From Macrostomum lignano (taxonomy: Eukaryota): a DNA stretch of 64,000 bases. Shown here in pieces: positions 1-64,000 of this stretch (position 1 is the stretch's first letter; every line of letters starts with the position of its first letter). The notes beneath the pieces are model-generated. The model was not told the origin of the DNA. It made no database searches and worked only from the letters and a program-made list of their open reading frames with translations. Position numbers and translations under genes: made by a program. Location of the stretch: assembly GCA_002269645.1 (NCBI GenBank), contig NIVC01002232.1, forward strand, positions 62,001-126,000, read 5' to 3'.

Positions 1-2040
1 ATATTTAATTTAAATATTGTGGTAGGCTGGTCTACCACTGGGATGAACGACGGAAGGCCTCCAGCGCGGACAATGGCGGGACGACCAGCTAGACTCCATT
101 GGATGATGGTTGACGTCATGCTTTCAATGTTTGTTCCCATGTTTGTTCCCCCAGTTGTCCCCACCCTTGCTCCTTTGTCTGCTCCTTTTGCTGTTCCCTC
201 CCATGGCCTTTGTTGTTTTAGTGCTTCCAGTGGCCGGGTTTTTCCCTTTTTCCTTTGTTGTCCCTTCCCTTGTCCCATCCTTTGTCCTACTTCCTGGGTT
301 ATCCATGCCAAATTAATATTTATAACATTGTTGTTGGAACCTTTTGCTTATGCACTTTGCTTGCTTTGCTCTTTACTTTACTTTTGTTCTCTCTTGTGAC
401 TTGACGAGTCTGCTGTTAATATTTAATTTGCATTTAACTAGAACAGCCTTCTCGACTAAATGCTAGTAATTTATTAGCTCACCCTTGGCATGGCTGAATC
501 CATCTCTGGAGGTTTTTCTTTTAAAACTTAACGATAATAGTAATAATTATTTAACTATTACTTTAATAATAACAATAATAATAAGTTTCCAATAATAATA
601 ATAATTGCTTATTCAGTTGTTCTTAATCGAAGCCTTTAGTCTATATTGAGTCATTTGCCTGCAGGGCATAAAATAACCTATCAGTCTCAACTCAAAGAAA
701 GCTCTGAGACCCTCATCATTCCGTAATATGAAATTATGGTGGTGGCAGCGCTACTTTACTACTGACAGTAACAAATGAGCATTTTGACAGTTTACAATTT
801 TTACGGTGTCTGAGGACCCATTCTGAACGACCGGGCTGCTACAAGACTGCTTGTCTACAATTACAACTACCCTCCCCCCCCAGAATTGAGGACCCCGGCA
901 GACAGAGTATCCAAGGTGAAGAATCTGCACATCATTTGTGAAATTTTCTGGCTTTACGAGTGCCGAGACAACATTGGTAGAAATTCAAATGTAGAATCTG
1001 CCCCACCTCATTGGTGTCAACCAACAATTCAAACCACTGATTTCAAAAAAAACCTTTTAAATCTTCTCCATTCCTATCTCAATATCCATTGAAAAAGTTT
1101 TAAGACAATTAGTTGTTAGTGAATCAGAAAGCAGAATAGTTGGTAATTGAATATGATTGTGATTGGCCAGCTATTGTAAGCATTGCTATGATCCCTGGCC
1201 CTATCCTATCTAATGATGATAATGCATTTGTTGTCCTGTTGCAAAGTTAATTCATAATAAACAAAAATATGATACAGTCATATGATGCAGTCATGATACA
1301 GTCTGCTAATGAAATATTAAATATGATAGCAGTATTTATGTATATATAAAATTTTAAAAATATCTAACATATTAAGATATTTTTATGTTTAAAAATATCT
1401 TAAATGTACTTATAATAAAGATAATAAACTCTTTTTTAAAAGTACAAGTACATCTAAAAACATTATTATCCAAAATACCTTACCAAATATTAACTTAACT
1501 TGTATATCAACTTTTTGTAGACAAAAAAGTGGCAGACAAACTAGTAGTAGACAAAATGAATATCAACCCATTTTTTGTCCTAGCACATAAAATGGGACTA
1601 TGAGTAAAAATAGACCATACAAATGTGGTCCTATACTTTTCCCCTATTAGACCCAGTATATACTAATATATAATCTGAACTATAGGGTATAGGTTGTTTT
1701 AATGACAAATCATTTGGGTAATAGGTAGAGTTCCACTATAACCAAAATTTTTCTAGCTATCTATATTTATAGCAATATCTTAAAAACTTTCCCATAGCCT
1801 TGCCTATCCCTATAAAGTGCTAACGAATTTTGCAATTACAAACAAATTTGGCAAAAGCAAATTTAGTGATAATCTAGGCAAATTTAGCAACAACTAGCAA
1901 TCTTCGCGCCCCCGTTGGGGGAAATCTGGATAGAATCTCTGTTCTCTACAAGTAACAAAAAGACAGCCAATTAAGCCTTCACAAAGACAACAGACAAACT
2001 GCTCACGTTTTTACGTTTTTACGTTTGAAATTGTGTATCT

Positions 2041-4826
2041 TTTATGGTGGCTCTTTAATGTTTGACATGGTGGCTCTTTTATGTTCCACATCGTGGCTCT
2101 TTTATGTTTGATTCAGGGTTTTTTCAATGTCTGACATGGTATCTTTAATGTTTGACATAGTGGCTCTTTTATGTTTGACATGGTGGCTCTTTAGCGTTTG
2201 ACATGGTGTTCGACATGGTGGCTCTTTAATGTTTGACAATATTATGTTTTATGGTGGCTCTTTTATGTTCGACATGGTGGTTCTTTTATGTTCGACATGG
2301 TGGCTTTTTTATGCTTGACATGGTGGCTCTTTACTGCTTGACATGGAGTCACATATATGTTTGACATGGTTGCTCTTTTATGTTTGACATGGTGGCTATT
2401 TTATGTTTGACATGGTGGCTCTTATATGTTTGGCATGATGGCTCTTTGATGTTTGACATGGAGTCACGAATATACTTGACATGGTGACTGGTTAATGTTA
2501 GACATGGTGGCTCTTTAATGTTTGACATGGTGGCTCTTTGATGTTCGACATGTTGGCTCTATTATGTTAGACATGGTGGCTCTTTAATGTTCAACATGGT
2601 GGCTCTTTAATGTTAGACATGGTGGCTCTTTAATGTTAGACACGGTGGCTCTTTAATGTTTGACATGGTGGCTTTTTAATGTTTGACATGGTGGTCCTCT
2701 TATGTTTGACATAGTGGCTCTTTTATGTTTGACATGATGGCTCTTCAATGTTTGACATGGAGTCACATATATGTTGGACATGGTGGCTCTTTTATGTTCG
2801 ACATGGTGGTTCTTTTATGTTCGACATGGTGGCTCTATAATGTTCAACATGGTGGCTTTTTAATGTTCGACATGGTGGCTTTTTAATGTTCAACATGGTG
2901 GCTCTTTAATGTTAGACATGGTGGCTGTTCATTTTTGACATGGTGCCTCTTTAATGTTTGACATGGTGGTCCTTTTATGTTTGACATGGTGGTCCTTTTA
3001 TGTTTGACATGGTGGCCCTTTTATGTTCGACATGATGGCTCTTTAATGTTTGACATGAAGTCACATATATGTTCGACATGGTGGCTCTTTAATGTTAGAC
3101 ATGGTGGCTCTTTTATGTTCGACATGGTGGTTCCTTTATGTTCGACATGGTGGCTCTTTAATGTTAGACATGGTGGCTGTTCATTTTTGACATGGTGCCT
3201 CTTTAATGTTTGACATGGTGGTCCTTTTATGTTTGACATGGTGGCTCTTTTATGTTTGACATGATGGCTCTTTAATGTTTGACATGAAGTCACATATATG
3301 TTGGACATGGTGGCTCTTTAATGATCAACATGGTGGCTCTTTAATGTTAGACATAGTGGCTCTTTAATTTTTGATATGGTGGCTCTTTAATTTTCGACAT
3401 GGTGGCTCTTTAATGTTCGACATGATGGCTCTTTAATGTTTGAAATGGTGGCTCTTTAATGTTAGACATGGTGGCTGTTCATTTTTGACATGGTGGCTCT
3501 TTAATGTTAGACATGGTGGCTCTTTTATGTTCGACATGGTAGTTCCTTTATGTTCGACATGGTGGCTCTTTAATGTTAGACATGGTGGCTGTTCATTTTT
3601 GACATGGTGCCTCTTTAATGTTTGACATGGTGGTCCTTTTATGTTTGACATGGTGGCTCTTTTATGTTCGACATGATGGCTCTTTAATGTTTGACATGAA
3701 GTCACATATATGTTGGACATGGTGGCTCTTTAATGTTGGACATGGTGGCTCTTTAATTTTCGACATGGTGGCTCTTTAATGTTCGACATGATGGCTCTTT
3801 AATGTTTGAAATGGTGGCTCTTTAATGTTAGACATGGTGGCTCTTTAATGTTAGACATGGTGGCTTTTTAATGTTCAACATGGTGCCTCTTTAATGTTTG
3901 GCATGGTGGCTCTTTTATGTTCGACATGGTGGTTGTTTTATGTTCGACATGGTGGTTCTTTTATGTTCGACATGGTGGCTTTATAATGTTCGACATGGTG
4001 GCTCTATAATGTTCGACATGGTGGCTTTTTAATGTTCAACATGATGGCTCTTTAATGTTTGAAATGGTGGCTCTTTAATGTTAGACATGGTGGCTGTTCA
4101 TTTTTGACATGGTGCCTCTTTAATGTTAGACATGGTGGTCCTTTTATGTTTGACATGGTGGCTCTTTTATGTTCGAAATGATGGCTCTTTAATGTTTGAC
4201 ATAAAGTCACATATATGTTGGACATGGTGGCTCTTTAATGTTAGACATGGTGGCTCTTTTATGTTCGACATGGTGGTTCCTTTATGTTCGACATGGTGGC
4301 TCTTTAATGTTAGACATGGTGGCTCTTTAATGTTTGAAATGGTGGCTCTTTAATGTTAGACATGGTGGCTCTTTAATGTTAGACATGGTGGCTCTTCAAT
4401 GTTCGACATGATGGCTCTTTAATGTTTGAAATGGTGGCTCTTTAATGTTAGACATGGTGGCTCTTTAATGTTAGACATGGTGGCTCTTTAATGTTTTACA
4501 TGAAGTCATATATATGTTGGACATGGTGGCTCTTTAATTTTCGACATGGTGGCTCTTTAATGTTAGACATGGTGGCTCTTCAATGTTCGACATGATGGCT
4601 CTTTAATGTTTGAAATGGTGGCTCTTTAATGTTAGACATGGTGGCTCTTTAATGTTAGACATGGTGGCTCTTCAATGTTCGACATGATGGCTCTTTAATG
4701 TTTGAAATGGTGGCTCTTTAATGTTAGACATGGTGGCTCTTTAATGTTAGACATGGTGGCTCTTCAATGTTCGACATGATGGCTCTTTAATGTTTGACAT
4801 GGTGGCTCTCTTTAATGTTTGACATT
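2041..4826. repeat. 23-bp minisatellite (consensus gacatggtggctctttaatgtta), about 120 copies with higher-order blocks
   Basis: Unit spacing measured directly (gacatgg at 4451 and 4474). Variant blocks recur, e.g. 3021-3308 vs 3433-3720 (412-bp offset). ORFs here are repeat artefacts. Confidence 0.97.
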
Positions 4827-4885
4827 GTGCTTTTTTGTGTTTAGCATTTTGTGTTTCTAAGGTTTTTGAATAAAAAAATCTTTTT

Positions 4886-4952
4886 GCACTACTAAGATTC
4901 GAACCCAGGTCGCTGCATTAGCAGTCCAGTCTGTTTGCATCTATGCTATCTC
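4886..4952 (-). mobile_element. tRNA-derived (Pol III promoter-like) head of a SINE/HINE-like element, abutting the 23-bp array
   Basis: Minus strand reads gagatagcatagatgc...ctgctaa...gggttcgaatc: A-box-like TAGCATAGATG, B-box GGTTCGAATC and an anticodon-like loop. No pairing acceptor stem, so not a tRNA gene. Confidence 0.5.
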
Positions 4953-5354
4953 TTGTCAATTGGAGAACATGAATTGTGGCCCTTATAATTCAATTCTTAT
5001 AGCAAATCGGTTAGAGTAAAAAGTTATGACAATCAATTTCTCAGTCAGCCAGTATCAGTGTCAATTTAAGTTAGCAATATTGTTACGCAATTTAAATCAA
5101 ATTTTGTGTGCATTTTTTCGGCACTGTTTTCCCTTTATCATTGAGCAATTTCTTAGCCAAGATGCATGTACCGTCCTAGGAAAATTTCTGATCGAATGGT
5201 GCAAGTTTGAAGAAAATCAGTTGAGCCATTTTTTCTGAAATCTATCGTTTACCTACCTACCCACAGACAACTCATTTTTAGTATATAGGATTAATGAAGG
5301 AAAAACAATTGTGTATAATTTGGATGATTCCTTAAGTATAATGGTAGATAATAC

Positions 5355-7497
5355 ATCCCGCCTGGCTGTCGTAATCCGGTTTTCATTTGGAGCGACGTCC
5401 GGAATTTCATCCGGTACGTAATACAAATGTCCCATTTAAAAACCAGATGAGAGCTGGATGAAAAGTTTACAAACCGGATGAAAACGTGCATATTTGACCT
5501 TTCATCCGAGTGTTCAACCAACATTAATCTGGAAATTCATCCGGGAAGCTATCCGGAAAGCCGCGGAGAACAGGGCGGAGCAAATTCCGGAGCGAATCCA
5601 GACGAAATGTATACACGCCTCCACCGGATGAGAAACTGGACAAAATTCTAGATGAATGCTGGATCAAATGTATGCACATGTCTACCAGATAAGAAACCGG
5701 ACGAAATTCTGGATGAATGCCAGATCAAATGTATGCACATGTCTACCAGATGGTAAAGCAGATGACATGTTAAGGAACTAAGTAAGGTTGACAACAAGAC
5801 GAAATCTTTTGAAACGTAAAAAAAACAAATTGCTGGAAACACCTCAAAGAAAGCAAGGTATATTGCACTTGCACAGAGGGTGGCCAACCTCTAATTCACT
5901 GTGCTGGATAGAGTAGTAGAAGCTGAATATATTGAAACCAAAGATAATTGTTAAAGTTGCGTGTCGCTAAAAATGCAAATACACAAGACATGCTTGAGTC
6001 AAAAATAGAATGGCAAAATCTCACATTGGGTAGACAAATCAGGAGAAATAGAGAATGAGACGACACACTGTCTTTTGGGTAGCTACAAATTAGTACCAGG
6101 CAGAAAAACTAGAAATTTCACAGAAGAAAACTTCCAGCTACACAAAGAAACAGGCGCAGAAAAAAAACTCACTTATAAAATTGGGGACAACAGAAAAAAT
6201 AGCGACATATACATATACATATAATATACTCCCTTACTTCTTTTTCATTATTGTATCTTTGATCTAATTGCTGGACTGACAAGAAAGATACGCTACAGAC
6301 AACTAAACATAATTAGTTATGGAATCACAAAGCATGAGCCATAAACTTTGGAAAATTCCATTAAACATAGGCCATAGGCAACTTAGACAACAGTGTATTT
6401 AAATTGAAATTAGGATAACATATGGCACGAAATTACTACAGCTTTTGCCACAAAATGTATGGCTTTTATACCATCTTTGGCGATACAGCTCTATAATTCA
6501 ATACTTATGAGTATTTACGAGAATACTTACGATGAATACTTACGATGAATACTTATTCAATACTTACGAGAATACTTACGACTTCACTATTTACGTCACT
6601 CACAGTGTGACCAGCAACAAAAATATGAGAAATAACACAGCTAGAAAGAAAAAACACAGCAGCTACTTAAATGAAGAAAAAGTGAAAAACATTCACTATA
6701 GCAATTTTGCTAATGCTTACTTATTGTCCGAATAGCAATTCTCGTTTTAATTCATTCCAGCTAATTCAAGCAGTACATTTTCATCTTAAATCGACATCAT
6801 CATCAATCATACGTTGTAGGGATGGATTGAAACAGTATTACCCTATTTGTCTGGGCTAGTGGCCTTCCTTGCTACTGCCAGTTGCTTTCCACCCAGGTAG
6901 AAAATATAAAAACACAAGAAAAAGCTAAATTGGGCTGTTTATTTAAGTTTAACACAGAAAAGGGATGTCTTCTTAAAAAAACACAATAACACAGCTATTT
7001 TAAAAAAGCACAGAAAAGCACAAATAACACAGCAGTGGTCACACTGGTCACTCATTACATATTTTCTTTACCTAATAACAACTCAATGCGGTCTTGCAAA
7101 TTACATACTCATAAAAAATCCAAGTCCCCTTTCTGAACTCAGTATTTCATCCGGACTTTTTCCGTTTTGCGCATTGGTCTTTATCCGGCTTTTGGTGGGT
7201 CAATGGACAGATGTAAAACCAGATGAAATTCCGGACCAAAGTATGCTTTCTTCCGGTTTTCATCCAGTTTTCAATCCGGCTGATTGTTCGAGTTTAATTG
7301 ACGAGTCAACCGGATCAAAAACCAGATGAAAAGAGTCACAAAGAGAACTCTTTTATCCGGCTTTACTCCGGATTTTGGCCCGGTTTTTGGTCCAGAAACA
7401 AAAACCGGATCAAAACTGGATCAACATCTTTTTGGTCTGGAAACACCCCCCCTAAAACGGGTCGGATGAAAACCAGATTACGATAGCCAGGTGGGAT
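5355..7497. mobile_element. Non-autonomous DNA transposon with 32-bp TIRs and ccggat-rich subterminal repeats
   Basis: 5355-5386 atcccgcctggctgtcgtaatccggttttcat matches the reverse complement of 7466-7497 at 29/32. Many ccggat/atccgg motifs at 5370-5760 and 7145-7490. TSD not resolved; no transposase ORF seen. Confidence 0.75.
6603..7046. mobile_element. hAT-type MITE nested in the larger TIR element
   Basis: Perfect 11-bp TIR cagtgtgacca/tggtcacactg. Perfect 8-bp TSD gtcactca at 6595-6602 and 7047-7054. Subterminal aacacagc repeats. CAG termini plus 8-bp TSD are the hAT signature. Confidence 0.88.
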
Positions 7498-10400
7498 ATT
7501 AGCTTTCTTTTTTAACTGAGCTTGTTTTACCTATCATTTATTATTGTGAATTTTATGTCCTTTTCAAGAAATGTTTGTTAATTTAAGGTTAGGTGGCCTT
7601 GTAAAAAAACACTTTTGGGACTTGGAAAAATGAGAAAAACAACTTTCTCATATGCCTAATAAGGTCTTTCTATTAGTTACAATGCTAGGAAAAGGGATTC
7701 ACAAAAATATATCATACAAAGAAAAATGACAAAATTTAAAAATGTCAAGTAGTCCCTATTCACCACTACATTCTCAAAGAAGCAGGATGTCCAATTTAAC
7801 AACATTTGTTTGTTGCCAAATTTGCGTGCATTCTCGATAGTTAATAAACTTGTAATAACTGTTATTTACTATTGAGACCTAGACCCTAATAGATAACTTG
7901 GAGAAGCAGCTAGATATTCCATATGCATATGCAACTATTTGCATATAAAGCATTAGATTGCACAATAATTTACAAAAAAGAAAATAGAAAAGTTGACAAT
8001 AAAAGTGAATTAAAGTATTTTGGCTCAAAGTTATATTTATCTAATTTGTCTTTAGCATAGACCTCTAGTCTAGAAGATGAACTAAAAGCATACAAAATAA
8101 CTTAGGATGCTGATGCTAGGTCCTTAACTAATTTTGGTAGGCCCAACAAAGATATATTATAGACAAATTTAACAAACATAAATTTGGTAATAATCTAGTT
8201 AAATTTTATAACAATCTAGGCCTAGTCAAATTTGGCAAGATTGAAAGAAAAAAAATATGTAGAATCTTATAAATTCTTTTAGTACAATTATATTGTCTGT
8301 TTAATAAATACATTTTTTAAATTTTCTTTTTAATTGAGTTTGTTTTGTCCATTATTTATCTTAGGCTTGATCTAGACTGTAGTAGGCCTAAAAAAATATT
8401 TGTTTATTCTTAAAAGTTCCACTGATCTATATTGCAGAAGATTTTCTGTGTACGCCGGACACATTTTCATTGAATTTTCAATAGTATGCCAACAAATTTT
8501 AAATGTATGCCAATTTCTTAATGTGCGCCAACAAAAACTATTGAAAAAAAATCGATGAATATTTAAATTTAAATTTAAATTACAAAAAAACTGATAACAA
8601 CATGACGATTGTCATGACAATTCTGGTAATTAAAATGATTAGTAAATGAGAAAATAGTAGTAGAAAAAGTTTTTTGAAATAACTTAACATAGAAAAATGT
8701 ATGAAAAAATTCTTTATATTAATTTGTACACCAGTTATGTATGCCATACTGTATGCCACACTATACACAGCCAAGAAATGTATGCCAGTGTATGCCATAA
8801 AACTCAAGTATATGCTGGAAAATTCCAGCATACATCCTTCCTTCCGCAATAATCCAATATGGCCACTGATATCCAATTTATTTTAATGGAATATATATAT
8901 TTTATATCAAAGGTCATCAGCTTTAGACATAGTAGAAAATAATTATATCTCCTTTGCACTTCTTTGGCTTTAAGAATTTAGAAATTCAAAGCAAAAATCT
9001 ATGAGAAATAGAACTTTCAAAAGCATTTAAAAAAACATTATACTAAGGCACTAGGCCTAGGCACTTATGTAACTTGCTTTAGTTTAGGAACCTAACTTGT
9101 CTTTAGCTAGGCCTATATAGAAGACTTGTTCATTGTTGGGTTACCAAATTTGCATAGGGGCCTAGGCCTAGATTATTGCCTAATTTGTCCATGTTAAATA
9201 ATTCTCTACCCAAAGCCAACTGGCCAACCCTAGCTAATTACGTTTTGAGTCCCTGATTGATCCACAAACATAGCAACAGTCTGCCGAGCTGAATAGGCCT
9301 AACTACAATACATGCTCCAAATGACTCAAATTGCAGTGTGACATGATGGTAATTGGTGGAAAATTGGAAATCTCAAAATAAATACTTAAAATATATGCAA
9401 ATAGGGCCTATTAAACAAATCTAGAATGCAACAATTAATTTTAATTAAGTTCAACAGTGACGTGCTAGGCTCTATGGCCTACGCCTACGATACATTACAA
9501 GGCAAAAAACCTAAATAGGCTATCAAATACTCCAGTTCTCGATCATCTAAAACACCTTGCTAAGTATAGCTGAAGTTATAAAAGGGTTTAAGTCTGAATA
9601 ATTTTTCCGTAGATTGTAGAACACAGGCGTCTAGTATTCCCAGACCCGCGGCTTGACTGACAAGTAGCAAGTAGGTTTGGTGGGGCGGGCGAGAGAAATC
9701 TTGAAATTAGCAGATTTTAATTATTTAATTTGCTTACGCGTGTCTCATGCGTTATTCGTAATAGTCAAAGCAAATCTATTATAAGCGTTAAAACAAAAAA
9801 TGCCTTCTAAATAGTCTTTATGACTTTAAAATATGCTTTTGATTTAAATGCCCGCGAATAATAAGGCGCAAAGTATTTCAATTGTTGATAAATGTCTTTT
9901 ATCGCAACAATTATTTGTCCCTAAGTAATATTGATCCGCATATATATAGTACAAATGAACATTCATAGAAACAGATGATTCACTGTCATACACGCGAACA
10001 TGTATGACTACTTACTGCAAATGTCTATAAAAACTGCACATCCAGTTACATGGAAAAGGGGATATATATCAACCAGTTAGTCCACTAAATGGAAGTGGTA
10101 CGGCGCTTTATTTTGCTTATCCCTAGCTCTTATTTTTATTTGGCAATAGTGGTAGAATATTCAAAAATCGAATCTCTCTATTACTGACTATAGATCCCCA
10201 GTGAAATAATATGAAATAAATGGGGATCTAATTATGTCGTGGTTTAGACCCAAGGAAGATCAGGAGCATCGCGCTGCGTGTCGACATAACCACACATCAT
10301 GTAATATGGTCGTGTCTGCCAGGGCATGCCCAAGCAACCTCACCGTAACACTCACCTGCTTATTAATGGCTGGCATCGAAAAACGTTCAGAACGAAACAT

Positions 10401-11900
10401 TCGATTGTTTGTGAAGAGCCATTACTGCCACACGGCTGTGAAGATTCCATCCCAGGCCCGGGCCGGGATCGAATAGTATATAGTTGAGCCATTGAGTTGT
10501 TGAGAGATGGTATTTTGGATTATTTTACACTCATAGCCGGTCCAATAGGAGTCCGACAGAAAAAGCGGCCTGATACACCGCTTCAATTTCGGGACTATAA
10601 AGTTGACAACCCCTTTTCAGGTGTTGCGTGCAACCATGTGTGCGATGCACTTTAATTCCAGAATTAAAATTAAATAGTCAGGGCCGATGTACATCAATAT
10701 GTGAATGAAGGAATGTGGAATCGGCAGAGTTGCGCCAGGGTTGACTAAACAAAATCCTTAATAAAAACAATGTTTATAATTGTTATACAAGATCAAATTG
10801 GAGAAGACAGTAGTGGTCCTTGGGAGAATTGCGCATTATTGACACAGCTAACTTATATTACATGTACGAGCGTTTTATGTGCTTACAATAATAATTGGCA
10901 AGTAACATTTATCTGCATGACTTTCAAGCTATCTCTTACGATCGTATATATAGCTGACTGTCTTGAGAGTGAATATAGCGATAGGAGTAAATCCATTTAC
11001 GAGCGTAAGGATCTAATATATTATTAATTTTGTTTACAACGGAGATACATGTACATGCCTGTTGTTGTTGTTGTTAAACGGGGCGCCTAGTACATGTAGT
11101 GCTTGACGCGGATCAGCCCAAGGAGGAAGGGCTTTGCCGCTGGAGCAGGGTGAGTTGATCAAGGGCATATACAAAGGCAAATTGGAGGTCCTCCTTTTCG
11201 TAGCACAAAGCAAATTTTGGGGCTGCACACAAAGTTTCGCATACTATAATCGGGTTTTGGCCACTAGTGGGGTTTTGGCTCCAGCTGCACGGGTGTAGGT
11301 TCACCCAATACCGTGGCAGCTCAAAGCAGTGCAGAGCATGGAACTCTTCCAGAAATACGGGCAAACTCTACCAGACGATACAAGATCAAACTATGCGGTC
11401 ATAGAAGCCCCAGGCTGCACCACAACCCTCCGGGCTGAGCACAACATGAGCGAAAATCTCATCAGAGACCGTCTTTATATGCCTGTACTCGTAGTTATAT
11501 CGAAGCACTTTAAGAAAGACAGTTAATAATAGTTTGTTTGCTCGTTTTAACATTTTGGTATTTTGTATATGCTTGTGCAAGATGATGTATTATTATATGA
11601 CATAATATTCCGCAATGCTTACACAAGTAAAACTGGGGTCAGTGCAATTAATCGAATTGAGCAAAAATGCATGAAGATTAATAACGCCCAATAATGATTT
11701 ATAGGTTGCCAGAAATTGTGTTTTGCTCTTTTGGTCGAATTAAATCAGCTTTCAATAAAATAATAAATCTGCAATAGCATTGAATGAGTAGTATGTCGAG
11801 AATATATAAAGTTTTTTTCAGTCTTTTTTATTTCAAAATTGATTTGCTGGCAAAACTGCTGCCGCTGCAGGCATGTAGAGAAATTCATGCCTCTCTATCT

Positions 11901-14349
11901 TCACTTTGAATCGATCGAGCAGATGAGACACAACGTGAAAATGATCACCAGCAGCTGAAATTATTGTTAAAATGCAGGAAAAATCAGTTTCAATTTTCAT
12001 ACATGTTGTAATTAATGTGGCAAGAGTACTCGAGGAAAAAAGGCTTACCTGAGCAGCAGCGAACACACCGCAGCCAATGATGACCCATAGCGAGTAGGAA
12101 TCGATGAATGCCACCACTGCGTCCACGCAGCCCTGAAAGCGGTTTCAATTTAACCGTAACTGTGTAGAGAGGCCAGTGAAAGTGACTTTCCACGAGTAAT
12201 TTTAGAAGTCCTACTAAGGGTACGGAGCAGTCAATGTGTCTTTGGTCAATTTCAAGACAGTGAGAATGGAGTCAGGAGATTTCTGTCTGAAGAGTCAGAA
12301 GTGTGGCTATGGAGTCAGGAGTGAGGCTATGGAGTCAGGAGTGAGGCTATGGAGTCAGGAGTGAGGCTATGGAGTCAGGAGTGAGGCTATGGAGTCAGGA
12401 GTGAGGCTATGGAGTCAGGAGTGAGGCTATGGAGTCAGGAGTGAGGCTATGGAGTCAGGAGTGAGGCTATGGAGTCAGGAGTGAGGCTATGGAGTCAGGA
12501 GTGAGGCTATGGAGTCAGGAGTGAGGCTATGGAGTCAGGAGTGAGGCTATGGAGTCAGGAGTGAGGCTATGGAGTCAGGAGAGTGGCTATAGATAAACAG
12601 AGTGTTCAAAAAAGCACGCAAAAATGTTTCCGGTGATTTCAACAATACAGGCTCATATCTGATACGAGCTACACGCGTAAGTATCCACGAGAGAAACAGC
12701 GAGCTTATTGACTTACAACTTGGTGAAATCCAACTTCAGTAACAGGGCAGTCCTGATTCTCAAGGTAGTTTCCCAGGTCCGACCATCGAGTCTGGGTCAA
12801 TAGTTCAGCCTTTTTGTCGCTCTTGACAACGCAACAAGCGGCTGGTACTTTCATATTTGTCTTCACGCCGTTCGTCATTAGCCAGGTGCGGTTTGAAGTG
12901 AGCCAGCTCTCGCTATTGCGGGCGTCTCCCGTCACGTTTACGCCGCAACAGTCCACCTGGAATATAGTAAATGAAGTTGTGAGTTTTGTGCGCGTCTTCT
13001 CATTCTTGTGCCCGTGGTAGCTGATTTCCTATTTTGTCTTTTGACTTCTTCCTGTGTCTTCCTCCTGGGTCACCATTCAGTGTCTCTGCTCTGTCTCTTG
13101 TGTCTCTGCTCTGCCTTCTGTGTCTCTGCTCTGCCTTCTGTGTCTCTGCTCTGCCTTCTGTGTCTCTGCTCTGCCTTCTGTGTCTCTGCTCTGCCTTCTG
13201 TGTCTCTGCTCTGCCTTCTGTGTCTCTGCTCTGCCTTCTGTGTCTCTGCTCTGCCTTCTGTGTCTCTGCTCTGCCTCCTGACTTTCCTACATATCCTGCG
13301 TCTCTCTCTAAAAGTCAGGTTGGGTGTGGGATAAACAAAAAGTGGCACTCACAGCAACAAACATGTAGTTGAATAGCAGACTGACGGCAGTATGTGTCTT
13401 TTTGGTTCCATTGACAAAATCGTTCACGGAGATCAGGTACTTGTTCTGCAGTGCTGACAGCTCGGTTTTGGCCTGGGTGACCACGTTGTTTTTATACAGC
13501 ACAGCTAACACAGCGGCCGCCACCTGGGCTCCCAGAATTGCGATGATGAAACCGGCATACTGCGGATGAAGGAGGTATTAGTCATGACTTTTGATTGTCA
13601 TCTGGCTGCATCTGATGTCAAATGGTCAGCATCAGGTATCAAATGGTCAGCATCAGATATCAAATGGTCAGCATCAGATATCAAATGGTCAGCATCAGGT
13701 ATCAAATGGTCAGCATCAGACATCAAAAGGTCAGCATCAGGTATCAAATGGTCAGCATCAGGTATCAAATGGTCAGCATCAGACATCAAATGGTCCGCAT
13801 CAGGTATCAAATGGTCAGCATCAGACATCAAATGGTCAGCATCAGGTATCAAATGGTCAGCATCAGATATCAAATGGTCAGCATCAGACATCAAAAGGTC
13901 AGCATCAGGTATCAAATGGTCAGCATCAGACATCAAATAATCTGAAGCTGGTATGGTTAGGACATTAGAAAGTCAAACGGTCAGACTATATGTGTCAGAT
14001 ACTAGTGTCAGCAAAACTCTCTCTGACTCACGATGCCCAGCAGGCACTTCGACTGTCGCACAGCTCCCAGACATCCGAACAGGCTGATGAAGGCGCTGAG
14101 GGCGCCAACAGCAATAAGGATGGCGCCAGCGGTCGACACGATGCCTTTTTGACCGGAGAGTCTGAGCAGCTCGCTCTCAACTTCCGGATTGTTTCCAGCC
14201 TGCTGGTTGATGAGGTTCAACATGTTGAACAGCTTGTCCTGACTGACCAGCATCCAGATGCCGGCAGACAGCAGGGCCAGGCCAACCAAGAAGAACACGA
14301 TGGTGAACACGAACAGGGTGATCGAAGCGAGCTTGCTGCCGCAACCCAT
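11901..14349 (-). CDS. Tetraspanin, 300 aa, 5 coding exons
   Basis: Exons (minus) 14349-14032, 13559-13353, 12956-12717, 12132-12049, 11954-11901; all introns GT-AG, phase 0. Four hydrophobic segments, GCLGA motif after TM2, EC2 with CCG, PAACC, DCP and GC (6 Cys). Ends LLVIIFTLCLICSIDSK*. Confidence 0.95.
12303..12590. repeat. 20-bp tandem repeat (gtgaggctatggagtcagga), about 14 copies, tetraspanin intron 3
   Basis: Near-perfect tandem units read directly. Confidence 0.95.
13080..13276. repeat. 20-bp tandem repeat (tgtgtctctgctctgccttc), about 10 copies, tetraspanin intron 2
   Basis: Read directly; explains the SVSLLCLLCLCSAF ORF artefacts. Confidence 0.95.
13611..13938. repeat. 21-bp tandem repeat (atcaaatggtcagcatcaggt), about 15 copies, tetraspanin intron 1
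   Basis: Read directly; the 7-aa periodic ORFs on both strands are artefacts. Confidence 0.95.
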
Positions 14350-14486
14350 GGCTTCTGTGTCTTATTGAACTACGAGTGCACTGCTTGCTGAGTGTCCTGC
14401 GGGATGTTTGGAGTCGGCGATCTGGATTGGGGCATATTGGTGAGACTGCAACACCTTGGGATCTTGGTTTGGTGTAGGTATTTTGC

Positions 14487-14695
14487 AAGTCTTCAGGATC
14501 GATGCTTCAGATATATAGCAATACTTCAGGATGGATGCTTCAGATAGATTGAAATACTTCAGGATGCATGCTTCAGATAGATTGAAATACTTCAGGATCG
14601 ATGCTCAGATAGATTGAAATACTTCAGGATGCATGCTTCAGATAGATTGAAATACTTCAGGATGCATGCTTCAGATAGTTTGAAATACTTCAGGA
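14487..14695. repeat. 33-bp tandem repeat (atacttcaggatgcatgcttcagatagattgaa), about 6 copies, probable tetraspanin 5' UTR
   Basis: Unit spacing 14521 to 14554. A minus-strand acceptor (tttaccag) at 14696-14698 would place the array inside the 5' UTR exon. Confidence 0.85.
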
Positions 14696-15127
14696 CTGGT
14701 AAACAAAAAGTTAGAAATTAATTTAACTTACTATTACAGACCAAACTCTACAGTGTTAAAAAACTTTAAAATTGCTAAGAGAGTTGCAAAGAAAAGCACT
14801 GCGACATTCTGCCCTCAAAATTGTCCTTAACTAGAAACGATATAGCAACTTACCCAAAAAAAAAGCTTGGAGTCGCAGTCAGTCACAGACCTGTTAACAG
14901 AAAGAAAATCTTAAGCCAAGTTGGTAGATAATAAATACCCAAAGTTGACGGCTGAGGGTGGCTAGGGCGCACAGCCTGGGCGCCACCCTCTTCCCTGAGG
15001 CTATGAAGCCAATTCTCAACGGCTACAGTGGCAGAAGCGGCGGCCCCTCCTCAAATTCGCTCGAGTCAACTTAAGATAAGATATGAAGCAGTTAGTGCGC
15101 ACTGGCGAAGCTCTCTGTCAGCCCCGG

Positions 15128-15141
15128 GTTGCCATGACAAC
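15128..15141. promoter_or_regulatory. RFX X-box-like palindrome GTTGCCATGACAAC in a CpG-rich promoter-like island
   Basis: 13/14 match to the canonical GTTGCCATGGCAAC. Lies between the tetraspanin (-) and the KDA-repeat gene (+), which diverge. Confidence 0.55.
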
Positions 15142-16035
15142 ACGAGCTATAAGCGCGGGGTTGCATTGGCTTCATCTTATCGCTGTTGGGACAAAGCGGA
15201 GGTCCAAGACGTCGCACGCAGAGCAGCGAATGCTTGCCTCTATCTCTGAGTAGACAAAACCAGTGCGGTTGACGCATTAAAAAACAAGTCCCAATCAAAT
15301 GACTCAACGATTCTTAATATAAAAAAAGAATTTTCCGGAAAGTTTCTTTTAGAACATGTGTTTGTTTAGTTTGTTGCCTTGGGTTTTAGGCACTTTAAAA
15401 TAGCTCATACGGTCGTATTGTGTGAGGAATGTTATGATTAGTTCTCTAGATACTAGACCTGAATAAGATGGGTTACTTTGAGCACGGGCCGGAGACAACT
15501 CTTGATTCAATAGCAACACGCATACACGCATACATTTACCCATCGGAAAATCAATACGCTAAATTTGAAAAAAATTCCTTGATATATTCAAGCAAAAATA
15601 GTCAAATTAAGCAAATTTATCTAGTAAGACGCGAGCAGCCTACTAGATGAATAGTAGTAACATTAGGTTCAAATATTTGTCGTCTGCTTATTTGTTTAAT
15701 TTGAATTATCAATTTGAATTAATGAATTAATGAGTTTCAGACATCGAGCAGTTGAATTCAGACTTTGGACTCAGAACAATCAAACAAAAATGGTGTATAT
15801 TGCACTCTTGGGCAGCCGTGATGACATCCGCGCCTAACTCCGCGATTCTCTGCAGCACCACGGAACGCCAATCCTGTAGATAGGATGGAACGCTACATTT
15901 GGTTCTGCCAAAAAACTTCAACTAAAATTAGTAAGCAAGGCCTAAAATGCATTCCGGGTTTCGAATTGGAACATAGACGCTTATTTTGCACTAGTAGTTC
16001 GACCGATTCTTTAACAATCTAGTGAGCATTAGCAG

Positions 16036-16776
16036 GAAGCGGACGCCAAGTTAAAGCAACTCTTCAACTGCTCAGTAAGCCGATGCAGCGGAGAAGGCAC
16101 CGGCATGAGTACCAAAGCTGCTAAGGGCGCGAAGGACGTTAAAGACGCCAAAAAAGACGCTAAAAAGGACGCAAAAGACGCAAAGAAAGATGCCAAAAAT
16201 GATGCTAAAAAGGATGCTAAGGATTCCAAAAAGGACGCTAAGAAAGACGTCAAGGACGCCAAGAAGGACGCAAAGGACGCTAAGAAGGACGCAAAGGACG
16301 CTAAGAAGGACGCAAAGGACACTAAGAAGGACGCAAAGGACGCAAAGGACGCAAAGGACGCTAAGAAGGACGCAAAGGACGCAAAGGACGCTAAGAAGGA
16401 CACAAAGGACGCAAAGGATGCTAAGAAGGACGCAAAGGACGCAAAGGACGCAAAGGACGCAAAGGACGCCAAGAATGACGCAAAGGACGCCAAGAAGGAC
16501 GCAAAGGACGTTAAAAAGGACGCAAAGGACGCCAAGAATGACGCAAAGGACGCGAAGAAAGACGCAAAGGACGTTAAGAAGGACGCAAAAGACGCAAAGG
16601 ACGTTAAGAAGGACGCAAAGGACGCAAAAGACGCAAAGGACGTTAAGAAGGACGCAAAGAACGCAAAAGACGCCAAGAAGGACGCCAAAGATGCAAAGAA
16701 GGGAGCAGCAGCAGATGGTAGCGCACTGCCTTCAGACAGCACCCATGCCATCCGGTTTTATAACATCATTAAGTGA
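16036..16776 (+). CDS. Terminal exon of a Lys-Asp-Ala repeat (cylicin-like composition) protein; 5' exons unresolved
   Basis: Acceptor tagcag at 16035 is in frame: EADAKLKQLFNCSVSRCSGEGTG-MSTKAAK...(KDA/KKDA)n...RFYNIIK*. Synonymous codon variation (gac/gat, aaa/aag, gca/gcc/gct) with conserved amino acids, unlike the non-coding arrays. A candidate 51-nt phase-0 exon (IGWNATFGSAKKLQLKL) lies at about 15880-15930. Confidence 0.7.
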   Translation, partial: EADAKLKQLFNCSVSRCSGEGTGMSTKAAKGAKDVKDAKKDAKKDAKDAKKDAKNDAKKDAKDSKKDAKKDVKDAKKDAKDAKKDAKDAKKDAKDTKKDAKDAKDAKDAKKDAKDAKDAKKDTKDAKDAKKDAKDAKDAKDAKDAKNDAKDAKKDAKDVKKDAKDAKNDAKDAKKDAKDVKKDAKDAKDVKKDAKDAKDAKDVKKDAKNAKDAKKDAKDAKKGAAADGSALPSDSTHAIRFYNIIK

Positions 16777-17134
16777 TACTCGGTGACAAGGAACGATAAT
16801 GGCTCTTTTAGCCGCGCAGTTATTTCTGTAAAAAATGGACGCTTCTCTTGCTTTTGATTTCAATTTTAAGGGAAAGACTTACGCAAAATATATTTTTGCG
16901 TTTTGATGGCTATGGTCCATCCAATCTTTTAGTTCCGTGTTCGATGGTGAGTACATCTGAGAATTTCTAAATGAGTAAATCTTGATTTTTCTGGTTTTTT
17001 TAATTTTGACAAGTCGGAACTTACTGAGCTTCGAGCCCAAGTCGCTCTCTTTGACCAGCCATGGAATTCCAAGCTCAGAAAGCTATTCTATCTTTTTTCT
17101 GCACACTTGACTGTCTCATGTCCTGCACCTGTTA

Positions 17135-17501
17135 TTTTTTTTTTATTAGAGGCAGAGGGGTTGTGTGCACCCTGGCGCACTTTAAGCGACATGGGCACAC
17201 AACCGGCGAGAGGCATTACTGCCCATTCCGCCGACTCCCCTGAGCAGGCACACAAGCGCGCGGATACGTACGCAGGCACACACTCACACAGGAGTGTACA
17301 GCGGCCCTAACTTTATATTATAGTTAGGCATGTACACTTCACTGCGCCTTGGGGGGTTGGCTCTCAAGGCCGTTAATTGCACGAGCAGAGCCAAGCCGAG
17401 ATTCCAATTCAGCCCCAAATTAATGTGACTGCACTTGGAATCGAGCCTGGGTCGCTGGCACACCAGAGCAGCTCCGCTACCGCTGGGCTACGGCCCCCCT
17501 A
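17135..17501 (-). mobile_element. Full-length tRNA-derived SINE (about 365 bp) with A-rich tail and 14-bp TSD
   Basis: TSD tcctgcacctgtta at 17121-17134 and 17502-17515. Minus strand: A-box tagcccagcgg, B-box-like ggctcgattcc, 3' end ctctaataaaaaaaaaa. Confidence 0.9.
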
Positions 17502-18229
17502 TCCTGCACCTGTTAATAATTCATGTCTCTAATTCAACTACGAGCGTATATGGACTACTATAAGATCTGAATTGTGGACAATCAGGTTCTATGAGACCAG
17601 CTATCGTTTGCAATCCGGATTGCTAGACGCAGCAGTCCATGTCTCATTAGATTAGATTATACTTTCGTACTCTCATCGTTTGCTTGCCGGACTCACCTGT
17701 CCGCTAGACGGATGAGCGTGCAGAGCGACCTCGTCGGGAAGAGACTCAAAGCAATAGAGGGGATCGAGCTAGAGACAGAGAGCCAACGCGGGAAGGGCGT
17801 GGCTACAAAGGTGATGAAAATCCCCGGAGCAGTAGAAAATGCAGCCAGCCTCCCCTAACTCTCAGTCTCATTTGTCTGTGCAGTTGGCTGTGTCACTGAG
17901 AGACCGTGTAGCAATTTCAAATTTTGCCCCGGGGATGGGGGGCAGTGGATTGACTCATTCGAGCCTGACTAGTGCACACGTACTGATTAGGCTTCATAAT
18001 CCTGCGCTGTCCTGGCAATGGCAACTCGCAGTAATTATTAGTTTACGCCTTCTTGACTAACAACAACAACAACTGCGATTCATTGGACTGGCTTGAAATC
18101 AAAGAAGCAACTGCAGGTTAATCATCATTAAGCAACTAGCCTGGGGCGGTTTTCCTTTGAGCTTAAAAGCAAAGTCCAGGCAGTGATTATCGCGAATCCC
18201 CATCCTGCCTAGTGATTAGCGCCCGAGCC

Positions 18230-21200
18230 ATGTCCTACTCATATTCCAACGGGCGCGCCAGCGTCCTCGACATGCGGAGCAGCAGCGCAGCTTCCGTCGC
18301 AAACGGCATAGCCCCAGCCTTGGTCGCACGCTCGAGCACGTCAATGGTATCCAGCGCTAACTCGGACACAAAGGGCCGCATCCAGGTGATTCTGGACACC
18401 CAGACGGCCTGCAGACAGGCGCTTGAGGTGGCCAAAATGCTGGCAGTGATCAGCATTCCGGTGATTGCGGCTCTGTCCATTGGCACTGTCGGTTTGACGA
18501 GGGCATCGAGCACGTTCTCGCAGAGTCAGCGGGCTCAGGTGTCACTTACAGGTGAGTTTGAGATCTGCTGGCAATCTTATCGATTAAATAATGTATATCT
18601 GTAATACTCAAAGATCCGATCAAGTCGTCTTTCTTCGCGAAGGACTTACTTGACTTTGCTGCAGGGGATGCTCCGGGCATCCGGGTGCAGCGGGGAGGCG
18701 TCACCGCCCATTCGGCTGACCCCTGACAACCACGGGCAGCTGCGGTGTCGGGCAGGGAGGTCCAGGACTGCCGGAGAGTCCAGGAGAGGCGAAGAGGCGG
18801 TTGGTTGCTCATCCGGTAGGCCTTAGGTAGCTAGCCGGAAAAGAGATTCGGATTGAAAGCAGGGCATTCACAGATGAAGCGCTCAACACCGAAGAGGCAG
18901 AATGGGCGATGCCATTGACCTGAGACCATCATCGCGGCTATCGCCCTGATGCCCTTGCGGTTGAATCCAAGCAGGACCCAGGCGGGAGAGTGACAGGGAA
19001 CGCATGGGGTTTTGCCATAAACAAAAATTCACTCGAGAAAATTCCGATTAGGCGTCCGCATCCTTGTACTTCAAATGTTCATACGTGCAGTCGTCATGAA
19101 GGGTGATTAATTCAAAGCATCATTCAATAGGGAGCGCCATTTCATTTTTTGCCCGATACCGCGCAGCCTTCTAATTCTTAATATTCTCAATTCTCAAAAT
19201 GCTCACTCCACTTCTCAGGCAACATGGACATGAGCAAACTGGTCGGCAGCCTGCAGATCGAGCGCGGCCTGACGGCAACCTTCCTGGCCTCGAACGGCAC
19301 CGACATGGTCTTTTATCAGCGCATCAAAAATCAACGAGTTATTTCGGATGCCGCTCTTGAGGGCATGAGCATCTGGCCTCCCATTGAGTACTTTTACTAT
19401 AGCAACACCAGCAGCGGTTATACTGTGCCCATCAGGCCGCTCTACACCAAAGCTGACATGGCCGCCAACCTGGCTTGGTTCCGGCGTCGAGTCGACACCA
19501 TGTGAGTTCCTTAATATGGGGTGAGATTGTGACATGCTGAGATCATCATCACTTGGGGTGAGATTGTGAGATGCTGAGATCATCATCACTTGGGGTGAGA
19601 TTGTGAGACCATCATCACTTGGGGTGAGATTGTGAGACCATCACCACTTGGGGTGAGATTGTGACATGCTGAGATCATCATCACTTGGGGTGAGATTGTG
19701 AGATGCTGAGATCATCATCACTTGGGGTGAGATTGTGAGACCATCATCACTTGGGGTGAGATTGTGAGATGCTGAGATCATCATCACTTGGGGTGAGATT
19801 GTGAGACCATCATCACTTGGGGTGAGATTGTGAGACCATCACCACTTGGGGTGAGATTGTGAGATGCTGAGATCATCGTCACTTGGGGTGAGATTGTGAG
19901 ATGCTGAGATCATCATCACTTGGGGTGAGATTGTGAGACCATTATCACTTGGGGCGAGATTCTGAGACCATCACCACTTGGGGTGAGATTGTGAGACCAC
20001 ACCACTTGGGGTGAGATTGTGAGACCACACCACTTGGGGTGAGATTGTGAGATCATCGTCACTTGGGGTGAGATTGTGAGATGCTGAGATCATCATCACT
20101 TGGGGTGAGATTGTGAGATCATCGTCACTTGGGGTGAGATTGTGAGATGCTGGGATCATCATCACTTGGGGTGAGATTGCGAGATGCTGAGATCATCATC
20201 ACTTGGGGTGAGATTGTGAGACCATTATCACTTGGGGCGAGATTCTGAGACCATCACCACTTGGGGTGAGATTGTGAGACCACACCACTTGGGTTGAGAT
20301 TGTGAGATCATCGTCACTTGGGGTGAGATTGTGAGATGCTGAGATCATCATCACTTGGGGTGAGATTGTGAGACCATCATCACTTGGGGTGAGATTGTGA
20401 GACCATCATCACTTGGGGTGAGATTGTGAGATAATCGTCACTTGGGGTGAGATTGTGAGATCATCACCACTTGGGGTGAGATTGTGAGATGCTGGGATCA
20501 TCATCACTTGGGGTGAGATTGTGAGACCACACCACTTGGGGTGAGATTGTGAGATCATCATCACTTGGGGTGAGATTGTGAGACCATCATCACTTGGGGT
20601 GAGATTGTGAGATCATCATCACTTGAGATGAGATTTTGAGATTCTGAGACCATCATCCGTCGGGGTGCGTTTCTAAGAAAGCAAAAACACAAGTGAGATA
20701 ATTATTAAAGAATTAATTCTTAGAGATGAAAGTTTTTTATGACGTTCTTTTTCGCAAAGAAAACTATTGAACCTTCCTCATTTCAGTGCTTACGAAATGC
20801 AAACGATTGACTCGCCGGACTTTTACACTCCCTTCATCAACATGCTGATGGACTGGGGCGACAGCACCGCCATTTTCCCTCCGGGCAGCAAGCTCTGGAC
20901 TCAAATGCTGGCCTTTTCAGCCATTCTGCGAGTCACCGAGGCTATCGGACTGCAGCGAGCCCTGGGCTCGTCTTGGTTCATCAACTGCCACCTGCCGCCC
21001 GAACTTTTCAGGGTGGGTTTTGATAGGCCAGCATGCGGTAGCCGAACTCATTTATTTAAAACGTTTACGAGACTGTGCAGTCAGAATTAAATTATTTTAT
21101 TGCACGTCACTTCGGAATATACATTCTTTAATTACCCTACCATAGACTGTACATTCGGAAAGAAATCTTCCTACCCCACAACGGGGATGTACATTCGGAA

Positions 21201-24200
21201 AGAAATCTTCCTACCCCACAACGGGGATGTACATTCGGAAAGAAATCTTCCTACCCAAAACGGGATGTACATTCGGAATCTTCCTACCCCACAACGGGTT
21301 GTATATTCGGAAAGAAATATAATTACAATAATTAAATTTACACGATAAAAAATAATCTTGAATAATACTGAAGCAACCCTCAATTCACCCGCAGTACTTT
21401 CTGCGCCTCTACGGAACTCAACTAACTGAGTACGACATTGGCAGGGGCTACTGCGCCTCTTGCATCAGCGAGTTTGAGACAATTTACACGAACACCGCCA
21501 ATTTAGACAGCAATTTAACATTGAAACGGACAATGATGCTGAACAGCAGCTTCATCGATTATTGCAACACACAGGAGCAGCAATTCCGAAGCGTGCTTGC
21601 TCAGGGCTGGTTTGACAATACTACTGTGCTCATAAATCTCTTCGTTCGGGTGAGTATAATATGCAGACATGCCTGGTTTGGTGCCTTGATAGAAAAAACA
21701 CGATGTTGGGGGTGCCAGTTCGTCAGGGCCGCGAGGTGGCACTCCATTGAAGGTCCCGAAGGTCACCTGTATGTCTACAGGTCAGCCTAGAGGGTCGCCA
21801 TCGTCCATTTCATTCACCGATTATGTCTACTGACTGAATGCTGCATGCAGACGAGGATTCTTCCATTTCTGTTTTGGGAACACAGCCGTCTCTGAGATGC
21901 CGATCGGGTGCTTTTGTTGAAGGTCCCGACGGTCGCCGCCAATGCTCCAGACGGTGATGAAGGGACCCTGGTGCCTGGGATGCTGAGAGCAAAAGTCCCT
22001 GTGACTGATACGCACAGTTTGTTTAGCCGACGTGGTTTCATGATGAGATTTCTTGAGCAGAAAAATTTTGCCAATATTGGTGGTTTTTGCCACCAGACAC
22101 CCCGAGGAGAATCGTTGAATATTTCAACGATGCCGATTTTTCGTGATTCTCGAAGTTGCTTCATCGAATAGAGCGGAAAATTTTAGCCCGTGTTTTGGAT
22201 TTTCATGGCAATTGGTTGAATATTTTTGGAGATCCAGACAAAGGGAGAATGTGTGTATTTGAAATACACCCAATAGGTCTTTCTGCTGTTAATAGAAATT
22301 TCTAGCTGCAGCTGCTGGCCTAATTACTTCAGTAGACATCGGATTTGCCTATTCTAATAAGGAATCTTAATCTAGAAAATAATTACAGGCAAAAACACTC
22401 AGCAGGAAATAAAGTTCTACTGCTAAAGAAGACGAACGATGCTCATTGAGCTGATCCGGTTAATTAAGGAGCTTTGAGTTAATTAAAATGCAACTCAGCT
22501 TATTGATTATTACATTCAAGTTCGAAGCGCACGTTTAATCCCTAGAGAATTAGAGGTTGCTTAATTAGAAGACCCACTATGCACGCCATACGCAGGTGCG
22601 GAACTCCGTCTCGGACTCGATAGTCAATCAGCTCAAAGCTTCTGTTAACGAGGCCAGAATGAACTTAATCGTGTTCTCCACTTTGTTCATCATCGTGACG
22701 ATTCTATGCGTCAGTCTCACCGTGTGGTACGCCTCCACCATCAGAGCCATGGGCCAGATGATTCTCACCTATGCCGTAAAACTGCGAAAGAAAATCAAAG
22801 CGTTGCAGGTGAGAGATGGCTTCTGCCAGTTACATGTATAATGTAATCAGGGTGTGATTGCAGTAAGCGAATTAATTCATAAAACATGGAATCTCAAGCA
22901 TTAATACCTAGTTTATCCACTACTTCTGCATTGGAATACCAAAACTTTCTGATGATCCCATCTCCAATCCTGAGATCCCATCTCTAATCCCGAGATCCTA
23001 TCTCCAATCTCGAGATCCCATTTCTAATCCTGAGATCCCATCTCTATCCTGAGATCCCATCTCCAATCCCGAGATCCCATCTCCAATTCCGAAATCCCAT
23101 CTCCAATCCCAGATCCCATCTTCAATCTTCAATCTTCAATCTTCAATCTTTAATCTTCAATCCTGAGATCCCATCTTCAATCTTGAGATCCTATCTCCAA
23201 TCTCGAGATCCCATTTCTAATCCTGAGATCCCATCTCAAATCCCGAGATCCCATCTTCAATCCTGAGATCCCATCTCCAATCCTGAGATCCCATCTTCAA
23301 TCCTGAGATCCTATCTCCAATCTCGAGATCCCATTTCTAATCCTGAGATCCCATCTCAAATCCCGAGATCCCATCTTCAATTCTGAGATCCCATCTCCAA
23401 TCCTGAGATCCCATCTCAAATCCCGAGATCCCATCTTCAAACCTAAGCTCCCATCTCCAATCCCGAGATCGAATCTTCAATCTCGAGATCCCATCTTCAA
23501 TTCTGAGATCCCATCTCCAATCCTGAGATCCCATCTCAAATCCCGAGATCCCATCTTCAAACCTAAGCTCCCATCTCCAATCCCGAGATCGAATCTTCAA
23601 TCTCGAGATCCCATCTTCAATCCTGAGATCCTATCTCCAATCTCGAGATCCCATCTCCAATCCCGAGATCCCATTTCCAGTCCCGAGATCCCATTTCCAG
23701 TCCCGAGATCCCATTTCCAATCCCGAGATCCCATTTCCAGTCCCGAGATCCGAACTGTAAACTTGCAGTTCAGAACTTCAATGATAGACACAATCGCGAC
23801 CAAGAAGATGAAGTCAAAGAGTTTATGAAGGTAAATGAGCCAAACTGACTCGCACGTCCCCGCAGGTAGAGAAGAAGCGCACAGAGACGCTGCTGTTCCA
23901 GATGCTGCCTCGGACGGTGGCGGACCAGCTAACCAAGGGCCTCACGGTGGAACCTGAGACGTTCCAATGCGTCAGCATCTACTTCAGCGACATCGTCAGC
24001 TTCACCGTGATCTCGTCAAGCATCTCACCGATGGAGGTTATCGACCTGCTCAATAGTCTCTACTCGTAAGCCTTGTATGAGATCTCGCTTGGGATTCGGG
24101 ATCTCGGGATTGGAAATGGGATCTCGGGATTGGAGATGGGATCTCGGATTGGAGATGGGAGTTTAGGATTGAAGGGGATCTCGGGATTTGAGATGGGATC

Positions 24201-35199: not shown

Positions 35200-35525
35200 C
35201 CCGCTGCTGCCACCTCAGCAATTGCTGCAACCGCAGCAGCTGCAGCAGCTGCAGCAGCACCGGAAGCCGTCCATCGCTTGCACAGAAGACGACCCCATGG
35301 CTATTGGCCGGCCAATTGTGCAGTCAGATCAGTGAAGAATTTTCTCTTCTTCATTGACTTGACAAGCAGCTGTGCGAACTGCCCGATTGCTGGGAGCCCT
35401 GTGTGTTGATGGAGCAAGCAAAAAAGCTATACATATCTTCTTTTTCTGTGGCAATTCGTAAAAAGACCGCGTTTTTACAAGAGATAATAAAATGAATAGC
35501 ATATAGGCGCTAAATTGACTGCCAA

Positions 35526-36220
35526 ACCTGACCCTATCCCTGACCCTTATCAGTCCTGACCCTATCCCTGACCCTTATCAGTCCTGACCCTATCCCTGAC
35601 CCTTATCAGTCCTGACCCTATCCCTGACCCTTATCAGTCCTGACCCTTATCCCTGACCCTATCCCTGACCCTTATCAGTCCTGACCTTATCCCTGACCCT
35701 TATCAGTCCTGACCCTATCCCTGACCCTTATCAGTCCTGACCCTATCCCTGACCCTATCCCTGACCCTTATCACCCTTATCAGTCCTGACCTTATCCCTG
35801 ACCCTATCCCTGACCCTTATCAGTCCTGACCCTATCCCTGACCCTATCCCTGACCCTTATCAGTCCTGACCCTATCCTTGACCCTATCCCTGACCCTTAT
35901 CAGTCCTGACCCTATCCCTGACCCTTATCAGTCCTGACCCTATCCCTGACCCTTATCAGTCCTCTATCCCTGACCCTATCCCTGACCCTTATCAGTCCTG
36001 ACCCTATCCCTGACCCTATCCCTGACCCTAACCCTGACCGTATCCCTGACCCTAACCCTGAGCGTATCCCTGACCCTATCCCTGACCCTATCCCTGACCC
36101 TTTCATTGACCTAATCCCTGACCCTATCCCTGACCCTTTCATTGACCTAATCCCTGACCCTATCCCTGACCCTTTCATTGACCTAATCCCTGACCCTATC
36201 ATCGACCCTATCCGTGACCC
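35526..36220. repeat. Composite ccctgac-core minisatellite (about 28-bp unit ccctgacccttatcagtcctgaccctat with 12-bp subunits)
   Basis: Read directly; flanked by short inverted ttgactgcc (about 35515) and ggcagtcaa (about 36246). Confidence 0.92.
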
Positions 36221-37444
36221 TGAATCTTTGGCCTTCAAATGCCCCGGCAGTCAAAGCTCCTCACTGATCGTAGGGGGTGTGCAGCGGCGCCGGCTTTCTC
36301 ATCATGCATTGTGCTGGGAGCCGCAGGTCAATCAATTAGAATTCCAGGCATCTCTGTAGTGCAGTTTCTTTCTACGAAATCAAACCTTCAACTACTCCTC
36401 CCGACTGTTTTTTGGATTCGGTGTTTTAGGAGAGCCAAGTGTGTTGAATGTTTCTGCATGTCAATTTCAAATTTATTGTGACCATTTTAAATATCAAACT
36501 TCTTTGTCTGTTTGTCCAGCTGTTTGTGTTTTCAATTCATTTTGTTTGTAGCATCTCCAGAATTTGCTTTTATTTGTCTGCTTTCATTCGGGCACGTTTC
36601 GAGTTTTACAGCACCATTTCATTCCAATTTTATTGGCCTCTGTACTGTCCTAGAATAAGTTCTGTCTGATTTGACGTTATTTTGATGTATTTTTGTTTTG
36701 TCAAAAATGGCATCATTTACTGCACACTGATAGTGCCGCCCGTGTGTTTCTTGGATATTAATTAGCATATGTACGCTGTTACTACAGTGTACTGCATGTT
36801 TAAAGTTTTAACGTACATCAAGTTGTTGTTGTTTTCAATTTAATCGGATTTTTTTAGTTTCTTTTTGTCGCTTTTGCGTGAGTCTGTGTTTCTTGCCACC
36901 ATTGTTGTCTTAATTATTGTCTGCTTTTTTGTTATAATTCTGTGTGCAATATTAATAATCATAATTATTATTATTAGTCCTAGCAACTCTTCTCTCTGTT
37001 TTACAATCTTATTAGTCTTGCCTCTGCCTATCCGCTACTTCAGTCCCAGAGGAGGCTAACTGACTGGAGTGTTGTGCAGCCCATCTTCACGCCCTGAATT
37101 GCCTTCTGTCTGCTCCTTTCTGCTCCTGTCACGCGCTCGCTTGCTTGCTTGCTCGTGTCGGGTTCGCTTCAATTTCCTAGAAAGCGTTGCTGCCTCTTCA
37201 GCCAAGCATCCTCTACCTCTCTGTCTCTTTCTCCCGTCTCTCGATTCCCGCCACTTGGGAAAAAAAGTGCAAGAGAGCGTCTTTTATCTGTCAAAACAAT
37301 TTTTCTGTGGAAAATTGCTGCTTTTTCAGCACCCAGCCCGTCTGGTAATTCTATTGTAGTTTTATTTGACAGCATCATTTTCACTGATTGATTTTCATTT
37401 ATTGGACTTTTTATTCTTGCCTATCAGAGATTTTATTCGAGGTG

Positions 37445-37862
37445 CAATTTAGGGCAGTTTCTACTGGGATAGATTCCTATAGAGGGGAATTTAGGGCAGT
37501 TTCTACTGGGATAGATTCCTATAGAGGGGAATTTAGGGCAGTTTCTACTGGGATAGATTCCTATAGAGGGGAATTTAGGGCAGTTTCTACTGGGATAGAT
37601 TCCTATAGAGGGGAATTTAGGGCAGTTTCTACTGGGATAGATTCCTATAGAGGGGAATTTAGGGCAGTTTCTACTGGGATAGATTCCTATAGAGGGGAAT
37701 TTAGGGCAGTTTCTACTGGGATAGATTCCTATAGAGGGGAATTTAGGGCAGTTTCTACTGGGATAGATTCCTATAGAGGGGAATTTAGGGCAGTTTCTAC
37801 TGGGATAGATTCCTATAGAGGGGAATTTAGGGCAGTTTCTACTCGGATAGATTCCTAGGGCA
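37445..37862. repeat. Near-perfect 42-bp tandem repeat, about 10 copies
   Basis: aatttagggcagtttctactgggatagattcctatagagggg repeated almost without variants. Confidence 0.96.
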
Positions 37863-38399
37863 GTTTATCTTCGTATAGATTTCTCCAGAGGGGAATTAGT
37901 TTAGGTCAGTTTTCCAGGACTTAATTAAGATGGGATTCGAGAGTACTTCTCCTAGTCCTAAGGCGGAACTCGTAACTGTAAAACAAGTTTCTTCAATAAG
38001 AACAGGTTTGCTGTGTCTGCACTCTGTACTTGGTGTCGCACGTCTGCTTTTATTTGTAGCACGTCTGTTCGAGATTTGTTTCAGTCGGTCACGCGTCTTT
38101 GTGATTAGCCAATGCTTTAATAGTTACAGCACTACAGCAGCACAGTGAATTTCATTCGTGTCTCTGTGATATCTATCTATAAGATAGCTAGCTATCAGCG
38201 TCTAAAGAAGTATTTTGTTGGCCGTTTTGTGACTGTCGCAAAACTGAAGAAATGATATTTTCTTGTTTCAGCTCGCCTCTTTTCTTCTTATTTTAGAAAC
38301 TCGCACAAAATTACTAGCGGTTTTTGTAGGAAACTTTCGTGATAGCATATCTTGCGAATATATCGTTGGAGGCTGGTGACCACCTTGAAACTTCATAAG

Positions 38400-39590
38400 T
38401 TCGTAACTTCATAATGCAAGCTCGAAACATCACAATTTAAGCTCGAAACATCATAATGAAAGCTCGAAACTTTATATAATACACTTTATATAATGCACTA
38501 TAAAGCTCGAACCTTCATAATGTCTGCTCGAAACATCATAATGTAAGCTCGAAAGTTTATAATGCAAGCTCGAATCTTCAAAATGCAAGCTCGAAACTTC
38601 ATAATGCAAGCTCGAAACTATAATGCAAGCTCGAATCTTCACAATGCAAGCTCGAAATTATAATGCAAGCTCGAATATTCATAATGCAAGCTCGAATCTT
38701 CACAATGTAAGCTCGAATCTTCATAATGTAAGCTCGAAACTTGAAAAAATGTGAGCTCCAAACTTCACAATGTAAGCTCGAATCTTCACAAAGTAAGCTC
38801 GAATCTTCGTAATGCAAGCTCGAATATTCATAATGCAAACTCGAAGCTTCATAATGCAAGCTCGAATCTTCATAATGTAAGCTCGAAACTTCATAATGAG
38901 CTCGAAACTTGAAAAAATGTGATCTCGGAACTTCATAATGTAAGCTCGAAACTTCATAATGCAAGCTCGAAACATCACAATTTAAGCTCGAAACATCACA
39001 ATTTAAGCTCGAAACATCACAATTTAAGCTCGAAACATCATAATGAAAGCTCGAAACTTTATAAAATGCACTTTATATAATGCACTATAAAGCTCAAAAC
39101 TTCATAATGTCTGCTCGAAACATAATGTAAGCTCGAAAGCAGTGGCGGATCCAGAGTTTAATTTGGGGGGGGGGCGGTCCAAGTTTGGGGCGCCAACACG
39201 AGTGTAAGGGGCGCCAATTTTTAAGCTAGGGGGCGCAAAAAATGCGCGTAGGGGGCGAAAAATCACGTTTAGGGCGCAAATTTAGGTTTTTTGGCGGGCG
39301 CAATATGTTCGGTTAAGCTATTTTGGAGGGGGGGGGGGGCCGCCCCCCCGCCCTCCCCCTAAATCGCCCCTGCTCGAAAGTTTATAATGCAAGCTCGAAT
39401 CTTCATAATGCAAGCTCGAAACTTCATAATGCAAGCTCGAAACTATAATGCAAGCTCGAATCTTCCTAATGTAATCTCGAAACTTCATAATGTCTGCTCG
39501 AAACATCATAATGTAAGCTCGAAACCTGAAAAAATGTGAGCTCCAAACTTCACAATGTAAGCTCGAATCTTCATAATGTAAGCTCGAAAC
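38400..39590. repeat. 21-bp minisatellite (aagctcgaaacttcataatgc) interrupted by a MITE
   Basis: Read directly; internal block duplication (about 38420-38600 vs 38960-39140). Confidence 0.93.
39140..39372. mobile_element. hAT-type MITE (233 bp) inserted into the 21-bp array
   Basis: 8-bp TSD ctcgaaag at 39132-39139 and 39373-39380; termini cagtggcggat / atcgcccctg; ggggcg subterminal repeats. Confidence 0.9.
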
Positions 39591-40199
39591 TTTTTATGTA
39601 AGTTCGAAAGCGACCTTAATTTACTTGCCATATTATGGCTCCTCCAGAGGAGGCTTAACGTGAGAAGACTACTGCATGGGCACAGATATTTCATACGTTT
39701 GTTTCCTTAGGTTCGTAGCAACAAAAAATAGCAGAGCAGCAGCTGAAAGAGCCTGTTCGACTCTTCGAGGAGAAACACAGGGGAGCAGCTGACGCCTTGC
39801 TGCTTCTCTTCTCCCTGCTCTTCCCGCCTCTAACCAGTCTCTGCAATCATCCTCCCCTGCTGCTCCGCGATGCTGTTCCCCACTGTAGAAATTTTGTTTT
39901 CGAGAGCTCAAGCGAAACGGAACGACTAGTAAAGCATTTGGGGCAGAAATATGAGGCTGAGTCATGCATGCAGCAATTAGCAGTGCACAGGTGCAGCGGT
40001 TGGGATCTGTCTAGCAATTTTGCTTGGCAATAAAGGTATTTACTAATCTATGTTCTCGCCTCGGTCTATCACGTTCAAAATTGTGCCGATGATAGACTGT
40101 ATAACAAATATTTTAACTGTTTTTTACATTTTAACTGTCTAGAAATGTAGTCACATGCAATGTAATGTAATACATGTACATGTAGATATAGTCACAGAA

Positions 40200-41010
40200 T
40201 GCTCATCTGGGATTTCCCAGAGCTACCTGAATGTAAATCTGGGATTCTCCTATCTTCTACCTGAATGAAAATCTGGATTTCACACAGCCACTGAATGTGC
40301 ATCTGGATTTACCATAGCTACTGAATGTACATCTGGATTTACCATAGCTACTGAATGTACATCTGGGATTACCCACAGCTATTGAATGTACATATGGATT
40401 TACCTGATTTATCTGAGATTCCCCTATCTTCTACCTGAATGTAAATCTGGGATTCCCCATCTTCTACCTGAATTTAAATCTGGGATTCCCCTATCTTCTA
40501 CCTGAATGTAAATCTGGGATTCCCCTATCTTCTACCTGAATGTAAATCTGGGATTCCCCTATCTTCTACCTGAGTGTAAATCTGGATTTCACATAGCTAC
40601 TGAATGTACATCTGGGATTACCCACAGCTATTGAATGTACATATGGATTTACCCGATTTATCTGAGATTCCCCTATCTTCTACCTGAATGTAAATCTGGG
40701 ATTTCCCCATCTTCTACCTGAATTTAAATCTGGGATTCCCCTATCTTCTACCTGAATGTAAATCTGGGATTCCCCTATCTTCTACCTGAATGTAAATCTG
40801 GGATTTCCCCATCTTCTACCTAAATGTAAATCTGGGATTCCCCTATCTTCTACCTGAGTGTAAATCTGGGATTCCCCTATCTTCTACCTGAATGTAAATC
40901 TGGGATTCCCCTATCTTCTACCTGAGTGTAAATCTGGATTTCACATAGCTACTGAATGTACATCTGAGAATTCCCGTAGCTACTGAATGTACAAATTGAT
41001 GCGGGATTCC
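40200..41010. repeat. 34-bp minisatellite (tctacctgaatgtaaatctgggattcccctatct) with degenerate flanks
   Basis: Read directly. Confidence 0.93.
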
Positions 41011-41754
41011 CATGGTTACAGTGCATAAAATAGGATTTTCCATGGCTAACGGATGTACATCAGTTGTACACATGAGATTCCCCTACTCCAGTGTCATTAA
41101 TCAAAGGAAAAGCCAGCAGCAAATGGTACACAGTGTTTGCATCTAAACAGGGTAATTAATCTATTTGCAAAAATTATCCGAGCACAAATAATTAAATTCC
41201 GTGTGAAAGATTTAAATACATTTCATATTTCGAAACAGACTGCCAGCTAAAGTACATCTTAGTTAGCAAATTAAATTTGGCATTATGCAAAATTGCAAAA
41301 AAATCAATCAGCGGCTTAAAAATAATAATACATAATGATTTTAGAGTGCTCCTAGGATTAAAAAGATAATCATCAGTAAATGATAAGCAGAGGAGGGCAA
41401 GCGTTGTGTCTCGAGTATAAAAACCGGTTCGCTTGAATGAATATTGCAAGTCTTGAAGTTTATGGATACAATAAATACCATAATCTAGCATATACACTGA
41501 TATACCTGCTGCTAGCGCACACACCTGGCTTACACCTGGAAATCAAATATAATACATGGTTGGGTCTCGGTAGCAGGTGACACTGATGTGATCGCGTATT
41601 GTACTGACCAGATTGCCTAAATAGAAAATCTATCAGAGCCAATTGGGGCTCCAGTAAGATTACTCGCAAGTTGTTAGTAACTGAGAATACTGGTGCTGTG
41701 CTTAATCTCATCTATGACCTTTAATTTTTTATCGTGTTCTGATTTGATAACTAA

Positions 41755-42830
41755 ATCTCACCCATGAGATCTAATTCAAAATCAATTCTCACCCATGAGA
41801 TCTAATTCAAAATCAATTCTCACCCATGAGATCCAATTCAAAATCAATTCTCACCCATGAGATCTAATTCAAAATCAATTCTCACCCATGAGATCTAATT
41901 CAAAATCAATTCTCACCCATGAGATCTAATTCAAAATCAATTCTCACCCATGAGATCTAATTCAAAATCAATTCTCACCCATGAGATCCAATTCAATACA
42001 AATCTCACTCATGAGATCTAATTCAATATAAATCTCACTCATGAGAACTAATTGAATACAAATCTAACCCATGAGAACTAATTCAATTAAAATCTCACCC
42101 ATGAGAACTAATTCAATTTAAATCTCACCCATGAGAACTAATTCAATTTAAATCTCACTCATGAGAACTAATTCAATTTAAATCTCACTCATGAGAACTA
42201 ATTCAATTTAAATCTCACTCATGAGAACTAATTCAATACAAATCTCACCCATGAGAACTAATTCAATTTAAATCTCACTCATGAGAACTAATTCAATTTA
42301 AATCTAACCCATGAGAACTAATTCAATACAAATCTCACCCATGAGAACTAATTCAATTAAAATCTCACCCATGAGAACTAATTCAATTTAAATCTCACCC
42401 ATGAGAACTAATTCAATTTAAATCTCACTCATGAGAACTAATTCAATTTAAATCTCACTCATGAGAACTAATTCAATTTAAATCTCACCCATGAGAACTA
42501 ATTCAATTTAAATCTAACCCATGAGAACTAATTCAATACAAATCTCACCCATGAGAACTAATTCAATTTAAAACTCACTCATGAGAACTAATTCAATTTA
42601 AATCTCACTCATGAGAACTAATTCAATTTAAATCTCACTCATGAGAACTAATTCAATTTAAATCTAACCCATGAGAACTAATTCAATTTAAATCTCACCC
42701 ATGAGAACTAATTCAATTTAAATCTCACCCATGAGAACTAATTCAATACAAATCTCACCCATGAGAACTAATTCAATGTAAATCTCACTCATGAGAACTA
42801 ATTCAATTTAAAACTCATTGGCAAGAACTA
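41755..42830. repeat. 31-bp minisatellite with two segregated subtypes (tctcacccatgagatctaattcaaaatcaat, then aatctcacYcatgagaactaattcaattta)
   Basis: Subtype switch near 41990 read directly. Confidence 0.95.
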
Positions 42831-43583
42831 GTTTAACTCAAATCTTAAATACGTCCCAGATCTGTATGAGATTAAGGCTAGGGAATCGAAATAACATCGA
42901 CATACCACGAGGTGACATTATGTATTCAGAGTGAAGCCTTATAAGACTGTGAAAAGCCATTATGAATATGAATGGCCTGATGAATTTAAAATAAAAAACC
43001 AGTTAAATTGTAAATAACAGCTTGGAGCAAAGTAAAAAGAAAGCAGTATCAATCTACTTGAGTAGCACAGAGCGCATGAACATTATAATTATTGGCTAAT
43101 CATACTGCATTGCAAGTGAGGGCCAGTGATCTCTGACCCCAATGTAGAATTAATAATTAATCGAAGGCAAAGTTAAACAAAGCAAAAAAACTCTGACGCA
43201 AAAAAAACCTGATACTATTGTGAAGCCTTAGAACTTTTTTCTATTAACAAAAAACCAAGGAAGCACTTATAGTAGTATATATTACGAGTAGATAAATGTT
43301 GAAATGAAAACGATTTAACTGTAAAAAAAGATTCGCCATACTCTACTACTAGATGTTCAGCAACTAAGTAGTACAACAGATTCATTTAGCAAAAATATGA
43401 TCAACTTACAATCTAAGAAAAATATCTAAAACAAAACCATTGCCCACACTACGCTACTGAGTGGAGAATCGAGCAAGTAGTGCAGTTTGAGCATGATTTG
43501 TATAAAAAGGGACGAAAATTTCGGTAAAATTTCACCCCGTGAATAATCAAAGAATTAATCAAATGAATCATTTTAATTGCTGA

Positions 43584-46217
<2,634 letters not shown>

Positions 46218-47454
46218 TTCCAAGCACAGTCAGTCCAGCTGAAAGAAGGGAAGTATGAATGGAAGAAATACTAAGGCAATTTTCCAACTAATGTAGAAAA
46301 CAGTATTATGTATACTATTTACCAAGCATAGAAAAACAAATCTTGATTATGATCTCCATTGGTCTTGGCATTGGCTAAAGTTCATGAATAGAATAGGTCC
46401 ATAAATTTCCCAATCAATCTTCATTACTTACTTAAATTCTCTATTTAGTAAACAACCCATATAGGTCTATCTATTGCTAAGTTTATGGCCATAAAAAACT
46501 ATTTTGCTAACTAATATTGCTAACTTAATGATATCAAAAGTGATCATACTATGATTGCATATATCCCTATTTTAGACAAAAAATACAATCTAACACATTT
46601 GATAAGATTAAAAAATTCATAATCATAATCAAATTCATAAGTTGGGCCATAACTATAAAGAATAGATTCTTCTAAGAAAAAAATAAGGGAATTAAGTATC
46701 TATCTTGCTGTTGACTAAGTATACTATTAATAAAAATAAGAAAATCAAAAATCAAAATGACCTATGGCCTTTTCTAGAAAACTTGCAGTTTTCCCTTATA
46801 AGTTTTGATACTGACTTTCAAGTAGTCTAGGAGGAGATATGCAACAAACAGACCACATTTGTGGAAGGCTTTTATTTTTACAAAAAAATCTAACCTTTTT
46901 ATGCAATTTCAAATCTGTGTTTCTGAGAAAAATGTTTTGTTAGAATGCTCCTATTTTCTAAAATATTTTTGTAACTATTTTTTGTTTAAAACAGTTCTAA
47001 AAATTAGTATAAATAGACAAAATTTTGGGTGAGGATAAGACAATTCATTTTGAGCTTTCAATCCTATTTTAAACCTTACTAGCTAACTGAGCAAATTTAT
47101 ATAGTGAGTTCCAAATAAATGTTTGAGAAGTGATTCCAACTTAGTTAATTTTCTAAGAGTGAAGTAGAAAGAGCATATACCAAGTGTAATACTAAGTAGT
47201 TTTAGTTTTTCTAGTTTTAATTGTAGAAAAAGAATATACAATAAGAATACACAATAAAATGAGTATTGAATTACTAAAAAAGCACTACATTAATCCAAAC
47301 TATATTAAAACTAAAATAAAAAATATATATACCTGGTATCAAATTGAGCAACTTATATATATATATATATATAAAATATATAAAATATATAAATATATAA
47401 AATGTATAAACATATATATATATTTTATAATTGCTATACCATAGTTTGGAAAGC

Positions 47455-47692
47455 AACATGTATGCCCAAAAACCTAATTTTGCACCCCCTAAACTATATT
47501 TTTTGCCTCTAAACACCTTTTTTACGCCTCTAAGCTTTAATTTTTGCCCTCTCCCTACACACATTTTTTGTGCCTCTAAGCTTGATTTTTTGCCCCTTAT
47601 TCACAATTTATATTCCTCCTGGCTTAAAAATTGGTGCCTTTTATACTCGTGTTGGTGCCCCTAACTTGGACAGCCCTTCCCAAAATGAATCT
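47455..47692 (-). mobile_element. Old, CpG-decayed relative of the MITE at 39140-39372 (a related terminus at 48881-48900)
   Basis: gcttaaaaattggtgccttttatactcgtgttggtgcccctaacttggac vs MITE reverse complement gcttaaaaattggcgccccttacactcgtgttggcgccccaaacttggac; aaactctagatctgccactg vs aaactctggatccgccactg. Confidence 0.75.
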
Positions 47693-47761
47693 ATAGTGAC
47701 CTTTGTGAAAGTTTGATGCATTATGAATTATATTGTAGAAGTGGTTAATAGTTTCTAGGAA

Positions 47762-48437
47762 TGTAACAGTTTGAATCTGGGCTAATAATCTGTTTTACTC
47801 TGAAGAATATTCTATATATTCTAGATATTCTATATATTCTCAATATTTGATATTTGTTAAAAATTCACACGTTCGAATAGTATAAATAGGGGCAGGATGA
47901 GAGGAAAAAGAGATAACTCGTTCGTTAGCTATAAGCTTAAAACGTGTTCAATAAACCATTCTCAGATCATTGTTCATTTCTAAGAGTATTGTGAAGAAGG
48001 TTGAAAGTTGCACTTGGGATTCATGCAAAGAGTAGTACTAAGAGTAATCGCTGTGACCCTCTAATCTCGGTAACGCCCAGACTGGAGAAAGAGAGAGAAA
48101 GTACATATACCAGTAAGACCGCTCAGGCCATATACTAAGAACGCTACCAGACCATATACTAAGAACACTACCAGACCATATACTAAGAACGCTACCCAGA
48201 AATATTTAAATGAAATTCTAAGAAATAGTTAGGAAGTGAAAATGGAAGTATAATCAGGATAACTTTAGTTAGCAGACAAGAATAACCGTTGGGACAACTT
48301 GGTACCAACCGGTGGGATAAGTGACTAGGCAAAGGCTAATGATTAGGAAGACAGAGGAAACAGCCCTAGTACAACTTGGTGGCTTAACGGTAGGATATTT
48401 AATAAGAGGAATAAGAAGAGCCATAACCACTGTTACA
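47762..48437 (+). mobile_element. Putative solo LTR (676 bp)
   Basis: Begins tgtaacagt, ends actgttaca (9-bp inverted termini, TG...CA). Internal tataaata near 47880 and aataaa near 47950. Flanks do not form a TSD. Confidence 0.5.
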
Positions 48438-48577
48438 ATATTTATTTATAGAAGTTTCCCCATAGAGTACAAATTAAATTCTAGAAAGTTCTCTTATTAT
48501 ATATTAACTAATTTCAATACTTGCATTTATAAATATTCAATATATAATTTATTACAATAAAGCAGTACTACAATTAA

Positions 48578-48677
48578 CCCTCAAACGGAAATTTGGGGTC
48601 CAATGGACCCCACAATAACTTTTCCCATGTGTTTTCAATGGAGGTTTTTCTATTATCGTGGCCTAACCGTTTGAGGG
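48578..48677. mobile_element. 100-bp piggyBac-like MITE
   Basis: TTAA on both sides (48574-48577, 48678-48681); perfect 11-bp TIR ccctcaaacgg/ccgtttgaggg; internal ggggtc-caatg-gacccc palindrome. Confidence 0.85.
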
Positions 48678-49970
48678 TTAATGCAAATGTAAAAGGAATC
48701 AATAATTTATACTTGTTTTGTTATAATGCTTAGATTAGAATGTTCTAGAAGTTTCTAGTCATGCTCCTGATGACTATAAATAAATGGTAACAACTGCAGA
48801 TAATGTTTGCTTCTCCTTACTTTTTACTCCACTGTTTTAACCAAATAAAATAAGAACCAACACCTAGCTCTATCCCTACAAAACTCTAGATCTGCCACTG
48901 TATTGTATATATATATTAAATAGCCATATATTATATTTATAAATTTATAAAAAAAGAACGGAGAAGAAATATCAAGATAATTTTTAAGCTCATTGTATTT
49001 GTAAAACATTAAATTTAAAATAATTTGCAAATTCAATATTGTTTAAACCAATAAAAAAGTCTGATTCTAATATAGTTTTAATTATGGCCTATTTGTTTTA
49101 TGGTATCAAAACTTTTTAGCCATATGGATAAGTCTATTTATATCATTTTATGCTTCTCTAGGCCTAGTCTTTTATATATCTGTTTTACAAATAGTTTTTG
49201 CTAGCCATAGGGCCCCCAAGTCTAAAATAAAACTGTGTGAAGTTTAAAACAAAAAAGCAAGATAAATAACCCATACTTGTTTTAGATAATTATACTATAG
49301 CTATAATAGGCCTAACTTTAGAGAAGAGCGTCTACTTTTGTAAACAAAACGTAGGAAATGAATAACTGTCTTTTTGGCATGGGTAGGATCAGGATGACAC
49401 TTGAACTTGAACCAAAGATAGGGTACAAGGGTACTAGATTAAAAAGGTACCAGACATTTTAACCAAAAAATTATCTCCAGGACACTTAGGCCAGTCAAGT
49501 TAAGACGCTTCGCATAAAATCTGGGATATTTTATCCAAAGGCAAAAAGAGAAGAGGTGAGATTGGTGCGGACACTGCGGATGCCGAGATGTAGGCTGCCT
49601 TTCTAACAAAGTCGTCGATTTAAAAGAAATAAATGTTTTGGTTTTAACAACTTTGGAAATGCAAAAAATCATTCAGTCAAAGGTTAATAAAGGACTTTAC
49701 TAAATCCTTTTAGTTACTTTGCTTTCTAAATGGTGCTTTGAATGCAATAGATTCTAACAAACTGATCTATTGTGCGTCGCGTGTTTTTTTCCATTATTAA
49801 TAATCCCACTTTCAAAGAAAGATCCTGTCCTGTGCATGTACTCCAAACTCCTAGGTGTTATCGTTGTCCTAAATTCACGAGAAAATCAAGCAACACTTTT
49901 ATCTGATTGGTAATTGTCTACAAAATACGGCACATTATTTGAATTTTAGCTTTCAAATACACTATTTGCT

Positions 49971-52900
49971 ATGTCTGCGGACGAAGTCCTTCCTAAATTT
50001 GGACTATTGGAAGTGAATGACAATCCAAATGGTTGGGGACCATATACTTTGCCAGAGCGGTACCGTGATATGCCATACCAACCATTCTCAAAGGACCAAC
50101 GAATTGGGAAGGTAAGTTTAGCTTTAAGGCCTATTTTTGTCTGTTTTCTATTTTCCTTTCTTTCGTTAAATTCTGTGTTCTATTTTCCTTAGTCCTATTT
50201 GTATTCCATAGTCAGGAAAGTGGCCTTTTTGCTGGAAAATTCCAGCATGCATTAGCCCTTCATAGTTCATTTAGAATGCATTTGGTGTGCTCGAATCTTA
50301 AAAAATTGCATTTGGCATGCTGTGTGCACAACAAAATTGCATTTGGTGTACAAAAAAGTGGTATACTTAAATTAAAGCTATTTAAAAACACAAGTATCTT
50401 CAGTTTCTATAACAAAAGGTATCAACATTTCAAAGAAAAAGGTTGCGGTTAAAAGATAACAAGAGTGCAAATAAAAAAATATATTATTTGAATATGAACA
50501 CTTTGCATTAATTATATGCACTATATAAACAATGAAGTCTGTTATTGTTTAGACTGTCAACTGATGCTTTGTCTCTGGGTCATATTGGTACACCTAGGTC
50601 TCATCACTACTAACAATGTCAAAAACCTTCATTGATGCTCCTCAGGCTAATTCTCTTAGCATTTTTTGCACTAGTCCACCCTGACCCATCTTTGCTTGTG
50701 TGATAACAAATGAGGCACCCACTAAATGCACAGCTTTTGCAGGCCTAGGTGTTTGTGCAGGATAAAGTGTACCTACCCCAATCCAATGCCCAGTTGACTG
50801 TAACTCGTCATAGGTTATGTGCCTATTCTTGTTTATTAGTCACTTAGCTTCATTGATGTTGTGCTAGGTTATAGCTATTGATGGCCAACTGCTGCAATCT
50901 TCATCAGTCAGGTAGGTACATTGCAAATGAAACTCACAATACTAGTTATACATAGTCGCTTGAGATAGAGACTGATTGGGGAAGGCAGTTGCCAGCCAGG
51001 AAAAACATTCTGCTGGTGTCAGGTTGCACTTGAAATCATAGTTCTGGCCAAAGTCGTCTTATTCGAGATTGTCATCTGCGGCTTACGAGAAAAACAACTA
51101 AATTATCTAAATCGTCATCATCTCAGTATTGGACAATGCTGCATTCACTAAATTGTCATATTGTGTTGCATTGGCTGCGCAAGGATCTTAGCTCATGGAG
51201 CAGCGTGTTCTTGTTTGCCAACAAATTAAAATGATTTATAGTGTATAACTTAAGGCTTATTCAACTACCATCAAATGAGCCATCAAAATCATATAGTCAA
51301 ATACAAAGGAATCAAATTAAACGAGCCTTTATAGGCCAGGGAAATAATCTCGATCATGCATGTACATTATGCGAATCCAGCACCAGTTGAGCAGCCTGAC
51401 GCTCGGCTCATCGCTCAACTTGATGATGCAAATCCAGCACCAGTTGAACAGCCTACAGCTGAGTTGGATGATTATTCGTTGTTGGGTGAGCTGTATGCTG
51501 ATGTCCAGCCCTTTGAAATACCATCAGTAATTGCGGACTTAATAATATTAAAAATACCCTTACCTTTGGTCAAAGTTGTCATATTTAAATTTTTAAGTCT
51601 TCCAGATTTGTTCAAATCGTCATCATCATATGATGATTTTGAATATGACGATTTCAGCTGCACCTGAAATCATAGTAGATCATTGTGCACAAATCACAAT
51701 TTTCAATCTCCATGACTTTTAGCATAGGATGCCTACTTAATCAAATTTTAACTCAAAGTTAGCTGAGTTAATGGCAGCAAAACTTAATATGCATTAATGG
51801 CAAATAATATATTCTATGGGTGAAAGCTGGTGAACAAAAGTTTTACCCCTTTCCTTCCATTCTAAAAACTCCTCTGCATGATTTCTATAAAGTGCATGCA
51901 TGTATATTTTTTCTTAAAAGTAGTGCATGCCAATTGTGTAGGTCTAACTTTTGGCATACAAGGCCAATGCATACCCAATTTTTTGGGCATCACATATATT
52001 ATATGATCTAGAGTGTGGCTGCCAGGTGACAGACCAAGGTGGCCATAGACCAATTTGGCCACAAGGCAAACCTATTTCTTATTACTTTAAAAAAGAAGGC
52101 TAAGAAAAAGGTAAGATAATAGAAGCTCTTTCTCATTTATTCCTCTTATCTCAACTTCTAAGTCCATATCTAAGTCCATTATTTGCCAAACTATCTAGTT
52201 TTGGATAGGCCTAGCTTTTGAATAACCAATAATCAATACTATATTATTGACAATTAGGTCTATATTTGTTAATTAGTCCTATAGTCAAAGTTATAGTTAA
52301 GAATTAAAAGACATTACAATGGTCTTCTGACTCCTCTCTATACCCCAAAAGCTAGAACAGATAATAGTAATTTAAAGAAGTAATTTTTTTTCTTTGCATA
52401 AGCTAAGTTAGAGCAATGTCTGTACTGTGGCCACCTTAATGTGTATGGCCACCTTAGATATGTGCCATCTGCCACCACCAGTTTGCTTTATTTATTATAT
52501 TAATTCTATAGCCAAAGGTTGAATTGCAATAAACACAATGGTTTTGTTTGCCATCCCATAAGTTGCATACTATTTTTTAGTTTTGTTGCTTTTTTACTTT
52601 ATTATACTTTTTAAATACTTTTTATTCAAAAATTAGCTATATTTAGTACTAGGGATCAACCAACAATGATTTTTTTCATGCATGATTGGAACTAGACTAT
52701 GCATGAAACCATGTGTGACTGTGAATTTTTTATAACATGCAATTTAATTTCAACATAGAACTATTGGTATTAATACTACCAAGTCTAGTAATTTTTATTG
52801 ATTTTTAAGCTTTGTTTTATCATGTTTATTGTTTGACTGTGTTTTATTATGTGGATTAGTTACATCTGTGCTGATTTGTTACAATTTTAGTTTGCAGTTG

Positions 52901-55900
52901 TGTATTTCAGTATGTATGTTGTGCTAATTCTCATTGGCAACAAGGTCCTAGTAAATCTAGTAGGCCTACTGCTTGAATAGTATACACAGGGATTGTGTAA
53001 AGTTTTTTGGCATGCACTATGCAGTGGTACATACTAAATTCTTTTGACATGTACCACTGTCAAATGTCAAAGCCACTGTGCATACAGTTTCATTGAAACA
53101 ACATGATATTTTAATAAATTTCATTGTATCTCTACCAGTCTCTATGTAGGCCTAGTCTAAGTTTTATCTTTAATGTTCCTCTCCCCTAGTTTTTTGGTGT
53201 ATATACCATCTGCATGCAGGGTGCAAAGCAAAATAATCTTATGTTCATAATGTATACTTTGCACTATCTATGGGCTATATTTGGCCCTACCTAGTGTTAG
53301 AATCATGTACTGATGTATGCCAGAACAAGATTTGCTTCCCCAGCTCCTGTATACCAAATGACTTATATTGCATATAAAAATATGCCAAGAAAAAAACTGA
53401 ATTTATAGTTTTAATGATAAAAGTTATTAAAAACTTTTAGAAATGTACCTAGTTGTTTTTTATATTTAAGTCGCTGTTAGATAAAATGGCTTAGTGGCGA
53501 AGTGCATTTAAACTAAGCACTAATCAAAGTTTTTCATTTCAATTTCTTAGGTAGCTGATTGGACTGGAAATATCTATCAGGACAAGCGCTACCAGAGTAA
53601 GTTAAAATTTCAATCATTTTACTAAGATTATTCAAAGTATAGCTATGACATAATTGGATAATTACCTCAAACAACAGACCGCTACATGTCGCACCTGGCC
53701 AACTCTGGCGGCACCCAGTACACCTACTATCACGAGGAAGACGAGAGCAGCTTTGTACTAGTTGACACACAGAAGACTCAGCCTAGACTGAACCCTAGGC
53801 AGCGATTCCAGCGTATTAACAATGCCCAGCGGCAGAGGCGCGAACGGCAGCGCTTCAGCATGGCCGGCGCTACTGGCTTGGCCAATCAGCAGCTGTCCAA
53901 GGCGCAACTGCGAATGAAGCAGCAATACCAGAAGAAATGGCTGAAGCAGACGCGCCAGAACCAGGAGTACCAGCGCCGGCCGCAGCGGGCCGTTAATCGC
54001 GAATCGTCCGTGCAAGTGCAAGAGTCCTGGAAAGTGCTAGAAGAGCTGGACTTTGTTCGCTTGTCTAAACTGTCCGTGCCGTTGAACATTGTCACCTCTG
54101 GCGAAGACTTGTACGCCTGCGGAGAGATGGAATACTATGATAAGACCTACGACAGGTGAGACTGTAGTGAGGCGTCTAATTAAGGTATAGATAAAGGCAG
54201 CTCAATCCAATGAGTGACTCATAGTGAGATAGTGGAGTTCACTAAGTGACTGTCACTGATAGCTGAGTTCACTGAGTGACTATCACTGACAGCTGAGTTC
54301 ACCGAGTGACTGTCACTGATAGCTGAGTACACTAAGTGACTGTCACTGATAGCTGAGTCCACTGAGTGACTGTCACTAATAGCTGAGTACACTGAGTGAC
54401 TGTCACTAATAGCTGAGTCCACCGAGTGACTGTCACTAATAGCTGAGTACACTGAGTGACTGTCACTAATAGCTGAGTTCACTGAGTGACTGTCACTGAT
54501 AGCTGAGTCCACTGAGTGACTGTCACTGATAGCTGAGTCCACCGAGTGACTGTCACTAATAGCTGAGTATACACTGAGTGACTGTCACTAATAGCTGAGT
54601 TCACTGAGTGACTGTCACTGATAGCTGAGTCACTGAGTGACTGTCACTGATAGCTGAGTCCACTGAGTGACTGTCACTGATAGCTGAGTCCACTGAGTGA
54701 CTGTCACTGACAGCTGAGTCCACCGAGTGACTGTCACTAATAGCTGAGTCCAATGAGTGACTGTCACTGATAGCTGAGTCCACTGAGTGACTGTCACTGA
54801 TAGCTGAGTCCACTGAGTGACTGTCACTGATAGCTGAGTCCACTGAGTGACTGTCACTGATAGCTGAGTCCACTGAGTGACTGTCACTGATAGCTGAGTC
54901 CACTGAGTGACTGTCACTGAAAGCTGATAGAGTGACTGTCACTGATAGCTGAGTTCACCGAGTGACTGTCACTGATAGCTGAGTCACCGAGTGACTGTCA
55001 CTAATAGCTGAGTCACTGAGTGACTGTCACTAATAGCTGAGTTCACAGAGTGATTCACTAATAGCTGAGTCACTGAGTGACTGTCACTATAGCTGAGTTC
55101 ACTGAGTGACTGTCACTAATAGCTGAGTTCACTGAGTGATTATCACTGATAGGTAGCTGAGTTCACTGAGTGACTGTCACTGATAGCTGAGTTCACTGAG
55201 TGACTGTCACTAATAGCTGAGTCCACTGAGTGACTGTCACTAATAGCTGAGTTCACAGAGTGACTGTCACTGATAGCTGAGTTCACTGAGTGACTGTCAC
55301 TGATAGCTGAGTCCACTGAGTGACTGTCACTGATAGCTGAGTCCACTGAGTGACTGTCACTGATAGCTGAGTCCACTGAGTGACTGTCACTGATAGCTGA
55401 GTCCACTGAGTGACTGTCACTGAAAGCACTGATAGAGTGACTGTCACTGATAGCTGAGTTCACCGAGTGACTGTCACTGATAGCTGAGTTCACCGAGTGA
55501 CTGTCACTAATAGCTGAGTCCACTGAGTGACTGTCACTAATAGCTGAGTCCACTGAGTGACTGTCACTAATAGCTGAGTTCACAGAGTGATTATCACTGA
55601 TAGGTAGCTGAGTTCACTGAGTGACTGTCACTGATAGCTGAGTTCACTGAGTGACTGTCACTAATAGCTGAGTCCACTGAGTGACTGTCACTAATAGCTG
55701 AGTTCACAGAGTGACTGTCACTGATAGCTGAGTTCACTGAGTGACTGTCACTAATAGCTGAGTCCACTGAGTGACTGTCACTGATAGCTGAGTTCACAGA
55801 GTGACTGTCACTGATAGCTGAGTTCACAGAGTGACTGTCACTGATAGCTGAGTTCACAGAGTGACTGTCACTAATAGCTGAGTCCACTGAGTGACTGTCA

Positions 55901-58900
55901 CTAATAGCTGAGTCCACTGAGTGACTGTCACTGATAGCTGAGTTCACAGAGTGACTGTCACTGATAGCTGAGTTCACAGAGTGACTGTCACTGATAGCTG
56001 AGTTCACAGAGTGACTGTCACTGATAGCTGAGTTCACAGAGTGACTGTCACTGATAGCTGAGTTCACAGAGTGACTGTCACTAATAGCTGAGTCCACTGA
56101 GTGACTGTCACTAATAGCTGAGTCCACTGAGTGACTGTCACTGATAGCTGAGTTCACAGAGTGACTGTCACTGATAGCTGAGTTCACAGAGTGACTGTCA
56201 CTGATAGCTGAGTTCACAGAGTCGCTCCAACACTCCAACTGTTATCAGCCGCACAAAATCGCACAATTCTGCAGAGTGTCCACCAAGTCGGAGCGCAAGC
56301 TGCAGCGCGTCAATCGGGTGATCCACACGGTCACCACCACGCTGGATCCGGTTATCCGCAAGCTGGCCAAAGAGCGCAAAGGCAACGTGTTCGTCACTGA
56401 CAGCATCCTGGCCACTCTGATGTGCTGCACTCGCAGCCACTACAGCTGGGACATTGTGGTGCAGAAACTCGGCGACACTCTGTTCTTTGACAAACGCGAA
56501 GGCAGCGACTTCGATCTGTTGACTGTACACGAGACCGCTGCCGACCAGACCCTTGACGATTCGGCTAACGGACTGAATTCGGCTAAGAACCTGGCTCTGG
56601 AGGCCACCTTCATCAACCACAACTTTAGCCAGCAGGTGTTGCGCAACGGTGACAAGAAATTCTCATTCGACAATAAGAATCCTTTCGTTGAGGACGAGGA
56701 AGAGGAGGCGGAAGTGGCCAGCGTTGGCTATCGCTACCGGTCCTGGAACCTCGGCGGAGACAAACTCAACCTTGTGGTCCGCTGCGAGCACGACGCCGTT
56801 ACTCAGGTTTGTTCAGCTTGCGTGTGTTTTTCCGATTGGATTGTTTTAACAAACCTTCGGGACCTTCATATCGTCTTGTATCAGAAGTTCTCAGTGTCGG
56901 CAGCATGAAGAAGTTTTCGCTGTCTTGATTCTGAAGTTTTAATTGTCTCGATCCTGAAGTTTTAATTGTCTTAATTCTGAAGTTTTAGTTGTCTCGGTCC
57001 TGAAGTTTTCGCTGTCTCAATCCTTAAGTTTTAGCTGTCTCAATCCTGAAGTTTCAATTTTCTCAATCCTGAAGTTTTAGCTGTCTCTATACTGAAGTTT
57101 TAGCTGTCTCAATCCTGAAGTTTTAGCTGTCTCAATCCTTAAGTTTTAGCTGTCTCAATCCTGAAGTTTTAGCTGTCTCAATCCTTAAGTTTTAGCTGTC
57201 TCTATCCTGAAGTTTCAATTGTCTCTATCCTGAAGTTTCAATTGTCTCTATCCTGAAGTTTTAGCTGTCTCAATCCTGAAGTTTTAGCTGTCTCAATCCT
57301 GAAGTTTTAGCTGTCTCAATCCTTAAGTTTTAGCTGTCTCTATCCTGAAGTTTTAGCTGTCTCAATCCTTCAAGTTTTAGCTGTCTCAATTCTGAAGTTT
57401 TAGCTGTCTCAATCCTGAAGTTTTAGCTGTCTCAATCCTTCAAGTTTTAGCTGTCTCTATCCTGAAGTTTTAGCTGTCTCAATCCTGAAGTTTTAGCTGT
57501 CTCAATCCTTAAGTTTTAGCTGTCTCAATCCTGAAGTTTTAGCTGTCTCAATCCTTAAGTTTTAGCTGTCTCTATCCTGAAGTTTCAATTGTCTCTATCC
57601 TGAAGTTTCAATTGTCTCTATCCTGAAGTTTTAGCTGTCTCAATCCTGAAGTTTTAGCTGTCTCAATCCTGAAGTTTTAGCTGTCTCAATCCTGAAGTTT
57701 TAGCTGTCTCAATCCTTAAGTTTTAGCTGTCTCTATCCTGAAGTTTTAGCTGTCTCAATCCTTCAAGTTTTAGCTGTCTCAATTCTGAAGTTTTAGCTGT
57801 CTCAATCCTGAAGTTTAAGCTGTCTCAATCCTTCAAGTTTTAGCTGTCTCTATCCTGAAGTTTTAGCTGTCTCAATCCTGAAGTTTTAGCTGTCTCAATC
57901 CTGAAGTTTTAGCTGTCTCAATCCTTAAGTTTTAGCTGTCTCTATCCTGAAGTTTTAGCTGTCTCAATCCTGAAGTTTTAGCTGTCTCAATCCTGAAGTT
58001 TTAGCTGTCTCAATCCTGAAGTTTTAGCTGTCTCAATCCTGAAGTTTTAGCTGTCTCAATCCTGAAGTTTCAATTGTCTTAATCCTGAAGTTTTAGCTGT
58101 GTCGATCCTGAAGTTTTAGCTGTCTCAATCCTGAAGTTTTAGCTGTCTCAATCCTTAAGTTTTAGCTGTCTCAATCCTGAAGTTTTAGCTGTCTCAATCC
58201 TGAAGTTTTAGCTGTCTCAATCCTGAAGTTTTAGCTGTCTCAATCCTGAAGTTTTAGCTGTCTCAATCCTGAAGTTTTAGCTGTCTCAATCCTGAAGTTT
58301 TAGCTGTCTCAATCCTGAAGTTTTAGCTGTCTCAATCCTGAAGTTTTAGCTGTCTCAATCCTTCAAGTTTTAGCTGTCTCAATCCTGAAGTTTTAGCTGT
58401 CTCAATCCTGAAGTTTTAGCTGTCTCAATCCTGAAGTTTTAGCTGTCTCTATCCTGAAGTTTTAGCTGTCTCTATCCTGAAGTTTCAATTGTCTTAATCC
58501 TGAAGTTTTAGCTGTGTCGATCCTGAAGATTTAGTTGTCTCGATCCTGAAGTTTCAGTTGTCGATCTTGAAGTTTTCGCTGTCTCGATTCTGAAGTTTTA
58601 ATTGTCTCAATTCTGAAGTTTTAGCTGTCTCCATCCTGAACTTTTTGCTGTCTCATCTTGAAGTTTTAATTGTCTTAATTCTAAAGTTTTTTTAGTTGTC
58701 CCGATCCTGAAGTTTAACTGTCTCGATCCTGAACTTTTAGCTTTCTCGATCCTAAAGTTTTCGCTGTCTTAATCCTGAATTTTTTTTGTCTCGATCCTGA
58801 AGTTTTAGTCGATAAGCGCATCCCCAAGGCACAGAGAGTGTACCTGCCTGATGATTAGAAAGTCAGGGCCACTGTAAACCCTGTGTGAGCGTCTGTAGGA

Positions 58901-59451
58901 GTGCGTGCTGTGTACAGTAGTAACCAAACCCACTTCAGGGCCCCAACGAGGAGGTGCAGTTCATAAACATCAAAGCTCTGAACGAGTTCGACCCGCGCGT
59001 GCCGGGCGCCGTTGACTGGCGCAGCAAGATGGACTCGCAGCGGGGAGCCGTGCTGGCCGCCGAGCTTAAGAACAACGCCTTCAAGCTGGCCAAGTGGACG
59101 GTCTGCTCGCTGTTGGCCGGCTCAGACCAGCTCAAGCTGGGCTACGTGTCCCGCGTGAACCCCAAGGACTCCAGCAAGCACGTGATCCTGGGCACCCAGC
59201 AGTTCAAGCCGAACGAGTTCGCCTCCCAGATCAATCTGTCCATGGAGAACTGCTGGGGCATTTTCAAGTGCTTGGTGAACACCCTGATGGACAGGCCCAA
59301 CGGCAAGTACCTGGTGTTGAAGGATCCCAACAAGCAGATGATTCGGCTGTACGACATTCCTAACAACTCCTTCGAGTCGGACGACGAGGACGAAGAAGGC
59401 GACGACGGCCAAGACGAGGACGACGAGCGCGACGGCGACGGCAGCGATTGA
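49971..59451 (+). CDS. EIF3D: Eukaryotic translation initiation factor 3 subunit D, 569 aa, 5 exons
   Basis: Exons 49971-50111, 53551-53596, 53678-54155, 56275-56806, 58939-59451; GT-AG, phases match, total 1710 nt. Motifs [66 protein letters not shown]; acidic tail. Confidence 0.97.
50552..51075 (-). pseudogene. Mariner transposase fossil (N-terminal half) in eIF3d intron 1
   Basis: Minus strand with stops and frameshifts: [13 protein letters not shown]..., [57 protein letters not shown]. WVPHxL and DETW...YDPETK are mariner signature motifs. Confidence 0.88.
51654..51713 (-). pseudogene. Second mariner 5' fragment (start of transposase)
   Basis: [19 protein letters not shown]; shares tgcacYtgaaatcatagt with the first copy (about 51025-51042). 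Confidence 0.6.
54212..56222. repeat. 30-bp minisatellite (actgagtgactgtcactgatagctgagtcc), about 65 copies, eIF3d intron 3
   Basis: Read directly; each unit holds the inverted repeat agtgac-t-gtcact. Confidence 0.97.
56930..58810. repeat. 23-bp minisatellite (atcctgaagttttagctgtctca), about 80 copies, eIF3d intron 4
   Basis: Read directly; degenerate at both ends, homogeneous in the middle. Confidence 0.97.
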
Positions 59452-59744
59452 AGAGCTTGATTGGACCCGGGACTTTTGAAGGTTAACCACTGTGGTTTCC
59501 GTTCTCAGAGTTGCTATTGTAGTTTGCGGATGTTCGTTCTGACAATGTTGGCCTGCTGGGGCCCCTCTGAGGTGTTGGAAGACAAATAAAATTTAGTCAA
59601 TGCGATGAACGAATTCGAGTTTTATGATGCTGGTTTGTTTGGCTGATAGGCAAACTGATAATTGTATTGTTTTTAGTCTATTTTGCACCTTTGTCTTCTT
59701 TATTTGTTGTTTGTAATCAGTGAGGCTGTTACCGAACTCCTGAA

Positions 59745-60590
59745 GAATCGAGGGGGGGGGAGGCTGAGCTGCGGCACTCCTGAAGAATCGGAGGGGAGGA
59801 GCTGCGGCACTCCTGAAGAATCGGGGGGAGGAGCTGCGGCACTCCTGAAGAATCGGGGGGGGGAGGAGCTGCGGCACTCCTGAAGAATCGGGGGGAGGAG
59901 CTGCGGCACTAACTGAAGAATCGGGGGGAGGAGCTGCGGCACTCCTGAAGAATCGGGGGGGGGAGGAGCTGCGGCACTCCTGAAGAATCGGGGGGAGGAG
60001 CTGCGGCACTAACTGAAGAATCGGGGGGGGGGGAGCTGCGGCACTCCTGAAGAATCGGGGGGGGGGAGGAGCTGCGGCACTCCTGAAGAATCGGGGGGGG
60101 GGAGCTGCGGCACTCCTGAAGAATCGGGGGGGGGGAGCTGCGGCACTAACTGAATAATCGGGGGGAGGAGCTGCGGCACTCCTGAAGAATCGGGGGGGGA
60201 GCTGCGGCACTCCTGAAGAATCGGGGGGGGGAGGAGCTGCGGCACTAACTGAATAATCGGGGGGGAGGAGCTGCGGCACTCCTGAAGAATCGGGGGGGGA
60301 GGAGCTGCGGCACTCCTGAAGAATCGGGGGGGGGGAGGAGCTGCGGCACTAACTGAAGAATCGGGGGGGAGGAGCTGCGGCACCAACTGAAGAATCGGGG
60401 AGAGGCTGAACTGCGGCACCAACTGAAGAATCGGGGGAGGCTGAGCTGCGGCACCAACTGAAGAATCGGGGGAGGCTGAGCTGCGGCACCAACTGAAGAA
60501 TCGGAGGAGGAGGCTGAGCTGCGGCACCAACTGAAAAATCGGAGGAGGAGGCTGAGCTGCGGCACCAACTGAAGAATCGGGGGAGGCAGA
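59745..60590. repeat. About 33-37-bp minisatellite with variable G-run (gagctgcggcactcctgaagaatcg(g)n) downstream of eIF3d
   Basis: Read directly; source of the Pro-rich minus-strand ORFs. Confidence 0.95.
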
Positions 60591-60828
60591 GTGTCAATTG
60601 CGTCTCGCCAAAGATTGAAATACAGTATATTTATTTTCACAATCTAATCAAATGAGCTTACTTTTAGTAATGCAGTTTGGGCATAAGTCAATTAAGTTTA
60701 TTTTTAGCTGTCGCCCATATCTCCGGCCATAGACAACAGGTGCGATTGCAACAGTCTGCTATATAGTCGGTGGACATGGAGCCAATTTTAAATCACTACA
60801 TGCAAGTCTCAGATTGCTCAATCACGAT

Positions 60829-64000: not shown

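Follow-up and report, generated by a model that had tools for sequence, protein, structure and literature searches.

A NIT-domain guanylyl cyclase gene with one degenerate catalytic face, a candidate subunit of an asymmetric heterodimer

In animals, receptors that combine a bacterial-type nitrate/nitrite-sensing (NIT) domain with a guanylyl cyclase (NIT-GCs) are, to our knowledge, the only known candidates for sensing extracellular nitric oxide (NO) or its oxidation products; we know of only one that has been tested functionally. The architecture was predicted in 2006 by Anantharaman, Balaji and Aravind (PMC1592074), was surveyed in 2020 by Moroz et al. (PMC7400543), and has been reported from most animal phyla (Jokura et al., eLife 2023; bioRxiv 10.1101/2023.08.02.551600). 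In the first two of these studies, metazoan NIT-GCs are proposed to be extracellular nitrogen-oxide receptors and are treated as uniform cyclases, without catalytic-site degeneracy or heterodimer classes, and NIT-GC heterodimers are not discussed in the literature we searched. For NIT-GC1 of Platynereis dumerilii, cGMP is produced after exposure to an NO donor and the NIT domain is required for this response (Jokura et al., eLife 2023; bioRxiv 10.1101/2023.08.02.551600), with NO, nitrite and nitrate as competing ligand candidates (bioRxiv 10.1101/2023.08.02.551600).

The catalytic site of the class III cyclase CYG12 is assembled from two monomers. Monomer A (side A in what follows) contributes Asp482 and Asp527 for metal binding and Arg571 for the triphosphate, and monomer B (side B) contributes Asn599 for the ribose, Arg603 for the transition state and Lys640 for the triphosphate (Winger et al. 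2008, PMC2576301). The Asn, Arg and Lys of side B are described as necessary and as conserved across adenylyl and guanylyl cyclases (PMC2576301). There is nonetheless precedent for heterodimeric guanylyl cyclases with one active and one regulatory site (PMC12264004). In soluble guanylyl cyclase (sGC, alpha subunit), membrane adenylyl cyclase (AC, C1 domain) and the chytrid RGC/NeoR pair, one subunit keeps the metal aspartates and lacks the Asn/Arg/Lys face, such that the dimer has one catalytic and one degenerate pocket.

An animal gene of this kind lies intact in the window examined here, meaning the whole 64-kb stretch of DNA; its product is a membrane receptor in which a predicted outer NIT domain is joined to a guanylyl cyclase (Table 1). 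Our manual splice model maintains a single open frame, and all of its introns have GT-AG borders. An in-frame stop lies directly 5' of the reading frame, which reaches only to 18212. Each exon was matched once by tblastn with the gene product and five relatives as queries, and the same searches revealed no alternative exon copies in the 64-kb window. The initial annotation had placed the receptor at 18230-22808; exons 1-5 within this interval are real, but they encode only the N-terminal two-thirds, and the cyclase follows at 23866-27079. The introns are packed with minisatellites. The window also includes a gene for eIF3d that is no more than 67% identical to any database protein; its best matches are from molluscs, and flatworms are absent among the best 120.

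Table 1. Coordinates of the NIT-GC gene and of the features discussed in the text
Feature	Position	Strand	Protein	Basis or remark
Coding gene	18230-27079	+	648 codons plus TGA	11 exons, manual splice model
Exons 1-5	18230-18551, 19219-19501, 20787-21012, 21395-21649, 22596-22808	+		in-frame splice, GT-AG borders
Exons 6-11	23866-24065, 24656-24765, 25616-25720, 25794-25892, 25971-26062, 27038-27079	+		cyclase-encoding
Ser-rich N-terminal tail, predicted cytosolic	18230-18427	+	aa 1-66	translation; length varies among relatives
TM helix 1	18428-18499	+	aa ~67-90	19-residue windows up to 2.25
NIT sensor domain	19236-22622 including introns	+	aa 114-371	exons 2-5
Pocket-helix Arg	19263-19265	+	R123	codon
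Pocket-helix Arg	20956-20958	+	R259	codon
TM helix 2	22659-22739	+	aa ~384-410	hydropathy up to 2.66
Signalling helix / coiled-coil linker	22773-23931	+	aa 422-455	spans exon 5/6 junction
Class III nucleotide cyclase domain, guanylyl type	23950-27070	+	aa 462-646	exons 6-11; PF00211, E=1.7e-60
Metal-binding Asp	23989-23991	+	D475	codon
Metal-binding Asp	24711-24713	+	D519	codon
Ribose-orienting Asn, replaced	25859-25861	+	H594	codon
Transition-state Arg, replaced	25871-25873	+	C598	codon
Beta7-beta8 loop Lys, replaced	26060-26062	+	Q635	codon
AATAAA polyadenylation-signal-like hexamer	27118-27123	+		39 nt 3' of stop codon, read from sequence

The encoded protein is arranged as a predicted cytosolic tail, TM1, NIT, TM2, signalling helix and class III cyclase. 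Its two TM segments were called from Kyte-Doolittle hydropathy and are the sole two maxima of the whole protein. TM1 aligns with a hydrophobic segment in all relatives, and TM2 is followed by the basic stretch KLRKKIK, which is consistent with the positive-inside rule. Only ~50 residues separate TM2 from the cyclase. The linker in this gap corresponds to the C-terminal segment of Pfam HNOBA (model 183-216 of 216, E=2.5e-6), and it also matches the sGC beta1 coiled-coil entry 3HLS and the linker of GC-A, in keeping with the signalling helix (S-helix) concept (PMC1592074). There is no Pfam match in the protein to Pkinase (PF07714/PF00069) or ANF_receptor (PF01094), and thus the kinase-homology domain is absent, as initially proposed. 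We rejected a receptor of the natriuretic-peptide type (GC-A to GC-G, Gyc32E) on the basis of the missing ANF_receptor ectodomain and kinase-homology domain; similarity to these proteins is confined to aa 426-647. Soluble guanylyl cyclase was likewise rejected given that there is no HNOB match, that there are two TM segments, and that only the C-terminal helix of HNOBA is matched.

The initial annotation had recognised the NIT domain from three peptides, all of which are present: [12 protein letters not shown] (aa 119-130, exon 2), [10 protein letters not shown] (aa 253-262, exon 3) and WFDNTT (aa 349-354, exon 4). Absence of an HMM match had been named as the result that would overturn this reading; Pfam NIT (PF08376) instead scores 82.7 bits between the two TM helices (cut-off 24.9; E=7e-23), and the match covers model positions 1-238 of 239. 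A profile built from this domain and 10 relatives matched the Klebsiella NasR structure 4AKK (E=5.6e-12), with homology over about 250 residues, and from this we infer that the domain folds as a pair of four-helix bundles. Both helix motifs, ERG and QRALG/ERALG, are conserved with their arginines; R123 aligns with R77 of the 4AKK chain and Q258/R259 with E202/R203. Given a 27-residue offset of the deposited chain, these would be NasR R50, which we take to be the conserved pocket-helix arginine of Boudes et al. 2012, and E175/R176. For E175/R176, a place in the nitrate pocket has been predicted (PMC7496416). Two arginines at the bundle interface are also conserved in placozoan and other metazoan NIT-GCs, which share a NIT domain flanked by two TM segments and a C-terminal cyclase; in the NIT-GC set described below, R123 is kept in 73/80 and R259 in 57/80 proteins.

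An N-in/C-in topology with two TM segments would place the NIT domain outside the cytosol. Five sequons (NGT133, NTS170, NLT317, NSS327 and NTT352), all located between the hydrophobic segments, had been offered earlier as the indication of an extracellular domain. Five sequons alone are weak evidence; however, across the family, the density of sequons in the ectodomain is 4.5x that of the cytosolic part (1.59 versus 0.36 per 100 aa), N352-x-T354 is kept in 51/80 relatives, and a cysteine pair that co-varies across the family (C269/C334) probably forms a disulfide. These observations add support to the topology. NasR works differently: it is soluble and cytoplasmic, a one-component regulator whose output is of the ANTAR RNA-binding type. 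The receptor predicted here would instead signal to a cyclase on the other side of the membrane, and its NIT domain would be extracytosolic, bears sequons and probably has a disulfide.

The best full-length relatives are annotated proteins with NIT and cyclase domains from a bivalve, a brachiopod, an annelid, echinoderms and a tardigrade (30-38% identity). The top six matches span 82-94% of the length, each with both PF08376 and PF00211, whereas ANP-receptor-type GCs match the cyclase third only. In a neighbour-joining (NJ) tree, the protein is nested inside a spiralian NIT-GC clade, and its gene is therefore another member of a known family whose architecture is itself established. The proposed kinship with invertebrate NIT-GCs thus holds, although the family is better known than the initial annotation implied with its mention of some invertebrates. 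The sister protein in this tree, with an NJ bootstrap of 95/100, is XP_064641408.1 (P0167), an uncharacterised NIT-GC of the nemertean Lineus longissimus; long-branch attraction could have inflated this grouping. The Lineus protein has the highest NIT-domain identity to the window protein (29%; 36% overall), and four intron positions in the cyclase part are common to both genes, whereas its N-terminal half has far fewer introns. The source of the window is not close to Lineus, because the eIF3d proteins of the two are only 64% identical.

Among solved structures, the GC-A cyclase domain is the best relative of the cyclase domain (E=3.9e-69). The window protein keeps D475 and D519 for metal binding and R566 for placing the triphosphate, as well as the guanine-selecting E515 (KVETIGD) and C587 (PRYCLFG; C587 in 78/80), a pair that marks the cyclase as guanylyl type. 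Replacement of the remaining catalytic residues went unmentioned in the initial annotation. The ribose-orienting Asn is H594, the transition-state Arg is C598, and the beta7-beta8 loop Lys is Q635, where KGKG reads QEKK. The positions D475/D519/R566/H594/C598/Q635 fit the spacing of CYG12 D482/D527/R571/N599/R603/K640. All six closest full-length relatives carry CLFGDTVNTA[SA]RMES and VKGKG, and the window protein has [15 protein letters not shown] and VQEKK at the same sites. Side A is therefore intact and all three side-B residues are replaced, which leaves incomplete the full set for a homodimeric GC (two Asp, Arg, Asn, Arg and Lys). Elsewhere the domain is well preserved: 45 of the 53 columns that are >=95% conserved among 52 canonical NIT-GCs are retained, five of the eight lost columns are the Asn, the Arg and the K/G/G of KGKG, and the other three are conservative changes (Y->F, D->E, I->V). 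Degeneration of the cyclase is thus targeted rather than general, with losses confined to one functional face. The Asn and Arg replacements lie inside exon 9, and the Lys replacement is at the conserved exon 10/11 junction. The catalytic pair is also lost in the Lineus sister protein (Asn->Leu, Arg->Tyr; KGKG->KGQK), with L/Y in place of the H/C seen here, which argues that the catalytic loss is old and that the gene has been retained.

To assess this pattern across the family, we compared 80 full-length NIT-GC sequences. Among these (the window protein and 79 representatives from a HMMER search, which are automatic gene predictions and include P0188 with a gap over the first Asp), the catalytic site is canonical in 52, side A is kept and Asn/Arg are lost in 14 including the window protein, side A is lost and Asn/Arg are kept in 10, and residues are lost on both sides in 4. 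The two degenerate classes differ in the KGK loop, which is missing from 13/14 members of the former and from 0/10 of the latter (Fisher p=5.6e-6). Both classes occur within one species in Lineus and in Tubulanus. In the tardigrade Paramacrobiotus, a side-B-degenerate and a side-A-degenerate gene are located head to tail, 1.2 kb apart. This is the only tandem complementary pair at the four loci examined; the Lineus sister gene and the degenerate Owenia and Tubulanus genes that were checked each lack a neighbouring cyclase within 10 kb, and there is no second cyclase or partner gene in the 64-kb window. We give about even odds to the proposal that the family includes two matched kinds of subunit, 'alpha-like' ones that have lost the Asn/Arg/Lys face and 'beta-like' ones that have lost the metal-Asp face, which function as obligate asymmetric heterodimers.

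For the window protein itself, our preferred reading, to which we assign a probability of roughly 0.6, is that it serves as an alpha/C1-like subunit of such a heterodimer and probably depends on pairing with a second cyclase subunit to make cGMP. The receptor would be type-II-anchored with two TM segments, and its NIT ectodomain would bind a small nitrogen-oxide anion (nitrate, nitrite or an NO-derived species), as homology with NasR suggests, with R123 and R259 on the pocket helices of the ligand site. Binding would be relayed through TM2 and the signalling helix, about 35 residues long, to a class III cyclase dimer, to which the window protein would give D475, D519 and R566 and a partner, either a second NIT-GC or another receptor GC, the Asn/Arg/Lys set. 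The dimer would then have a single catalytic site, and its other nucleotide pocket would be degenerate and possibly regulatory, in parallel with sGC, membrane AC and the RGC/NeoR pair. These systems are related to the window protein only via the shared class III cyclase domain, and their sensor modules (a haem H-NOX domain, 6-TM bundles and rhodopsin, respectively) differ from NIT. Their heterodimers have also been demonstrated experimentally, whereas the one proposed here is predicted from sequence.

Three other readings deserve consideration. An ordinary, self-sufficient homodimer that makes cGMP alone upon exposure to NO, nitrite or nitrate is what Platynereis NIT-GC1 would lead one to expect, given that it responds to an NO donor when expressed alone. 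Like NIT-GC1 and NIT-GC2, the window protein belongs to the spiralian radiation of membrane-anchored NIT-GCs without a kinase-homology domain; its architecture is complete and intact, the guanine-selecting pair and both metal aspartates are kept, and a His/Cys variant might have residual activity. Compared by description, however, NIT-GC1 is active alone and the window protein lacks the Asn/Arg/Lys face. Because all three opposite-subunit residues are replaced, a homodimer would have two crippled sites, and the residues concerned are present in 52/79 relatives, including the six closest full-length homologs. Self-sufficiency is thus unlikely.

The same losses could instead indicate a catalytically dead pseudo-cyclase that binds ligand as a decoy, serves as a scaffold or regulates other receptor cyclases in a dominant-negative way, and the four proteins degenerate on both sides make it probable that the family includes fully dead copies. 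Retention of side A and of most conserved columns would be unexpected if catalysis were irrelevant, and the complementary class always keeps KGK, which argues that two degenerate classes cooperate; we regard a dead enzyme as no more probable than the homodimer. Most doubtful of all is a pseudogene, either unexpressed or recently inactivated, in which decay first shows in the catalytic substitutions. Each replacement is indeed one nucleotide from the canonical codon (AAC->CAC, CGC->TGC and AAG->CAG), and the minisatellite-filled introns might be read in the same way. Against this stand 648 codons in 11 exons with no stop or frameshift and with all splice sites canonical, the restriction of the losses to a single face, and a nemertean sister gene that is also intact with the same type of loss.

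As an additional family member from an unsampled lineage, this gene adds little, and the pattern at its catalytic site is of greater consequence. Single-gene expression assays and knock-downs would mislead if complementary half-enzymes make up about a third of the NIT-GCs. Should the heterodimer reading be true, partner choice would constitute a regulatory layer, and the degenerate pocket would probably serve as an allosteric site, in the manner of sGC and RGC/NeoR. Enzymes with one active and one regulatory site in the style of sGC would then have been built a second time in animals, on an extracellular nitrogen-oxide sensor, and the window gene would encode the first alpha-like NIT-GC subunit recognised as such.

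The plus-strand gene at the centre of this analysis encodes a 648-amino-acid protein that is almost certainly a member of the family of NIT-domain receptor guanylyl cyclases (NIT-GCs). Exons 1 to 5 (see the table) share one reading frame, with introns that are all of the GT-AG type, and an AATAAA hexamer is located 39 nt past the stop codon. In tblastn searches of the 64-kb window, for which the product and five of its relatives served as queries, every exon was found exactly once, and neither a second cyclase gene nor any alternative exon, a canonical exon 9 included, was recovered. In the cyclase half, four intron positions are common to this gene and its sister gene in Lineus longissimus (XP_064641408.1, an uncharacterised NIT-GC), and thus the splice model is supported where it is most important. 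The initial annotation had assigned the receptor and its cyclase to positions 18230-22808. The five exons in that interval are real, but the interval ends at the linker after the second transmembrane segment (TM2), and the cyclase itself is encoded downstream.

A Pfam search places a NIT domain (PF08376) at residues 114-371, where 238 of the 239 model positions are aligned with a score of 82.7 bits (E = 7e-23; gathering score 24.9). This domain is followed by the HNOBA C-terminal helix (residues 422-455), a coiled-coil or 'signalling helix', and by Guanylate_cyc (PF00211; residues 462-646, E = 1.7e-60), for which the nearest solved structure is the natriuretic-peptide receptor GC-A (E = 3.9e-69). 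Hydropathy reveals exactly two membrane-spanning candidates (residues ~67-90 and ~384-410), and no Pfam match to protein-kinase or ANF-receptor domains is present in the protein. Because just ~50 residues lie between TM2 and the cyclase, a kinase-homology domain is excluded, as had been proposed from the sequence.

The N-terminal 451 residues alone gave no match in a word-indexed search. The NIT region has diverged too far for an index of this kind, and the full-length protein was therefore needed as the query. The best full-length relatives belong to Solemya, Lingula, Paralvinella, Amphiura, Diadema and Paramacrobiotus. Their identity to the query is 30-38% across 82-94% of its length, a NIT and a cyclase domain are present in each, and their annotations go no further than hypothetical protein or generic guanylate cyclase. 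In addition, 1.84 billion representative proteins were searched with a profile built from six full-length NIT-GCs, and the matches were aligned to that profile; 79 of them span both the NIT domain and the cyclase, and with the window's protein added they form a comparison set of 80 sequences.

Comparison of a profile of the ectodomain and ten relatives against solved structures produced one convincing match, the nitrate sensor NasR (4AKK, E = 5.6e-12), whose alignment extends over ~250 residues and joins the Pfam result in upholding the original claim of a NIT domain. R123 (in LQIERG) is aligned opposite R77 of the deposited chain, and Q258/R259 (in GLQRALG) opposite E202/R203. With a 27-residue offset of that chain, R77 would be R50 of NasR, the arginine reported by Boudes et al. 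2012, and E202/R203 would be E175/R176. For E175 and R176, a place in the nitrate pocket has been predicted (PMC7496416). By homology to NasR, the NIT ectodomain would most likely bind nitrate, nitrite or other NO-derived species, with two conserved arginines predicted to sit on its pocket helices, and the ligand signal would travel via TM2 and the signalling helix.

Given that the cyclase must be cytosolic, and that two transmembrane segments lie between it and the N-terminal region, the NIT domain is extracytosolic. The initial annotation had reached this placement from five N-x-S/T sites, all of which, like the peptides it quoted, are present in the translation where it had put them, and several observations agree with it. 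All five sequons fall between the transmembrane segments, and the remaining ~300 residues contain no sequon. Among the 80 family members, sequon density is 1.59 per 100 aa in the ectodomain versus 0.36 in the cytosolic part (4.5 times), and the sequon N352-x-T354, within the conserved WFxNxT motif, occurs in 51 of the 80. Moreover, C269 and C334 are both present in 15 relatives and both absent from 63, with one alone in two, a co-variation that reads as the signature of a disulfide, in counts that are inflated by shared ancestry. The ectodomain also includes a CxxC pair, C297/C300 (GYCASCISE; exon 4), that is absent from all 79 relatives compared and that may form a second disulfide or act as a redox- or NO-reactive pair.

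Each active site of a class III cyclase is assembled from both subunits of a head-to-tail dimer. In the guanylyl cyclase CYG12, monomer A supplies the metal residues Asp482 and Asp527 and the triphosphate residue Arg571, and monomer B supplies Asn599 for the ribose, Arg603 for the transition state and Lys640 for the triphosphate (Winger et al. 2008, PMC2576301). The six positions have the same spacing in the window's protein, where face A, the metal and triphosphate side, consists of D475, D519 and R566, and face B, the side of the Asn, Arg and Lys, has become H594, C598 and Q635. All six of the closest full-length relatives carry CLFGDTVNTA[SA]RMES and VKGKG, the latter being replaced by VQEKK in the window's protein; the guanine-selecting pair E515/C587 is retained. 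These substitutions are not splice artefacts, because H594 and C598 are encoded in the middle of exon 9, the exon 10/11 junction falls at an intron position that is also present in Lineus, and exon 11 is directly preceded by an in-frame TAG. Q635, the final codon of exon 10, was considered as a possible artefact of the splice model, and this explanation was rejected on the same evidence. Among 52 canonical NIT-GCs, conservation reaches 95% or more in 53 alignment columns, of which the protein keeps 45. The eight lost columns comprise the Asn, the Arg, the loop K, G and G, and three exchanges (Y to F, D to E and I to V). Judged from the sequence, the catalytic change is targeted, with its losses on one catalytic face, and we rejected a general decay of the cyclase on the basis of this confinement.

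The same asymmetry recurs across the comparison set. Canonical residues at all five core positions are found in 52 proteins (KGK loop kept in 46), whereas 14, including the window's protein, keep face A and have lost the Asn and/or Arg (loop kept in one). Ten others have lost face A and kept the Asn/Arg, each with its loop (10/10), and four have lost both faces (loop kept in 0/4). Loss of the Asn/Arg is associated with loss of the lysine loop (Fisher p = 5.6e-6 for the 80 sequences). The halves of soluble guanylyl cyclase and of membrane adenylyl cyclase show the same pattern as these complementary classes.

A homodimer of the window's protein would have two sites that both lack the ribose-orienting, transition-state and triphosphate residues. 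Since these Asn, Arg and Lys functions would be missing, we infer that the protein acts as an alpha/C1-like subunit of a heterodimer, to which we give a probability of roughly 0.55-0.6. The partner would provide the Asn, Arg and Lys and the base-selecting pair, and the metal site would come from the window's subunit. E515/C587 remain in the other, degenerate pocket, which could bind GTP in a regulatory role, as has been suggested for the RGC/NeoR enzyme of chytrids (PMC12264004). An active homodimer, built with the kept metal site and guanine-selecting pair but with H594, C598 and Q635 in both sites, seems unlikely, and we judge it no less unlikely that the protein is a dead pseudo-cyclase, a reading that would fit the lost face B but that sits beside an intact face A.

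A neighbour-joining tree (518 columns, 100 bootstraps) places the protein within the NIT-GCs, as the initial annotation would have it, and groups it with those of spiralians; it and XP_064641408.1 are sisters in 95 of the 100 replicates. Because the sister also lacks the Asn (replaced by Leu) and the Arg (replaced by Tyr), their loss probably predates the split of the two lineages, and both genes have remained intact. That the substitutions instead mark the window's gene as a pseudogene is, on these data, very improbable.

Regarding candidate partners for the proposed heterodimer, both degenerate classes occur within one species in Lineus (three of one and one of the other) and in Tubulanus (one and two). 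In Paramacrobiotus metropolitanus (BHEN01000144.1, 3763-15811), two NIT-GC genes are arranged head to tail, 1.2 kb apart, and are complementary, the Asn, Arg and KGKG being lost from the upstream gene and the first of the metal Asp residues from the downstream one. About 10 residues surrounding the first Asp are also missing from the upstream model, perhaps through a gap in the annotation. Against such pairing, no tandem cyclase partner is present within 10 kb of the Lineus sister gene or of the degenerate Owenia and Tubulanus genes that were checked, and the window's gene has no cyclase neighbour in the 18 kb upstream of it or the 37 kb downstream.

Features located in the window (positions in nucleotides)
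Feature	Coordinates	Strand	Remarks
NIT-GC exons 1-5	18230-18551, 19219-19501, 20787-21012, 21395-21649, 22596-22808	+	Borders set by hand from DNA
NIT-GC exons 6-11	23866-24065, 24656-24765, 25616-25720, 25794-25892, 25971-26062, 27038-27079	+	Frame continues from exon 5
NIT-GC stop codon	27077-27079	+	TGA
Minisatellite, introns 5 and 6	22954-23751, 24098-24535		20-bp unit GATCCCATCTCCAATCCCGA, opposite orientation
Other NIT-GC intron arrays	19517-20657, 21148-21318, 24843-25558, 26219-26961		Periods 29/66/152, 40, 14/28 and 15 bp; up to ~50 copies
Short TTAGGG run, intron 6	24560-24590		
Interstitial telomere-type array	27808-28156		(TTAGGG) x 58
Low-complexity repeat	16029-16786		~700 bp; (KDAKKDA)n on +, (ASFASFL)n on -
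Exon-sized ORFs	14008-14349, 34744-35199, 44761-46090	-, +, -	Pfam matches
eIF3 subunit D gene	53686-59451	+	Pfam eIF-3_zeta in at least three large exons, lowest E 6.6e-77

Tandem-repeat arrays with periods of mostly 14-40 bp occur in six of the ten NIT-GC introns, among them every long one save intron 1, and such minisatellites make up the majority of the gene's intronic DNA. The shared minisatellite of introns 5 and 6 forms inverted arms of ~400 nt, ~81% complementary, on the two sides of exon 6 (200 nt), an exon that codes for the metal-binding D475 and for the last part of the signalling helix. Pairing of these arms in the pre-mRNA could favour exon 6 skipping or back-splicing. The longer telomere-type array begins ~730 bp past the NIT-GC stop. 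TTAGGG is the repeat of many metazoans and not the one known from arthropods (TTAGG) or nematodes (TTAGGC), and it is not diagnostic of phylum. No Pfam model matches the low-complexity repeat; it is probably not a gene but a microsatellite that resembles coding sequence.

The three exon-sized ORFs are probably three further genes. Their matches include Tetraspanin (E = 4e-14) and Endosulfine/ARPP-19 (E = 2.5e-8), along with weak matches to FYVE and PH domains below the Pfam cut-offs, and a long (CAGA/GTCT)n-type repeat, read as DRQT or VCLS runs, breaks up the last ORF. For eIF3 subunit D, identity to database proteins peaks at 67%, a value reached with gastropods, and matches of 64-66% are scattered among molluscs, annelids, nemerteans, arthropods and deuterostomes; flatworm proteins are absent among the best 120 matches. 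Proteins of the source animal itself are not represented in the database, and these matches speak neither for nor against a flatworm.

The NIT-domain guanylyl cyclase architecture is already known, and the window's gene is unsurprising to specialists whatever the phylum. NIT-S-helix-cyclase proteins of insects and sea urchins were described in 2006, when a role as extracellular nitrogen-oxide receptors was predicted for them (Anantharaman, Balaji and Aravind 2006, PMC1592074), and the family is present in placozoans and many bilaterians (Moroz et al. 2020, PMC7400543). Platynereis has 15 copies, of which NIT-GC1 yields cGMP after addition of an NO donor in a manner that requires the NIT domain (Jokura et al., eLife 2023; bioRxiv 10.1101/2023.08.02.551600). 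Flatworms are not mentioned in the main texts of these last two studies, and we found no discussion of catalytic degeneracy or complementary classes of NIT-GCs in the literature searched. Together, the degeneracy and the complementary classes provide a concrete, testable hypothesis for how part of the NIT-GC family may work.
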